Part shown: positions 1 through 64,000 of the stretch, piece after piece
Position numbering within the stretch: the first letter of the stretch is position 1
How the letters are laid out: each line of letters starts with the position of its first letter
DNA from: an uncultured delta proteobacterium
Lineage (GTDB): Bacteria; Myxococcota_A; Polyangia; Fen-1088
Direction of reading: 5' to 3'
DNA: 64,000 nucleotides
Assembly: GCA_963767925.1 (NCBI GenBank)
Contig: CAVYGB010000006.1
Location: 64,001 to 128,000, forward strand
The notes under the pieces: generated by a model
Told to the model about the DNA's origin: nothing
What the model saw: the letters and a program-made list of their open reading frames with translations, nothing else
Database searches by the model: none
Translations under genes and position numbers: made by a program

Positions 1-397
1 CGGCCAGCAGAAGGGCGCGGGCGTCGGGGGCGGCGGTGACCGAGCCGCCCCGCAAGAAGCCGGAAGCCGCCGACTCCTGGTCGGCGCTGAAGGTCCCGAT
101 CTTCCCCTTCGGCACGGTGGTCAGACCGAGCAGGTCACGCACCGTGTTCTCGTATTCGAGGCGGGTCAGCCGGCGCAGGGGCGCCGGGCCGGGGACCGTG
201 TCGGAGTCAGAGGGCAGCGCGCCGGGGTTGACCCCGGGGCCAGGGCCGGTTGAAGGGCCAGGGCCGCCCGGCGTTCGGGAGCCAGGCTCGGATGGGCCGG
301 CAGGGCCAAGATTGCCTGCCTCACCGATGCTGCCGGAGCAGCCAAGGCCGCCAAGGGCCACTCCGAGGAGTGCAAGGTTGGTCAGCGGTCGCAACAT
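1..397 (-). CDS. DUF1592/DUF1587-family lipoprotein, N-terminal part (runs off window start)
   Basis: Manual translation from ATG 397: MLRPLTNLALLGVALGGLGC (lipobox)...PLRRLTRLEYENTVRDLLG...SADQESAASGFLRG; closely resembles the N-terminus of the 60187-61935 protein; GAGG RBS upstream. Confidence 0.85.
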   Translation of the reverse strand, partial: MLRPLTNLALLGVALGGLGCSGSIGEAGNLGPAGPSEPGSRTPGGPGPSTGPGPGVNPGALPSDSDTVPGPAPLRRLTRLEYENTVRDLLGLTTVPKGKIGTFSADQESAASGFLRGGSVTAAPDARALLLA

Positions 398-582
398 GTG
401 GGGAATCCTCTCCCGCGTCCCTCGGTTACCCGAGCGACACAGCGTCGTTTCTAAATAGTGAAGAGACAGGACCAACGTCACCTGGAGGCACCATAACCTC
501 ACGTTATTGCACGACTATTTATTCCGGTCGCGAAGGACCCCTGTGACGCCGTGGCAGGTGGAGTCACTGGATTGGGAAGAGC

Positions 583-1200
583 ATGCTTGCACGGGCGACG
601 CTGGCCGAGACCCGTCGGGCCAAGGACGCCGAGCTCGCCGCCCGCGTCATCGCCCAGCCCGACGAGGCGGACGCCCTCATGGCCGCCTGGCGGCGTTTCC
701 GCCCCATGGTGCGCTGGGTCCTGGTCAAGATGCTCGGCGCCGACGACGAGGACATCCGGGACCTCAGCCAGGAGGCCTTCCTGCAGCTCTACCGGAGCGT
801 GCGCGCCCTGCGCAGCCCCGACGCCATCCGCCCCTTCGTGACCGGCATCGCCATCCGGGTCGCCCTGCGGGAGATGCGCCGCCGCCGGGTGCGCGGCGGG
901 CAGGTGCTGGTCCCGGGCCAGGGGCTGCTGCCGCTCGCGAGCACCGAGGCCGATCCCGAAGCGCGTCAGGCGATGGCCCGGCTGCTCCTGATGATGGGCC
1001 GCCTGCGCGACGCCGACCGGGACATGTTCCTCTTCCGCCAGGTGCTGGGGCTCGAGCAGTCGGAGATCTGCACCGCCACCAACCTCTCGATCAGCACCGT
1101 GCGCCGCCGGCTGCGCCGCCTGCAGCGCCGGGTGGAGATCCTCAGCACCGCCGATCCCGCCCTCGCGGGCTACGCCGAGCGGGCCGCCCGCCGCCTCTGA
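583..1200 (+). CDS. ECF-type RNA polymerase sigma-70 factor
   Basis: Region 2 motif DIRDLSQEAFLQLY and region 4 HTH EICTATNLSISTVRRRLRR; 205 aa. Confidence 0.85.
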   Translation: MLARATLAETRRAKDAELAARVIAQPDEADALMAAWRRFRPMVRWVLVKMLGADDEDIRDLSQEAFLQLYRSVRALRSPDAIRPFVTGIAIRVALREMRRRRVRGGQVLVPGQGLLPLASTEADPEARQAMARLLLMMGRLRDADRDMFLFRQVLGLEQSEICTATNLSISTVRRRLRRLQRRVEILSTADPALAGYAERAARRL

Positions 1201-1219
1201 GCATCGTCTCCTGCCGGCA

Positions 1220-1798
1220 TCAGGGCGCGGGCGGGCCGAGCTCGGCGACGCAGGCGGCGCCGCCCCTGGCGGTCCCCTCCCCCACCGGAGAGAGCGCCAG
1301 CGTGGCCTGCACCATCGAAGCGGCAAACTGGGCGTCGGGGGCGAGGGGGGCGCCGGAACGGATCCCCCACTCGCTGCGGCTGTAGTAGCGGTAGCGCTTG
1401 CCCTCGCCCTGCAGCTCGAGGCACAGGTCGAAGGGCTGGGGCGCTTCGCCGGCGCACTTCCAGCTCCGGGCCGAGACGGTCGAGCGGCAGCCGTTCTGGG
1501 GGGTGACGATGTTGAAACGGTCCCCCTCGCGGGTCCAGACGAAGCCATCGCTGACCGCGTGCCAGCGCGAGGCGTGCCAGAGCGCCCCCACCCGCCGGCC
1601 CTCGCGCTCGAGCGCCACCAGGTGCCAGACCAGGTCGCGCGGTCCGCTCGGCATGCGCTCGACCCAGAGCTGGTTGACCAGCTTCTCCGGCCCGTTCCGC
1701 TGGCCGAGCAAGTAGGCGCCCCCTTGCCAGGCGAGGAGCGCGACGAGGAGGAGGATGAGCCAGGTCCGCATGCTCCAGGATCCCTTGCCCTTGGCCAT
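1220..1798 (-). CDS. hypothetical secreted/membrane-anchored protein
   Basis: 192-aa ORF with an N-terminal hydrophobic segment and several Cys; fills the gap between neighbours. Confidence 0.7.
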   Translation of the reverse strand: MAKGKGSWSMRTWLILLLVALLAWQGGAYLLGQRNGPEKLVNQLWVERMPSGPRDLVWHLVALEREGRRVGALWHASRWHAVSDGFVWTREGDRFNIVTPQNGCRSTVSARSWKCAGEAPQPFDLCLELQGEGKRYRYYSRSEWGIRSGAPLAPDAQFAASMVQATLALSPVGEGTARGGAACVAELGPPAP

Positions 1799-1896
1799 GG
1801 CGGCATTATGGACGAGAACCCGCCCGCCTTCACGGGTCCTGCGCCCGCCAGGGTCGTTGACAGTGCGCCGTCGGGTACGGCAGGGTCGTCCCTTAC

Positions 1897-2808
1897 ATGG
1901 CTGCGCAGCGGGATGAGCGCACGGACCCGACGCGGCGTCGCCCGATCCGCTGGGGGGCCGTCGGCCTCTCCCTGTTGCTCACGCCGGTGGCCGGGTACGT
2001 CGCCATCGGGAGGGAACGACGCGGCTTGACCCTGCTGGGGGCCGAGCTCCTCTACTTCGCGGTCGCCGTCGTGGGCGCCCTGCTGGTGGTGCCAGTCCTG
2101 ATGTACGCCGCCCTGGCCGCCGCGCTGTTACACGGGCTGGGGGCCCTCTTCGACGTCGCCCGCCTGTCGCGCACCGGCCGGGCCGACCCGACCTGGGGGC
2201 GGGGGGTGGCCGCCGGGCTGGGGGCCCTGGCGGTCACCAGCGGGGTCGGGCTGCTCGTGCGCACCTACGTTTTGGAGGCGCTGGACAACTCGGCCAACGC
2301 CATGGTGCCGACCCTCGAGGCGGGCGATCGTTTTTTCGTCAACAAGCTCGATCGCAAGGTCGGGCGCGGCGACGTCATCGTGTTCCGCTATCCCCCCGAT
2401 CCCAGCGTGCGCTACGTGCAGCGGGTGGTGGCGGTGGCCGGTGACACCGTCGCCGTCGAGGAGGGGGAGTTCCTCATCAACGGGCAGGCCCCCCACAGCC
2501 AGCGGCTGGGGGTCGATCAGCGGATGGATCCGGTGATGGGCCAGCACATCGTCGAGCGCTGGAAGGAGACCCTCGACGGCAAGTCCTACACCATCTACCG
2601 TCGGGCGGGGCCGATGGCGATCTGGGTCGGCCAGGAGGTCCCCGAGGGCCACGTCTTCGTGCTGGGGGACAACCGCGACAACAGCAACGACTCGCGCACC
2701 TGGGGCACCGTCCCGCTCGAGCTGGTGCAGGGGCGGGCCCTCTTCACCTGGTGGTCGAGCGACGCCCGCGGCATCCGCTGGCCTCGCTTCAACCAGCGGA
2801 TCGAGTAG
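1897..2808 (+). CDS. signal peptidase I (S26) homologue with N-terminal multi-TM region; catalytic Ser and Lys substituted
   Basis: S26 boxes [16 protein letters not shown] and [11 protein letters not shown] present, but SANAM replaces PSGSM and YVQRVV replaces YIKRVV. Confidence 0.85.
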
Positions 2809-4532
2809 CCCAGGCCCGCAGGCGGTCGGGTGACCAGGTGTTGGCCACCCGCTCGGGGTCGACCCAGGCCCGTTCGGCCTGCTGGCGGGCGAACCCCACC
2901 CGGCCGAGCTCGCTGGCGTGGTGAGCGTCGCTGGTGAGCACGAAGGTGAGGTTGCGGGTGCGCGCACGGACGCAGGCCCTCGGCCGAGATGTCGAGGCGG
3001 GGCAACGCGCCGTTGATCTCGAGGGCGGTGTCGGTCTGCTCGGCGGCCGCGAAGACGGCGTCGAGGTCGAGGTCGATGGGGGGCCGGCCGCCGATCATGC
3101 GCGCCGAGAGGTGGCCGATCATGCGCACGGTCGGGTCCTGCATGGCGGTGACGATGCGCCGGGTCTGGGCGGCCCGGTCGAGCTGGAAGTTGTCGTGCAC
3201 CGAGGCCAGGCACCAGTCGAAGCCGCGCCGGAACTCGAGGTCGTAGTCCAGCTCCCCGGTCGGGCCGATGTTCAGCTCGACCCCGTGCAAGAGGCGTGAG
3301 CGAATCGCCCAGCTCGCGGGCCAGGGCCCGGATGCGGGCGCGCTGGTCGAGCATCACCTCGCGGCTCACGCCCGACAGGGTGCCCTCGGCGTGGTCGGTG
3401 ACGGCGAGGACCCGATAGCCGCGGGTCCGGGCGGCGGCCACCACCTCCTCCAGCGAGGAGCGGCCGTCGCCCGAGACGGTCGTGTGCAGGTGAAAGTCGC
3501 CGATCACGTCGGGCAGGGAGCGGGGCAAGCGGCCGGCCTCGGCGGCCTCGATCTCGCCGGCGTCCTCGCGCAGCACCGGCGGGATGAAGGGCAGCCCCAG
3601 GGCGGCGTAGATCTCCTCCTCGGTCTCGCTGGCCACCACCGCCGCCGCCCTCGATCTGGCGCTGAGGGCGTATTCGTTGAGGGTCAGGTCGCGGGCCAGG
3701 GCCCGCTGCCGCAGCTTGATGTTGTGCCCCTTGGACCCCGTGAAGTAGAGGCGGGCGGCGCCGAGCTGGTGGGCGGCCACGATGCGCACGTCGACCTGGG
3801 TGCCCCGGCGGGTCACCACGCTGGTCTTGGCCGGACCGCGCACCAGCACCCGGTCGACGAAGCTCATGCGCGACCAGCGCGTCCATCACCGGCTCGGGCG
3901 CCGCCGCCGCCACCACGATGTCGACGTCGCCCGATCGTCTCGGAGAAGCGGCGCAGCGAGCCGCAATACGAGGCGTGGCTGACCCCGGGCAGGGCCGCGA
4001 GCTGATCCACGACCTGCGTTCGCCAGCGGCAGGGCCACCGAGATCGGCGTGCGGTCCATGGCCCCGTGCTCCTCGCATGCGGGCCAGGGCCCGGCTCAGC
4101 TTCTCCTCCGACTTCTCGCCGAAGCCCTTGAGGTCGCGCAGCTTGTGGGCGGCCAGGGCGGCGCGCAGGTCGTCGAGCGACTGCACCCCCAGATCGGCCC
4201 GCAGGCGGTTGAGCGTCTTGGGCCCCAGCCCGTGGATGCGCAGCAGGGCCACCACCGCGGGCGGGTGGCGCTGCCGCAGGCCCTCCAGCTTGGCCACCTT
4301 GCCGGTCTCGAGCAGCTCGCGGATCTTGTCGGCGGTGCTCTTGCCGATGCCCTCGATCTTCTGCAGCTCCTTGACCGTCAGCTTGCCGAGGTCGGTGGCC
4401 TGGGCGGCGACGGCGTGGCGCGGCGCTCTCGTAGGCCCGCACCCGGAACGACTGCGGATCGCCCTCCTCGAGCATGGTCAGCTCGCCGAGCTCGGTGAGC
4501 ATGTCGAGGACGTCCTGCTTGGAGTCGGCCAT
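2789..4532 (-). pseudogene. polX: DNA polymerase X / PHP-domain protein with about 7-8 frameshifts (probably sequencing errors)
   Basis: Consecutive pieces in alternating frames: FRVRAYE, IEGIGKSTADKI, GLGPKT, GSLRRFSETIGDVDI, YFTGSKGHNIKLR, DFHLHT, TDHAE, GVELNI, LEING, SDAH; ATG 4532, stop TGA 2789. Confidence 0.85.
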
Positions 4533-4651
4533 GGCCCGCCGAGGGCTACCTACCCCAGGCCCCCCCTCGGCGCAAGCCAGCCGGCACGGTCCCCGAGGGC
4601 CGCCCATGGGGGGCGGGCTTTCTCGTGCCGGAGAGGGAGAAGCTTGCCACA

Positions 4652-5641
4652 ATGGCGCGCATGCGTTTTCGCGTGCTGGGCCCCACCGGGGTGAAGGTCT
4701 CCTGCCTCTCGTTCGGCACCATGTCCTTCGGCGGCGACGCCGACGAGGTCACCGCCGGGCGGATCTTCGGCCGCGCGCGCGAGGCGGGCATCAACTTCTT
4801 CGACACCGCCGACGTGTACAACGGGGGACGCTCCGAGGAGATCCTCGGGCGGCTGGTGCGCGGCGCCCGGGACGAGGTGGTGATCGCCAGCAAGGCGTAT
4901 TTTCCCACCGGCAAGGGGCCCAACGATCGGGGCAGCTCCCGCTTCCACCTGGTGCGCGCGGTGGAGGCGAGCCTGCGGCGGCTGGCGACCGATCGCCTCG
5001 ACGTCTATTACCTGCACCGGTTCGACGACGAGACCACCTTGCCCGAGAGCCTGCGCGCGCTCGACGACCTGGTCCGGCAGGGCAAGATCCTCTACCCGGC
5101 CTGCTCGAACTTCGCCGCCTGGCAGGTCGCCCACGCCCTGGGGCTGGCCGCCCAGCGGCAGCTCGCGCCGCTGGTGGCGCTGCAGCCGATGTATAACCTG
5201 CTCAAGCGCCAGGCCGAGGTGGAGATCTTGCCGATGGCCAGGGCCCTGGGGGTGGCGATCGTGCCCTACAGCCCGACCGCGGGGGGCCTCCTGACCGGCA
5301 AATACCGGGGCGGGGTGCGGCCGGACGGGACGCGGCTGGCGACCAACCAGATGTACCAGGCCCGCTACGGCGACGCCGGCTACTGGGACGCGGCCGACCG
5401 CTTCGCCGCGCTGGCGGCCGAGCTGGGCCACAGCCCGGCGGCGCTGGCGGTGGCCTGGGTGGCGGGACATCCCGACGTGACCTCGGTGCTGCTCGGCGCC
5501 CGCTCGGTCGAGCAGCTCGACGGCACCCTGGCCGCCGCCGATCTCCAGCTCACGCCCGAGGTGCGCGCGCGCATCGCCGCCATCACGCCCGAGCCACCAC
5601 CCGCCACCGACCGCAGCGACGAGAAGACAATCACGCGCTGA
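4652..5641 (+). CDS. aldo/keto reductase
   Basis: LSFGTMSFG, FFDTADVY, SK, YYLHRFD, SN, QPMYNL, YSPTAGGLLTGKY motifs. Confidence 0.93.
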   Translation: MARMRFRVLGPTGVKVSCLSFGTMSFGGDADEVTAGRIFGRAREAGINFFDTADVYNGGRSEEILGRLVRGARDEVVIASKAYFPTGKGPNDRGSSRFHLVRAVEASLRRLATDRLDVYYLHRFDDETTLPESLRALDDLVRQGKILYPACSNFAAWQVAHALGLAAQRQLAPLVALQPMYNLLKRQAEVEILPMARALGVAIVPYSPTAGGLLTGKYRGGVRPDGTRLATNQMYQARYGDAGYWDAADRFAALAAELGHSPAALAVAWVAGHPDVTSVLLGARSVEQLDGTLAAADLQLTPEVRARIAAITPEPPPATDRSDEKTITR

Positions 5642-5654
5642 GCGGGGGGGAGAG

Positions 5655-5748
5655 CAGGAGCAGCCGACCAGCCGGGACCGGATCGGGAAGGGGTGGATCG
5701 GGGGAACGATCCTGAAACCTTCCGGTCCCCGCTGCTCGGCTGCTCCTG
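5655..5748. repeat. 28-bp imperfect inverted repeat with inner hairpin (terminator-, REP- or structured-RNA-like)
   Basis: caggagcagccgaccagccgggaccgga (5655-5682) pairs with tccggtccccgctgctcggctgctcctg (5721-5748), 2 mismatches; inner ggatcg-ggggaa-cgatcc. Confidence 0.7.
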
Positions 5749-5896
5749 TTGATTCGGCTAAAGGGATAGTGCTGCTGGCCCGTGTCGACCCGGGCCATAA
5801 GTAATATCTTATGTATTACCTTAGTCTACGTTATCTGACTTGAAGCTCAATGTAGTTTTAGCAGCACATGTACGATTAATATGTACCCTATGATAC

Positions 5897-6886
5897 GTGT
5901 CAGTACAAGGAAACGTCCCCTGCCTCACCCCCTACAACAAACTCAAGTCCCTGTCCCTGCTAGCCATTTTCACCATCTCCGGCGGCCTGGCCTGCCAGGC
6001 GCCCCAGCGGGTCTGGCGACCTGCACAGAGACTTCCGTCACCCACGGCCGACCTGGACGAGTGGCTGAACAACGAGCTCCCGGTTGACCAACCGGTCTGT
6101 CCCCGCGCGGCCGCGAACGACCCCGAGGCCGAGGAGGCCTACGACCGGGTCAACACCTACCGGCGCCAGATGCGCCTGCCCTGCGTGACCTTCGTCCCCG
6201 AGATCGCCGCCGCCGCCGCCGCCCACTGCGGCTACTTCACGGCCAACAGCGGCGACTGCACCGCCGACCCGCACAGCGAGGTGGAACAATGCAGCGGCTT
6301 CCGGGCCGAGCGCTTCGGCGAGCGCATGTTCAACACCGGCTACCACGGCAAGCCGGCCTACGAGACCATGGCCTACGCGGGCGACGGCTCGCGCGCGGTC
6401 GACCTGTGGGTCGATTCGGTCTGGCACCGCATCCCGATCCTGAGCCCCTGGGTCAAGGACCTGGGCTACGGCACCACGGCCGGTTGCGACACCATGAACT
6501 TCGGCTGGGCCGACGGGCAGGCCACCCAGGGGCCCGCGACCTACCCGTACAACGGCCAGACCGACGTCCCGCTGAAGTTCGACGGCAGCCTCGAGTCGCC
6601 GGCGCTGCCCCCGCCCCCGCAGGGCTGGCCCAGCGGGTACCCGATCATCGTCTACGCGGCCAACCTGGATGTGGAGCGGCACGTCCTGCTCGATGACCGG
6701 CGGGCGGTGGTGCCCCACACCTGGATCGCGCCCGACTCGCCCGCGGGCAAGGGCATCTTGCACAAGGAGATGATCCTGTACGCGGACGCGCCCCTCAAAC
6801 CCTCGACCGCCTACGTCGTGCGGATCGAGGGGCGGCGGGGCATCTGGCCGGTGCGCCTCGAGTGGACGTTCGCCACCGGACCGTGA
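5897..6886 (+). CDS. CAP (SCP-like) domain protein, probable lipoprotein; start uncertain
   Basis: VNTYRRQMRL, AAAAHCGY, PHSE, WVDSVWHRIPILSP, LGYG motifs; GGLAC lipobox-like. Confidence 0.8.
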   Translation: MSVQGNVPCLTPYNKLKSLSLLAIFTISGGLACQAPQRVWRPAQRLPSPTADLDEWLNNELPVDQPVCPRAAANDPEAEEAYDRVNTYRRQMRLPCVTFVPEIAAAAAAHCGYFTANSGDCTADPHSEVEQCSGFRAERFGERMFNTGYHGKPAYETMAYAGDGSRAVDLWVDSVWHRIPILSPWVKDLGYGTTAGCDTMNFGWADGQATQGPATYPYNGQTDVPLKFDGSLESPALPPPPQGWPSGYPIIVYAANLDVERHVLLDDRRAVVPHTWIAPDSPAGKGILHKEMILYADAPLKPSTAYVVRIEGRRGIWPVRLEWTFATGP

Positions 6887-7000
6887 CCTTTCCGTGATGC
6901 CACCGTCATGATCGGTGGGCGCACGGCGAACCTTCGGCGGCGAGCCTGACAGGGCGGCTTGCCTCGCCTAGGCTTGCTTTCGACCCGACCGCCGAAGACC

Positions 7001-7730
7001 GTGCGCTTCTTTCGCCTCCTCACCGCCCGCCCGCTCACCGCCGTCCTGCTGACGGCCGCCCTCGGTGTGGCGGGCGCTCTTCTCGCCTCGCGCCTTGCCC
7101 TGCGCACGTCTTTCGCGCAGCTCTTGCCGGAGGACGATCCGGGGGTGATCGCGCTGCAGCGGACGCAGGCCCGCATGGGAGACATGACCCTCCTGCTCGT
7201 CGGCGTCCGCTCGCCCGACCTGGCGGCCAGCGAGCGCTACGCCGGCGCCCTCACCGACCGTCTGCAGTCGCTGCCCCGCTCGGTTGTCGAGATCGCGACC
7301 TACAACGTGCGCGACGTGTTCGACTTCGTGTCGGACAACCGCTGGCTGTACGCGCCGCTGGCCGACCTGCGCGACGCCCGCGATCGGGTGCGGCGGGAGG
7401 TCCTGCGCCGCAAGAACCCGCTGCTGATCGACCTGTCGGACGGCGAGGAGGACCGGGCCCTCGAGCAGCGGCTGGCCCGCTCGGCGCCGCTGGCCGGGCG
7501 CTTCCGGGGGGGCTGTTTCGCAACCCGGGCAGCGAGACGGTCTGGGTGGTGGCGCTGCCGCCCGGTGGGCTGCTGGTGGAGAACGCCGGCAAGACGCTGC
7601 AGGCCATCCAGCGCTTCGTCGTCGAGCGCGACCCGCGCACCTTCCACCCCGCCCTGGAGGTCGAGATCGCGGGGCCGCTCGTCACGTCCATCCGCACCCA
7701 GGAGGTGCTGCAGCGGGACCTGACCCTGCT
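7001..7730 (+). pseudogene. 5' fragment of MMPL/RND-family transporter (truncated, one frameshift in a G-run near 7505-7512)
   Basis: TM helix then LRTSFAQLLPEDDP, DNRWLYAPLADL, VEIAGPLVTSIRTQEVLQRDL; homology ends just before the expected TM block. Confidence 0.65.
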
Positions 7731-8037
7731 GGCCAGCTCGATCAAGTCGGGGGCCAGCCGCTGCAGCAGCGCCGCCAGCGCCCGCCGATCCCCGAAGCGG
7801 CGATAGTCCGCGTTGCCCGGCAGCAGGGGCCCGGCCACCCGGTGCAGGGTCGCCGAGGTGCGCTCGAACGGCTCGCTGCCGCTGTCCGCCCCGGGCACGA
7901 CGAAGTGGCACTCGACCCCCAGCCGGGGCAGGTGGGTGGCCTTGGCCCGGTAGTAACGCTTGATGCCCCCCGCGGTGGCGGAGAAGAAGCTGGTGATGTC
8001 GACGACCTTCAGGACGTCACGCTCGGGGCCGGGCCAT
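7728..8037 (-). pseudogene. 5' fragment of GT4-family glycosyltransferase
   Basis: LKVVDITSFFSATAGGIKRY...HFVVPG...APDLIELAS is a typical GT4 N-terminus; ATG 8037 is out of frame by one extra C; truncated at about 7728. Confidence 0.7.
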
Positions 8038-8148
8038 GGGCCGCTGATGATGATAGGGAGGCCCGGCGCCCGGGGCCACCCCGGCCAGGGCGCCGGGGTC
8101 TTCCTCGGCAGGCGCCCCCGCGCCCGGCCCTGCGGTAAAGTGCCGGCC

Positions 8149-9660
8149 ATGGCGACCTACTCGCGACGTTCGGTCCTGAAGGCGACGGCGGCTTCGACGG
8201 CGGCGGTGGCGATGCCGCGGCTGGCCCGGGCGGACGATCCGCTGGCCGCCCTCGAGCCAATCATCAAGAAGCAGCACGACGAGGGGGTGCAGCGGCTGCA
8301 GGGCTGGGTCAAGCAGCCCTCCATAGCCGCGGAGAACAAGGGGATGGCCGAGGGGTGCGAGCTGATGATGCGGCTGGCGCGCGAGGCCGGCTTCGGCACC
8401 GTCACCCGGGTGCCGACCGACGGGCAGCCCTCGGTGTTCGCGACCCTCGACGCGGGGGCGCCGCGCACGGTGGGCGTGTATTTCATGTACGACGTGAAGC
8501 AGGTCGACCCGGCGGAGTGGTCCTCGCCCCCCTGGGCAGCGGCGCTCCTCGACAAGCCGGGGTTCGGCAAGGTTCTCATGGGCCGCGGCGCGGTCAACCA
8601 GAAGGGGCCCCAGGCGGCCCTGCTGTCCGCCCTGCACGCCATCCGGGCGGCGGGGCGGAAGCCGCCGGTCAACCTGGTGCTGGTGGCGGAGGGGGAGGAG
8701 GAGATCGGCTCGCCCCACTTCGCGCAGGTGGTGCGACGGCCCGAGGTGCGCGCCGCCCTGAAGACGTGCAACGGCGTCTTCATGCCCACCGCCGCCCAGG
8801 ACCCCGACGGGTCGGTGACCGTCTCGCTCGGCGCCAAGGGGATCGTCGAGCTCGAGCTGGTGGCCAGCGGGCAGCGCTGGGGCCGAGGGCCGAAGAAGGA
8901 CGTCCACTCGAGCAACCGGGCCCGCCTCGACAGCCCCGCCTTCCACCTGGTGCAGGCGCTGGCTACCCTTGTCGACGCCAAGGGCGACCCCGCCATCGAC
9001 GGCTTCGCCACCGCCGCCCGCCCCGCCTCCGTCGCCCAGAAGGCCATGCTCGACGCGGCCGCCGCGCGCATGAAGGAGGCAACCGCCAAGCAGCTCCTCT
9101 CGGCCGATCGCTGGGCCCACGATCTGCCCTGGCGGGCCTCGCTCGAGCGCCTCCTGTTCGCGCCCACCGTGAACATCGAGGGGCTGGTGGCCGGCTACAC
9201 CGGCCCGGGCGGCAAGACCGTGTTGCCCCACCGGGCGGTGGCCAAGCTGGACCTGCGGCTGGTGCCCGACATGACCTTCGACAAGGCGGTGACCGCCCTG
9301 AAGGCCCACCTGGCCAAGCGGGGCTTCGGCGACATCGAGGTCAAGCCCAGCGGCGGCTACAACCCGACCGGCTCCTCGGCCGACTCGCCCCTCATCCGGG
9401 CCCAGGTCGCCCTCTACCGGCGCGCGGGGCTCGACCCGATCCTGTGGCCCCGCAACGCCGGCTCTTACCCCGGCTTCGTCTTCACCGAGCCGCCCCTCTC
9501 CCTGCCCGCCGGACACTTCGGCCTGGGCCACGGCAGCGGCGCCCACGCCCCCGACGAATATTACGTCATCGACTCCAGCAACCCGAAGGTGAGCGGCTGG
9601 GACGGCGCCGTCCGCTCCTTCGCCGCCTACCTCTACGAGCTAGCCACCGTCACCACCTGA
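8149..9660 (+). CDS. M20/M25/M40-family metallo-hydrolase with Tat signal peptide
   Basis: SRRSVLK twin-arginine leader; MYDVK, GRGAVNQKG, EGEEEIGS, DVHS, AHAPDEY motifs. Confidence 0.9.
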   Translation: MATYSRRSVLKATAASTAAVAMPRLARADDPLAALEPIIKKQHDEGVQRLQGWVKQPSIAAENKGMAEGCELMMRLAREAGFGTVTRVPTDGQPSVFATLDAGAPRTVGVYFMYDVKQVDPAEWSSPPWAAALLDKPGFGKVLMGRGAVNQKGPQAALLSALHAIRAAGRKPPVNLVLVAEGEEEIGSPHFAQVVRRPEVRAALKTCNGVFMPTAAQDPDGSVTVSLGAKGIVELELVASGQRWGRGPKKDVHSSNRARLDSPAFHLVQALATLVDAKGDPAIDGFATAARPASVAQKAMLDAAAARMKEATAKQLLSADRWAHDLPWRASLERLLFAPTVNIEGLVAGYTGPGGKTVLPHRAVAKLDLRLVPDMTFDKAVTALKAHLAKRGFGDIEVKPSGGYNPTGSSADSPLIRAQVALYRRAGLDPILWPRNAGSYPGFVFTEPPLSLPAGHFGLGHGSGAHAPDEYYVIDSSNPKVSGWDGAVRSFAAYLYELATVTT

Positions 9661-9722
9661 TCGCGCGCCCGTCCATCTCGCTCCCTCCCGGCGGCGGGGG
9701 GGCTGGCTCGATGGGTTGGGCG

Positions 9723-11768
9723 TCAGGGCTTCTCGCGTTCCCACTCGAGGAGGCCCCGGTCGAGGAGGAGGGGGAGGTCTTCGGTCAGCAGGAAGCGGTC
9801 GCGCACGAGGGCGAGGGCCTGGCGGGTGAAGGCGCCGAGGTAGCTGTCGCGGTCGGGGTAGCGCTCGGCGATCGAGCGGCGGGGGTCGCCGCGGGTCTGC
9901 CGGGCCTGGGCGGTGGGGGGCAGCGGCAGGAACGATCCGAGGAAGCTGACCCGGGCCCAGGGGGCGCCGAGGGTGGGCGCGCGGAGGTTCCAGCCGGTGT
10001 AGGTGGCCAGCGGCGCGAGCAGCTCGGGCAGGCGGACGCCGGCCAGATCGTTGCCGTCGGCGTCGACCTGGGGGACCAGGGTCGGGAAGGGGCGGCCCGC
10101 CAGCGGGGGGTGGCGCGTGACGAGCCCCTGCGCGAAGCGGGGGCCGAAGTCGGTGCGGAAGGCCCGGTGCACGTCGGCGGGTGGGACGGCGCCGGGGATG
10201 GCCGGGAAGGCCAGCTTCTCGCGGGGCACCAGGGTGCCGTCGGCGATGCGCGGGTAGCGGCTGGGCGGCGGGGAGGTGTCGTGCCGGACCCAGGCGTCGA
10301 GGGCGACGATGAGCGACCGCCAGAAGAAGGCCACCGGCAGCGGGCTCTGGGGGTGCAGGCTGGCCCGTTCGCCCTCCCCCGGCCGCGGCGGAAACGGCCC
10401 GCTGAAGTGCTGCAGGCCCGGGAAGGCGTAGACCCGGCTGCTGTCCGGCAAGGGCGCGTCGGCGGCGCCGTCGGGCGTTGTGTGGATCAGCGAGGCGGCG
10501 CGCGACCAGTATTCGTAGGAGGTATTTGTGTGGAAGATCTTCGGCGCCACCTTGCGGGCCACCGCCCGGTCGATGAGCCCCTCGGGGCGACCGCCCGCGG
10601 GATCGCGCAGGGGCAGATCCGCGAAGGGGTAGAGGTCGGTGGCGTAGAGGATCGCGTTCATCGGCTGGGCGTCGCGGGATGGCTGGGCGAAGCGGTGGTT
10701 GAAGTTGCCGCGCCCGGCCCCCGCCACGTGGGAGATCAGCCCGTCGAACACCTGCCGCCCGCCCTGGTCGGCGTTGAAGCCCTCGTGGAGAAAGTGCCGG
10801 AGGAACCGCCCGCTCTGGGAGATGCCCACCCCCAGCGCCCGGCGCACGCGCGGCAGGGGGGAGCGGTCGTGCTTGAGGTGCGAGACCAGGTCGCGCACCG
10901 CCACGAAGCCCAGCCCCGCCACCCGCGGCCCCTCGGCCAGGTAGATCACCTCGTAGATCTTCCCCGGCTGGAACCCGGCGGGCAGGTGCAGGGAGCGCCG
11001 GTCGGGCACCACGGCGCCGCCCGGTGTCGCCTCCCTGCCAAAGCGCCACTGCCCGCGTGAGATGGGCTGGCGGGCGCCGAGCGGCGTGTCGCGCACGGTG
11101 AGGAGGTTGTCCGCGCTGTCCGGGTCGGCCGCCTCGTACTCCAGGCCGCCGAGGGCGCCGCTGATCACGTGCCCCAGGGGATGATCGTGCGCCGGCGCGA
11201 CGACCGTGAAGTCGGAGCGCACCAGCCCGCGGATTGACTTGCCCCGCTCGGTCGCCACCGGCGCGGACAGGCGCAGGCGGTGGGGCTCGTCGCGGACGTC
11301 CCACTGCCAGCCGACCCAGGCCACGGTGAAGCCCCGGTTCATCAGGAAGCCGTCGCCGAAGTCCGCCTCCTTCTCCGGGTCGATGGCGCTGACCGCCCGG
11401 TTGGCGATGGCGAGGATGCCCTTGCCGCCCCGGTTGGGCACCTCCAGCAGGAGGGTGCCGTTGCCCCGGGCGGCATCGCGGGGGGCCAGCAGCACGACGT
11501 CCGCCCAGGCCTCCACCTCGCCGCGGGCATTGCGCGGGGCCAGCGCCAGATCGACGATGGCCCGGTTGGCGGGATCCTCCGGGCGGACCGCCAGGTGCAC
11601 GCGGCCCACGATCTTCTCGTAGGGGCCGACGCCCCCGAAGGCCTTGCCGCCCGCCACCACGTGCCGGTCGAGGATCTCGATCCGCTCGACCCGGGCCGCC
11701 GCCGGTGCGGCCAGCCCGCCGGCCAGGGCGGCGACCGCGAGGGAGACCGTCAGGGCGGGCCGGCGCAT
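9723..11768 (-). CDS. secreted alpha/beta-hydrolase domain protein
   Basis: Signal peptide; EVPNRG, VGWQWD, nucleophile elbow GISQSG, YEYWSRAASL, QH, VDADGNDLAGVRLP. Confidence 0.85.
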   Translation of the reverse strand: MRRPALTVSLAVAALAGGLAAPAAARVERIEILDRHVVAGGKAFGGVGPYEKIVGRVHLAVRPEDPANRAIVDLALAPRNARGEVEAWADVVLLAPRDAARGNGTLLLEVPNRGGKGILAIANRAVSAIDPEKEADFGDGFLMNRGFTVAWVGWQWDVRDEPHRLRLSAPVATERGKSIRGLVRSDFTVVAPAHDHPLGHVISGALGGLEYEAADPDSADNLLTVRDTPLGARQPISRGQWRFGREATPGGAVVPDRRSLHLPAGFQPGKIYEVIYLAEGPRVAGLGFVAVRDLVSHLKHDRSPLPRVRRALGVGISQSGRFLRHFLHEGFNADQGGRQVFDGLISHVAGAGRGNFNHRFAQPSRDAQPMNAILYATDLYPFADLPLRDPAGGRPEGLIDRAVARKVAPKIFHTNTSYEYWSRAASLIHTTPDGAADAPLPDSSRVYAFPGLQHFSGPFPPRPGEGERASLHPQSPLPVAFFWRSLIVALDAWVRHDTSPPPSRYPRIADGTLVPREKLAFPAIPGAVPPADVHRAFRTDFGPRFAQGLVTRHPPLAGRPFPTLVPQVDADGNDLAGVRLPELLAPLATYTGWNLRAPTLGAPWARVSFLGSFLPLPPTAQARQTRGDPRRSIAERYPDRDSYLGAFTRQALALVRDRFLLTEDLPLLLDRGLLEWEREKP

Positions 11769-11769
11769 G

Positions 11770-13371
11770 TCAGCGCGGCGTGGGCGCGGGGGCCAGCGGT
11801 CCGAAGACGTGCAGGCCGCGCCCCTCGGGCGCGGTCTCGGCGGTGCCGAACACGACCGCGTCGCTGGCCCGGCCGACCACCGAGACGTTGTCCCGGTCCA
11901 CCTCGGACAGGATCACCTTGCCAGCGACGTCGGCCGGGCGCCCGTCGAAGTCGGCCAGGTGCAGGAAGGTCAGCACGCGCGAGTCGCGAGCCACCGCCCG
12001 GCCCACCACCAGCCCGCGGGGGCCGCTGGCCACCAGGTACTGCAGGCCCCGCCCCAGGACCTGGACCCCGCCGCAGTCCTCCGGCCGGGCCACGAAGGTC
12101 AAGCTGCCCGCTTCGTCCTGCGGGTCGGGCTCGCTCCAGTGGACGAGGCCCAGGTTGGCGATCACCGTCGCGGTGTAGGCGATGGTCTCGGGGCTGCTCG
12201 ACAGCCGGCAGGAGGTCCCCCGCTCGTTGTCGCCGATGAGCCCCCGCTCGCCCGCGTCGTCGACCTGCAGGACGTAGGTGAAGCGACCGTCGCCGAGCGG
12301 GTACCAGGCGTGGGCGCCGGGCGCGAGGGTGAAGCGCCCCTCGGGCTGGCGGCGATCCTTGACCACGTTGAGCACCCCCTCGAGGCCGCGCAGCTCGGTG
12401 ACGAAGGTGACCCCCTCGCCCGCCAGCGGCTCGAACCCGGCCACGCCCTTGGCCAGCTCGCCGGTCAGAGTGCCGGAGGGGAAGTCGGCCGCCCAGAGAG
12501 GGCCCTCGCCGCGATCCCGCGAGCCGCCCCGCAGGAAGAACACCGCCTGCCCGTCGGCCGAGAAGGTCCAGTACCAGCCGTCCTCGACGACGGTGCGGGC
12601 GCTGGCCCGCCCCAGCTCGGCCACCGGCACGGCTCGCAGCGCCTCGGCCACCTCCCCCTCGCGCCAGCTCGAATACACGAACTGCCTCTCGTCGCGCGAG
12701 AACTGGGCCGACCAGGAGAGGCCCCCGCCCCGCTCGGGGGCGATGCGCTCGATCAGCGGCAGCAGGCTGTCGTCGCGATCGACGAGCGGCCCGGCCCGCA
12801 GGTCGAACTCGAGCGGATCGTCGTCGACCCCGTCGATGCAGAAGGCGTAGCGGCCGCTGGGGCTGCCCACGCACTGCACACCGCGCGCGGTCGAGAGCTT
12901 GCGGGGGCCGGCCCAGCCCGGTCGCCAGGCCCAGACGAAGCCCTCGTAGCGGTCGCGGTTGGCCTCGGGGTGCTCCTCGGCGAGGAAAAACAGCGTGTCC
13001 CCCTCGAACCGATGGGCCTCCGGGTGCGACATGCTGCCGATGCGCAGCTCCGTGAACAGGCGGTCGGTCATGCGCAGGCAGCCGGAGCTGCGGCCGTCGC
13101 AGGCCACCGCCTCACCGCCCATGACCCGGGTGACGTCGATGACCCAGAGCTCGGTGCGGAGGGCGTCTTCGGGGGTCGGCCGATAAAAGGCGCAGTAGCG
13201 GTGTCCGTTCGGCTCCGTCGGGTCGCCCTGGCTGCAGGCGCCGCTGCCGCTCCAGCCTGCCAGCCGGGCGGGGCCAGGCACCAGGAGCCGCAGCTCCGGC
13301 GGGGCCGCCAGGTCCCCCTCGCAGGCCGCCACCAACCCCAGCAACACCGAGTAGCGAAGCACCGCCCGCAT
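11770..13371 (-). CDS. hypothetical lipoprotein, possibly beta-propeller-like
   Basis: MRAVLRYSVLLGLVAAC lipobox; FSRDE and FSADG repeats; stop abuts the start of the hydrolase gene. Confidence 0.75.
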   Translation of the reverse strand: MRAVLRYSVLLGLVAACEGDLAAPPELRLLVPGPARLAGWSGSGACSQGDPTEPNGHRYCAFYRPTPEDALRTELWVIDVTRVMGGEAVACDGRSSGCLRMTDRLFTELRIGSMSHPEAHRFEGDTLFFLAEEHPEANRDRYEGFVWAWRPGWAGPRKLSTARGVQCVGSPSGRYAFCIDGVDDDPLEFDLRAGPLVDRDDSLLPLIERIAPERGGGLSWSAQFSRDERQFVYSSWREGEVAEALRAVPVAELGRASARTVVEDGWYWTFSADGQAVFFLRGGSRDRGEGPLWAADFPSGTLTGELAKGVAGFEPLAGEGVTFVTELRGLEGVLNVVKDRRQPEGRFTLAPGAHAWYPLGDGRFTYVLQVDDAGERGLIGDNERGTSCRLSSSPETIAYTATVIANLGLVHWSEPDPQDEAGSLTFVARPEDCGGVQVLGRGLQYLVASGPRGLVVGRAVARDSRVLTFLHLADFDGRPADVAGKVILSEVDRDNVSVVGRASDAVVFGTAETAPEGRGLHVFGPLAPAPTPR

Positions 13372-13415
13372 ATGCCGAGCAGCAGAGCACGCTGACGCGG
13401 GACGATCAAGCACGA

Positions 13416-13495
13416 CAGGGAGCAGCAGAGACGCCGAGCTCGGATGGCCCTGGAATCCCAGGTCCGTCCGATCTCGGCGGCTCCGTTGCTCCCTG
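13416..13495. terminator. 38-bp-stem hairpin downstream of the repeat-peptide gene (terminator or mRNA-stabilising structure)
   Basis: Arm 13416-13453 versus arm 13458-13495: 32/38 Watson-Crick matches, 4-nt loop; no clear U-tract. Confidence 0.6.
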
Positions 13496-13524
13496 CGAAT
13501 GTGCGCGTCGGGACGGCACCGGTC

Positions 13525-14187
13525 CTACCGGGCGATGAGCGTCCGGCTGTGGTTCATGCCGGCCAGACCGGCCTTGATCCCGCTGCGCACCACCAGGCCG
13601 GACTTGTTGTGGTTCATCCCGGCCAGACCGGCCTTGATCCCGCTGCGCACCACCAGCCCGGACTTGTTGTGGTTCATCCCGGCCAGACCGGCCTTGATCC
13701 CGCTGCGTACCACCAGCCCGGACTTGTTGTGGTTCATCCCGGCCAGACCGGCCTTGATCCCGCTGCGCACCACCAGCCCGGACTTGTTGTGGTTCATCCC
13801 GGCCAGGCCGGCCTTGATCCCGCTGCGCACCACCAGCCCGGACTTGTTGTGGTTCATCCCGGCCAGGCCGGCCTTGATCCCGCTGCGCACCACCAGCCCG
13901 GACTTGTTGTGGTTCATCCCGGCCAGGCCGGCCTTGATCCCGCTGCGCACCACCAGCCCGGACTTGTTGTGGTTCATCCCGGCCAGGCCGGCCTTGATCC
14001 CGCTGCGCACCACCAGCCCGGACTTGTTGTGGTTCATCCCGGCCAGGCCGGCCTTGATCCCGCTGCGCACCACCAGCCCGGACTTGTTGTGGTTCATCCC
14101 GGCCAGGCCGGCCTTGATCCCGCTGCGCACCACCAGCCCGGACTTGTTCTCGACCTTGGTGTTGATGGCGGACTTGATGGTCTTCAT
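13525..14187 (-). CDS. multi-cassette peptide precursor (13-aa N-terminus + 10 x NKSGLVVRSGIKAGLAGMNH + SRTLIAR)
   Basis: ATG 14187 with GAAAGG RBS; all four inter-copy variant sites are silent third positions only in this frame. Confidence 0.85.
   Translation of the reverse strand: MKTIKSAINTKVENKSGLVVRSGIKAGLAGMNHNKSGLVVRSGIKAGLAGMNHNKSGLVVRSGIKAGLAGMNHNKSGLVVRSGIKAGLAGMNHNKSGLVVRSGIKAGLAGMNHNKSGLVVRSGIKAGLAGMNHNKSGLVVRSGIKAGLAGMNHNKSGLVVRSGIKAGLAGMNHNKSGLVVRSGIKAGLAGMNHNKSGLVVRSGIKAGLAGMNHSRTLIAR
13549..14148. repeat. tandem repeat, 10 x 60 bp
   Basis: Ten consecutive near-identical 60-nt units; variants at 13558, 13597, 13708 and 13567/13627/13687/13747. Confidence 0.98.
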
Positions 14188-14254
14188 AGCTGTGTACCTT
14201 TCTCTCGGAGTTTTCTTCGTTCCCGGCCCGACTGACCGGACGAATCTCAGAGAT

Positions 14255-14271
14255 TGCAGGGATGGTGCCAG
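14255..14271 (-). promoter_or_regulatory. sigma-54 (-24/-12) promoter for the repeat-peptide gene
   Basis: Minus strand CTGGCAC-CATCC-CTGCA matches YTGGCAC-N5-TTGCW with one mismatch, about 70 nt upstream of the ATG. Confidence 0.7.
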
Positions 14272-14380
14272 GTCGCCCGGGGGCGCTCCCGGGGCCGATG
14301 AGGGCGAGATCACGGGGCCTCGGGCCGCCCGCTGCCCCGTGGATCAGCCCCGCGACCCGGTTTCAAGCCCGCCAACCACA

Positions 14381-14400
14381 GTGACTCGCGCGCGAGTCAC
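14381..14400. promoter_or_regulatory. perfect 20-bp palindrome, candidate enhancer-binding-protein site or rSAM 3' hairpin
   Basis: gtgactcgcgcgcgagtcac, 110-130 bp upstream of the sigma-54 box. Confidence 0.5.
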
Positions 14401-14409
14401 GTGATTCGA

Positions 14410-16350
14410 CTAGCTGCCAGCCAGGGCGCGTCGGATGAGGTCGGGAGCGACGCGGGCGGCGGGGATGGCCCGGCGCCGATCCCGGTCGAACCAGCTCCGC
14501 ACGTCCCGGTCCAGCCCGACGCCGTGCATGTAATTGTAGAGCGCCTTGCGCAGGCCCGGACCCAGCCGCTCGTGGTCGCAGCCGGTGGGGTCGTCGAAGG
14601 GGACCTCGTTGCGGGCGAAGGTGGCGGGCGCCTCCGGGCGCAGGCGGATCCCGAACAGGTCGGGCCGCTGCCCGATCGGGCTGTGGGCGGTCGCCGCGAA
14701 GCGGTGCCAGAACCCCGACTGGATGCATCCTTCGGCGAAGAGCTGACGCACGCGTTCGAGGGCGTCGACCGTCTCCTGCTCGGTCTCGCTGGGGAAGCCG
14801 TACATGAGATAGGCGTGCACGAGCACCCCGGCATCGCTGAAGGCCCGCGCCACCCGCGCCACCTGGGCCACCGTGACGCCCTTCTTCATGAGGTCGAGCA
14901 GCCGGTCCGAGGCAACCTCGAGCCCGCCGCTCACCGCCACGCAGCCCGAGCGGGCCAGCAGCTCGACCAGGCCCGGGGTGAAGCTCTTCTCGAAGCGGAT
15001 GTTCCCCCACCACGTGATGGCGAGCTGGCGATCGATCAGGCGCTGGGCCAGCGCGCGCAGAGCCGCCGGGGGGGCCGCCTCGTCGACGAAGTGAAACCCG
15101 GTCTGCCCGGTCTCGCGCACCAGCGCCTCGATGCGGTCGACGGTGACCTCGGCCGAGGCGGCCTCGTAGCGGGAGATGTAGTCGAGGGTGACGTCGCAGA
15201 AGGTGCACTTCTTCCAGTAGCAGCCGCGGGCCACCGTCAGCTTGTTCCAGCGCCCGTCCGACCAGAGGCGGTGCATGGGGTTGAGCATCTCGAAGAGCGA
15301 CACGTAGCTGCCCAGGGGGAGGCCGTCGTAGGTCGGCGTGCCGGTCTCGGCGTGGTGCAGATCGGAGAGCCCCTCGCTCGTCGCCAGCACCACCGCCCCC
15401 TCCCGGCGGACGAAGGTGCGCAGCAGCGGCCGGGCGGGATCGCGCAGGTGATCGATCAGGGCCAGCAGCGGCCGCTCGCCGTCGTCGAGGGTGAGGAAGT
15501 CGCAGGCCTCGAACACGCGGGGCTCGGCGAGCTGGCGCAGCTCCGTGTTGACGTAGCCACCGCCCAGCGCGACCTGGGTGCCGGGGCGTTCGGCCTTGAC
15601 CACCCGGGCGATGCGCAGGGCCCCGTAGAGGTTTCCCGGGAAGGGGACGGTCAGCCCGAGCAGGTCGGGCGCCTGGCTGCACACCCGGTCGCGGGCCAGC
15701 CGGTCGAGCTCGGCGTCGACCAGGGTGGGCGGGCCTTGCAGGGCCTCGGCCAGGTCGTCGAAGCGGCTGGCGCTGGCGGCGAGCTTCTCGCCGTAGCGGG
15801 ACAGCTCGAAGCGGGGGTCGATCCCGTCGCGGATGACGTCGGCGATCTCGTCGACGAACAGGCTCGCCAGGTGGCGGGCACGGTCGGTGGTGCCGAGGTC
15901 GCCGAAGGCCCAGCCGAGCGGGTCGTCGCCGGACGGATCGGCGGGGAGGGCGGCGGCGAAGCGCGGCCCTTCCGGCAAGAAAGTGCGCCCCACGATGCGC
16001 ATCGCCAGGCTGGGATCCCGCCCCTGCAGGAAGGCGATGACCGGCTCGACGAGGGCCAGGTAACGCTCGGCCTGATCGAGGAAGAAGCCCACCGAGGGAG
16101 GCTCGTCCCGACGGCGGGCAGCCGCGCGGCCCCGGCCCGAGGGCGCAGCTCGCTGCCCCTCGAGCTGCGCCCGCACCTTGCCCAGCCCCTCCCGGGAGAA
16201 GAGCCGCAAGAACAGCTCGATCGAGAGGTCGGCCTGGGCGACCTCGACGCCGGCGGGGGCGTGTTTGCGCAGGCAGCCGGTCAGGTACGCCGTCGCCGGG
16301 TAGGGCGTATTCAACTGCGTCATCGGCGGCGTCACCAGGAGCACGCGCAT
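14410..16350 (-). CDS. cobalamin-binding-domain radical SAM protein
   Basis: MRVLLVTPPMTQLNTPYPATAYL N-terminus, ALGGGY, DDGE, CYWKKCTFC (CxxxCxxC), FHFVDE, GGLEVAS, YLMYGFP. Confidence 0.92.
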   Translation of the reverse strand: MRVLLVTPPMTQLNTPYPATAYLTGCLRKHAPAGVEVAQADLSIELFLRLFSREGLGKVRAQLEGQRAAPSGRGRAAARRRDEPPSVGFFLDQAERYLALVEPVIAFLQGRDPSLAMRIVGRTFLPEGPRFAAALPADPSGDDPLGWAFGDLGTTDRARHLASLFVDEIADVIRDGIDPRFELSRYGEKLAASASRFDDLAEALQGPPTLVDAELDRLARDRVCSQAPDLLGLTVPFPGNLYGALRIARVVKAERPGTQVALGGGYVNTELRQLAEPRVFEACDFLTLDDGERPLLALIDHLRDPARPLLRTFVRREGAVVLATSEGLSDLHHAETGTPTYDGLPLGSYVSLFEMLNPMHRLWSDGRWNKLTVARGCYWKKCTFCDVTLDYISRYEAASAEVTVDRIEALVRETGQTGFHFVDEAAPPAALRALAQRLIDRQLAITWWGNIRFEKSFTPGLVELLARSGCVAVSGGLEVASDRLLDLMKKGVTVAQVARVARAFSDAGVLVHAYLMYGFPSETEQETVDALERVRQLFAEGCIQSGFWHRFAATAHSPIGQRPDLFGIRLRPEAPATFARNEVPFDDPTGCDHERLGPGLRKALYNYMHGVGLDRDVRSWFDRDRRRAIPAARVAPDLIRRALAGS

Positions 16351-16406
16351 GCGCCGCCAGCATAGCGCCCTGGAGCGACCCGTCATCCTTGGGGGTTTTT
16401 TCCGAC

Positions 16407-16434
16407 TGAAGCTGGAGCGCCGATCTGACGATGT
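16407..16434 (+). promoter_or_regulatory. possible sigma-28-like promoter
   Basis: TGAAG-N15-GACGATGT, same spacing as the better match at 58642-58669; weaker -10 box. Confidence 0.3.
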
Positions 16435-16455
16435 CGACCCGCGGAGGACGCCCCC

Positions 16456-17241
16456 ATGCTGGTCAGCCCGATCTCGCGATCCAGTCTGGACTCGGATAGC
16501 CGGGAACGCGTCATGGAGGCCATGGCCCGACGCAGGCCCCGCGCGAGCAAAGCCGAACCCGGTGACCCGGTCGACCCGACCGATCTCGTCGACCTGCGCG
16601 TCAGGACCGGCGAGGTCGCCAAGGACGACGAAACCCGGCGCGCCAACGAAAAAGAGAAGGACAAGGGCAAAGCTCCGACCACCGATCCCACCCGCGAGGA
16701 CGAAGAGCTCGACCCGCGCGAGCGGGCCCAGGTGGAGGGCCTGCGCCGCCGCGACCGCGAGGTGCGGGCCCACGAGGCGGCGCATGCCGCGGCCGCCGGC
16801 GGCCTGGGGGGCGGAGCGTCTTATACCTACGTGACCGGTCCCGACGGCAAGCGCTACGCCGTCGGCGGCGAGGTCCCGGTGCGGCTGGCCACCGGCCACA
16901 CGCCCGAGGAGACCCTCCGCAACGCACAGCAGGTGCGCGCCGCCGCCTTGGCCCCGGCCGAGCCCTCCAGCCAGGACCGGGCCGTCGCCGCCCAGGCCAC
17001 CGCCATGGAGGCCGCTGCGCGCATGGAGATGTCCCGGACCCGCGACGTCGAAGCCGCCGAACGGGCCGTCCGCGCCCGCGCGCAGGGCGCCAGCCGCGCC
17101 TCGGACAACCGGACCGTCGACCCCGAAGCCACCCTCCGCCAGCTCGAACGCGAGCAACGCACCGTCCGCGGCGGCTGGAAGCACCTCCACAGCAGCGGCG
17201 GCTGCGGCGGCTGCGCCGTGGCGGTCGCCGCGTACCGGTAG
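16456..17241 (+). CDS. SprA-related family protein (HExxH putative metalloprotease motif)
   Basis: DREVRAHEAAH, SYTYVTGPDGKRYAVGGEV, AALAPAEPSSQDRAVAA are hallmark motifs. Confidence 0.88.
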   Translation: MLVSPISRSSLDSDSRERVMEAMARRRPRASKAEPGDPVDPTDLVDLRVRTGEVAKDDETRRANEKEKDKGKAPTTDPTREDEELDPRERAQVEGLRRRDREVRAHEAAHAAAAGGLGGGASYTYVTGPDGKRYAVGGEVPVRLATGHTPEETLRNAQQVRAAALAPAEPSSQDRAVAAQATAMEAAARMEMSRTRDVEAAERAVRARAQGASRASDNRTVDPEATLRQLEREQRTVRGGWKHLHSSGGCGGCAVAVAAYR

Positions 17242-17316
17242 CGGACGCCGCCCAGCGCAAACGTCCCGATCCGCTTCGACTCCCCCCACCGAGCGCTCCC
17301 CCCGGCCTCTCGCCCG

Positions 17317-17377
17317 CTGTCTCTGTCTCTCTGTCTCTGTCTCTGTCTCTCTGCCTCTGCCTCTGCCTCTGCCTCTG
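17317..17377. repeat. hexamer microsatellite (CTGTCT / CTGCCT)
   Basis: ctgtctctgtctctctgtctctgtctctgtctctctgcctctgcctctgcctctgcctctg. Confidence 0.85.
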
Positions 17378-17509
17378 AAAACGCGAAGCTCAGTAGCAGT
17401 TGGGGCGGTGGGCATGTGGGCAAACGCGTCTGCCTCTGCGCGTTTGTCCAAGGGCGGTGGGCAGTCTGCTGTCCACCGCCCGGCATGTCCACGGCCCACC
17501 CCCACCCCG

Positions 17510-17616
17510 GCGCCCCCCCCTTCTACCGTCCGCGACGCCCCCCCCCAGCGCCGCCCCTTCTACCATCCGGCCACGTCCCCAGCGCCGCCCCTTCTACCGT
17601 CCAGCGCACGCCCCCC
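17510..17616. repeat. three degenerate direct repeats (core ccccttctaccrtcc; GTAG on minus strand) downstream of the RAYT
   Basis: ttctacc at 17521, 17558 and 17592, with flanking agcgccgcccc conserved in two copies. Confidence 0.7.
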
Positions 17617-17635
17617 GCCGCGAAGACGGATGCCC

Positions 17636-18322
17636 TCACTGAAGGATCTTGGGGGACTCGCCGGGGTCGATCAAACCGCGGCGGCGCCAGCCCACCGTGG
17701 CGAGCCAGGTGCGGGCGGAACCGGTGACCGAGGGTTCGGACGGCGGCGTGAGGGGGAAGCGGAAGCCGTCGAACCAGGGGGCCGAGGAGCAGGGGGCCGA
17801 GGAGCAGGGGTCGATGTGCCCGCGGTCGCGCAGACCGTGTTTCTTGTGGTTCATGAGAACGTAGACGAGCGCGTTGCGTACCTCCCGCGGCGTCGCCAGC
17901 TCGCGCGCGTGATACCGGTCGCCCCAGATGCGGCCGCTGCGCTTGCAGGCTCGGTTGCTGGCCAGCGCGCTCCGGATCACCAGCCTCCGCGCGCCGAAAG
18001 AGAGCGCCGCCTTGTCCTCCGCCTCCACCAGCAGGTGCACGTGATCGGCCTGCACCGAGAACTGCACGACCCGGAACACCGCTGAGCTCGACGCGCGAAA
18101 GCAGTCCCGCAACACCTGGAAGATCCGCTTGCTCCGCAGCGAGACCAACCCTGCCCTGGCGCGCAAGGTCACGTGCAACGGATGGGCGCCCTTGTGGGGC
18201 GGCCGCGCCCGATGCGGCGCCGGCCGCCTCCGCCCGAGAATCGGAGGCCGCCCGGCCCCCTTCCGTCGCCCACCCCACCCGGAGGTCCGAGGCAAGGCGA
18301 GCGAGCGTGACGCGGGCGACAT
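17636..18322 (-). mobile_element. HUH Y1 transposase, REP-associated tyrosine transposase (RAYT)/IS200-like
   Basis: PLHVTLR, FSVQADHVHLLVEA (HUH), IWGDRYHARELATPREVRNALVYVLMN (catalytic Tyr), DPCSSAPWF. Confidence 0.85.
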
Positions 18323-18419
18323 TCCATTTGATTGAGGCAATAGTATTGCCCATGCAGCAAAATTCAAGTACGAACGTACGGTCCGGTTCGAGCGGGCGTC
18401 GCTGTCGACCAGCGGCGGT

Positions 18420-19004
18420 TCAGGGTGGGCTCCAGGGGTGGCCGGTTTCGCAGTCGATGTGGGCCAGGCGGGCGCCGGCGGGGCCTACCTCGAGGCGGCC
18501 AAAGACGATCGGCAGGTGGAAGCGGCGGGGGCCGACCGAGCCGGGGTTGAAGACGATCAGATCCCGGTCGCGGCCGATGAAGGGCACATGCGAGTGCCCG
18601 CAGACCACCATCGCCGCCCCCTGTTGCCGGGCAATCTTGGCAACCTCGCCGCGCAGTCTCGGGCCGGCCACGGCGATGTGGATCATGAGGATCCGCAGGC
18701 TGCGCGGGCCGACCAGATCGACGGTCAACACGTCGGGCAGGTCGCTGGCCCTCGTGTCGATGTTGCCCCGCACCGCCAGCACCGGGGCCACGGTGGCGAG
18801 CCGGTCCAGCACCTCGAGGTCGCCGATGTCGCCGGCGTGCAGGATCGCGTCGGGGCGCATGGCGGCCAGGTGCCCCAGCGTCCCGGGGTGCGGCTCCGAG
18901 TGGGTGTCGGCCACCACCGCCAGGCGCAGCGACCCATCCTCCCGCGTCGGCACCTGCGCGCTCTTGTAGACCAGCTTCGGCCCGGCCGCGGTCTTCGCTC
19001 TCAT
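18420..19004 (-). CDS. metallophosphoesterase, YfcE/MJ0936 type
   Basis: ADTH, LHAGD, VRGNID, GHSH, NPGS motifs. Confidence 0.92.
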
Positions 19005-19084
19005 GTCGCCCGCGAGTATGCCGCCCCGGCTGCCACCTGGCGCCTCGTTTCTCCCGGAACCCCTCTTGCATCCGCGGCGCGGCC

Positions 19085-19241
19085 CATCAGCGTGCTAGGG
19101 GGCCCGCTCGCGCACTGGCGAGCCGCCCTCCCCCACGCCCAGGTGACCGAGTTGCCTGGGGTCGGCCACTGGCCCCACGAGGAAGAGCCCGCCATCGTCG
19201 CCGCCCACCTGGAGGCCTTCCTCGCCACCCACCGCGGCTGA
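19085..19241 (+). pseudogene. orphan C-terminal remnant of an alpha/beta hydrolase
   Basis: WRAALPHAQVTELPGVGHWPHEEEPAIVAAHLEAFL followed by a stop, with no upstream coding part. Confidence 0.6.
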
Positions 19242-19251
19242 CCCCTCCGGC

Positions 19252-21753
19252 TCACTCGCTGCGCAGCGCCCGCATGGGATCCACCCGGGACGCCCGGCGC
19301 GCGGGCAGGTAGCCGGCGGCGAGCGCCACCCCGAACATCAGCAGCGCGGCGACGGCGAGCCGGGCCGGGTCGGTCGGACTGAGCCCGAACAAGAGCCCCC
19401 GTAACAGCCGAGAAGCTCCCCAGGCCGCCGGCAAGCCAAGGGCCACGCCGGCGAGCACCAGCGCCAGCGCCTGGCGCAGCACCAGCCAGCGGACGCTGCC
19501 CCGGGTCGCCCCCAGCGCCACGCGTACCCCGATCTCGCGGGTCCGCTGACCCGCCCACTGCGAGAGGATCCCGAACAGCCCGAGCGACATCAGGAACAGC
19601 GCCGCCAGCCCGAAGCCCGTCGACAGCACGGCGAGGAGCCGCTCCTGCACGAGCAGCCGATCGACCTGGGCGCGCATCGTGCGGACGCCGACCACCCGCA
19701 GCCCCGGGTGGGCCTGTAGCACCGCGCGGCGCACCGGTTCGCCGAGGCTGGCTGGATCCAACGACGTGTTGACCGCGAGGCTGCCGAGAAAGCCGGGGTG
19801 CTGGGCGGCCGAGCGGTAGACCATCGGCTGGCTCGCCGCCCGCAGGCCGGCGTTTCGAGCATCCCGGACCACACCGACGATCTCGACGGTGCCCGGCGGC
19901 TGAGACGGCGACGAGACCGGATCGAAGCGCAAGCGCTGGCCGACCGCCGCACCCCCCGGGAACAGCCGGGCGAGGGCCTCGTTGACGACAACGATCCGCG
20001 GGCCGCCGGCCGCATCGCCGGCGCCGAAGGCCCGACCGCGGATGAGCCGGATGCCGAGGGTCGCGAAGTAGTCCGCCGTGACGGTGTCGAGCCGCACCGG
20101 CGCGGACCCTACCCGCCCGTCGATGAGGATCATCTCGGTCGTGCGGGCGTTGCCGAGCGGCGACATCGCCGACAGGCTCGCCGATCGAACCCCCGGCACC
20201 TGCTCCACCCGATCGAGGATGGCCCGGGTCAGCGCAGGCGCCTGCTCCTCCCGGAGGTCGGCGAGGAGGCTGCGGTTCACGCCCATCAGGAGCACGCGCT
20301 GCTCGTCGATTCCCTTGTCGGCCCGGCGCAGCTGGCCCAGGCTGCCGGCCAGCAGGCCAGCGGCGAACAGCAGCACGAGGGACAGGGCGACCTGCGAGAC
20401 GAGCAACACCCGGCTCACCAGCCGGCGGGCCCCCCCCAGGGTGACGGTCTGGGCGGTCGCCCGCAGCGCCGGCTGCAGGCTCGCGCGCGCGACCTGCCAG
20501 GCGGGGGCCAGACCGATGGCCACCCCGGTCGTGGCAGCCAGCGCGGTGACGAAGGTCAGGACGGCGCGGTCGAGGCCGACCTCCAGCGCCAGGGGTCCGC
20601 CCACACCGGCGAGCAGCAACAGCCCATCGGCGAGCCAGCCCGTCAGGAGCAGCCCCCCCGCCGCCCCCAGCCCCGAAAGCAGGATCGCCTCGACGAGGAG
20701 CTGCCGTACCAGCCGCCACCGGCTCGCTCCGAGTGCGGCGCGGATGTTCATCTCTCGCTGGCGGTCGATGGCCCGGGCCAGCAGCAGGTGGGAGACGTTG
20801 AGGCAGACGATGAGCAGCAGGACCCCGACCCCCGCGAGCAGAACCAGCAGCGGATCGCGGAAGCTCTCGCGCAGCGGCGAGACACCCTGGCCGGCGGGAT
20901 CGAGCTCGATCTTGACGCCCTGGCGGGCCGACGGGTCGGCCGCCAGCACGGGATCGTCGGCCAGGTAACGTTGCAGGGCCAGGTTGGCATCGGCTTCGGC
21001 CGCGGGGGCCGCCACCCCTGGCGCGAGCCGACCCAGCACGAGCAGCCAGCGGTCGTCCCGGCGAAACTCCCTGGCCGGACCGGCGGGCAGCTCGAGGGGC
21101 AACCAGAAGTCGGTTGGCTGACCGACGTTGAGGCCGGAAAATGCCGGCGCCGCGATGCCCACAACGGTGACGGGGCGGCCGTTCACCGTCACGCGCGCCC
21201 CGACGACAGCCGGGGCGCCGCCAAACCGCCGCTGCCAGTAGTCGTGACTGATCACCATGACGGAGGCCGGCTCGAGCGCCCGGCTGTCCTCGGGGAGGAA
21301 GGTTCGTCCGCGGTGTGCGGGCACGCCGAGCACGGAGAAGTAGTTGTCGCTCACCGTCCGGCCGGTGGCCCGGGCGTCCCCGCCGCCGTCGCGCGGGCCC
21401 GGCCCCTCGACGAACGCCCCCGTGCTCCCGCTGTCCTGCGCGGCGAGCCCGGAGAAGAAGCGGCCCTGGCCCTCGCCCCGGACCCGCTGGTAGAGACGCG
21501 GCGAGAAGAGCTCGAGCCGGCCGCGCGGGATCCCGTCGGACCGCCCGGACACCCCGGGATGGGACAGCAGGACGAGGCGGCCCGGGTCGACGACCGGCAA
21601 GGGCGCGAGGAAGAGGGCGTTGGCGAGGCTGAACAGGGCGCCGCTGGCGCCGATGCCGAGCGCGAGCGACAGCACGACGATCGCCGCGGCACCGGGGCGC
21701 CGGCGAAGGCCGCGCCAACCGTACCGCAGGTCCTGGATGAGGTCCCGCAACAT
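19252..21753 (-). CDS. ABC transporter permease, duplicated MacB/FtsX (ADOP-like)
   Basis: DLRYGWRGL, LALGIGA, LLLIVCLNVSHLLLARAIDRQREMNIRAALGA, QRTREIGVRVALGA, PARRASRVDPMRALR. Confidence 0.92.
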   Translation of the reverse strand: MLRDLIQDLRYGWRGLRRRPGAAAIVVLSLALGIGASGALFSLANALFLAPLPVVDPGRLVLLSHPGVSGRSDGIPRGRLELFSPRLYQRVRGEGQGRFFSGLAAQDSGSTGAFVEGPGPRDGGGDARATGRTVSDNYFSVLGVPAHRGRTFLPEDSRALEPASVMVISHDYWQRRFGGAPAVVGARVTVNGRPVTVVGIAAPAFSGLNVGQPTDFWLPLELPAGPAREFRRDDRWLLVLGRLAPGVAAPAAEADANLALQRYLADDPVLAADPSARQGVKIELDPAGQGVSPLRESFRDPLLVLLAGVGVLLLIVCLNVSHLLLARAIDRQREMNIRAALGASRWRLVRQLLVEAILLSGLGAAGGLLLTGWLADGLLLLAGVGGPLALEVGLDRAVLTFVTALAATTGVAIGLAPAWQVARASLQPALRATAQTVTLGGARRLVSRVLLVSQVALSLVLLFAAGLLAGSLGQLRRADKGIDEQRVLLMGVNRSLLADLREEQAPALTRAILDRVEQVPGVRSASLSAMSPLGNARTTEMILIDGRVGSAPVRLDTVTADYFATLGIRLIRGRAFGAGDAAGGPRIVVVNEALARLFPGGAAVGQRLRFDPVSSPSQPPGTVEIVGVVRDARNAGLRAASQPMVYRSAAQHPGFLGSLAVNTSLDPASLGEPVRRAVLQAHPGLRVVGVRTMRAQVDRLLVQERLLAVLSTGFGLAALFLMSLGLFGILSQWAGQRTREIGVRVALGATRGSVRWLVLRQALALVLAGVALGLPAAWGASRLLRGLLFGLSPTDPARLAVAALLMFGVALAAGYLPARRASRVDPMRALRSE

Positions 21754-21806
21754 TGAACTTTCCCTCCTGGGGCGCCGGTCGGCCACCGCCGGCCTCCCGC
21801 AGCAGC

Positions 21807-21822
21807 TGCCAGGCCCGTGCCA
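21807..21822 (-). promoter_or_regulatory. sigma-54 promoter for the ADOP-like permease
   Basis: Minus strand TGGCAC-GGGCC-TGGCA (GG and GC at the -24/-12 spacing), about 55 nt upstream of ATG 21753. Confidence 0.55.
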
Positions 21823-22055
21823 CCCAGCGCGGCTTGGGGAGGCCGAAGATCTTGCGGCGGCGGTGCTGCCCGACTGTTCGCCCGCGGGACGCGTGGTCCC
21901 AGGAACGGACAGCGGACCTGGCGCGGGTGGGGGGCGTCAGGCGGCGAGAAGCCTGCGTCTCCGCGAGGCGTGCCGACGACGAATATCCAGCGTGTTCCGG
22001 GGAGGAGCCGGCTGCGGTCGCGGAGTATTTGAGGGCCTTCCTCGCGTCGGGGAAC

Positions 22056-25000
22056 CTACTGGGGGTCGCTGCTGCGGCGGATGAGGTCGATGAGCTCTTC
22101 GGTGCCGAGGGCGGCGGCGAGGTCGCTGCCTTCCAGGATGCCGGCGGCGAGGGCGCGTTTGCTGGCGTGCAGGCCGAGGACGGCTTCCTCGATCGTGTCG
22201 CGGGCGACAAGGCGGACGGCGGTGACGGGCTTCTGCTGGCCGATGCGGTGGGCGCGGGCGGTGGCTTGATCCTCGACGGCGGGGTTCCACCAGGGGTCGA
22301 GGTGGATGACGGTGTCGGCGGCGGTGAGGTTGAGGCCGAAGCCGCCGGCTTTCAGCGAGATCAGGAAGACGTCGGCCTCGCCCCGCTGGAAGGCGGCGAT
22401 GCGCTGCTCGCGGGCCTCGGCGGGGGTGGTGCCGTCGAGCACCAGCAGGCGGAAGCCGTGCTGGCGCAGGCGCGGGGCCAGCAAGTCGAGGAAGCTGCGG
22501 AACTGGCTGAAGACCAGGGTGCGGTGCCCCTCCTCCTTCAGCTCGGCCAGCAGGTCGAGCAGGTAGGCGGCCTTGGACGAGCCGGCGGGCGTGCGCGGGT
22601 AGACCAGGCGGGGGTGGCAGCAGAGCTGGCGCAGGCGGGTGATGGCGGCCAGCAGCTCGAAGCGCATGCCGCCGGCGTCGCGGTCGGGGTTCTTCTTGGC
22701 CGCCTCCAGCTCGGCCAGGGTCGAGGCCCGGAGCTGCTCGTACAGCGACAGCTCCTCGGACGAGAGCTGCACCGAGCGCACGATCTCGGTGCGCGCCGGC
22801 AGCTCGGGCGCCACCTCGGCCTTGGTCCGCCGCAAGACGAACGGCCGGATCAGCGTCGCCAGGGCCTTGCGCCGGCGCTCGTCCCCGAACTTCTCGATCG
22901 GGACGGCGTAGCGGCCCCGGAACTGCTCCCAGCTCCCCAGCAGGCCCGGCGAGATCACCCGGAAGATGCTCCAGATCTCCCCCACGTGGTTCTCGATGGG
23001 CGTCCCGGTGAGCCCCAGCCGCCAGCCGGCGCGCAGCCCGCGCAGGGCCTTGGCTCGCTCGGTGGTGGCGTTCTTGACCGCCTGGGCCTCGTCGATCACC
23101 AGCGACCCGAACTCGATCTTCCCCAGCGCCTCGGCGTCGAGGGTGGCGATGGCGTAGCTGGTCACCACGATGTCGCCGGGGCCCAGCCCGCGCAGGCCCG
23201 ACTCCCGCTCGCGGCCCCGGTACAGGCGCACCTTCAGCTCCGGCACGAAGCGGGCCGCCTCGTCGATCCAGTTGGACACCACCGAGGTCGGCGCCACGAC
23301 CAGGGCGGGCCCCTCCCCCGCCCGCTGCGCCAGCAGGGCCAGGGTCTGCAGGGTCTTTCCCAGCCCCATCTCGTCGGCCAGGATGGCGCCCGCGCCCCAG
23401 TGGGCCAGACGGGTCAGCCAGGCCACGCCCGCCTTCTGGTAGGGGCGCAGCACCGACTCCAGCCCGGCCGGCAATCGGGGATCGATGCCGGCGCCCTCCC
23501 GCATCCGCCGGCGCAGGGCCGCGAAGGCCGCCCCCGCCTCGATCTGGCTCTCGCTCTCGACCAGGCCCACCAGGGGATCGCTGGCCACCCCGGCGAGCTG
23601 GATGGTGCCCCGGTACTCGAAGAAGGCCGCCTCCGCCCGCTCGAGCGCCGCCCGCAGCGTCTCCTCGATCCGCACGAAGCCGCGCGTCCCCACCCGCACG
23701 TAGCGCCGCCCCTCGCGGATGGCGGCCAGCAGCTCGAACAGCGGCACCACCTCGGCCCCCGGCCCCTCGACCCGGACCTCGCCCTGCACCGCGAACCAGT
23801 CGCGCTGGTCGGCCACCTTGAGGCGTACCTGGCTCCGCCCGACGCTGCCGAGCGACTGCAGGCGCAGGTCGGCCCACTCGACCGAGACCTCCTCGCCGAG
23901 CTCCTTGAGCGTCGCCACCAGGTGCAGGGCCGGGTCCCCCTCGCTCACCCGCCAGCACCAGGGCTCCTGCTCCTGGCCGCCCTCCAGGCTCAGGCGCTCG
24001 GCCAGGGCGTGCCCCGCCAGGCGCTCGGCCTGGCGGTCGCGGCGGGCGCCGTGGCGGTCGCGCCCCTGCCCCTCCAGCACCAGGGCGGGGCCCTCTCCCG
24101 GGGCGAACACCGGCCCCAGCTTCACCGGGCGCACCGCCAGCCGCACCTCGACCGCGCCGGAGGCAAGCAGGTCGAGGCGGGCGATGAGGCGGCCGTCGGC
24201 GGGCCCGATGCTGCGGGTCCACTGCGAGGGGAACTCGATGTCGAGGGTCTCCTGCAGCGACTCGAGGCGGGTGGCGAGCGCGTCGTGGGCCTCGGGCGGG
24301 AAGCGCCCGGGAGCGAGGGCCAGCGCCTGGACCATGGCCGCCGCCTGCGCGCTCACCGCCGCCAGCAGCACCTGGGCCCCGCCGCCCGGCGGCCGGTGCA
24401 GGTGGACCAGGTGGCGCCCGTCGCGCAGGGTCTGGGCCACCTCGGCCGCCAGCAGGGTCACGCCCAGCAGCTCGAACTGGGGCTGCAGGCCGCCGTCGAG
24501 CGCGGTGGCGAAGCGCAGGCGCAGGCGGCCCTGGCGGATCTCCAGCCGGCCGTCGTCGCGCGGGCGCTCGCGCCCGCCCTCGAGGAACACCGCCGGGTGA
24601 TCGATCAGCGCGCGCAGGATGCCGTGGATCTGGGCGTGGGTCAGCGCGCTGCCGCTGGCCCACGGCTCGGCCCGGCGGGCGAAGCGATCGTCGTAGGCCT
24701 GGTAGACCCGCCGGTCGGCGGCGGTCAGCTCGCGCCGGTCGGGGAGCTGGTACCACTGCAGCCGGGCCCCCTTCGAGAAGACCCCGCCCTTGCCCCGCTT
24801 CTGGACCACCGGCTCGACGGTGAGCCCCCCCTCCTCGTCGGCCACCACCCGGAAGGCCACCCGCTCGGCCGGCGGCCCGGCCGGCGCCTCCTGCTGCGCC
24901 TCGAGGCGGGCCAGGTGCTGGTCGAGGGCCCCCAGCGCCACCTGCCAGGCCGGCTGCCGCAGCAGCTCGCCGAGCGCCTCGTGCGCCTCGCCCGCGCGCG

Positions 25001-25670
25001 GGTCGCGCAGGAGATCGATCATCGCCTCGAGCGCGCTCTCCTGCTGCGCGGCGGTGACCTCGTCGGCCAGGGCCTGCGGGCCGCGGTAACGCGCCCAGCG
25101 CAGCGGCCCTTCGTTCCAGCCGAGCAGCAGCAGCACCACGTGGTCCTGGCCGAGCGTGCCGGACCAGCTCCCGCCCGGGCTGGCCAGGGTCCACTCCTCG
25201 TAGCGCAGCATCGGCACCGGCTCGCGTGCCACCTCGACCCGCACCGGCTCGTAGGTCCCCTCCGGCCGGGCCGGGGTCTCGCGCGCCGCCACCAGCTCGG
25301 CCCGCGCCGAACGCAGCCGCTCGAGGAAGCTGGCGAGCACCTCGTCCTCGGGATCGCGCCCCTCGGCCGCGAAGAAGGCGCGCGCCTGCTGCTGGACCGC
25401 GGCCAGGGTCGCGATCCGGTGCAGGAAGCGACGGGCGGTGTCCTCGCCGTCGTGGTAGCGGCGCCGCACCATCTGCCCCGCCTCGGGATCCATCAGGATC
25501 TGGCGGTAGGTGAGGCGCTCGCCCCAGCGCCCGGGCACGTAGGTGCCGGCGGGCCCGTCGCTGCCGATGACGACGTCGTCGAGCCGCGCGCTGACCCGGT
25601 GCGCATGCGCCCAGGCCAGGAGCGCCTGGGGATCTTCGGGAGGTGGTGGCACCTCGGGCGGGGGCTGCAC
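22056..25670 (-). CDS. SNF2-family (DEAD/DEAH-box) helicase
   Basis: LRPYQ, LADEMGLGKT, DEAQ, LTGTPIEN, RRTK, FSQF, SLKAGGFGLNLT, DPWWNP, RAHRIGQ. Confidence 0.93.
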   Translation of the reverse strand: MQPPPEVPPPPEDPQALLAWAHAHRVSARLDDVVIGSDGPAGTYVPGRWGERLTYRQILMDPEAGQMVRRRYHDGEDTARRFLHRIATLAAVQQQARAFFAAEGRDPEDEVLASFLERLRSARAELVAARETPARPEGTYEPVRVEVAREPVPMLRYEEWTLASPGGSWSGTLGQDHVVLLLLGWNEGPLRWARYRGPQALADEVTAAQQESALEAMIDLLRDPRAGEAHEALGELLRQPAWQVALGALDQHLARLEAQQEAPAGPPAERVAFRVVADEEGGLTVEPVVQKRGKGGVFSKGARLQWYQLPDRRELTAADRRVYQAYDDRFARRAEPWASGSALTHAQIHGILRALIDHPAVFLEGGRERPRDDGRLEIRQGRLRLRFATALDGGLQPQFELLGVTLLAAEVAQTLRDGRHLVHLHRPPGGGAQVLLAAVSAQAAAMVQALALAPGRFPPEAHDALATRLESLQETLDIEFPSQWTRSIGPADGRLIARLDLLASGAVEVRLAVRPVKLGPVFAPGEGPALVLEGQGRDRHGARRDRQAERLAGHALAERLSLEGGQEQEPWCWRVSEGDPALHLVATLKELGEEVSVEWADLRLQSLGSVGRSQVRLKVADQRDWFAVQGEVRVEGPGAEVVPLFELLAAIREGRRYVRVGTRGFVRIEETLRAALERAEAAFFEYRGTIQLAGVASDPLVGLVESESQIEAGAAFAALRRRMREGAGIDPRLPAGLESVLRPYQKAGVAWLTRLAHWGAGAILADEMGLGKTLQTLALLAQRAGEGPALVVAPTSVVSNWIDEAARFVPELKVRLYRGRERESGLRGLGPGDIVVTSYAIATLDAEALGKIEFGSLVIDEAQAVKNATTERAKALRGLRAGWRLGLTGTPIENHVGEIWSIFRVISPGLLGSWEQFRGRYAVPIEKFGDERRRKALATLIRPFVLRRTKAEVAPELPARTEIVRSVQLSSEELSLYEQLRASTLAELEAAKKNPDRDAGGMRFELLAAITRLRQLCCHPRLVYPRTPAGSSKAAYLLDLLAELKEEGHRTLVFSQFRSFLDLLAPRLRQHGFRLLVLDGTTPAEAREQRIAAFQRGEADVFLISLKAGGFGLNLTAADTVIHLDPWWNPAVEDQATARAHRIGQQKPVTAVRLVARDTIEEAVLGLHASKRALAAGILEGSDLAAALGTEELIDLIRRSSDPQ

Positions 25671-25765
25671 ATTTTCGAATATAGCCCCAGGGCTTGCCCG
25701 GGAACGGTTCCGACAGGGTATGCTCTGCGCCCGTCGGGAATCTCGAGGTGGCCCCCTCCGGAGGA

Positions 25766-27427
25766 ATGATGACCACTCGAAGCTCGCGAAAAATCCGCCT
25801 GGGCGCGCTGGCCGCCCTGCTGCTGGGCAGCTCCTGCATGGGCATGGTGGAGGGCGATACCGCCGAGGAGGCCCCCGCCTTCAGCCCCGGTCGGGTGACA
25901 ACCCGCCGGCTCAACGCCACCGAATACGACAACACCCTGCGCGACCTGCTGGGGGTCGACCTGCGGCTGTCGCGCACCTTCGAGTTCCTGCCCGACGAGT
26001 TCGGCGACGGCTTCGACAACGACGGCGACGTGCTCAGCGTGGCCCCCATCGGGATCGAGAAATACCTGGCCGCCGCCCAGAGCGCGGTCGAGAAGGCCCT
26101 CGACAAGGCGCCGGCCAACGCCGCCGTCCGGGCCCGCATCCTGGTGTGCGCGCCGCCGGCCACCCCCGAGGCCGACTGCGCCGGCCAGGTCGTGGCGGGG
26201 TTTGCCCGGCGCGCGTTCCGCCGGGCGGTCACCGCCGAGGAGCTGGCCCCCTACCTGGGCCTCGTCGATCTGGCGCGCCGGAACGGCGACGGGTTCGAGG
26301 TGGGGGTGGCGGTGGCGCTGGCCGCGGTGCTCGTCTCGCCCGACTTCCTCTTCCGCCCCGAGATCGACGCCCGCCCGGGCGCCACCCGCCGGCTCGGCGG
26401 GTTCGAGCTGGCCTCGCGCCTGTCGTATTTCCTCTGGGCCAGCATGCCCGACGAGGAGCTGCTGGCCCGGGCCGAGGCCGGGAACCTGCGCGACCCCGCC
26501 GAGATCGGCCGCCAGGTCCGGCGCATGCTCGCCGACGGCAAGGCCCGCGCCTTCACCGACGCCCTGGTCGGCCAGTGGATGCACACCATCGGCCTGGGGT
26601 TCGCCCGCCCCGATCCGCGCAGCTACCCGCGCTGGCAAGACGGGCTGAGCGCCGCCATGGCCGAGGAGGTCCGCGCCTTCCTGGCCCCCATCGTCGCCGG
26701 CCAGGCCCCCGCCCTGGATCTGCTGACCGCCCGCTACACCTACGCCAACCGGGCGCTGGCCCGGTATTACGGCCTGCCGGGCGCCGAGCGGCTGCCCACC
26801 GACCGCTTCGAGAAGGTCGCCCTGCCCGACGACACCCGGGGCGGCGTGCTCCGCCAGGGGAGCTTCCTCGTCTCGACCTCCCACCCCGACACCCACTCGC
26901 CGACCCGGCGGGGCAAGTGGATCCTCGAGCGGCTGCTCTGCCGCAAGCCACCGCCGCCGCCCCCCAGCGTCCCCGGCTTCATGCCGGCCCAGGTCGAGGG
27001 CGGGACCCTGCGCCAGAAGCTCGAGCGGGTACACCACGGGATGGGCAGCGCCTGCGCCGCCTGCCACGCCTTCATCGATCCGATGGGCTTCGCCCTCGAG
27101 AACTACGACGGCGCCGGCCTCTGGCGCGACAAGGACGGCGGCCTGCCGGTCGACGCCAGCGGGGCGATGCCCGACACCGGCGTCCCCTTCGACGGCGCCG
27201 GTGAGCTGAGCGCCGCCATCGCCGCCGACCCCCGCTTTCCCGCCTGCGTGGCCAAGCAGGTGCTGACCTACGCCCTCGGGCGCCACCTCACCGAGGCGGA
27301 TCAGCCCGCGGTCTCGGCCCTGGGCCAGCGCTTCGCCGAGCGCGGCCACCTCATCCCCACCCTCGTCGAGCAGGTCGCGCTGAGCCCGCTGATGACCCAC
27401 CGGACCGCCGAGAAGGAGTCGCCATGA
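25766..27427 (+). CDS. DUF1592-family protein (DUF1587/1595/1592/1588/1585 architecture) with CxxCH
   Basis: RRLNATEYDNTLRDLLG, ELASRLSYFLW, SPTRRGKWI, CAACH, GFALENYD. Confidence 0.9.
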   Translation: MMTTRSSRKIRLGALAALLLGSSCMGMVEGDTAEEAPAFSPGRVTTRRLNATEYDNTLRDLLGVDLRLSRTFEFLPDEFGDGFDNDGDVLSVAPIGIEKYLAAAQSAVEKALDKAPANAAVRARILVCAPPATPEADCAGQVVAGFARRAFRRAVTAEELAPYLGLVDLARRNGDGFEVGVAVALAAVLVSPDFLFRPEIDARPGATRRLGGFELASRLSYFLWASMPDEELLARAEAGNLRDPAEIGRQVRRMLADGKARAFTDALVGQWMHTIGLGFARPDPRSYPRWQDGLSAAMAEEVRAFLAPIVAGQAPALDLLTARYTYANRALARYYGLPGAERLPTDRFEKVALPDDTRGGVLRQGSFLVSTSHPDTHSPTRRGKWILERLLCRKPPPPPPSVPGFMPAQVEGGTLRQKLERVHHGMGSACAACHAFIDPMGFALENYDGAGLWRDKDGGLPVDASGAMPDTGVPFDGAGELSAAIAADPRFPACVAKQVLTYALGRHLTEADQPAVSALGQRFAERGHLIPTLVEQVALSPLMTHRTAEKESP

Positions 27428-28824
27428 AGACGCTGCGCCTGTCGCGCCGGGCTTGCCTTCGAGCGGCCGGCGCGTCGCTGGCACTCCCCGCGCTGGAGGT
27501 GATGTTCCCCTCGGTGGCCCGGGCCCAGGCCGCGCCCCTGCGGTTCCTGTGCGTGTTTTCCCCCAACGGCTTCCTGATGAACAAGTGGACGCCGGTGGGC
27601 ACCGGCACCAGCTGGGCCACGCCCCCCTTGCTGACCGCCCTCGAGCCCCACCGGCCGAGCCTCAACATCCTCTCCGGCCTCGGCAACTACACCGCAAGCA
27701 TCGCCTCCCGCTTCGGCGGCTCGCACACCCGCGCCACCGGCTCGCTGCTCACCCAGTACCCGATCGCCTTCAGCGCTGGCTCGGGCATCCGCAACGGCGT
27801 CTCGCTCGACCAGATCATCGCCGGCCACGTCGGCGCGCGCACCCGTTTCCCCTCGCTGCAGGTGGGCGCCCGGGCCGGCAGCCTCACCGGCGACTGCGAG
27901 GACGGCTATAGCTGCGCCTACCAGAACAACATCTCCTGGGCCGGGCCCACCACCCCCCTGCCCAAGCAGATCAACCCCCGCGACATCTTCAACCGCCTGT
28001 TCGGGGCCGAGGGCGGCGGGCCCCTGCGCCCGGAGCGCAAGCCGGTCTACAACAAGAGCATCCTCGACCTGGTCCGCACCCGGGCCGACGGCCTCCGCCA
28101 GCGCCTGGGCCGCACCGACCGGGGCAAGCTCGACGAATATTTCAACTCGGTCCGCGAGGTGGAGCAGCGGCTGGATCGGGCCGCTCTGGGCGGCGTCGAG
28201 GCGGTCTGCGCCGCGGGGGCGCCGCCCCGCGACGCCAGCGCCGGGGCCATCCCCTTCCCCGAGCACCTCGACCTGCTCTCGGACCTCATCGCCCTGGCCT
28301 TCCGCTGCGACCTGACCCGGGTGGCGACCTTCATGTTCGAGCACGCCTTCTCCGACGTGCGCAGCCTCTCCTTCTTGCCGGGGGTGACCGGGCGGCACCA
28401 CGCCATCACCCACAGCAACCAGCCGGCCCAGGAGGAGACGATCAACCGGTTCTACGTCGACCGCTTCGCCTACCTGCTCGGCAAGCTGGCCGCCATCCAG
28501 GAGGGCGACCGCACCGCCCTCGACAACGCCATCGTCTATTTCACCAGCGAGTTCGGCAACGGGCACGAGCACGACCACCGCCGGCTCGCCATGCTCGTCG
28601 CCGGCAAGGCGGGCGGCCGCTTCCGGACCGGCCTGCACATCGACTACCCACTGGACCCCGGCCCCGGCACCGGTCCCGACGGCGTGGGCAACCCGGGTGA
28701 CACGCAGCTCGCCCACCTGCACCTGACCACCTTGCACGCCTTCGGGATCGACCAGGCCACCTTCGGTCAGGACGACGCCGGCAACCCGGTGGCCACCCGC
28801 CCGCTGTCCGAGCTGCTGGTCTGA
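27424..28824 (+). CDS. DUF1552-family protein (Tat-like leader)
   Basis: LSRRACLRAAGASLALPALE, SLDQ, KSILD, DRGKLDEYFNSVREVE; ATGA overlap with the upstream gene. Confidence 0.9.
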   Translation: MKTLRLSRRACLRAAGASLALPALEVMFPSVARAQAAPLRFLCVFSPNGFLMNKWTPVGTGTSWATPPLLTALEPHRPSLNILSGLGNYTASIASRFGGSHTRATGSLLTQYPIAFSAGSGIRNGVSLDQIIAGHVGARTRFPSLQVGARAGSLTGDCEDGYSCAYQNNISWAGPTTPLPKQINPRDIFNRLFGAEGGGPLRPERKPVYNKSILDLVRTRADGLRQRLGRTDRGKLDEYFNSVREVEQRLDRAALGGVEAVCAAGAPPRDASAGAIPFPEHLDLLSDLIALAFRCDLTRVATFMFEHAFSDVRSLSFLPGVTGRHHAITHSNQPAQEETINRFYVDRFAYLLGKLAAIQEGDRTALDNAIVYFTSEFGNGHEHDHRRLAMLVAGKAGGRFRTGLHIDYPLDPGPGTGPDGVGNPGDTQLAHLHLTTLHAFGIDQATFGQDDAGNPVATRPLSELLV

Positions 28825-28861
28825 GCCGGTCTCGCCCCGTCGGATGGGTTAAAAGCAGAGG

Positions 28862-29902
28862 GTGCAAGGAACCAGCCCCACCGAGCCGCCGATCGGCGTC
28901 CTCCTCCTGAACCTCGGCACACCCGCTTCGCCCCGGACCTCCGACGTCCGCCGCTACCTGCGCGAGTTCCTGAGCGACCCCCGGGTGATCGACATAAACC
29001 CGGTCGCCCGCTGGCTGCTGCTCAACTTCGCCATCTTGCCGGTGCGCCCCGCCCGCTCGGGCAAGGCCTACAAGCTGGTCTGGACCGAGGAGGGCTCGCC
29101 CCTGCTGGTGCACAGCCAGCGCCTGACCGAGGGGGTGCGCCGCGCGCTCGGCCCCGAGTACGTGGTCGAGCTGGGGATGCGCTACGGCGCCCCCTCCATC
29201 CCCGCGGCGCTGCAGAAGCTGGCCGCCGCCCAGCCGAGCCGGCTGATCGTGCTGCCGCTGTTCCCCCAATATTCCTCGGCCGCCACCGGGTCGGCCGTCG
29301 AGCGCGTGTACCAGGTGCTGGGGTCGGAGTGGAACGTGACCCCCACGACAACGGTGGGGGCCTTCTACGACCATCCCGGCTTCATCTCCTCCTTCACCAC
29401 GGTGGCCAAGAAGCAGCTCGACGCCTTCCGCCCCGACTTCGTGCTTTTCAGCTACCACGGCCTGCCGGAACGGCACATGAACAAGAGCGACCTCAGCGGC
29501 AAACATTGCCTGCAGAGCCCCGACTGCTGCGACGCCGTCGGGCCGGCCAACCGCCACTGCTACCGGGCGCAGTGTTACGCGACGACCCGCGCCCTCGCCT
29601 TCACCCTCGGCCTGGGGGCCGACGGCCACTCCGTCTCCTTCCAGTCGCGCCTGGGCCGCACCCCCTGGATCAAACCCTACACCGACCTGGTCCTCCCCGA
29701 GCTGGCCCAGGCCGGGCGCAAGCGCCTTGCCGTCCTGTGCCCCGCCTTCGTGGCCGACTGCCTCGAGACCCTCGAGGAGATCGGTATCCGGGCCAGGGAG
29801 CAGTGGCGGGGCCTCGGGGGCGAGGACCTGCTGCTGGTCCCGTCGCTGAACGCAGAGCCCGGCTGGGTCGACACCGTCGCCCGCATGGTGCGCGCCCACT
29901 AG
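28862..29902 (+). CDS. hemH: ferrochelatase
   Basis: LLLNLGTP, YLREFLSDPRVID, GSPL, PLFPQYS, FSYHGLP, FQSRLG, FVADCLETLEEI. Confidence 0.96.
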   Translation: MQGTSPTEPPIGVLLLNLGTPASPRTSDVRRYLREFLSDPRVIDINPVARWLLLNFAILPVRPARSGKAYKLVWTEEGSPLLVHSQRLTEGVRRALGPEYVVELGMRYGAPSIPAALQKLAAAQPSRLIVLPLFPQYSSAATGSAVERVYQVLGSEWNVTPTTTVGAFYDHPGFISSFTTVAKKQLDAFRPDFVLFSYHGLPERHMNKSDLSGKHCLQSPDCCDAVGPANRHCYRAQCYATTRALAFTLGLGADGHSVSFQSRLGRTPWIKPYTDLVLPELAQAGRKRLAVLCPAFVADCLETLEEIGIRAREQWRGLGGEDLLLVPSLNAEPGWVDTVARMVRAH

Positions 29903-30222
29903 TCCCCTGGAAAGGTGAAGCTGCATATGTCGGCGAGGCATCTTCGTTCCTGGCAAGGCGCGAGGAGGGCGAATACCGGGCGTATTTAACCGACGAGCAA
30001 CGCAGCCAGGGACGAAGAGGACCGCCGAGATATGCAAGAAATCACCGTTCCAGGGGACTGGTCCCCTGGAACGGTGAAGGCTTGCATATGTCGGCGAGGC
30101 ATCTTCGTTCCTGGCAAGGCGCGAGGAGGGCGAATACCGGGCGTATTTAACCGACGAGCAACGCAGCCAGGGACGAAGAGGACCGCCGAGATATGCAAGA
30201 AATCACCGTTCCAGGGGACTAG
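29899..30222. mobile_element. two tandem copies of a ~156-bp MITE-like palindromic element flanked by CTAG/CTGG/CTAG
   Basis: Copies 29903-30057 and 30062-30218 nearly identical; terminal inverted repeats tcccctggaacggtga...tcaccgttccagggga; the first CTAG contains the hemH stop. Confidence 0.85.
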
Positions 30223-30465
30223 GGACTGTTTTCAAAAGTAGTCGGGTTCCCTCGCTTCGCTCGGGCCCGACCGGTGCACCAGAGCCGGCGGCAGGCGAGC
30301 ACCGTGACGGCGCCGGTCGGGTCTGCGGACCTCATGTCCGGTCGGCCATGATAACGTCCCGCTGGCGCGTGCAGCACACGGTCATCAGGGACGACCTTCC
30401 CGGGAGGACGAACGCCGCCCAGGCCGGTCGCGCCGCCCCCTGCCCCCTTTCGGGCTGAAGCAGCG

Positions 30466-31755
30466 ATGGCCGTGCGGCTGGGGGCCGAGCTTCGCCACGT
30501 CCTGTCGAACGTGCTGTTCAAGGCGGTGTCGCTGCCGCTGGAGAAGGTCTGTCGTTTCCTGCTCGTCATCGTGACGGCGCGCGTGCTGGGGCAGGTCTCC
30601 TTCGGCCGGTTCCAGTTCGCCGCCACCCTGACCATCTTGCTGGCCCTGGGGACCGATCTCGGCCTCGGCCTCTGGACGACGCGCGCGCTGGCCCGGGATC
30701 GGACCCGCGCCGCGGCCATCGTCGGGACCGGGCTGCGGGTGCGCACCCTGGCCGCCATTCCGTACCTGATCGTGATCGTCGGGGTGGCCCTGGCCCTGGG
30801 CCCCGGCGACACGCGGCTCTCGATCCTCCTGCTGGGGGTCTGCGCCCTCGTCGACGGCTACGTCGACCACTTCGGAGGGGTCCTCCGGGGCTACGAACGC
30901 TTCGATGACGAGACCCGCCTCACGGCCACCCGGGCGCTGCTGCTCGCCATCCTGGGGGTGGGGGCGGTCTGGCTGGGCCGCTCGCTTGTGTGGCTCGCGG
31001 TGGGCATGACCCTGGCGAGCCTCGCCAGCGGGGCCTACGGCCTGTGGATCATCGGCCGCCGCTACCGGCTCCCCACGCCCTTCGACGGCGGGGCCTTCGA
31101 CCGCGCGCTGGCCCGGGTGGCGATCCGCGAGGCGCTCCCCTTCTGGGCGGCGGGGCTGTTCTCGCTGCTCTACTTCAAGGGGGACACGGTGCTCCTGCGG
31201 GTTATGGCCGGCGAGGCAGAGCTGGGGGCCTACAGCGCGGCCTTCAAGATCTTCGAGGGGTCGTTGCTGGTGCCGGTCATCCTGATGACGGCGGTCTTCC
31301 CCACCCTGGCGCGCGCCCACGGCGACGCCGAACGGCAGCGCCGCTGGGAGACCGGGCTCGCCGCCATGTTGCTGGGGCTGGGGCTGCTGGCGGGGACGGG
31401 CTGTTATCTGGGCAGCGCGCGCATCGTCGGGCTGGCCTTCGGCCCGGCGTTCGGGCCGGCGGGCGACTCGCTGCGGGTGCTGGCGGTGGGGATCCCGTTC
31501 ATGTACGTGAACAACGGGCTGCTCCACTTTCTCATCGCCCGGGATCTGGGGAGTCGGAACCTGGTGTTCGGGGGGGCGATGCTGGTGGTCAATGTGGTGG
31601 CCAATGCGCTCCTGATCCCGAGGCTAGGGGGGCCGGGGGCGGGGTGGGCCACGGTGATCACCGAGGTGGCGCTGTGCGGGTGTTGTGTGGTGGCGCTGGT
31701 GGGGAGCCCCCGTGTCGTGAGGCCGCCGCCGGCGCCGGGGCCGGGGCCGGGGTAG
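30466..31755 (+). CDS. polysaccharide/oligosaccharide flippase (Wzx/MOP superfamily)
   Basis: About 12 hydrophobic segments; ARVLGQVSFG, DLGL, YFKGDTVLL, GAYSAA, LIPRLGGPGAGWAT. Confidence 0.85.
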   Translation: MAVRLGAELRHVLSNVLFKAVSLPLEKVCRFLLVIVTARVLGQVSFGRFQFAATLTILLALGTDLGLGLWTTRALARDRTRAAAIVGTGLRVRTLAAIPYLIVIVGVALALGPGDTRLSILLLGVCALVDGYVDHFGGVLRGYERFDDETRLTATRALLLAILGVGAVWLGRSLVWLAVGMTLASLASGAYGLWIIGRRYRLPTPFDGGAFDRALARVAIREALPFWAAGLFSLLYFKGDTVLLRVMAGEAELGAYSAAFKIFEGSLLVPVILMTAVFPTLARAHGDAERQRRWETGLAAMLLGLGLLAGTGCYLGSARIVGLAFGPAFGPAGDSLRVLAVGIPFMYVNNGLLHFLIARDLGSRNLVFGGAMLVVNVVANALLIPRLGGPGAGWATVITEVALCGCCVVALVGSPRVVRPPPAPGPGPG

Positions 31756-31844
31756 GGGGGGCGACGACGGGGCCGGGGACGCATACGGGGATGGGGACGC
31801 GTACCCGTGGCCGTCCCGTACCCGGGGTCGAATGGGGGATATCG

Positions 31845-33140
31845 TCAGGCGGCGCGGAGGCGTTCGAGGTGAGCGGGGTCGGCGCGGACGCGGAAGATGG
31901 TGCCGCGCTCGTCGTAGCGTTCTTCCAGGACCTGGCAGTGGGCGAAGATCTCGCCCCGCAGCTCCTGGCGGTCGTAGGGGACGTGGAGCTCTTCCTCGAC
32001 GAGGTGGCGCTCGAAGAAGGCGATGAGGCGGCGGCGCAGGTCGGCCAGCTCGTCGGGGCGGCGGGCGGACATGATGATGGCGTCGGGCCAGCGCTGGGCC
32101 AGGCGGACGCTGGCCGCGGCCTCCTCCTCGCCGAGGCGGTCGATCTTGCTGAACACGAGCTGGCGGGGGACGTCGCCGGCCCCGATCTCGGTGAGGACCT
32201 CGGTTGTGACGGCGAGCTGCTGCTCGAAGGCGGGGTCGGAGGCGTCCACGACCTGCAGCAGCAGCGAGGCCTCCAGGGCCTCGTCGAGCGTGCTCTTGAA
32301 GGAGGCCACCAGGCCGTGGGGCAGCTTCTTTATGAAGCCGACCGTGTCGGAGATCAGGATGCGCGGCTTGGTCTCGGGGTGCAGGGCCCGCACCGTCGTG
32401 TCGAGGGTGGCGAACAGCTTGTCCGCCACCAGCACGTCGCTGCCGGTGAGGGCCCGCATCAGGGTCGACTTGCCCGCGTTCGTGTAGCCCACCAGGGCCA
32501 CCCGGGACAGCGCCTGCCGCCGGGACCGCCGCGTCTCCTGCTCCTGCTCGAGGGCGGCCAGCTCCCGGGTCAGCTCCGCCACCCGGTCGCGGATCTTCCG
32601 GCGATCCAGCTCCATCCCCGACTCGCCCGCCCCCTTGCCGCCGATGCCGCCCCGCTGGCGGTCCCCCCCCTTGCCGGCCTCCCGGAGGCGGGGGGCCAGG
32701 TACTCGAGCCGCACGATCTCGACCTGGGCCTTGGCCGCGCGCGAGCGGGCGTGGCGGTGGAAGATCTCCAGGATCACCGCGGTGCGGTCCAGCACCTGGG
32801 CCCCGGTGGCCTTCTCCAGGTTGCGGGCCTGCGACGGGCTCACCTCGTGGTCGAGCAGCACCAGGCCGGCCTTGTGCACCGCGATCGCCGCCTTCAGCTC
32901 GGACACCTTGCCGCTGCCGACGTAGGTCGCCACGTGGAACCCGTCCCGGTTCTGGGTGACGGTGTCCATCACCTGCAGCCCCAGGGTCTGGGCCAGCCGG
33001 ACCAGCTCCGCCACCGACTGCTGGAACTCGACCTCGTCGACGTCGGGCGTGCGCACGGCGGCGAGCACGGCGCGCTGCGGGTCATGGTCGGGGTCGACGT
33101 CGCTGTCGGGGTGGGTAGGGTCGAAGGGGTCGCGATCCAT
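31845..33140 (-). CDS. hflX: GTPase HflX
   Basis: ELVRLAQT, SPSQARNLE, DRTAVILEIF, VGYTNAGKST, LFATLDTT, DTVGF. Confidence 0.95.
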   Translation of the reverse strand: MDRDPFDPTHPDSDVDPDHDPQRAVLAAVRTPDVDEVEFQQSVAELVRLAQTLGLQVMDTVTQNRDGFHVATYVGSGKVSELKAAIAVHKAGLVLLDHEVSPSQARNLEKATGAQVLDRTAVILEIFHRHARSRAAKAQVEIVRLEYLAPRLREAGKGGDRQRGGIGGKGAGESGMELDRRKIRDRVAELTRELAALEQEQETRRSRRQALSRVALVGYTNAGKSTLMRALTGSDVLVADKLFATLDTTVRALHPETKPRILISDTVGFIKKLPHGLVASFKSTLDEALEASLLLQVVDASDPAFEQQLAVTTEVLTEIGAGDVPRQLVFSKIDRLGEEEAAASVRLAQRWPDAIIMSARRPDELADLRRRLIAFFERHLVEEELHVPYDRQELRGEIFAHCQVLEERYDERGTIFRVRADPAHLERLRAA

Positions 33141-33226
33141 TGGCTGGGGGCATTATAGGGGTCGGGAATGGCGCGCGCCCGGCCGCGGTTGGGAATGGCC
33201 GGCGCCCGGCCGCCGTTGATCCTGCG

Positions 33227-33925
33227 ATGAGCTCCCTCCCGCCGACGCCCACGCCCACGCCCACGCCGTCGTCATCCCCGCCCCCTTCGGCCTCCCCCGC
33301 CCCCCCGCCGGGCCCGCCCGCCGGGCCGCCCCCGCGCCGGGGATGGCTGCGCGAGTCGGCCACCGTGTTCGTCTTCATGGGCGTCGTCATGAGCACCCGG
33401 TCGTCGCTGGCCGACCACTACCAGGTGCCGACCGGGTCGATGATCCCGACAATCCAGATCGGGGATCGGGTGCTGGTCAACAAGATGGCCTACGGGGTGC
33501 GTATCCCCTTCACCGACCTGCAACTGTTCGGGCTGGGCGGTCCCCAGCGCGGCGACGTGGCGATCCTCCGCTCGCCCGAAAACGGAGACACGCTGATCAA
33601 GCGGGTGGTGGCCGTCCCCGGCGACGAGGTGATCGTCCGCGGCGGCCGCCTGTGGATCAACCGCGAGCCCGCCCCGGTCGCCCAGCACGGGCCCGAGATC
33701 ACCGAGGTCCTCGGCGGCCGGCCCCACCGCCTCAACCTGGAGGGCCAGGGGGGGCCCGACTTCGGGCCCGTCCACCTGTCCGACGACGACTACCTCGTCA
33801 TGGGCGACAACCGGGGCAACAGCCACGACGGCCGCGCCTTCGGCCTGGTCGGCCGCGAAGCCTTCCAGGGCCGGGCCCTCGGCGTGTTCTGGCGCGCCGG
33901 CCACCCCTCCTGGAACCGGCTCTGA
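33227..33925 (+). CDS. lepB: signal peptidase I (catalytically intact)
   Basis: PTGSMIPT (Ser), LIKRVV (Lys), GDNRGNSHDGR; Pro-rich N-terminus. Confidence 0.9.
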   Translation: MSSLPPTPTPTPTPSSSPPPSASPAPPPGPPAGPPPRRGWLRESATVFVFMGVVMSTRSSLADHYQVPTGSMIPTIQIGDRVLVNKMAYGVRIPFTDLQLFGLGGPQRGDVAILRSPENGDTLIKRVVAVPGDEVIVRGGRLWINREPAPVAQHGPEITEVLGGRPHRLNLEGQGGPDFGPVHLSDDDYLVMGDNRGNSHDGRAFGLVGREAFQGRALGVFWRAGHPSWNRL

Positions 33926-33929
33926 TCGG

Positions 33930-34880
33930 TCAGCGGTCGAGCACGCCGGCGCGGTAGTCGGCGAAGGCCTGCTGGATCTCGGCCTCGGTGTTCATCACGA
34001 AGGGGCCCCGCTGCACGATCGGCTCGCGCAGGGGGCGCCCGGCGGCGATCAGCAGGCCGCTGCGCCGGCTGGTGGCCCGCAGGCGCAGGCGGTCGCCCGC
34101 GTCCAGCAGCGCGAGCTGCTGCGCCCCCACCGCGGTGGCGCCCGCTTCCGGACCGATCGCCACCTCGCCGTGGGCCACGAAGGCGAAGGCGGTGTGGCCC
34201 GCGGGCAGCTCCAGCTCGAACGGCTGATCGTCCTCGAGGGTCAGGGTGAGCAGCAGCGGCTGCGTCGGGCGGCCCTGCACCGGGCCGGCGGCGCCGTTGG
34301 CCTGCCCCGCCACCACCCGCAGGAGGCTGCCGGAGCGGCCCAGCCGCTCCTCCCGGATGCGCTCGGGCGGCAGGTCCTGGTAGGCCTGGCGGGACATCTT
34401 CTCCCGGGCCGGCAGGTTGACCCAGAGCTGGTAGCCGGACATCAGGCCCGCCGTCTGCTCGGGCATCTCCGAGTGCACGATGCCCCGCCCGGCGGTCATC
34501 CACTGCACCCCTCCGCCCTGGATGAGCCCCGCGTTGCCCCGGCTGTCCCGGTGGCGCATCCGCCCGTGCAGCATCACCGTCACCGTCTCGAAGCCACGGT
34601 GCGGGTGATCGGGGAAGCCCGCGATGTACGCCCCCGGGTCGTCGGAGTGGAAGCGGTCGAGCATCAGGAAGGGGTCGAGGTGGCGCAGCGTTGGTTGCCC
34701 GATGATCCGGGTGAGGCGCACGCCCGCCCCGTCGCTGGTGGGCAGCCCGGCCAGCACGCCGGCCACGCGCCGCTGCGTCCGCCTCGGCGCCGGCCCCGCG
34801 GCCAGCGGGCGGGCGGCCAGTGCCGCCGTCAGACCGGTGGCCGATTGCGTGAGGAAGCTGCGGCGGGTGGTCCGGCTCAT
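33930..34880 (-). CDS. pirin-family protein with Tat-like leader
   Basis: DPFLMLD, HPHRGFETVT, WMTAGRGIVHSE, QLWVNLP, GPFVMNT; N-terminus TRRSFL. Confidence 0.93.
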   Translation of the reverse strand: MSRTTRRSFLTQSATGLTAALAARPLAAGPAPRRTQRRVAGVLAGLPTSDGAGVRLTRIIGQPTLRHLDPFLMLDRFHSDDPGAYIAGFPDHPHRGFETVTVMLHGRMRHRDSRGNAGLIQGGGVQWMTAGRGIVHSEMPEQTAGLMSGYQLWVNLPAREKMSRQAYQDLPPERIREERLGRSGSLLRVVAGQANGAAGPVQGRPTQPLLLTLTLEDDQPFELELPAGHTAFAFVAHGEVAIGPEAGATAVGAQQLALLDAGDRLRLRATSRRSGLLIAAGRPLREPIVQRGPFVMNTEAEIQQAFADYRAGVLDR

Positions 34881-35030
34881 GGCGCTCGCCCTCCCGGGAG
34901 TATGTCGCGAAAACCGCCCCGGCGGGGGGACACCCCCTCGCAGGCCCGGCCAGGGGCGGCACCCTGCATACCGCACAGCGTGACCGCAAGAACGTCGATG
35001 TGGGAGGCAGGTTCAGCCATACTTGCGCGC

Positions 35031-35630
35031 ATGCCGAATCTTCGCGCTCTGGGCCGCCGACTGTCGTGTCTGGTGGCGGGGATGTTCGATGGCTCTCCTC
35101 TCCCCGGCATGCTCGAGGAGTCGGGCTTCGAGGTGGTCCACAGCACGGCTGCGCAGGACACCCTCCGGGCCCTCGACGCCGACCTCTGGCAGGTGGTGTT
35201 CCTGTCCGACTCGCTCGGCGGGCCCGTCGTGCAGACGGTGATCGAGCGATCGGCCACCAGCCACCCGCCCACGCCGGTGGTGGTTGTCGGCACCTCGAAC
35301 GGACCGGAGGTGAGCGACCAGGCCATGCGCTGGGGCGCCGCCGACTTCGTCGCGCCACCCTTCGACCGGGAGTTCCTGGACGCCCGGCTGCGGCGGCTGA
35401 ACCTCGACGCGCCCGCCCCCCTGGCGCCGGACCTCCTGACCATCCCCGCCACCGCGACGCTCTCGGACGTCGAGCGCATCCTCATCTCGGAGCACCTCCG
35501 CCGCGCCCGCACGAAGGCCGATGCCGCGAAGTCGCTCGGGATGGGCCTGCGGACGCTCTACACGAAGATCGACAAGTACCAGCTCGCCGACGTGTCGCGT
35601 CGCAACAGATCCCGGTCCGGCCGGGGTTAG
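35031..35630 (+). CDS. degenerate receiver domain + Fis-type HTH regulator
   Basis: REC-like (VVFLSD, PVVVVG, AMRWGAADFVAPPF) then TLSDVERILI...KADAAKSLGMGLRTLYTKI. Confidence 0.75.
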   Translation: MPNLRALGRRLSCLVAGMFDGSPLPGMLEESGFEVVHSTAAQDTLRALDADLWQVVFLSDSLGGPVVQTVIERSATSHPPTPVVVVGTSNGPEVSDQAMRWGAADFVAPPFDREFLDARLRRLNLDAPAPLAPDLLTIPATATLSDVERILISEHLRRARTKADAAKSLGMGLRTLYTKIDKYQLADVSRRNRSRSGRG

Positions 35631-36027
35631 CCCCCCTGCCCGCCCGCGGCACCAGCGGCCAAATCCCCAGCGAGACCCGGCACCTGCGCCGATGGTTCCC
35701 CTGTGCCCGAATCGGCTCCGAAACGGAGCCTTGTCGTTGCGCGAGAAACTTCGCGTCAGGGGGCCTCAATCGACGTGAATCCTTGATGAAAACCGGGAGT
35801 ACACGGTCTCTTATGTGGTCGTGGGTGCCCGGCTCGGGACACTAAGCAACGGGAGGGGCGGGCTCCGGTTTCACCGTGGCGACACGCTCCTCCCGAGCAG
35901 GCCCTGCGTCGAGCAGGCCTTCGTAGAGCAAGCAGTCCGTAGAAATTGATCGCCGAGACCGAGCTCTCGGGGGCCGACAGCGGCCACCGGGATTCATCGG
36001 GCACCCCGAGCAAGCGGAGATGACAAC

Positions 36028-37530
36028 ATGGACGGAAGACTTCGACCCTCAGGGCGTGTGGCGGCACTTGCGTTCGGTCTCATGGCCGTCGCGTCGTGCA
36101 GCGACCCCTTCGGGTTCGAGCCGACCCCGGTCGCCCCGGAGGGCGAGGAGGTCTGCCCGTCCAGCGACGAGTGGCTGCCCAGCACGCCGCCCGTCGACAT
36201 GTTCAAGCCGCTGCCCCACCCCTCCACCGAGTGCCCGTTCTACCGGGGCACCTGGCAGCAGTTCCTGATCGCCGCCCAGCCCGACGAATTGGGGCGGCCG
36301 GCCTTCCTCCAGTACCCCAACGTCGAAACCCTGTTTCAGCCGGCGCGCCCGCGCGGCCCGACCCGCTCCCTGCTCGGCGGCGTCAAGCAGGCCGGCGGGC
36401 GGCAGCTCCTGCTCGACCAGAACGGCCGCACGCTGTTTTACGGGATCCACACCAACCAGGCGTTCGCCGACTTCGTCAATCGCAACAACCTGCGCACGCG
36501 CGAGGGCATCGAGAGCGCCGACCCCAACCTGTTCTTCCCGGCCGGCGTGGTCACGTTCAAGTCGGCCTGGCAGGAGGTGGCCCCCAACGATCCGGCCAAC
36601 GCCACTTACATCACCGTGCGCACCACCGTGCCGCGCCTGCGCCAGCTCCCCACCGGCGAGATCGAGGAGGACCGGAACAGCCCGCGCGAGAGCACGGTCC
36701 GGCTGCTGGCCCTGCACGTGGTCTACACCCTCCCCGGCCACCCCGAGTTCATCTGGGGCACCTTCGAGCACACCAACGGCGCGCCCGACACGAGGATCGA
36801 AGACGGCCGGCGCAACGTGGCCCCGAGCGTCGCCTTCAACCCGGAGGCGACGGGCGGCGCCCGGGACGCGACGGTGATCTGCGCGGACGGGGCCCACCTG
36901 CTCTGCCGGCCGGGCACCACCGCCGGCGAGGCCAACCGCCCCATCGCCGACGCCATGCTTCGCTTCGACGAGCGGACCCAGTCGTTCCCCGGGCAGCAGA
37001 CCTCCGTGTACCGGATGTTCCCGGCCTCCAAGTCCCACACCATCGAGGCGGACGCCGCCTTGACCTCGCTGAACCACAACGTCGAGCAGCTCTTCGTCCA
37101 GGCCACGGCGGCCGGGCGGCTCTCGCCCTTCGACAAGCGGGGCTATTACCGGCAGGTGGGCTCGCAGTGGATGGACAAGCCCGCCTACTTCACCCTCAAC
37201 TCGCCCATCCAGAACGACGCCAGCAGCCCCTTCGCCCGTCAGCCCGGCTTCGCCGAGTCCATCCGCGAGCGGGGCGCCGACAGCGACTTCTCGATCCTGG
37301 CCGGTGAGGACCGCCTGTCGAGCACCGCCATGGAGTCGTTCACCCAGGCCGCCGACTCCTTCCCCAACTGCTTTTCTTGCCACAACACCCAGGCCATCAC
37401 GGCCCGGGGGGTCCCGCAGAACCGAGATTCGGGCGGCCAGATGCTCATGGCGCCCAAGCTGATCAACGTCAGCCACGTGTTTTCGGAGTTCTTGCTCTGG
37501 GAGCGCCTGGCCGCGAGCCAGGGCCAGTGA
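36028..37530 (+). CDS. lipoprotein with C-terminal c-type haem motif
   Basis: VASC lipobox; FKSAW, LHV, FIWGTFEH; CFSCH near the C-terminus; GGAG RBS. Confidence 0.8.
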   Translation: MDGRLRPSGRVAALAFGLMAVASCSDPFGFEPTPVAPEGEEVCPSSDEWLPSTPPVDMFKPLPHPSTECPFYRGTWQQFLIAAQPDELGRPAFLQYPNVETLFQPARPRGPTRSLLGGVKQAGGRQLLLDQNGRTLFYGIHTNQAFADFVNRNNLRTREGIESADPNLFFPAGVVTFKSAWQEVAPNDPANATYITVRTTVPRLRQLPTGEIEEDRNSPRESTVRLLALHVVYTLPGHPEFIWGTFEHTNGAPDTRIEDGRRNVAPSVAFNPEATGGARDATVICADGAHLLCRPGTTAGEANRPIADAMLRFDERTQSFPGQQTSVYRMFPASKSHTIEADAALTSLNHNVEQLFVQATAAGRLSPFDKRGYYRQVGSQWMDKPAYFTLNSPIQNDASSPFARQPGFAESIRERGADSDFSILAGEDRLSSTAMESFTQAADSFPNCFSCHNTQAITARGVPQNRDSGGQMLMAPKLINVSHVFSEFLLWERLAASQGQ

Positions 37531-37573
37531 GCCGACCGCGTCACCACCGTCGAGATCGAGGAGGACGATAATC

Positions 37574-38824
37574 ATGTTTCAAAGGCACCCCTGGGGGCGA
37601 ACGTTGCGAGCCGGCGCTGCGCTGGCGGCGGTGATGGTTTTGACTGCGCCCGGATCGAGCGCGGCAGCTCGGGAGAACAAGGCCTGCATGACGGCCTACA
37701 AGCGGGGCACCCAGCTCACCAAGGACGCCAAGTTCCACCTCGCCAAGGAGGCGATGACCGCCTGCACGAAGCTCACCTGCAGCGCGGCCCTCCGCAAGGA
37801 GTGCATGTCGAAGGTGGATCAGCTCAACCTGGACGCGCCGACCCTGGTGCCGGAGGTGACCGACGATCGCGGCCGCCCGGTGACCGACGTGCGCATCATG
37901 ATGGACGGCAAGCCCTGGGTCACCAAGGTCGACGGGCGGGCCATGCCCGTGGATCCGGGCCTGCACGTGTTCACCTTCGAATCGCGGGGGGTCGTGTTCG
38001 CCAAGGAGCGGATGGTCATCCTGCAGGGCCAGCGCAACCGGCCGATCTCGGCCTCCCTGGTCTGGGAGCGCAGCGGCCGCGAGCGCGACGCGGTGGACGA
38101 GCTGGGACCGCCGCCCGCCCCGCCCATGCGGCAGATCGCCCAGGAGCCGCCGCGCCGGCAGGCCCCGCCGCCCCCGCCCCCGGTGGTGCAGGCGCCCCCC
38201 CCGGCCCCGCCGCCCGCTCCGGTCGTCGTGCAGGCGCCACCCCCGCCTGCCCCGGTCGTCGTGCAGGCGCCGCTGGCCAAGGCGCCGCCGCCGCCCGCCC
38301 CGCTGGTGCAGCAGCCAGCGCTGGCCATGGCTGCGCAGGCCCAGGTGCCCCTCCCCGTCCCGATGGCGGCGATGCCGATGGCGGCCATGCCCATGGCGGT
38401 CCAGGTCCCGCTCGCCGCCGTCCCCGCCGCCGTGCCCATGGTGGCGACGCAGCCGGCGGCCCTGCCCGAGGAAGACTTCCGGGTGGCGCCCTACCTGACC
38501 GGGGCCCTCGGGCTGGTCGGCCTGGGCGGCACGGCCGCCCTGACCTACTGGGGCCGGCGCGACAACGCCCTGCTGAGCGACTGCGCACCGATGTGCTCGC
38601 AGTCGAGCGTCAACCACATCAAGAACCTCTACCTGGCGGCCAACATCTCCGCCGGCATCGGGGCCGCGGCCCTGGCCACCTGGGCCTACCTGGTGTTCAT
38701 CGCGCCGCCCTCCAAGGAGAAGGCCGCCGCCGCCCCCGCCCCGGCGGCGCCGGCACCCGCGGTGGGCTTCGGCCTGCAGCCCTTGCCCTCCGGAGCGTTC
38801 GCCGCGTTCTCCGGCTCCTTCTGA
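37574..38824 (+). CDS. secreted PEGA-like Pro-rich protein with C-terminal hydrophobic segments
   Basis: Signal peptide, Cys-containing helical region, DGRAMPVDPGLHVFTFE, Pro/Ala linker, C-terminal ...FSGSF; GGAGG RBS. Confidence 0.7.
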   Translation: MFQRHPWGRTLRAGAALAAVMVLTAPGSSAAARENKACMTAYKRGTQLTKDAKFHLAKEAMTACTKLTCSAALRKECMSKVDQLNLDAPTLVPEVTDDRGRPVTDVRIMMDGKPWVTKVDGRAMPVDPGLHVFTFESRGVVFAKERMVILQGQRNRPISASLVWERSGRERDAVDELGPPPAPPMRQIAQEPPRRQAPPPPPPVVQAPPPAPPPAPVVVQAPPPPAPVVVQAPLAKAPPPPAPLVQQPALAMAAQAQVPLPVPMAAMPMAAMPMAVQVPLAAVPAAVPMVATQPAALPEEDFRVAPYLTGALGLVGLGGTAALTYWGRRDNALLSDCAPMCSQSSVNHIKNLYLAANISAGIGAAALATWAYLVFIAPPSKEKAAAAPAPAAPAPAVGFGLQPLPSGAFAAFSGSF

Positions 38825-38865
38825 GCGAGTCTTCCGAGAGTCCAACCAAGCACGAGGAAAACCCC

Positions 38866-40053
38866 ATGTTCCACCGACTTCCTCTCGCTGTCCGCCTGGG
38901 TGGTGCGCTGCTGGCGCTCGGCTGCTACCAGGAGCTCAACCCGAACGCCGCCCAGAGCCCGACCGCCCCGACCCCGGGGCTCACCACCAACACGCGGACA
39001 CCGCCCATCGAGGTCGACTTCACCGGTCGGACCACCAACGACTCCTGCCAGGTCACGGTCGAGCAGGCCACGAAGATCCTCGAGGACAACTGCGCTGGCT
39101 GCCACAGCGGCCGGGACCTGAACGCCCGCCAGGGGCAGTTCGACTTCCTCTTCGACTTCGAGCGGCTCAAGGCGGCCCCGTCCTCGGTGGCGGATCTCCG
39201 CGACGCTGCCAAGAAGATGCGCTTCGCCGCCCCCGGTGATCCCGACAACTCCCGGGTCTACGGCCGGATCTCGCGGGGTGAGATGCCTCCCCCCGACGTG
39301 ATCGGGCTGGGGCCCCGGCCCCGCCCCACGGTCAGCGACATCTCGCTGCTGCGCCAGTGGATCACGGCCTGCATGGGCGGGCCCGCGCCACCCTCGCTGG
39401 GCGGGGCGATGCCGCCCCCGCTTCCGGGGCCGCCGCCGCCGCCGGGGATGGCGCCGGCTCCGCCCGCCCCCACCCCGCCGGCGATCGACCCGCCACCGGC
39501 GCCCCCCCCGGTGGTGGCCCCGCCCGCGGCCCCACCGGCGCCCCCCCCGGGCGGGGCGGGCGAGCTGACCCTCGACAGCCCCGCGCTCGAGGGCGGGATC
39601 ATGCCGATCGAGAGCAGCACCCCCCGCAACGAGTCGCCGGCCCTGAGCTGGCGCGGAGGCCCGTCCGGCGCGCGCAGCTACGCCGTGGCCCTGACCGGCG
39701 TGCAGAGCGAGATCGTGCTCTGGGTGATCTGGGATATCCCGGCCGGCACGACCGCCCTGCCCGCCAACATCGAGGAGAACGCCCGCCCGAGCAACCCGAT
39801 GGGCAGCCGGCAGCTCAACTACCAGGGTAACGAGGCGTACGTCGGCCCCTCGGCCAACGCCAACGCCGCGGCCCGCATGTACCGCTTCGACGTGTGGGCC
39901 CTCGACGTCGACACCCTCGACATCGGCGGGATCGGGGGCGGGGGCGGCAACGCCAACCAGGCCCGCACCGCCGCCATCGTGGAGGCGATCAAGGGAGCCG
40001 CCCTCCCCGACGGCACCGACACCGTCGTCGTGCGCGGCAACCGCGGCAACTGA
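38866..40053 (+). CDS. lipoprotein: cytochrome c-like domain fused to PEBP (YbhB/YbcL) domain
   Basis: LALGC lipobox; CAGCH...PGDPDNS...MPP...QWI; Pro-rich linker; NESPALSW, SYAVAL, WVIWDIPA, YVGP, YRFDVWALDV. Confidence 0.8.
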   Translation: MFHRLPLAVRLGGALLALGCYQELNPNAAQSPTAPTPGLTTNTRTPPIEVDFTGRTTNDSCQVTVEQATKILEDNCAGCHSGRDLNARQGQFDFLFDFERLKAAPSSVADLRDAAKKMRFAAPGDPDNSRVYGRISRGEMPPPDVIGLGPRPRPTVSDISLLRQWITACMGGPAPPSLGGAMPPPLPGPPPPPGMAPAPPAPTPPAIDPPPAPPPVVAPPAAPPAPPPGGAGELTLDSPALEGGIMPIESSTPRNESPALSWRGGPSGARSYAVALTGVQSEIVLWVIWDIPAGTTALPANIEENARPSNPMGSRQLNYQGNEAYVGPSANANAAARMYRFDVWALDVDTLDIGGIGGGGGNANQARTAAIVEAIKGAALPDGTDTVVVRGNRGN

Positions 40054-40089
40054 TCCGGCGCGGGACCCTCCCGGCGGGGGTCCCGCGGC

Positions 40090-41412
40090 TCAGGCCACCA
40101 GCCCGGGCAGGGGGGCCTTGCACCAGGTCGGCTCGCCGACGGTCGGGACGGTGAGGCCGAAGGCGCGGGACAGGGCGAGGTAGACGTCGTTGTGATTGGC
40201 CCCGGCGCAGTCGATGAGGCTGCCCGGGCGGAGGGCGCCGCCGCAGCGGCCGGCCAGGACCATGGGGGCGTTGTAGCGGGGGTGGTCTTCCCGGGCGAAG
40301 TTAACCTGGTTGGTGTTGCCATTCTGGGTGCCGAACACCACCACCGTGCTGTCGAGCAGGCTGCCGTTCCCCTCGCCCATCGCCCGCAGCTTCTCGACCA
40401 GGTAGACCACCTCGCCGGCCAGATAGGCCTGCATGCGGGTGATCTGCTGGCCGGGCAGGCCGGTGGGGTCACCGTGGGAGACGCCGTGCCAGTCCTTCAT
40501 GCCGATGAAGTCGACCGGCTCGGCGCTCTCGCCGCCACCCCACATCATGGAGATCACGCGGGTGAGGTTGCAGCCCAGAGCCAGGGCCATGACGTCCGAG
40601 AAGAGGCGGCTCACCTTCGGCATGTCGTTGACCCGGGCCACGAAGCTGGCCCCACCGGCGGGGGGCAACATCTTGCCGCAGGCGGGAGCGGCGGCCAGGT
40701 CGGCCGAGAAGTTGCCGAGCCCCTTCTCGAGATCGCGCACCGACTCGAGGTAGAGGTCGAGCTTGGGACGCTCGCCGCCGCCCAGCCGGGGGCGGAAGGT
40801 GGCGGCGTCGGCGCGCAGCGAATCGAGCAGGCTCTTGCGGGCCCGCAGGGCCCCGTCGGCCGAGACGACGTCCTTGGCCTGGGCGCCGGTGCTGACCCGG
40901 CTGGCCAGCCGCTGGTAGGCGGCCACCGGGTTGCGCTCGCCGGGCAGGAAGACGCCGTTGACCTGGGACAGCGAGGGGGCCACGCCGCCGCCGCCGCTGG
41001 TGAAGCCGATGGCCAGCTCCAGCGAGGGGACGGGCGTGGTGTGCTTGACCGACTCGGCCAGCACCTGGTCGAAGCTGGTGGTGCCGCCCGCCCCCAGGAC
41101 CGAATAGGTGGCGGCCTTGTGCGGGTTGCCCTTGCCGCGCTGGAGGGTGAGATCACGCAGGATGGTGATGTCCTTGCGGATGCTCTCGAAGGGGGCCAGG
41201 TGGGGGGTGAACGTGTAGCTGCTGCCCGCGCCCTGGGGCGTCCAGGCGTAGTTCGATCCGTTGGCGTAAAACAGGAAGACCGCCCGGGGGCGAGGCGGCG
41301 CCTCGGCGGCGCGCACCGTGCGCAGCAGGCCGGACAGCAGCACCGTGCCCGACCCGAGGCCGGCGAGCACCGAGCGGCGGGAGACGCGGTAAGGACGGGT
41401 CGTGCTTGCCAT
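40090..41412 (-). CDS. DUF1552-family protein
   Basis: VSRRSVLAGLG leader, SFDQ, KSLLD, KLDLYLESVRDLE, CNLTRV, WHGVSH. Confidence 0.88.
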   Translation of the reverse strand: MASTTRPYRVSRRSVLAGLGSGTVLLSGLLRTVRAAEAPPRPRAVFLFYANGSNYAWTPQGAGSSYTFTPHLAPFESIRKDITILRDLTLQRGKGNPHKAATYSVLGAGGTTSFDQVLAESVKHTTPVPSLELAIGFTSGGGGVAPSLSQVNGVFLPGERNPVAAYQRLASRVSTGAQAKDVVSADGALRARKSLLDSLRADAATFRPRLGGGERPKLDLYLESVRDLEKGLGNFSADLAAAPACGKMLPPAGGASFVARVNDMPKVSRLFSDVMALALGCNLTRVISMMWGGGESAEPVDFIGMKDWHGVSHGDPTGLPGQQITRMQAYLAGEVVYLVEKLRAMGEGNGSLLDSTVVVFGTQNGNTNQVNFAREDHPRYNAPMVLAGRCGGALRPGSLIDCAGANHNDVYLALSRAFGLTVPTVGEPTWCKAPLPGLVA

Positions 41413-41414
41413 GA

Positions 41415-43172
41415 TCAGTTCCTGCGCAGGAGAAAGCCCGGGGCCTGCACCACCGCGAGCATGAGCGCGTCGAGGCGGTGTCCGGAGTCGGCGAAGGCCC
41501 GCGCCACGACCCGCGCCTCGCAGGCGCTGACCTCGTGGGCGGTCCGGCCGGTGGCGAAGGTGAGGTATTGCCGGGAGAAGCAGTCCTGGGTCTCGGGTCG
41601 ATCGGCCAGGCGATCGATCAGCTCGACGAAATTGGCGAAGTGCACCTCCGCCCCGCCCGGCAGGGTCACCTTGCCCGAGGGGTCGATGGGCTTGTTCTTG
41701 TCGGTGCGGCGAAAGCGCCCGATGGCGTCGTAGCTCTCGAGGGCGAAGCCGATGCTGTCGAACAGGGCGTGGCAGCGCGAGCAGAAGGGGTTCGTCGCGT
41801 GCACGCTGAACTTCTCCCGGGCGGTCATGTCCTCGGTGATCTTGGCCTCGTCGAACTTGAAGTCGTCGGGCGGCTCGGGCACCTCGCCGCACAGGAGCTG
41901 CTCGCGGACCAGGCTGCCGCGGGCCACCAGCTTGGGCGTGTCGGGCCCGGCGTGGGCGGCCAGGAAGGCGCCCTGGGTGAGGATGCCCCGCCGCTCGCCG
42001 GGGTCGAGGGCCTGGCGGCGGAAGCTGTGGTCCTTCGTGCCGGTGGCGATCGACTTCTCGACGCCGGTGATCCCGGCGGGGACCGCCGGCGCCGGCGGAT
42101 CCTCGGGATCCTCGTCCGTCGCCTCCCGCTCGGGCGCAGGGGGGGCGGGCTGGCCGAGGCCATAGATGGGGGCGGTGCGGTCGTTGACGTAGCCCAGCGG
42201 CGCGGTCAGCAGCGTGCGCAGGCGCCGGTCGCTGCCCGGCGCGAAGGCCACCGCCTCGACGAAGCGCCGGTTCTCCTCCATGAGGTCGGCGGCGACCGCG
42301 CTGCCGTACATGGGGAACACCTTGCGGTCCTTGCGGGTGCGGGTGAGGTCCTCGATCTTGAGCCACTGGCGGACGAAGGCGGCGAACACCGGGGAGGCCC
42401 GGCGGGCCGAGCGCAGCAGCCGCGCGGCCTGGACGCGCAGCACCGGCGGTTCGCCGAGGCGGCCCAGCGCCGCCAGGTGCAGCAGGGTCTCGTCGGGGGT
42501 GCTGTCCCAGAAGAGATAAGACAGGGCCGCGGCCAGCTCGAAGTCGGTGAGGCGCACCACCCCGTCGGGCCCGGGCTGACCGCCGAGCTCGCTACGGAAC
42601 AGGAAGTTTGGCGACAGGAGCAGCGCCTGGATCAGGCTGTGCAGCCCGTGGCCGGGATCGGTCGCCGCGGCCGCAGTACGGTATACGGCCGTCAGGCGGG
42701 TGGTCTCCGCCTCGGTCACCGGCCGACGCCAGACGCGCAGGCCGAAGCGGGTGATGAAGTCGCGCAGGCAGGACCCCCGGCCGAGGGCCCCGATCGGACA
42801 GGGCAGCAGGGTGGCGCTGCGCCGGACCGCCTCCGAGGCGATCTCCTCGCTGATGGTGTGGTAGCGGTCCATCAGCAGCGGGGGCACGCCGAGCTGATCG
42901 GAGGCGTTGGCGAAGCTCTCCAGCCGCGATTCGGCCGGCAGCGAGTCGACCGCCACCCCGGCGAAGCCGAACAGGTCCTGCAGCGTGTTGCGCAACTGGG
43001 CCTGGGTGAGCCGCCACAGCCGCCGCTCGGGCAGGTCGGCCGCCGCGCAGCCGGCCAGCGGGTCGGCCGCGGCGACGGCGTCGGCCTCGACCGGACCCGG
43101 CATCCGGGCCACCGGCCGCACGCAGGCCAGAGCCGACAGCGCGGTACACACGAAGAGGGGGGTGCTTCTCAT
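41415..43172 (-). CDS. DUF1592-family protein with CxxCH
   Basis: WRLTQAQLRNTLQDL, LLSPNFLFRSE, ELAAALSY, CSRCH, GFALESYDAIGRFR. Confidence 0.9.
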   Translation of the reverse strand: MRSTPLFVCTALSALACVRPVARMPGPVEADAVAAADPLAGCAAADLPERRLWRLTQAQLRNTLQDLFGFAGVAVDSLPAESRLESFANASDQLGVPPLLMDRYHTISEEIASEAVRRSATLLPCPIGALGRGSCLRDFITRFGLRVWRRPVTEAETTRLTAVYRTAAAATDPGHGLHSLIQALLLSPNFLFRSELGGQPGPDGVVRLTDFELAAALSYLFWDSTPDETLLHLAALGRLGEPPVLRVQAARLLRSARRASPVFAAFVRQWLKIEDLTRTRKDRKVFPMYGSAVAADLMEENRRFVEAVAFAPGSDRRLRTLLTAPLGYVNDRTAPIYGLGQPAPPAPEREATDEDPEDPPAPAVPAGITGVEKSIATGTKDHSFRRQALDPGERRGILTQGAFLAAHAGPDTPKLVARGSLVREQLLCGEVPEPPDDFKFDEAKITEDMTAREKFSVHATNPFCSRCHALFDSIGFALESYDAIGRFRRTDKNKPIDPSGKVTLPGGAEVHFANFVELIDRLADRPETQDCFSRQYLTFATGRTAHEVSACEARVVARAFADSGHRLDALMLAVVQAPGFLLRRN

Positions 43173-43380
43173 CTTGCCTGATGCGGCGCCGATCGGTCAC
43201 GACGGTGTCGGACAGCCACTTTAACAACTGCTACACCGACGGAGCCAGAACCATTGGAGAGGGCTGTCTGTCCGACCGCCCTCCCGGGCCCGCCCGGGAT
43301 CTGGAAACCGCGCTTCCGTCGCGAAGCCACCGCGTCAGCGGGTTATCCCGGCAGGCCTGTAGGACCCGGCTGTACGCACC

Positions 43381-44273
43381 TTACCGGGCGCGGCCGCGGG
43401 GGGTGCGGCGGGCGGCGATGCGTTCGTCGGCGCCGGTCCAGCCGGCGTCGATGGGGAGGCCGGGCGCGTCGAGGTCGAGCAGCAGGGGCGCATGGTCCGA
43501 GGGGATGGGCGTGCCCTTGCGCGCCTCGCGATCGATCTCCGTCCAGACGGTGCGGGCGGCGACCGGCCCGGTGACCAGCAGGTGATCGATGCGCATGCCA
43601 AAGTTCTTGTGGAAGTGCCCCGCCCGGTAGTCCCACCAGGTGTAGCGCTCCCCCTCCGGGTGGTGCTGGCGGTAGGCGTCCTGCAGGCCCCAGCCCAGCA
43701 GCCGGGCGAAGGCCTCCCGCTCGGGCGGCGAGACGTGGGTGCCGCCGTGGCAGGCCTTCGGGTCCCAGACGTCGGCGTCGGTGGGGGCGACGTTCAGGTC
43801 GCCGCCCAGGACCAGCGGCTCGTCGACCGCGCAGGCGGCCGCCAGCCAGGCCGAGAGGCGGTCGAACCAGACCAGCTTGGCCCGGTAAAACGGAGAGTCG
43901 ACAACCCGCCCGTTGGGGGCATACAGCGACACGACCCGCAGCCCGCCCGTGCGCACGGCGATCATGCGCGCCTCGGCCAGCGGCTCGTCGTCGCCGGTCT
44001 CCCGGGTGCGGGGCGGCTGGCGCGGCTCGCCGAAGTTGCTGACCACGTCGGCGATGGGCGTCCGGCTGGCCATCGCCACCCCGTTCCAGCGCCCCTCGCC
44101 GTGGTGGGCGACCTGGTAGCCGAGCTCGCGAAACCAGTCGTGTGGGCAGGTCGGCGTCAGCCAGCTTGGTCTCCTGCAGCAGCAGCACGTCGGGCTGGGC
44201 CCGCTCGCAGCCACCAGGCGGCCTTCTCCAGGCGGGCCTTCAGCGAGTTCACGTTCCAGGTGGCGATGCGCAT
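43381..44273 (-). pseudogene. xth: exodeoxyribonuclease III with two +1 frameshifts near the 5' end (about 44207 and 44150; probably sequencing errors)
   Basis: MRIATWNVNSLKARL, LQETK, WNGVA, YAPNG, GDLNVAP, YTWWDYR, RIDH, SDHAP across three frames. Confidence 0.88.
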
Positions 44274-44311
44274 GCCGGCACTTTACCGCGCGAGCGCGCG
44301 CGGAGAACGCT

Positions 44312-44941
44312 TCAGGACCGGGGCGCCGGCCGGGGACGGCCGAGCGTGTCGAACAGCAGGCCGGCGATCTCCCGGGTCAGCGCCCCCTGCTCCCGGGTCC
44401 CGTCGAGCAGGCGCAGGCAAGGCAGCTCGAGCCCGCGGAAGATCGCCCGGGCCCGGGCCAGCTCCTCCGCCTGCTCGAAGGTGTCGGCGACGTCGCCCCG
44501 CGTGCGGATCCGCTCCAGCCCGACCTCCACCGGCACGTCGAGCACGATCAGGAGGTCCGGGGCGGGGGCGAAGGCGTTCTTCGCCAGCAGCTCGCCGGGG
44601 TCGAGCCCCCGGGCCCCCTGGTAGGCCACCGTCGAGAAGTAATACCGGTCGACAAGCACGACCTTCCCCGCGGCGAGGGCGGGCAGCAGCTCCTGATCCA
44701 CGTGTTCGCGGCGGTCGAGCAGGAACGCCTCCAGCTCCTCCTCCCGCGACAGCCGGCCGCTGCGGGCCGACTCCCGGATCTTGCGTCCCCAGACCCCGCC
44801 GGTCGGCTCCTTCGTGGCGAGGTACGGGACCCCCGCCTCGCGCAGCAACGCCTCCAGGCTGCGCACCTGGGTGGTCTTCCCGGCGCCGTCGATCCCCTCC
44901 ATGGCGAGGAGCAGCCCCGGTCGTTCAGGCGGCGAAGACAT
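44312..44941 (-). CDS. tmk: thymidylate kinase
   Basis: EGIDGAGKTTQ, KEP, DRREH, DRYYFSTVAYQG. Confidence 0.95.
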   Translation of the reverse strand: MSSPPERPGLLLAMEGIDGAGKTTQVRSLEALLREAGVPYLATKEPTGGVWGRKIRESARSGRLSREEELEAFLLDRREHVDQELLPALAAGKVVLVDRYYFSTVAYQGARGLDPGELLAKNAFAPAPDLLIVLDVPVEVGLERIRTRGDVADTFEQAEELARARAIFRGLELPCLRLLDGTREQGALTREIAGLLFDTLGRPRPAPRS

Positions 44942-44969
44942 CGCCGCCCAATCTACTTGGTCCGTCCGC

Positions 44970-47258
44970 TCACATCACCTTGAACTTGCCGATGTCCTGG
45001 TTGAGGCGGTCGGACAGCTCGATCAGCTTGCCGATGATGGCCACCGTGCCCTCGGCGCCCTGCTGGGTGCGCGCCGCGATGCTCGAGATCTGCCCGATGG
45101 TGTCGACAACCACCCGGGTGCCGCTCACCTGCTGCTGGGCGACGGTGCTGATGTCGGCCACCAGGTCGGCCGACTCGGTGGACACCTCGCGGATCCGGGC
45201 GAGCGACTCGCCCGCCTGCCCGACCACCTGGGACTCCTGCTCCACCACATGGGTCTGCTGCTCGATGGCCTGGACGGTCTCGTTTGTCTCGACGTGGATG
45301 ACCTTGACCAGCTTGCCGATCTCCTGGGTGGCGCTGGCGGTGCGCTCGGCCAGCTTGCGCACCTCCTCGGCGACGACGCTGAAGCCGCGGCCGTGTTCGC
45401 CGGCCCGGGCCGCCTCGATGGCGGCGTTGAGGGCCAGCATGTTGGTCTGTTCGCTGATGCGGCTGATGGTCTCGACGATGCTGGTGATCTCCATGCTGCG
45501 GTCGCCGAGGTTCTTCATCTTCTTGGCCCCCGCCTGCACGTTCGAGCGCAGCGAGTCCATGCCGCTGATGACGTTCTGCACCGCCTCGGCGCCCTCGACC
45601 GCCGAGCTCTCGGTGCGCTTGGCCGCCTCGGCGGCGCGCACGGCGTTCTCGCTGACCCGGGCGATCTCGCTGCTCATGCGCTGGACGAGCTGGGTCACGG
45701 CGAGCACCTCGCGGGCCTGGCTGGCCGCCCCCTCCGCCATGTGGCTGGAGGCCGAGCTGATCTGGCCGACCGACTCGTTGGTCCGGTTGAGCTGCTGCTG
45801 GATGGCGCCGATCAGAGTCTGCAGGGACTCCAGCAAGGTGTTGAAAGCGTCGGCCACGTTGCCGAGGGCCCCGCTCGTGATGCGGGCCCGGACGGTGAGG
45901 TCCCCCTCCGAGGCGTCGGCCACCACCTTGAGGAGCTCCATGATGTTGTCTTGCAGCTCGGCGTTTTCGGTCTGCACCCGCTGCTGCAGGCTGCGGGCCT
46001 CGGTGAGGGCGTTGTTGATCTGGTTGTAGGCCGCAGCCACCTCGCCCATCTCGTCCTGGCTCTCGAGGCGGAAGCTCTCGCCGGTGCCGGCGATCATGCG
46101 GCGGGTGGCCGAACCCAGGTCGCGGATCGAGTTCTGCACCGACAGGTAAAAGCCCATGAAGAGGTAGATCAGCACCAGGGCGGTCACCACCGAGGTGAGG
46201 AGCCCCTGGGTGCGGTCGTTGTCGTAGCGGACCACGCGGGCGGCGGCCATGTTGTCCAGCTCGGGGATGACCCGCCGGTAAAACTCGAAGTTCTCCTTCA
46301 AGGTGGCCATCGTGTCGGCCACCAGGCGCCGGGCCGCGTCCGCGCTGTTGCCCACCCCCTGCAGGTACTGGCGCTTGAGCAGGTCGAGGTGGCTGCCCAC
46401 CTGGTTCTTGAGGGCCAGGAAGGGCCCCCCCAGCACCTGCTGCAGGCGATCGGTCTTGCTGCGCTCGCGGTCGTCCTTGTAGGAGGTGACGAGGTTGACG
46501 ACCTCGAGGTCGACGGTGGTGCTGTCGGTGGCCCTGGCCAGGCCGGCCAGGTCGATGATCTTGTCGGTGGCGGCGGCGGGGTTGTCGACCGGGGTGGGGA
46601 GCAGCGCCCGGCTGGCCGCCTTGCTGACGGTGTTGCCCAGGTTGGGCAGCTTGGCCAGCACCATGTCCATCAGCCAGTAGCTGTTGAGGTCGGGGTCGAG
46701 GATGAGGTTCGAGTAGTTGCCGGCGTAGTTGAGGATGACGTCCATGACCCCGTCGATGACCTCGCCGTGGGCCTTGTCGGCGGCGGCGGCGCTGGGGAAG
46801 GTCTCCCCCTTGACCCGGGCCCAGACCGCCTTGACCTCGCCCCAGCGCTTGCTGGTCTGCAGGGCCACGCCGTGGCGGGCGTCGGCGGCGTCGACCAGCG
46901 CCACCTGCTGATCGCCCTCGGCGGTGGCGCTCTCGATCTCCCGCATGTAGGGGACACCGGAGAACTGGGCCACCGCCAGCACGCGGCGCTTTTGCAGGGC
47001 GTACAGGAGGTCCTTGGCCGGGAGGATGTATTCGAGGCCGATCCGCTCCTTGGCGTTGAACTCGAGCTGGTCGGTCGAGCCCTTCCACTGCAGCCGCGAG
47101 ACGAAGGCGAAGGGCAGCAGGAGGATCACGCCCATGAGGACGAACTTGTAGCCGTAGCGCAGCCGGTTCATCAGGGCGATGGCCGGGCGGAACACGAGCT
47201 GCCAGGCGCCGCCCCGGGACCTGGACTCGCCCTTGTCGGACTCTGATTCGGGGTTCAT
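44970..47258 (-). CDS. methyl-accepting chemotaxis protein (PilJ-like)
   Basis: Two TM helices, periplasmic sensor (SNLILDP), HAMP domains, [39 protein letters not shown]. Confidence 0.95.
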
Positions 47259-47275
47259 TGGTGTTTTCTCCTCGT

Positions 47276-48337
47276 CTATCTGCGTGTGTCGTCTTCGAGG
47301 GCGTTCCGCAGGCTGGTCTCGAGGGCCTCGTAGGAGCCCGGCCGTGCCTCGGGTTGCCGCTCCAGCAGGGACAGGATCAGCGCGCTCAGCCGGGACGGCA
47401 GCGCCGGCACCCGGCTGCGGGGCGGGGCCACCACCTCCTGGCGCTGCATCTGCAGCCAGCGGGCCGGGTCGCGCACCGGGAAGGGCAGGCTCCCGGTGGC
47501 CGCCTCGTAGAGGGTGGCTCCCAGCGCGTACATGTCCGAGCGGAAGTCGACCTTGCGCGCGTCGGCCGCCTGCTCGGGGGACATGTAGCCGTAGGTCCCC
47601 ACCACCAGCGCCTGGCTGGCCGGAGTCTCGTCGGGCAGCTCGTCGCCGGGGGCGCTGCCCAGGGCCAGGCCGAGGTCGACGATCTTCACCTCGCCCTGGT
47701 GGGGTAGCAGGATGTTGGCCGGCTTGATGTCCCGGTGGATGAGCCCCTGGCCCAGCCCCACCCGCAGGCCCGCCGCCACGCCCAGCCCCACTCGCACCAC
47801 CTCGGCCGCCGGCAAGGGGCCCGACAGGCGGATGATCTCGGCCAGCGACCGCCCGTCGATGTACTCCATGACGACGTAGGTGATGCGCTCGTTGTGGGTG
47901 ACGTCGTGGACCCGCACCACGTTGGGGTGGTTGATGCGCGCGGCGAAGCGCGCCTCCTGGCACAGCAGCGCGGCCAGGCCGGGCTGGCGGGCCAGGGCCC
48001 GGGGGCGGATCAGCTTGATGGCCACCGGGGTGCCGAGCAGCAGGTGGGTGGCCCGGTAGACAACCGCGAACCCGCCCCGCCCCAGCACGTGCTCGATGCA
48101 ATATTTGTCGATGATGGCCCCGCGCGGGAGCAGCTCCTCGTCGCTCGACCGCCGGCGGCGGCTGGCCCGGACGGGGGCGCTGTTCCGGGCGGCGTCGGCC
48201 GGCTCGGCGGCCTTGCGCCGCCGCTCCTCGGGTGGGCCCGGGCCCAGGAAGACCTCCGCGGGCAAGGCCGCCTCCAGCGGGGGCCGGGGCGCCTCCGCGG
48301 CGAAGGCGTCGGACAGCCGGGGATCGAGCTTGCGCAT
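47276..48337 (-). CDS. Hanks-type Ser/Thr protein kinase (cytoplasmic)
   Basis: [44 protein letters not shown]. Confidence 0.94.
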
Positions 48338-49974
48338 CAGCGCCCCTCCTCGGCGCCACCGGGCGGCAGGCCCGCGCTGAGGCGGATCCCCTCGGCCAGC
48401 AGGACCCGCAGGTCGTTGGGCGGGTCGCCCAGCACGCCGGGCAGGCAACGCAGGGTCACCGCGTTGCCGCCGGCGCCGCTCTGCTCGGCCCGCACCATGG
48501 CGGGCAGGTTGGGCGAGCCCTTCTCGCCCCAGCCCGCCCCCGTCACCGCGCCCCGCTTGAGCATCCCCATGTCCACCACCGCCCGCAGGGCCGCCTCGAG
48601 GGCCTGGTTGCCCACCCCCAGCAGCGCGACGGGCCGCAGGTAGGCCAGGATCTCCGAGAGCTGGAAGCGCGACTTGGTCCCCAGGCTCAGCCCGTCGCCG
48701 TCGGGCGGGGCCACCACGACCAGGCTGGGCGACCGCCGCAGGCAGGGCAGGAACAGCGCCGGCTCGCGCGCGTCGAGCAGCAACACGTCGATCAGCCGCT
48801 CGCGCCGCAGGAAGAAGGAGAGCCCCATCGCCTTCACCTCCGGCGCCAGGCTGCCGAGGACCCAGCGCTCGGAGGGGGCGCCGGCCAGCCCCAGCATGCT
48901 GGAGACGCCCTTGGCCAGGTCGGCCACCAGCAGGACGTGGAAGCGGTCGCGGGCGGGGGCCTGCTCGGTCCAGGCGGCCAGCTCGTCGCGCGAGAAGATC
49001 TGCAGATCGCCGAGGGTGAAGCTGCCCCGCAGGCCCTCCTCGAGCTGGGCGGCGGCGGTGGCGTCGGGGAGGTAGGCCGAGCTGGCGGCGGGCTCGCCCT
49101 TGCCCGGGCCGGCGCCCGGCGCGACGACGTCGTTGCCGGGCAGGAAGTCCCAGCCGCTGGCCCGCCGGATGTCGATGATGCGGGCGCTCTCCATCATGAG
49201 CGACTGCACCGACTCCCAGATGGTGCGCTCGGCCTCCCCGATCGGGCAGGGGCCCGGGGAGAACTCGAAGTGCCCCTCCTCCTGGGCCAGCAGCCAGACG
49301 AAGGCGGGCGGCCCCACCATGCTGCCGAACACCGTGTGCACGATGCGGCCCCGGTCGAAGTACACCGTCCCCAGGCGGTCCTTGGTCACCACCGCCACCG
49401 TGCCGCTGCGCCGGCCCAGCTCGAGGATCGAGACCAGGTCGGCGAAGGACAGGGCGGAGAACTCCCCGGCCAGCGAATAGGCCCGGGTGCGCAGCCCCGC
49501 CAGGGCCCGCCGCTGCCGGGTGAGCAGCGACCGCACCCGCGCCACCAGCTCGGCCCCCTCGCAGGGCTTGACCAGGTAGTCGTCGACCCCCGCGGTGAGG
49601 GCGACGACCTTGGTGGTGACGCGGGCGTCGGCGGTGAAGAAGACGAAGGGGACGCTGCGCAGGCGCATGCCCTGGGTGAGCCGGCGGAAGAACTGCAGCC
49701 CGTTCATGTCGGCGAAGTCGGTCTCGGAGATGATGAGGTGGATGGGGGTGCTGCTGAGGATCTCCATGGCCGCCGCGCCGTCGACCGCCCCCTCCACCTC
49801 CAGGTCGGGCTCCCGGCTCAGCGCCATCTCGACGAACCGGCGCGAGACCGCGTCGGCGTCGATCAGCAGCACGGTGTGGACCATGCGGCGCGCGCGGCGG
49901 GGGGGCGCCGCCGGCGCGGGGAGGCCCGGATCGGGGGGCGCGCTGCTGCTCTCCCGGCTGGCCACGCCGATCAC
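48337..49974 (-). CDS. receiver + DUF4388 (PATAN-like) domain protein; phospho-Asp replaced by Glu (start 49974 or 49884)
   Basis: VLLIDAD...[13 protein letters not shown]...[31 protein letters not shown]...YFDRGRIVH. Confidence 0.85.
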
Positions 49975-50537
49975 GACCCCAGGCCTTTGCCGAGCGCCGC
50001 CCGGGCGGCTGCCACCGCCGCCCGCGAGCCCGCCAGCTCGGCCGCGCTCCAGAGCCCCTGCGGATCGAGGCACAGCCCCATCGTGGGGGCCACCGGCTTG
50101 CCCCGAAGCTCCCGGGTGGAGAAGGCCCCCACGATCCCGGGGCCCCGCTCGCGAAACAGGGCCGGCGGCAGGGGGGCCGCGGCCGGGGTGGGCTGCACGA
50201 TCAGGCAGGGGCCCGTACGCAGGGCGATCGGCACCAGCTCGGCGCCCGTCCCCACCGAAAGCAACACCCAGGCGGTCGAGACCGGCGGCATGCCGAGCAA
50301 GGTGCCGAGGTTCCAGGCGGCGTAGGGCTCCTCGTCGGCGTAGACCACTTGAGGCAGGGCCACCTCACGCGGACGGCGTCCGGGCGGAGGCTGCAGCGAC
50401 ACCGCCTCGCGCAGCAGCAGGCGCTGGACCCACCGCACGGGCAGCGTGCAGACGAGGCCATGGCAGGACAGCACCACCACCAGCTCGGTGGTGGTGCGGG
50501 GCGCCTCGACGGCGCTGGGGGCGGCGCCCGCGGTCAC
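49971..50537 (-). CDS. divergent CheW-like protein
   Basis: GTGA overlaps on both sides; CTLPVRWVQRL, AAWNLGTLLG, C-terminal LCLDPQGL resemble the CheW fold. Confidence 0.55.
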   Translation of the reverse strand: MTAGAAPSAVEAPRTTTELVVVLSCHGLVCTLPVRWVQRLLLREAVSLQPPPGRRPREVALPQVVYADEEPYAAWNLGTLLGMPPVSTAWVLLSVGTGAELVPIALRTGPCLIVQPTPAAAPLPPALFRERGPGIVGAFSTRELRGKPVAPTMGLCLDPQGLWSAAELAGSRAAVAAARAALGKGLGS

Positions 50538-53500
50538 GACGCGCCGGTCTCCTCGGGTCGGCTGGCCGGCGCCCGGCGCTTGCCCCAGCGCTCGAGGGCA
50601 GCCTGGAGCATGGCCACCGAAAACGGCTTCGTCAGATAGTCGGTGGCGCCGAGGGCTTTGGCCTGCTGCTGGTGCTTCTGGCCCGAGCGGCTGGTCACCA
50701 CGATGACCGGGAGGTCCTTGTAGTCGGGCAAGAAGCGCAGCTCGGAGATCAGCTCGAAGCCGTGCATGCGCGGCATCTCGAGGTCGGTGAACACCAGGTC
50801 GAAGGGCTCGCTCCGCAGCTTGTTCAGGCCGTCGATCCCGTCGACGGCGAGGGTGACCTCCACCCCCAGGCTCTCGAGGGTCATCTCGGCGAACTTGCGC
50901 ACCGACAGCGAGTCGTCGATGAACAGCACCCGCAGGGCGCGCTCGGCGACCGGCGCCGGGGCCGCCGGCGCCCGCGGGGGCTGGGTGACGGTGGGGGCGG
51001 ACCGGGCGGGGCGGGCGGCGTATTCCCCCGGACCGGGCGCCTTCGCCGGGCGAACGCCCTGGCCCTGGGCCCCGCGCTGGGCGTTCTGCATCAGCCCGGC
51101 CACGTCGAGGATGAGCACCAGCTCGCCCGAGCCCCGGATTGTCACCCCCGCGAAGAGCGGGTGCCCCACCAGGAAGGGGCCCAGGCTCTTGACCACCACC
51201 TCCTCCTGACCGCTGACTTCGTCGACCTCGAGGGCCAGGCGGTGATCGCCCACCCGCAGCAGGATCACGGCCCGCCCGGGGGTGCGCCGGGTCTCGCCCA
51301 CCGCCAGGCCGAAGTGCCGGTCGAAGGAAGATACCGGCAACAGGTTGCCGTCGACCTTGACCCGCCGGACACCGGCCGACTCGACGAAGGTGCTCTCCGA
51401 GACCTCCACCATGCGCTCGGCGAAGTGCAGGGGGATGGCGTAGGCGTGCCCGCGCGCCCGCACCAGCAGGGCCTTGGTGATGGCCAGGCTGACCGGCAAG
51501 GTGATCAGGAAGGCGGCGCCCCGCCCCGGCTCGCTCTCGACCCGGATGCTGCCGCCCAGGCGCTCGACCGCCCGCCGGACCACGTCGCAGCCCACGCCCC
51601 GGCCGGACACCGCGCCGGCCCGGGTCCGGGTCGTCAACCCGGGATGGAACACCAGCTCGCGCACCGCCGGATCCTGCAGGGGCAGGTCGGGCGCGATGAG
51701 CCCCAGGGCCACGCCGCGGGCGTGCAGGGCGGCGAGGTCCAGCCCGGCGCCGTCGTCGCGCACCTCGATGCCGATCTGGCCGGCGTGCTGGCGGGCGATG
51801 AGGGTGATGGTCCCGGCCCGCGCCTTCTTGCGGGCCTCGCGCTCGCCGATGCGCTCGACGCCGTGGACCACGGCGTTGCGCACGAGGTGCAACATCGGCT
51901 GGAACAGGGCATCGGCGATGGTCTTGTCGAGCGCCACGTCGACCCCCTCGGCGGCCACCCGCACCTCCTTGCCCTCGCGGGTAGCGGCGTCGCGCACCGG
52001 CAGCTTGAGGCGGGTGAACAGCACCTCCAGGGTCACCATGCGGGCCCGGGTCACCTCGCTCTGGATGCCGGAGATCAGCTTGTCGAACGAGTCGGAGTCG
52101 TCGGTGAGCGAGGCCAGGCCCCGCGCGAGCTGGCCGTTCATCTCGGCGAAGTCGCTCGTGATCTCGGTGAGGGTGCGCGACAGGACGTGGATGTCCTCGT
52201 AGCGGTCGAGCTCGAGCTCGCCGAAGCTGGTCCAGGCCGGGCCGACCGGCTTGCCGTTGCCCTTGCCCTTGCCGGTTGCGGCGGCGGCGACAGCGGCGGC
52301 GGACCTGCGCGGGGCCACCACCTGGCGGCGGCGCACCTTGCGGCCGTCGAGGTTGGAAAACTCGTTCTCCTCGCGGAAGGCCTCCACGCTGTCGAGCAGC
52401 CGGCGGCTGCCCCAGCCAAGCTCGTGCTGGATCTGGCGGAGGGAGGCGGCCCGGGCCAGCAGGCGCGAGCGGCTGACAACCAGCTCGCCCGCCAGGTTCA
52501 TGAGGGTGTCGAGCCGCTCGGTGGCGACGCGGATGAACTTGCGGTCGATCTGATCGTCGCGGTCGCTGCCCGCGCTCCGCCCGGGGGGAGCCGACGCCAG
52601 GCCGCGGACGCTGCGGCGGCTGCGGGCCTCCTCGAGGCTGACCACGCTGCCCCCCTCCTCCAGTCCGGCCGGCGGCCGTCCGCCCTGCAGCCGGGCCAGG
52701 CGGGCCTCGAAGCGAGGCAGCAGCACCTCGACGGCGCCCTGGTGGGCCTGGCCGATGTTGCGCCGGACGCCGTCGCGGACGTCGAGCACCAGGGTGGCCA
52801 CCTTGCGCATGGGCGGCAAGATGGGCGACTCCTGCAGCTTCTCGAGGAAGTCCTCCAGGGCGTGCACGAGCTTGCCGGTGGGCTGGAGGCCGATTGTGTT
52901 GACCACCCCCTTGAGGGTGTGAAAGTGGCGCATGAGCGCCTGCAGGCTGGTTGTTGGCTGGGCGCTGTCCTCGAGGGCCAGGGCCTCGCGCTCGATCCCC
53001 TCCAGCAGCTCGTTGCACTCGAGCTGCATCGCCTCCCACAGCTCGCCCTGGGTCTCGACCTGCACCACCTCGCGCTCGAGGTCGGCGGGCACCACCGGCG
53101 CCGACAGCGACGCCGAGGGGGAGGCCAGGGAGGCCAGGGAGGCCCGCTCCGCGGCGACGCCGGAGCGGGTGAGGAAGGCCCCCAGGGCGGCGAGCGCCTC
53201 CCGGGTCCCCCGGGCGAGCTCGGCGGGCGGGGCGGGCGGTCCTTCGACCGCCTCCAGCAGCTGCTGGGCCCGCTCGGCTGCCCCGGCCACCTCCCGCTCG
53301 CCCACGATGAGGGCCGATCCCTTGAGGCGGTGGAACAGGCGGGCCAGGTCGACCTGCGCCCCCTCCGCGCTGGCGGCGGCCGGCGCGGTGAGGGCGGGCA
53401 GCAACGCCTCGGCCTCGCCCAGCATGGCCCGACACTCCTCGACGAACAGAGGCCGGGCCGCCGACAGGGCGGAGGGCACCTCGGAGGGGCGCGGGGCGAT

Positions 53501-54559
53501 CGCCTCGGCGACGACGACATCGGGCAGGCCGGCCAGGGCCAGCATCTCGTTTGTCTCGACGATCATCTCCTCGACCAGGGCGGCGCTGGCCCCCTCCCCT
53601 CTGTCGAGCACCACCTCGAGCCGCTCCTGCAGCAGCGAGGCGCGGTCGCTCACCGCGGTCATGCCCACGGTGGCCGCCGCCCCCCGCAGGGTATGGAAGA
53701 GCCGCTCCAGCTCGGCGGCGGCCTGGGTGTCGCGCGGCTCGCGCCGGAGGGCGCCCAGCCGCTCCTCGAGGTCGACCAGGGCGGCCCGGGCTTCGTCCTG
53801 GAACACCTCGAACAGCTCGGGCGCCACCGAGGCCGGGGGAGCCGAGCGGGGCTCCTCGAAGTCGAACCCCCGGAACGCCTCCGGGGCGGGGGGGGGCTCG
53901 GCCGGGGCGTCGTGCCGGGAGGCAACCGGCTGGGTCTGATCGGACAGCTCGAACTCGAACTCGGCGGCCGGCTCGGCGGCGACGATCGGCAGCGCGGGCT
54001 CCGGCGGCTCCGCGGCGACGAGCTCGACGTCGACAACCACCTCCGTGTCCACGACGACGACGTCGTCGTCGGCAACGTCGGCGGCGTCGGGCTCGGGGTA
54101 GGCGGCGGCGGCCCGGCCGGAGGGGGCGGTCAGCGAGGCGACGAGGTTGCGAGCGAAGGCCTGGGCCAGGCCGAGGGCCTCGGCGGGTCGCTTGTCGAGC
54201 TCCTGGGCCAGCATCTGCCGCATCTGCAGAGCACCGTCCCGGCAGGCCCAGCCCAGGGCCCGGGCGCGGGCGGCCTGGGCCTCCATCTCGCGGATCGCCT
54301 CCTGCCCCGAGCGGGCGGTCTCCTCGAGCAGCCGGGCGGTGTCGGAGAGGGACTGGGCGCCCACCAGGGCGGTGGTGCCCAGCAGGGCGTGGGCCAGGTC
54401 GGCGAGGGCGTCGAAGGGGGAGCGCCCGGCGTATTCGACCTGCTGCTCGCTGAGCCGGGGCGAGCCCAGCAGCGCCTCGGCCGCCGTCTGCAGGCGCCCG
54501 ATCAGGCTGCCGGCATCGGCGGTGAAGGTCTCACGGACGTCGTCGATCGAAAACGGCAT
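50534..54559 (-). CDS. cheA: CheA/ChpA-like hybrid histidine kinase (4 Hpt-like, HATPase, CheW, REC)
   Basis: AHALLG, FHTLRG, FHRLKG, FHTLKG; LDTLMNLAGELV; HLVRNAVVHG, DDGAG, SGRGVG; C-terminal REC with DLEMP. Confidence 0.93.
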   Translation of the reverse strand: MPFSIDDVRETFTADAGSLIGRLQTAAEALLGSPRLSEQQVEYAGRSPFDALADLAHALLGTTALVGAQSLSDTARLLEETARSGQEAIREMEAQAARARALGWACRDGALQMRQMLAQELDKRPAEALGLAQAFARNLVASLTAPSGRAAAAYPEPDAADVADDDVVVVDTEVVVDVELVAAEPPEPALPIVAAEPAAEFEFELSDQTQPVASRHDAPAEPPPAPEAFRGFDFEEPRSAPPASVAPELFEVFQDEARAALVDLEERLGALRREPRDTQAAAELERLFHTLRGAAATVGMTAVSDRASLLQERLEVVLDRGEGASAALVEEMIVETNEMLALAGLPDVVVAEAIAPRPSEVPSALSAARPLFVEECRAMLGEAEALLPALTAPAAASAEGAQVDLARLFHRLKGSALIVGEREVAGAAERAQQLLEAVEGPPAPPAELARGTREALAALGAFLTRSGVAAERASLASLASPSASLSAPVVPADLEREVVQVETQGELWEAMQLECNELLEGIEREALALEDSAQPTTSLQALMRHFHTLKGVVNTIGLQPTGKLVHALEDFLEKLQESPILPPMRKVATLVLDVRDGVRRNIGQAHQGAVEVLLPRFEARLARLQGGRPPAGLEEGGSVVSLEEARSRRSVRGLASAPPGRSAGSDRDDQIDRKFIRVATERLDTLMNLAGELVVSRSRLLARAASLRQIQHELGWGSRRLLDSVEAFREENEFSNLDGRKVRRRQVVAPRRSAAAVAAAATGKGKGNGKPVGPAWTSFGELELDRYEDIHVLSRTLTEITSDFAEMNGQLARGLASLTDDSDSFDKLISGIQSEVTRARMVTLEVLFTRLKLPVRDAATREGKEVRVAAEGVDVALDKTIADALFQPMLHLVRNAVVHGVERIGEREARKKARAGTITLIARQHAGQIGIEVRDDGAGLDLAALHARGVALGLIAPDLPLQDPAVRELVFHPGLTTRTRAGAVSGRGVGCDVVRRAVERLGGSIRVESEPGRGAAFLITLPVSLAITKALLVRARGHAYAIPLHFAERMVEVSESTFVESAGVRRVKVDGNLLPVSSFDRHFGLAVGETRRTPGRAVILLRVGDHRLALEVDEVSGQEEVVVKSLGPFLVGHPLFAGVTIRGSGELVLILDVAGLMQNAQRGAQGQGVRPAKAPGPGEYAARPARSAPTVTQPPRAPAAPAPVAERALRVLFIDDSLSVRKFAEMTLESLGVEVTLAVDGIDGLNKLRSEPFDLVFTDLEMPRMHGFELISELRFLPDYKDLPVIVVTSRSGQKHQQQAKALGATDYLTKPFSVAMLQAALERWGKRRAPASRPEETGAS

Positions 54560-54568
54560 GCCTCCCCC

Positions 54569-55237
54569 TCAGCGGGCGTCCTCGTCGGATCCCTCGTCTG
54601 ATCGGTCTTCGAGCGGGTCGTCGCTCTGGTCGTCGAGCCGGCGGAAACGCAGCGCCGACAGCCGGGACAAGATCTCGGGGGTGCTCAGCACCGTCATCAC
54701 GAACGCCCCCCGGTCGGAGACCTCCAGGAACCCCTCGACGAGCGGGCTCTCCTCGTTGCTCTCCGAGCGCGGGCGGAAGCGCCCCCGCCCCGCAGGGACC
54801 ACCATCTCCATGCGGGTGATGAGGGCGCCCAGCAAGAAGTCGTTGACCCCCCGGGGTCGCAGCACCAGCCCGGTCCGGGGCTGGCCGGGGCGCAGGGGCT
54901 CGGACTCGCCGGTCCCGGTGAGGGCCAGCGCGCGCACGAGGTCGACCAGCGCCACCGGGGTGCCCCGCAGGTTGAACAGGCCGAGCACGGCGGGTGGAGC
55001 CAGCGGCACCGGGGTGACGGACTCGACCGGCACCACCTCGCCGACCACGTCGGCGGCGATGGCGAAGCACTGCTCGCCGAGCCAGAAGCCACACAGGGTG
55101 GTGGCAAAACCACGCTCCTCCGGCGCCCGGGGGCCGCTGCGCTCGCCGCCGCTGCGCCGCGACCCCGAGGGGGCCCCGCTGGTCCCCCCGCTGCCGCCGA
55201 TGCTCGATGCCGCCACCTGGTCGCCCTCCGCGCTCAA
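54569..55237 (-). CDS. cheW: CheW coupling protein
   Basis: FAIAADVVGEV, TPVPLAPPAVLGLFNLRGTPVALVDL. Confidence 0.88.
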   Translation of the reverse strand: MSAEGDQVAASSIGGSGGTSGAPSGSRRSGGERSGPRAPEERGFATTLCGFWLGEQCFAIAADVVGEVVPVESVTPVPLAPPAVLGLFNLRGTPVALVDLVRALALTGTGESEPLRPGQPRTGLVLRPRGVNDFLLGALITRMEMVVPAGRGRFRPRSESNEESPLVEGFLEVSDRGAFVMTVLSTPEILSRLSALRFRRLDDQSDDPLEDRSDEGSDEDAR

Positions 55238-55596
55238 CCGACGAAGCGCCGGATGACGGTCAACATCGCCTCGGGGGTGTACGGCTTGCCGATGAGGTCG
55301 TCGGCGCCCTGGCGCTTGCCCCAGAACTTGTCGCTCTCGGCGCTCTTGGAGGTGACGAGCACGATGGGGATGCCGGCGGTCTGGGGATCGGCCTTGAGGA
55401 CGCGGCAGGTCTTGAACCCGTCCTGCTGGGGCATGACCACATCGAGGAAGATCAGCGAGGGCTGGTTGGCCTTGGCCAGGGTCAAGGCCTGGCTGCCGTC
55501 CGAGCCGTAGAGGGGCCGGTGGCCGGCCTTGACCACCACGGATCCGAGCAGCTCTCGATCGGTCTGGACGTCGTCGATGATGAGGATGGTGGACAT
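55234..55596 (-). CDS. single-domain response regulator (PilH/CheY-like)
   Basis: ILIIDD, FLDVVMP, TSK, DKFWGKRQGA, KP; AAGGAG RBS. Confidence 0.92.
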   Translation of the reverse strand: MSTILIIDDVQTDRELLGSVVVKAGHRPLYGSDGSQALTLAKANQPSLIFLDVVMPQQDGFKTCRVLKADPQTAGIPIVLVTSKSAESDKFWGKRQGADDLIGKPYTPEAMLTVIRRFVG

Positions 55597-55662
55597 GGCG
55601 CTCTCCTTTCGGTCTTGCGCGGAGCCTTCAGGAAGGCCCCGCACCTCCCGCGATCGGGAGGC

Positions 55663-57054
55663 TCACGCGATCTCTCCGGTGTTCATGCGGCTGGGGCTGG
55701 CGGCGGAGGCCACCTCGGCGGCCAGGAACGAGCTGGCCATGAGCTGGCTGACGTCGCGAAAGTGCAGGGGCTTGACCCAGACGGCGTCGAAGCCGGCGGC
55801 GGCGAGCTGGTCGATGCGGGCGGGAGCGTGCCGCTCGAGCACCGCCGCCAGCGAGGTGTTGGCGAGCTGCTCGCTGCGCCGGATCTGGCGAGCCAGCTCG
55901 GCGATGTCGAGGGCGGTCCCCTCGGGGTTGAGCATCACCAGGCAGGGGCGGTCACGATGGATGGCGGCCAGCGGGTCGGGCTCGGCCGACAGGTCGTGCA
56001 CGGCGACCGGATCAGGGCGCCGGCGCAGCAGGGTCTGCAGCACCTCGTGCACCCCCTGCCGGTCGGGGTCCAGCACGGCGAGGGTGCGGGCGGTGGCGGC
56101 GATCGAGGGGCGCAGGGTGTGGCGCGGCTGCACCAGCTCCACCTTCGCCAGGCGGGCCAGGATCCGCCCCACCTCCCGGGGGGCCAGGGCGGTCCGCTCG
56201 GCGACCGCCCGCAGCGGCGTGCGGCCGTCGACAACGGTGAGCACCCGCTGCTCGCTGGCCGAGAGCTGCAGCAGGCGCAGCTTGCCCGAGAAGCCCAGGC
56301 CCCGTTCGTAGACCAGGTCGATCTCGGTGAGCGGTGGCTCGCTGCCGTTCCAGACGCTCGGCCGCCGCAGCAGCTCGAGCTCGCGCTGCAGCGCCGTCGA
56401 CTCGCCGGCCTGCCCCCGGGGATCGCCGGCGGCCGCCGCCTCGAGGGCGGCCCGGCACAGGGGGGCCAGGTCGGAGAGGAGCCCCTCGACGACCTCGGGG
56501 GTGAGCAGCTTGCGGGCGAAGAAGGGCGCCGCCGGGTTGTCGCCCCGCTCGGCCGCCCAGTCGGGCAGCCGCTCGAGCTGCCGGCGCAGCCGGGCGTAGA
56601 TGATGCGGGCGGCCGCCTCCTTGAGCTTGAAGGAGGGATCGGCGGCCGGGGCGGGCGCCTCGACGCGGGTGGAGGGGCGGAGGGTCGGGGAGGTGTCGGC
56701 CTTGCTGGCGGCCTGCACCCGGGCGATGAGGTCTTCTCTGGTGAAGGGCTTGGCCAGGTAGCCGACCACCTGGGAAAACCCGCGCAGCTCCTCGCGGATG
56801 GCGGCGCTCCTGGACGAGACGAGCACCACCGGCACCCGGGACGAGCGCGGATCGCCGGCCAGCCGGCGGCACACGTCGGGGGCCTTCATGTCGGGCAACA
56901 CGTAGTCCAGCAGCATCACGTCCGGGGCCGAGAGGGCCCGGGTCACCGCCTCGCCGCCGGTGGCGGCGAACTCGAGCGACCAGGGGGTGTTGCGGAAGGA
57001 GATCTCCGCGAGCTTCCGGATGGTAGCGCTGTCATCGGCGACGAGGAGGCGCAC
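55663..57054 (-). CDS. response regulator: REC + central domain + degenerate C-terminal REC
   Basis: LLVADD, LLDYVLP, AKPF; EQRVLTVVDGRTPLRAVA; C-terminal LVMLNP...VWVKPL. Confidence 0.85.
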   Translation of the reverse strand: MRLLVADDSATIRKLAEISFRNTPWSLEFAATGGEAVTRALSAPDVMLLDYVLPDMKAPDVCRRLAGDPRSSRVPVVLVSSRSAAIREELRGFSQVVGYLAKPFTREDLIARVQAASKADTSPTLRPSTRVEAPAPAADPSFKLKEAAARIIYARLRRQLERLPDWAAERGDNPAAPFFARKLLTPEVVEGLLSDLAPLCRAALEAAAAGDPRGQAGESTALQRELELLRRPSVWNGSEPPLTEIDLVYERGLGFSGKLRLLQLSASEQRVLTVVDGRTPLRAVAERTALAPREVGRILARLAKVELVQPRHTLRPSIAATARTLAVLDPDRQGVHEVLQTLLRRRPDPVAVHDLSAEPDPLAAIHRDRPCLVMLNPEGTALDIAELARQIRRSEQLANTSLAAVLERHAPARIDQLAAAGFDAVWVKPLHFRDVSQLMASSFLAAEVASAASPSRMNTGEIA

Positions 57055-58149
57055 TCAGCGCACCTCCAGGATGAGCGCGCAGGCCGAGGCGCTCTGGCCC
57101 CGCCAGCGGGCGGCGATTGTCTCCAGGATGGCCGGCCCGCCGTCGACGGCCGCCTCGCCCAGATCGGAGGGGATCTGGCCGGCGACGCCGGGGTGGGCGG
57201 CCGACTGGGCCCACTCGGCCGCGCCGGGCGGTAGAACGATCACGACGTCGCCGCTGCTGGCGGGCAGGCGCAGGCAGCGGCCGGGGCTGGCGGCCGCGGT
57301 GAGGCCGAGGTCCCACCAGGGGGGCAGTCGCTGGGTCGAGAAGAGCCAGAGCCGCCCGGGCAGGCCCGGCCAGTAGACCAGCCACTCGTTGCCGTCGGCG
57401 CTCAGGAACAGCAGGCCGGCGCTGTCGCCGAGGGCGTCGCCGAGCTGGGCCCCCAGGGTCTCGGCGTCACCGCCCGACAGCACGATGTCCGCCGCCTCGG
57501 TGCACAGCTCACCGATCTGATCGGGCGCGGGCGGCGCGTCCGGCGCGGGGACCAGGACAGTCAGACCGCGGCCCTCTTCCAGCAGGGCGGGCGGGTGCGG
57601 CCCCGGCCCCTGGGTGCGAGGTCCCTGCCGGGTCAACGCCCCCACCCAGTAGGCCGACTGCTGGTGCTGGTGCACGGTCTGCAGGGCGGAGGTGGCCTCG
57701 CCGATCAGCGAGGTCCGCTCCTCCTCGCCCCGCTCGGCGCCGGGCGGGGCCAGCATGAGCCGCAGCCGGCTGGCGATCCGCCGGACCGAAAACGGCGGCT
57801 CGATCAGGTTGACCCGGCCGTTCTGCAGGCTGACCATCGGCCGCACCAGCGACTCCCGGCACAGCAGCAGCAGGGAGGCGCCCGGCCGCTCGCGCGTGCA
57901 CAGCCGCAGCAGATCCTCGGGGATCTGGCGTTCGCCCGAGGCGAGCGCGCCGAGCACGGCCAGCGGCTGGAGAGCGATCCCCGGCGGCAGCTCCGGCAGC
58001 GGCGCCTCGCCGTCCCAGGGCACCGCGATCGCGCCGGCCCGCAGGCAGGCCTCGCGCGCGTCGGACAGCGCTCCGTCCAGGTTGCGGGTGGCGATGATGA
58101 CCGCCCGGGCGGGGCGTCCCTCCCGCTCGTCGAGGGCGGCCGCGCTCAT
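57055..58149 (-). CDS. hypothetical protein in the chemosensory operon (possible pseudo-REC plus degenerate PP2C-like domain)
   Basis: ATGA-coupled to the upstream gene and abuts the downstream gene; LIEPPFSVRRIASRL; GDVVIVLPPG. Confidence 0.65.
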   Translation of the reverse strand: MSAAALDEREGRPARAVIIATRNLDGALSDAREACLRAGAIAVPWDGEAPLPELPPGIALQPLAVLGALASGERQIPEDLLRLCTRERPGASLLLLCRESLVRPMVSLQNGRVNLIEPPFSVRRIASRLRLMLAPPGAERGEEERTSLIGEATSALQTVHQHQQSAYWVGALTRQGPRTQGPGPHPPALLEEGRGLTVLVPAPDAPPAPDQIGELCTEAADIVLSGGDAETLGAQLGDALGDSAGLLFLSADGNEWLVYWPGLPGRLWLFSTQRLPPWWDLGLTAAASPGRCLRLPASSGDVVIVLPPGAAEWAQSAAHPGVAGQIPSDLGEAAVDGGPAILETIAARWRGQSASACALILEVR

Positions 58150-58613
58150 CGCGGGGCCTCGGTCCCCAGCGCCACCAGCATGGCCGCCACGTCGATCCAG
58201 GCGAGGGTGCGTCCGTTGCTGGTGCTGGCCTTGCCGATCCAGGGGGGCAGGTCCAGCCCCGGCACCGACACCCGCGGCTCCAGCGTCGCCTCGACGAACG
58301 CGCCGAGCTCGTCCACCTCGAGCGCCCAGGAGACCTCGGTGCCGGCGGTCTCGAGCAAGATCCCCTTGGCCACCCGGGCGACGCCGGTGCGCAGGGGCTC
58401 GGTGGCCCGGCTCAAGGTGACCGACACCAGCGGCCAGTCCTGATGCAATCCCACCCCGGCGATGAAAGGCCGGGCCAGCGGCAGCGCGTAGACCGTGTAT
58501 TCGATGATCTGCCCGACCGTCTCGAAGGGGAGGGCGAGCTCCGCCTTGCCAGCGCGGCAGGCGATACCCCTGACGACCGACCGCCGAAAGGCCCCTTCCC
58601 TCGCTGAGCTCAT
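58146..58613 (-). CDS. CheW-like protein (PilI-like)
   Basis: LALPFETVGQIIE, LPLARPFIAGVG, WALEVDEL, WIDVAAML. Confidence 0.75.
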   Translation of the reverse strand: MSSAREGAFRRSVVRGIACRAGKAELALPFETVGQIIEYTVYALPLARPFIAGVGLHQDWPLVSVTLSRATEPLRTGVARVAKGILLETAGTEVSWALEVDELGAFVEATLEPRVSVPGLDLPPWIGKASTSNGRTLAWIDVAAMLVALGTEAPR

Positions 58614-58641
58614 CGTGAGTTCTCGCCGGATTCCGCGAGAC

Positions 58642-58669
58642 TCATCGGCTTCAAGGGGGCGTCACTTGA
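58642..58669 (-). promoter_or_regulatory. sigma-28 (FliA-type) promoter of the chemosensory operon
   Basis: Minus strand TCAAG-N15-GCCGATGA, about 30 nt upstream of ATG 58613. Confidence 0.65.
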
Positions 58670-58749
58670 TGGCCGCGACGCCAGCGAGGTCACCAGCGGC
58701 AGACTGGATAGGCCGTCTGTGCGCCGATGTGGTCGGACCTGCGGTCACG

Positions 58750-58784
58750 AAACGAAAAAAGGGCCCCAGGTCTCCCCGGGGCCC
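58750..58784 (-). terminator. rho-independent terminator after the DUF1552 gene
   Basis: Minus strand GGGCCCCGG-loop-CTGGGGCCC followed by TTTTTTCGTTT. Confidence 0.85.
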
Positions 58785-58831
58785 TCGCAGGACGCTGCCG
58801 CTGTGGCGGACGTCTGCTGGTCGAGAGCGGT

Positions 58832-60190
58832 CTACCCGCGGCGGATGCCGTTGAGCGGCGCCGGGTAGGGATGGTTCTGGATCCCGAAGGCCCCGGCGAT
58901 GCCGGACATGACGCTGGCCACCCGGTTGCCCGTCCCCGAGACGCAGTTGCCCAGGTTCAGGTAGTTCATCGAACGGCCGCCCGCGAGCATCCAGGGGATG
59001 GCGTTCGAGTTGTGGTTGGCGCCCTCTTCCATGTGGTTGCCGATGAGGACGATGGTGTTGTCGAACAGGCTGCCGCCTGCCTCGGGCACCGCCTTCATCT
59101 GGGTGAACATGGCCGCCCACTGCTCCATGAACCACTTGTCGACGATCCGCTTGTGGTCCACGCCGTCCTGAATCGGGCTATGGCCGAGGTCGTGCCAGTT
59201 GCGGAAGGGGGTCTTGTAGTTGTTCCGGCTGCGCGCGGGGATGCCCGGCACGAAGGCGAAGTTGATGTTGTTGCCCGACGAGTCGCCGGTCTGCAAGGTC
59301 GCCACGTGGGTGATCCCGCACTTCAGCGCCGCCACCATGAGGTTGGTGTGGGCCTTGAGGATCATCGGGTAGCTGGCCCCGTCGTCGATGTTGATCATCC
59401 CCTCGGGCGAGCCCCCGCACTTGCCGTCGGCCGAGGGCGCCGACTGGAGCTGCAGCTCGAGCTCACGCACCGACTGGTGGTGGGCGCCGATGGCCATGCG
59501 GTCCTCGGTGCCGAGACGGCCCTGGAAGTCCTGCAGCGTGCCGCCGACGTAGTCGAGCACGCTCTTCTTCTGGGCCATCAGCCGCTTGACCTCGGCCGGG
59601 TTGGCGTTGGGGTTGCTGTCGCCGCCGGCGAAGATCTGCTTGTAGAGGAGGTAGGGGTCGCCCACCGGGTTGATGGGCTGGCCCTGCCCGGTCCAGAAGC
59701 AGCGGCTGCCACCGGCCGAGGTGGTCGAGCGGGGTGCCCGCTCGAGCTGGATGTGCAGGTGGATCGAGCCGTGGCCGCTGGCCGTCTTCGGCAGGGCCGC
59801 CGCCACGACCTGGTCGACGGTCTTGCCGGTCGGCTCCTTGTACCCGCCCCCGGTGCTGCCGAGGCCGTAATACACGCAGCCGTAGGAGTTGTGGCCGTTG
59901 CCGCTGCCCGGGTTGTTCAGGCCCGGGACGAAGATCATGTCGGACTTGAACGGCTCGAAGGGCTGGGCGGAGAACGGCAGCGCCTGGGTCATCAGGGAGC
60001 CATTGGTCGGCTTCCAGTGCTCCTGGCGCAGGCCCTCCGACATCTGCAGGACGATGAACCGCTTGGGGGCGGCGTCCTGGCCCATGGCGCGGGTCGCCCG
60101 CAGCAGGGGCAGGCAGGCGGCGCCCACCCCGAGACCCTTGAGCAGGTCGCGGCGGGCAAGCTTCCAGTTCTTGGTGTGAACAGCGCTCAT
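58832..60190 (-). CDS. DUF1552-family protein
   Basis: LARRDLLKGLG leader, TVDQ, KSVLD, HHQSVRELE, WHDLGH; ATGA overlap with the upstream gene. Confidence 0.88.
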   Translation of the reverse strand: MSAVHTKNWKLARRDLLKGLGVGAACLPLLRATRAMGQDAAPKRFIVLQMSEGLRQEHWKPTNGSLMTQALPFSAQPFEPFKSDMIFVPGLNNPGSGNGHNSYGCVYYGLGSTGGGYKEPTGKTVDQVVAAALPKTASGHGSIHLHIQLERAPRSTTSAGGSRCFWTGQGQPINPVGDPYLLYKQIFAGGDSNPNANPAEVKRLMAQKKSVLDYVGGTLQDFQGRLGTEDRMAIGAHHQSVRELELQLQSAPSADGKCGGSPEGMINIDDGASYPMILKAHTNLMVAALKCGITHVATLQTGDSSGNNINFAFVPGIPARSRNNYKTPFRNWHDLGHSPIQDGVDHKRIVDKWFMEQWAAMFTQMKAVPEAGGSLFDNTIVLIGNHMEEGANHNSNAIPWMLAGGRSMNYLNLGNCVSGTGNRVASVMSGIAGAFGIQNHPYPAPLNGIRRG

Positions 60191-61935
60191 TGGGAAACCT
60201 CGCCGTCGGAAAGCGTCCGGTGGGTGAAAGACTTGCTCTTCGTCAGGGCGACCATCAGCTCCCGCATGTCGTAGCCGGAAGCCTGGAAGCCGTTGCGCAG
60301 GGCGGACAGCGAGGGGGCCTCGCTGTCGAGCTCGCGGCGGCGGAGGCCGTAGCGGAGCCACTGCTTGGTCATGCAGTCGGCGGTCTCGGGCGCCTTGGCC
60401 AGGCCCTTGACCAGGTCGATGGCGTTCTTGAACCGGATCTCGCCGGAGGCCAGGGTGAGGACCCCGGAGGCGTCGACCGGCCTGCCGTTTTCGGTGGTTC
60501 GGTAGGCCCCGACGGCGTCGTAGTTCTCGAAGGAGAAGCCCACCGGATCCAGGAACTGGTGGCAGCTCTGGGCGCAGGCGCTCTTGCCGTGCACGTCGAA
60601 CCGCTCACGCGTGGTCTGGTTGGGGTTGGGGTCGGCCACCGGCGGAACCTCGAGGGCGTCCGGCACCTTGAGCTCCATGCACAACACACGGTGCAGGAGG
60701 GTGTCGGCTCGCTTGACCGGGTGCGAGTCGCTGGCGTCGGCCTTCATCGCCAGGTAGGCGCCCTGGGTCAGGATGCCGGCCCGCTGGGTCGGGTCGAGCT
60801 CGATCTCCTTGGCCCCCGTCCCGGTGGCGGTGACGCCGTAGAGCTTGGCCAGGCTGGGCTCGACCACCGAGCGGTTCGACGTGAGCAGCATCTCGATGGT
60901 GCCCTTGGCCTGGGGGCCGAAGAACACGCTGTCGACGAAGGCCTTGGTCTCGCTGGCCATCGCCAGGGCGACGTCGGGCGAGTAGTTGGTGAAGGTGTCG
61001 TCCTTCGGCATATCGACCAGGCCGGCGATCTCGAGCCACTGGATGTGGAAGTCGCGGACGGCGTCCTTGGCCTTGTTGTCGGACAGCATGCGCCGGGCCT
61101 CGCTGGCGATCTGCTCGGGCGAGATCAGCCCCCCGGCGGCCGCGGCGTCGAACAGGGCCGCGTCGGGCATCGTCCCCCACAGCAGGTAGGAGAGGCGCGA
61201 GGCCATCTCGTACGAGTTGAAGCGGACCAGCGACCCGTCGCGCAGCGGTTTGTTGGGGCCGAGCTCCCAGTGGTAGAGGAAATACGGCGTCTGCAGCATC
61301 GCGCCCACGACGGTGGCCATCGCCTGCTCGAACGAGGCGCCCATCTCGGGCCCCCGCTGCGCCTGGTACAGCGCCACGAGCTTGTCCTTCTCGCCGGCGC
61401 TGACCGGGCGCCGGAAGGCGCGCAGGCCGAACTGGCTGATGAACTTGTCGGCGCAGGCGTCCTGCTCGCTGCCCCCGGTGGGGATGGGCGTGCAGGGCAG
61501 CAGCGTGGGCAGCTTGCCGAGCGCGGCGCCGACGATCGCCTCGGTGCTGGTCATCAACGCCCGGGCGTCGTTGCCCTTGGTGAGCGCCGAGCCGCGCACG
61601 AACCCGGAGGCGGCCGAGTCCTGATCGGCGGACAGGCCCGCCGTCTTGATGGCGGCGCCGTCGATGCCGAGCAGGTCGCGCAGGGTGTTCTGGTATTCCA
61701 GCAGGGTCAGCTTCCGCAGCGGCGCGGTCCCGGGGACCGTCTGCGAATCGTCGAGCGACCCGGCCGTGGGGTTGACGGGGGCACCCGGACCTGGCGTGGG
61801 GCTCACCCCTGGTGCCGCCGGACCGGAGGGTCCGTTCGGCCCCGACAGGCCTTCCGGGTCACTTATGGCGCCCGTGCAGCCCAGGCCGAGGGCACACGCA
61901 GCGCCCAGGCCGAGCAATCGTTGCGGTCGAGTCAT
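60187..61935 (-). CDS. DUF1592-family lipoprotein
   Basis: LGLGC lipobox, LRKLTLLEYQNTLRDLLG, EMASRLSYLLW, CAQSCH, GFSFENYDAVG; GGAGG RBS. Confidence 0.9.
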   Translation of the reverse strand: MTRPQRLLGLGAACALGLGCTGAISDPEGLSGPNGPSGPAAPGVSPTPGPGAPVNPTAGSLDDSQTVPGTAPLRKLTLLEYQNTLRDLLGIDGAAIKTAGLSADQDSAASGFVRGSALTKGNDARALMTSTEAIVGAALGKLPTLLPCTPIPTGGSEQDACADKFISQFGLRAFRRPVSAGEKDKLVALYQAQRGPEMGASFEQAMATVVGAMLQTPYFLYHWELGPNKPLRDGSLVRFNSYEMASRLSYLLWGTMPDAALFDAAAAGGLISPEQIASEARRMLSDNKAKDAVRDFHIQWLEIAGLVDMPKDDTFTNYSPDVALAMASETKAFVDSVFFGPQAKGTIEMLLTSNRSVVEPSLAKLYGVTATGTGAKEIELDPTQRAGILTQGAYLAMKADASDSHPVKRADTLLHRVLCMELKVPDALEVPPVADPNPNQTTRERFDVHGKSACAQSCHQFLDPVGFSFENYDAVGAYRTTENGRPVDASGVLTLASGEIRFKNAIDLVKGLAKAPETADCMTKQWLRYGLRRRELDSEAPSLSALRNGFQASGYDMRELMVALTKSKSFTHRTLSDGEVSQ

Positions 61936-62203
61936 CGATAAACCTCCGAGCACTTCTTCGATCAGCCGCTGTGATGTGCTGGGCGTTCGAGCGTCATGCG
62001 CGCGATGGGGCCCATTACATGAAGAAGTGACCCTGCCCCCCCTCACCGCTCGCCTTTTTTACGCAAGCCGACAGACATATCCAAAAAGGAATCCGCGAGG
62101 TCCCTTACACCCAGGAGACACGGGTGCGTCCGCGGCGGAGAGCCGGACGGCCTGCTCGGTTGAAACCGATACCACCGCCCCTGCGCAACGTTTTCACAGG
62201 CGC

Positions 62204-63472
62204 TCAACCCTGGGGGCTGAGGTGGGCGAGGGCCTCCTGCAGCAGTTTCTGCGCCTGGGGGAGCGTGGGGGCCTCCGCGGTCAGGCGCAGGATCGGCTCG
62301 CTGTGGGAGGGGCGCACGTGCAACCACCGATCGCCCCAAGAAATTCCGACGCCGTCGGTAAGGTCGAACGCAGCGCCCCGATAGACCTGCCTTAACCAGC
62401 GCAGGGCGGGGGCGACCTCTCGGGCCGGGCAGAGCAAGGTGTCGCGCAGCAGGACGTGGGCGCGCAGGTAGGAGAACCGCTCGCTGAGGGGCGCGCGGGC
62501 GGTGGCGAGCGCCTCGAGCACGAGGGCCATCGCCACGAAGCCGTCGCGGCAGGGGTTGACCGGGAGGAGGATGAGGCCGCCGTCCATCTCGCCGCCGATC
62601 TCGGCGCCCAGCTCGCGCATGCGATCGAGCACCTGGGTCTCGCGCACGGGGGTGCGGGCCACGCTGGCGCCGTGGCGGGCGGCAGCCGCCTCGACCATGC
62701 GGCTGGTGGCGACGCTGACAACCACCGGGCCGGGCCGGCGGCCCAGCCAGTGATCCACGGCGATGGCGACGGTGGCGTCCTCGACCAGCGGCTCGCCCCG
62801 CTCGTCGACGAGGGCCAGGCGATCCCCGTCGGCGTCGGGCCGGAAGCCGACGTCGGCGGGCGCTCCCGGGGCCACCACCTGGCAGCCGAGCGCCGCGAGC
62901 AGCCCGGCGGTGGCGGGCGCAGCAGGGCCTACGCCGCCGTCGACCGCCACCCGCAGACGGCGGGCGGCGATGGCGGCCAGGTCGACGGCGGCGAGCACGG
63001 CGGTGCGGTGCCGCGCGACGGCGCCGCGGTCGCGCCCGACCTGGGGGATGTCGGCGGCGCGCACCCGCGCGTAGACGCCCTGGTGGTAGAGGTCGGTCAG
63101 CTCGGCGGCCTGGTTGGTCCGCAACACACCGCCGTCCGGGCCGATGAAGCGCAGGGCGCTCCAGCCGCGCTTGCCGGGACCGGAGAGGCAGATGGCGCCG
63201 CGCGCGCCCAGCTCGCGCACGGCGAACATCAAGACCGGCAAGGGGACGTGGCCCAGGTCGACCGGCGGGTTGCCCACGCTGAGCAGCCCGGCGAAGGCGG
63301 CCTGAGCGAGCATCTCGGCGCCGGGCCCGGCCGCGCCGCCGACGAGGACGGGGCCCACGCCGCAGTAGTTGCCGAAGGCGGCGGCGAAGGAGGTGACGAG
63401 CTGGGGGGTCAGTGATTCGCCGACCACGCCGCGCACGCCCGAGGCGGTGATCTTCAGGCTGGGGGCGAACAT
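62204..63472 (-). CDS. phosphohexomutase (PGM/PMM) homologue, degenerate active site
   Basis: SGVRGVVG, DADGDR metal loop, GGEMDGG, HVRPSHSEPILR; the TASHNP motif is replaced by SGPGKR. Confidence 0.8.
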   Translation of the reverse strand: MFAPSLKITASGVRGVVGESLTPQLVTSFAAAFGNYCGVGPVLVGGAAGPGAEMLAQAAFAGLLSVGNPPVDLGHVPLPVLMFAVRELGARGAICLSGPGKRGWSALRFIGPDGGVLRTNQAAELTDLYHQGVYARVRAADIPQVGRDRGAVARHRTAVLAAVDLAAIAARRLRVAVDGGVGPAAPATAGLLAALGCQVVAPGAPADVGFRPDADGDRLALVDERGEPLVEDATVAIAVDHWLGRRPGPVVVSVATSRMVEAAAARHGASVARTPVRETQVLDRMRELGAEIGGEMDGGLILLPVNPCRDGFVAMALVLEALATARAPLSERFSYLRAHVLLRDTLLCPAREVAPALRWLRQVYRGAAFDLTDGVGISWGDRWLHVRPSHSEPILRLTAEAPTLPQAQKLLQEALAHLSPQG

Positions 63473-64000
63473 CAGGCCACTCCGTTGCCGGGGGTGCGGC
63501 CGATCGCCGCCCGGGCGTGGTCCACCGCCTCGTCGAGCAGGTCTCGGGCCCGCTCGGCGGTGGCGGCCTCGGCGATGAGGCGGAGCAGCGGCTCGGTGTT
63601 GGAGGCGCGCACGTGCAGCCACCCGTCGAGGAAGGTGACCCGCACCCCGTCGCTGCAGTCGGCGCCCGCCCCGGCGTGGCGGGTGCGGAAGCTCTCGACG
63701 ATACGGTAGACCAGGCTCGGTGGGCAGGGCAGCTCGTGCTTGAAGAGGTGCAGCCGAGGCAGGCGATCGGCGAGCTCGGCCAGGGTGGCGGAGGCGACCG
63801 CCATCTGCTCGAGCACCAGGCCGAGGGTCAAGAAGGCGTCGAAGGTCATCGTGGTGGGCAGGACGGCGACCGAGCCGTTCCCCTCCCCCGCCAGCACGGC
63901 GTTTTCCGCCAGGCCCAGGTCGATGACGTGGCTCTCGCCCACCGGGCTGCGCAGGACCGGCTGTCCGGCCGAGCGGGCCACCCCCTCGACCATGTTCGAG
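63472..64000 (-). CDS. phosphohexomutase (PGM/PMM) family protein, C-terminal part (runs off window end)
   Basis: PVGE, AGEGNG, DGVRV, HVRASNTEPLLRLIAE; TGATG overlap with the downstream gene. Confidence 0.88.
   Translation of the reverse strand, partial: SNMVEGVARSAGQPVLRSPVGESHVIDLGLAENAVLAGEGNGSVAVLPTTMTFDAFLTLGLVLEQMAVASATLAELADRLPRLHLFKHELPCPPSLVYRIVESFRTRHAGAGADCSDGVRVTFLDGWLHVRASNTEPLLRLIAEAATAERARDLLDEAVDHARAAIGRTPGNGVA

Follow-up and report, generated by a model that had tools for sequence, protein, structure and literature searches.

Peptide signalling that combines a membrane sensor with an exporter that cuts its cargo is textbook knowledge for Gram-positive bacteria, where ComCDE/ComAB and Blp are peptide quorum-sensing systems with a linked exporter and sensor; to our knowledge, it is almost unknown in the Gram-negative soil phyla. 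Several kinds of precursor carry more than one copy of their product. The yeast alpha-factor is a tandem pro-pheromone matured in the secretory pathway by dibasic cleavage of the Kex2 type, and cyanobactin PatE and the dikaritins are multi-core RiPP precursors with repeated cassettes. PoyB/PoyC and TsrM are B12-dependent radical SAM (rSAM) methyltransferases of RiPPs.

The available text of PMC6363468 describes C39 peptidase ABC transporters (PCATs) that remove leader peptides by cutting at double-Gly motifs of small residues and carry signalling or antimicrobial peptides out of the cell. Their C39 domains read a helical Leu-12/Leu-7/Val-4 pattern, and in Gram-negative bacteria an accessory protein and an outer-membrane factor assist these exporters. 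HetC is a PCAT serving cell differentiation in Nostoc (available text of PMC10986499), and microviridin precursors can be multi-core (available text of PMC5934393). Hanks-type receptor kinases are coupled to ECF sigma factors in PknS/EcfK of Xanthomonas citri (abstract of PMC13147305) and in PknT/EcfP of Vibrio (reviewed in PMC8999054, abstract).

With these systems we compared a locus lying in a stretch of 64,000 nucleotides, hereafter the window, from an uncultured delta proteobacterium. The original prediction had proposed that this locus encodes a candidate ten-cassette RiPP precursor, possibly modified by a neighbouring B12-dependent rSAM enzyme. The features of the locus are the following:

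13525-14187, minus strand: peptide precursor gene, 220 aa from the ATG at 14187 (translation)
13549-14148, minus strand: ten 60-bp cassettes, each NKSGLVVRSGIKAGLAGMNH (Tandem Repeats Finder and translation)
14197-14206, minus strand: Shine-Dalgarno-like GAGAGAAAGG, 9 nt upstream of the ATG (read from the sequence)
14255-14270, minus strand: sigma-54-type -24/-12 element TGGCAC-N5-CTGCA, 68 nt upstream of the ATG
about 13410-13504, minus strand: long imperfect hairpin directly past the stop codon, -75.9 kcal/mol
14410-16350, minus strand: B12-type radical SAM gene, 646 aa (Radical_SAM match, E 3.8e-14)

The precursor gene and its radical SAM neighbour

The precursor is made of MKTIKSAINTKVE (13 residues), ten identical copies of NKSGLVVRSGIKAGLAGMNH (20 residues) and SRTLIAR (7 residues). 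Tandem Repeats Finder placed the array at 13548-14148, with a period of 60, 10.0 copies, 99% matches and a score of 1153. Using the consensus of 552 cassettes of the family described below as a guide, each cassette reads in the family register as SGLVVRSGIKAG, then LAGM, then NHNK. Cys, Asp and Glu are absent from the cassettes, and the whole 220-aa protein contains 23 K, 12 R, 10 H and 1 E, with a pI of 12.0. Among the ten 60-bp units, only 4 positions vary, and all 4 are synonymous third codon positions in the ORF frame; the same 4 changes alter residues in 4 of the 5 other frames, and the fifth frame is interrupted by a stop in each unit. A short-read contig from a soil metagenome run, possibly the source sample, spans the 3' end of the array and its junction (13378-13579) without difference and is silent on the copy number.

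The upstream element shows the GG-N10-GC pattern of sigma-54 promoters at a suitable distance from the gene. Of 44 family genes, 26 carry this element in the 200 nt ahead of them, where 0.006 would be expected per 200 nt. No gene for a sigma-54 enhancer-binding activator was found in the window; the source genome has many elsewhere. The 3' hairpin folds with a z of -5.96, none of 200 shuffles being equally stable. It lacks a U-tract, no canonical terminator was returned by a simple terminator scan, and the hairpin is probably a transcript end or stabiliser. Every element described in the original prediction was thereby recovered, namely the 220-aa ORF with its ten cassettes, the ribosome-binding site, the long 3' hairpin and the gene's own sigma-54-type promoter, the last being a conserved feature of the family. 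With its variable sites all synonymous and with a ribosome-binding site and promoter present, ORF 13525-14187 is a real gene and a candidate repeat-cassette precursor. It belongs to a large, hitherto undescribed family of tandem-cassette peptides, in which it is an orphan that expanded recently, and it is the only member found in the source genome, where all matches map to its own locus.

The rSAM gene is co-oriented with the precursor gene, its stop codon lying 222 nt before the precursor ATG. Co-transcription is possible since the terminator scan found nothing between the two genes. The central claim of the original prediction was that the rSAM enzyme methylates or otherwise modifies each cassette before cleavage, and the closest NCBIfam resemblance of the enzyme is indeed to the RiPP C-methyltransferases of TIGR03975. 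The score is however 90.6 bits for a cut-off of 281.85; none of the 22 NCBIfam matches reaches its cut-off, and the B12-binding match (22.8 bits) is below the Pfam cut-off of 32.1. An ortholog is present in 24 of 24 sampled genomes of the source GTDB family, with or without cassette peptides; these orthologs sit on different contigs from the peptide genes and their flanks are not conserved. No rSAM homolog was detected by tblastn in 73 other loci (53 and 15 peptide-match loci and 5 exporter loci). In a sister genome of the same genus, the slot between the rSAM gene and a 547-aa gene is occupied by a different, convergent 370-aa ORF. The peptide gene, moreover, has a promoter of its own. The adjacency thus appears accidental, the rSAM gene being seemingly an unrelated physical neighbour, and comparative genomics brings modification by this enzyme close to refuted, so that we regard it as most improbable. 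The case calls for caution in genome mining: a repeat peptide beside a B12 radical SAM gene resembled a RiPP cluster, and comparative genomics points to an accidental adjacency.

The cassette-peptide family and its gene neighbourhoods

Peptides of the KAG...NHN kind, which the original prediction placed in myxobacteria-like genomes, do exist and form a large family: at least 1580 protein clusters were retained at E <= 0.001 among the 8000 candidates that were scored, and none of them has a name or a Pfam family. Arrays were found in Myxococcota (including Sorangium sp. So ce1000), Acidobacteriota and Planctomycetota. A family peptide is carried by 46 of 89 genomes in the source GTDB family and by 4 of 401 across the phylum, the source genome being counted in both. 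The family unit is GLKVK(S/T)xVKAG(G), followed by a variable stretch and by NHN(R/Q), and genes contain from 2 to about 20 cassettes. K-A-G and N-H are nearly invariant over the 552 cassettes, and the insert between the conserved flanks is hypervariable, with 370 distinct inserts. Because many sampled loci are orthologous to one another, the counts of loci given here overstate their independence.

The neighbour gene scan covered selected ORFs at about 30 loci. Recurrent neighbours were kinases, TPR proteins, regulators, an exporter set and unrelated housekeeping genes; no modifying enzyme was recurrent among them, and the scan showed no PatA/PatG-type protease, ATP-grasp or rSAM enzyme. The RiPP reading had been tied to a modifying enzyme or protease co-occurring with the cassettes. 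A protease does recur, as the C39 peptidase domain of an ABC exporter, whereas a modifying enzyme does not in the neighbours scanned; an unmodified signalling peptide, offered originally as an alternative, fits better than a RiPP.

The exporter set comprises a TPR protein, a HlyD-type fusion protein, a PCAT and a second ABC protein. A Peptidase_C39 and ABC gene accompanied by a second ABC gene was found in the fetched flanks of 14 of 54 loci, including two other Myxococcota families. The exporter is also present in 6 of 15 multi-match loci of other lineages (Paludibaculum, Pyrinomonadaceae, an Acidobacteriota MAG, Singulisphaera, Sorangium and a Myxococcota MAG), of which the Acidobacteriota MAG locus shows a C39 domain match only, at the end of the fetched stretch, and the Myxococcota MAG contig is already counted among the 14 loci. 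In the source genome, a TPR-HlyD-PCAT-ABC2 set lies on another contig (C10) and is absent from the window. Its peptidase retains the Q...DCGPAAL...HF...DP motifs common to the other exporters, whose Q, C, H and D we take to be the catalytic residues. No cassette peptide was found beside this exporter, nor alongside the PCAT loci of G016, G456, G010 and G003. At the genome level, the tie between exporter and peptide is only loose: a PCAT match at E <= 1e-60 was obtained in 38 of 45 peptide-positive versus 23 of 43 peptide-negative genomes. Two genera (g16, 11/11 and g8, 8/13) have the exporter without a detected peptide, and a third (g9) has peptides in 4 of 5 genomes and the exporter in 0 of 5.

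A gene coding for Pkinase and TPR domains is located within 600 bp of 28 of 44 peptide genes (22 convergent, 5 divergent and 1 co-directional). The genomes concerned contain 85-135 kinase genes each, and chance adjacency was estimated at a few per cent. The partner is a single-pass membrane Hanks-type Ser/Thr kinase with a Cys-rich/TPR outer domain, in which a hydrophobic helix past the catalytic domain is followed by four invariant Cys. At one locus (L164), a kinase follows each of two of the three peptide genes. An FHA-sigma-54 activator gene is divergent from the peptide gene in two loci (L022 and L072) and adjoins it in Sorangium. Finally, the motif CGTCCGAA..CGGA occurs upstream of 5 family genes, which account for 5 of its 5 occurrences in 1.7 Mb; in all five cases an ECF-type sigma gene adjoins the peptide gene, which sits between sigma and kinase. 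The one sigma factor scanned (L029) matches TIGR03001 with 231.7 bits for a cut-off of 154.6, and the two kinases scanned (L029 and L034) have a zf-HC2, anti-sigma-like N-terminus. No kinase was found within 33 kb of the window peptide gene.

The kinase could also be the partner of a peptide that stays in the cytoplasm and is never exported, as a multi-site substrate, pseudosubstrate or phospho-adaptor acting through the Ser/Thr of its cassettes. Such a residue stands three positions ahead of KAG in 418 of 552 cassettes, many family N-termini are Thr-rich, and FHA-domain activators are encoded nearby. Many of the other cassettes have L, A or G at that position, however, Ser is as common there as Thr, and the association with the exporter would be left unexplained. 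Moreover, no matching kinase was detected in the source genome (84% complete), where the search for an ortholog of the peptide-linked kinase outer domain gave one weak TPR hit only. We therefore hold this role to be very unlikely.

Proposed processing and possible functions of the peptides

We give about an even chance to the reading in which the window gene is an orphan sigma-54-driven precursor, exported and cut at KAG(G) into unmodified cationic signals or antimicrobials of about 20 residues. The gene would be transcribed by sigma-54 RNA polymerase with an activator. We infer that the 220-aa product enters the exporter encoded on contig C10, whose peptidase domain would cut at the small-residue K-A-G(-G), a motif that closes the N-terminal 27 residues and is found again in every cassette. 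Cutting after each KAG would yield a 27-residue leader, nine copies of LAGMNHNKSGLVVRSGIKAG (2008.10 Da, about +3) and one LAGMNHSRTLIAR (1438.78 Da), presumably released unmodified. In the relatives, the most likely target of the peptides would be the adjacent receptor kinase, on which they would act back to form an autoinduction loop; another possibility is that they serve as cationic antimicrobials.

Compared with leaders ending in Gly-Gly, Gly-Ala or Gly-Ser, the K-A-G of the family is followed by G in 338 of 552 cassettes; the other 39%, including all ten window cassettes (K-A-G-L), have no second Gly. From Met to the end of the first KAG, most proteins have 9-25 residues, and the median of 17 (n = 145) is a leader-like length. 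Hydrophobic residues were sought at -4, -7 and -12: counted from KAGG they fall at -5, -9 and -11, and counted from KAG only -4 fits. The flank shows a beta-strand-like alternation of basic and hydrophobic residues. This strand-like flank, the K-A-G-L in place of Gly-Gly and the lack of a kinase or exporter in the window are points against the preferred reading.

Strand-like alternation, a Gly turn and conserved Asn/His positions would suit an intact beta-rich repeat protein (solenoid, amyloid-like or surface fibre), with the cassettes as structural rungs, the variable stretches as loops and the leader only, or nothing, removed. AlphaFold predicted an all-beta fold with a 20-residue periodic repeat for the window protein, at moderate confidence (pLDDT 65.5, pTM 0.60), and this fold is also compatible with an intact repeat protein. 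The weak Foldseek matches were beta-helix proteins and the FapC amyloid, all at E > 0.8 and none significant. The two halves of the model are however inconsistent, and predictions of this kind for repeat proteins are often over-confident. A charge of about +3 per stacked rung without acidic residues would be unfavourable, and the inserts are 3-16 residues long, varying even inside one protein. Taken together, an intact protein seems unlikely.

Export and cleavage as in the preferred reading could also serve bacteriocin-like cationic antimicrobials, the kinases then regulating production instead of sensing the peptides. The fragments are amphipathic, with about +3 per 20 residues, a high copy number would increase the dose, and bacteriocins are a common cargo of PCAT exporters (available text of PMC6363468). 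No recurrent immunity-like gene was seen among the scanned neighbours, however, and the arrangement of one kinase per peptide gene, with several paralogous pairs per genome, resembles cognate signal-receptor pairs. We consider such a role rather unlikely.

It is possible, though doubtful, that the family as a whole represents a widespread and so far undescribed system of peptide signalling in Gram-negative soil bacteria (Myxococcota, Acidobacteriota and Planctomycetota). Pro-peptides would be cut at every K-A-G(-G) and exported by the TPR-HlyD-PCAT-ABC set, and peptides differing in their variable stretch would be read by cognate single-pass Hanks kinases. The kinases would relay the message to FHA-sigma-54 activators or ECF sigma factors, and these in turn would switch the peptide gene on; several private channels may coexist per genome. 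In that case the window gene would be a 'shouter without an ear', with a ten-fold amplified signal, its exporter kept and its receptor lost. As it comprises at least 1580 unnamed clusters with a fixed partner set, the family provides a concrete, testable candidate for Gram-negative peptide signalling, and the cultured Sorangium sp. So ce1000 carries the full set.

Comparison with described systems

The neighbour enzyme resembles PoyB/PoyC and TsrM in its rSAM core and weak B12-binding match; unlike them, it is under every curated cut-off and has no conserved link to peptide genes. With multi-core RiPP precursors, the family shares tandem cassettes, conserved flanks around a variable core and a varying copy number. 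It differs from them in that no modifying enzyme is recurrent beside it in the scanned neighbours, among which neither PatA/PatG subtilisin-like proteases nor UstYa-type oxidases were found. Like the yeast alpha-factor, the precursor holds many identical copies of a short peptide per translation product, homology being absent.

Five family loci pair an ECF-type sigma factor with a kinase, as PknS/EcfK and PknT/EcfP do, with the peptide gene in between; the abstracts of PMC13147305 and PMC8999054 describe no repeat-peptide gene. Unlike these two systems, as outlined there, most family members rely on sigma-54 with an FHA activator. The logic of ComCDE/ComAB and Blp is also found in the family, with a peptide gene, a cutting exporter, a membrane sensor and a dedicated transcription factor apparently driving the peptide gene, but kinase class, regulators and precursor architecture differ, and the peptide and kinase genes are mostly convergent.

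Double-Gly leader/C39 systems (ComC/ComAB, class II bacteriocins and LahA/LahT), as presented in the available text of PMC6363468, have in common with the family a peptide gene near a Peptidase_C39, ABC_membrane and ABC_tran gene and a small-residue motif, located in the family about 17 residues from Met, with hypervariable sequence after it. The Gram-negative version of these systems has a HlyD-type partner, as does the exporter set of the family. The Leu-12/Glu-8/Leu-7/Val-4 helix of their leaders (same source) is replaced in the family by an alternating basic/hydrophobic strand. Their sensor is a histidine kinase, whereas the putative sensor linked to the family is a Hanks-type Ser/Thr kinase, and the putative cleavage site of the family lacks the second Gly in 39% of cassettes. 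Finally, unlike in double-Gly leaders, motif and flank are repeated in every one of the 2 to about 20 cassettes of a gene; if the proposed processing is true, the family would represent a new precursor design, in which the export and cleavage motif recurs in each cassette.

The cassette gene and its surroundings

Translation of the window gave the ten-cassette ORF announced by the original prediction: from the ATG at 14187 it reads MKTIKSAINTKVE, then 10 identical copies of NKSGLVVRSGIKAGLAGMNH, then SRTLIAR. The other elements claimed for this gene, namely a ribosome binding site, its own sigma-54-type promoter, a 3' hairpin and a co-oriented radical SAM gene upstream, were recovered as well. 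The Shine-Dalgarno-like GAGAGAAAGG lies 9 nt 5' of the ATG, and the long hairpin past the stop codon (-75.9 kcal/mol, z -5.96) has no U-tract; no canonical terminator was found there in our scan. The features of the region are the following:

11770-13413, minus strand: 547-aa gene directly downstream of the hairpin, with a lipoprotein-like N-terminus, conserved in the sister species and without match in Pfam or NCBIfam
13525-14187, minus strand: cassette peptide gene
14255-14270: sigma-54-type promoter element TGGCAC-N5-CTGCA, upstream of the peptide gene
14410-16350, minus strand: radical SAM gene, 222 nt from the peptide gene, with the radical SAM core and a B12-binding match that stays below threshold
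16456-17241, plus strand: SprA-related ORF just upstream of the radical SAM gene
17636-18367, minus strand: IS200/Y1-transposase-like ORF (E 1.2e-5), likewise just upstream of the radical SAM gene

The hairpin may be a REP-like element on which a transposase of the IS200/Y1 type acts.

Tandem Repeats Finder described the array by a period of 60, 10.0 copies and 99% matches. Only 4 positions vary between the DNA units, all of them synonymous third codon positions in the peptide frame; of the other five frames, four would show residue changes at these sites, and the fifth has a stop in every unit. The pattern indicates the peptide frame as the coding one and suggests a recent or homogenised expansion of the array. 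Two DNA runs over the region yielded low-depth short contigs covering parts of it only, which are uninformative on expression and on copy number. Pfam and NCBIfam searches with the peptide returned Imm45, VIT1, TilS_C and others with 0 passing stretches each, corresponding to low-complexity noise, and PADLOC gave no match for the peptide or the radical SAM protein.

The radical SAM neighbour

The original prediction read the array as a RiPP precursor modified by the adjacent B12-type radical SAM enzyme. The best NCBIfam match of this enzyme is the RiPP C-methyltransferase family TIGR03975, with 90.6 bits against a cut-off of 281.85, and it reaches the cut-off of no NCBIfam family. All 24 genomes sampled from the window's taxonomic family have orthologs (53-82% identity), mostly as one full-length match, including genomes of genera lacking the cassette peptide by profile search. 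Relatives that have both carry them on different contigs. The neighbours seen in the window were found at 0 of 11 ortholog loci, the flanking ORFs are common only to the three closest relatives, and in the closest of these a convergent 378-aa ORF, and no peptide gene, comes after the radical SAM gene. Reciprocally, tblastn detected no radical SAM homolog in 53 relative peptide loci, 15 loci of other lineages and 5 exporter loci, that is, at none of 73 other loci.

In G001, the sole other genome of the same genus, the radical SAM gene and the downstream 547-aa gene are both conserved and about 1.2 kb of unrelated DNA lies between them, including:

L105:992-2104 (contig C721 of G001), minus strand: convergent 370-aa ORF in the slot of the peptide gene, with HLGN and KMSKS motifs

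By these motifs, the ORF reads like a class I aminoacyl-tRNA synthetase. The differing content of the slot shows that the locus was rearranged between these two species of the genus. Taken together, the variable flanks, the lack of radical SAM genes at the other peptide loci and the other gene in the G001 slot indicate that the adjacency is peculiar to the window's genome, G000, and the RiPP reading is left unsupported. As judged from these genome comparisons, the radical SAM protein is a lineage-wide enzyme without conserved neighbours and, with regard to the peptide, an unrelated neighbour.

The cassette family and its recurrent partners

Profile searches detected relatives with 2 to about 20 units in 46 of the 89 genomes of the window's family and in 4 of 401 genomes sampled phylum-wide (both counts include G000, in which the window gene is the sole family member). 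The distribution depends on the genus: 23/26 genomes in g2 and 7/8 in g11, 0/13 in g8 and 0/11 in g16. In a collection of 5.8 billion proteins, 1580 of the 8000 candidates scored reached E <= 0.001, all 'hypothetical' and without Pfam family, some being labelled Polyangia; the ESM Atlas returned only unnamed Myxococcota/Acidobacteriota clusters. A search with a degenerate DNA pattern extended the arrays from Myxococcota to Acidobacteriota and Planctomycetota. Multi-cassette arrays among the matches listed belong to Paludibaculum, Pyrinomonadaceae, Acidobacteriia and Bryobacterales (Acidobacteriota), to Singulisphaera (Planctomycetota) and to the complete genome of Sorangium sp. So ce1000. Single-match loci were mostly chance-like, and 15 of the 18 listed loci with at least two matches were analysed, L130, L184 and L185 being left out since their contigs already contribute L129 and L164, with which they overlap. 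A GC3 filter on the ORFs did not separate the frames in lower-GC genomes. Literature outside subscription journals, searched for the motifs, Myxococcota multi-core RiPPs, sigma-54/FHA/kinase and PCAT (C39 peptidase ABC transporter) with repeats, contained no description of the family.

The unit, defined on 552 cassettes from 164 proteins, is G-L-K-V-(K/R)-(S/T)-x-(V/I)-K-A-G-(G), a variable stretch and N-H-N-(R/Q/E). K-A-G and N-H are nearly invariant, and the variable stretches, of 3-16 residues, fall into 370 distinct sequences. Cassettes within one gene are often identical, the last one deviating. One array (L101, contig C12 of genome G427, about 1834-2718, minus strand) comprises about 20 shorter cassettes GLRVRTAVKAG-x-NH without N-R, whose variable stretch is different in nearly every cassette, one having two Cys; it looks like a peptide library in one gene.

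A Pkinase+TPR gene lies at most 600 bp from 28 of the 44 peptide genes in the 54 loci (22 convergent, 5 divergent, 1 co-directional). With 85-135 kinase domains per genome, chance adjacency was estimated at a few per cent. These kinases belong to a single subfamily, in which the catalytic domain precedes a basic stretch, one hydrophobic helix and then about 500 residues with four invariant Cys and TPR repeats at the end, a predicted topology that suggests an outward-facing sensor. In some of them the N-terminus is an anti-sigma-like zf-HC2, and some contain an AAA_16 module. Modelling the outer domain of the L027 kinase with the adjoining peptide gave a complex score of 0.02 against a mark of 0.32, which counts neither for nor against an interaction. 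The array as antisense of a C-terminal extension of a kinase gene was rejected, because the varying sites are synonymous, the proteins start with Met-Lys-Thr and promoters lie upstream, all of which favour the peptide frame. The peptide as partner of an NLR-type amyloid signalling motif was also discarded, the two kinase sequences inspected having no matching motif. At L068, L071, L081, L083 and L085, some peptide genes stand between two kinase genes of this subfamily, one convergent and one divergent, and at L068 one kinase gene stands between two peptide genes. Such double flanking suggests that the peptide-kinase pair was duplicated locally.

Upstream of the peptide genes, a sigma-54 -24/-12 element occurs within 200 nt in 26 of 44 cases, against 0.006 expected per 200 nt, and a gene for an FHA-sigma-54 activator adjoins the peptide gene in L022, L072 and Sorangium. 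A second, partly palindromic motif, CGTCCGAA-N3-5-CGGA, lies 60-120 nt upstream of the peptide genes in L029, L030, L034, L074 and L075. All five adjoin an ECF-type sigma gene, with a TIGR03001 match in the one that was scanned, and 5/5 occurrences of the motif in the 1.7 Mb scanned are upstream of such peptide genes; it may serve as an ECF promoter or operator.

A gene with Peptidase_C39, ABC_membrane and ABC_tran domains, together with a second ABC gene, was found within the examined flanks of 14 of the 54 loci, two other Myxococcota families included. Of the 15 multi-match loci analysed among the matches listed, 6 have the exporter too. They belong to Paludibaculum, Pyrinomonadaceae, Singulisphaera, Sorangium, a Myxococcota MAG whose contig is already counted in the 14, and an Acidobacteriota MAG for which just a C39 domain matched, where the examined stretch ends. 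In Sorangium sp. So ce1000, a cultivable carrier, a single locus combines kinase, FHA-activator, a peptide gene of 7 cassettes, PCAT and ABC2. A stand-alone TPR protein of about 410 aa (TPR_12/TPR_10 type) also recurs near peptide genes, and the remaining neighbours are unrelated housekeeping genes. Since many loci of family f1 are orthologous (RpoD-FtsW-ArsA-like-DUF5916 synteny), raw partner counts overstate independence, and recurrence of the partners across three phyla is the stronger argument. PCAT is also present in 23/43 peptide-negative genomes and missing from genus g9, which has peptides, a distribution that weighs against the exported-peptide reading given below.

A putative exported-peptide system

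In the window, no kinase gene lies within 33 kb of the peptide gene, and G000 (84% complete) has no ortholog of the outer domain of the peptide-linked kinases, only one weak TPR match. Contig C10 of G000 encodes in a row a TPR protein, an HlyD-family protein, a C39 ABC exporter and a second ABC gene. The peptidase retains the motifs common to other PCATs, which we take to be the catalytic Gln/Cys/His/Asp, and a motif search detected no cassette peptide beside it. An exporter without local substrate and a single substrate-like gene elsewhere suggest that the two may work in trans. Divergent from the exporter set is another ORF:

L107:17203-18780 (contig C10 of G000), plus strand: 525-aa ORF: lipoprotein-like signal (…VASGC), then about 17 tandem five-residue units N-(I/V)-(G/S)-G-(Q/H) (15-bp repeat, 16.8 copies) and, after the repeats, a domain of about 350 aa without Pfam family

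By its repeat and its place it is a second Gly-Gly-rich repeat protein, right beside the putative peptide-cutting exporter.

In the family proteins, the first K-A-G(-G) follows the Met by 9-25 residues (median 17, n = 145), a leader-like distance, and its flank is found again ahead of each variable stretch. On these grounds we propose that the exporter peptidase cuts at each motif. Cleavage of the window protein at every K-A-G would release a 27-mer, nine copies of a 20-mer (computed mass 2008.10 Da) and one 13-mer (1438.78 Da). Another possible reading keeps the window protein intact as a repeat protein: AlphaFold predicted a beta-rich repeat fold with moderate confidence, for which Foldseek retrieved no PDB match at E <= 0.001. 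One kinase per peptide, a hypervariable stretch and a dedicated promoter resemble cognate signal-receptor pairs with autoinduction; the main rival to this signalling role is that the family peptides are cationic antimicrobials. The window gene is an orphan member of a putative exported-peptide system family, and the cassette family as a whole is worth experimental follow-up.

In its inferred peptide export and sensing, the cassette system would work like double-glycine peptide/PCAT/sensor systems. C39 ABC transporters remove leaders at double-Gly motifs of small residues and export signal or antimicrobial peptides; those of Gram-negatives are partnered by an accessory protein and an outer-membrane factor, and C39 domains read a Leu-12/Leu-7/Val-4 helix (PMC6363468), which the cassette flank does not fit. 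The window cassettes moreover read K-A-G-L, and both points weigh against the export reading. The system departs from canonical leaders in two sequence criteria. It also differs in that the motif is repeated in each cassette and in the use of Hanks kinases with sigma-54 or ECF outputs.
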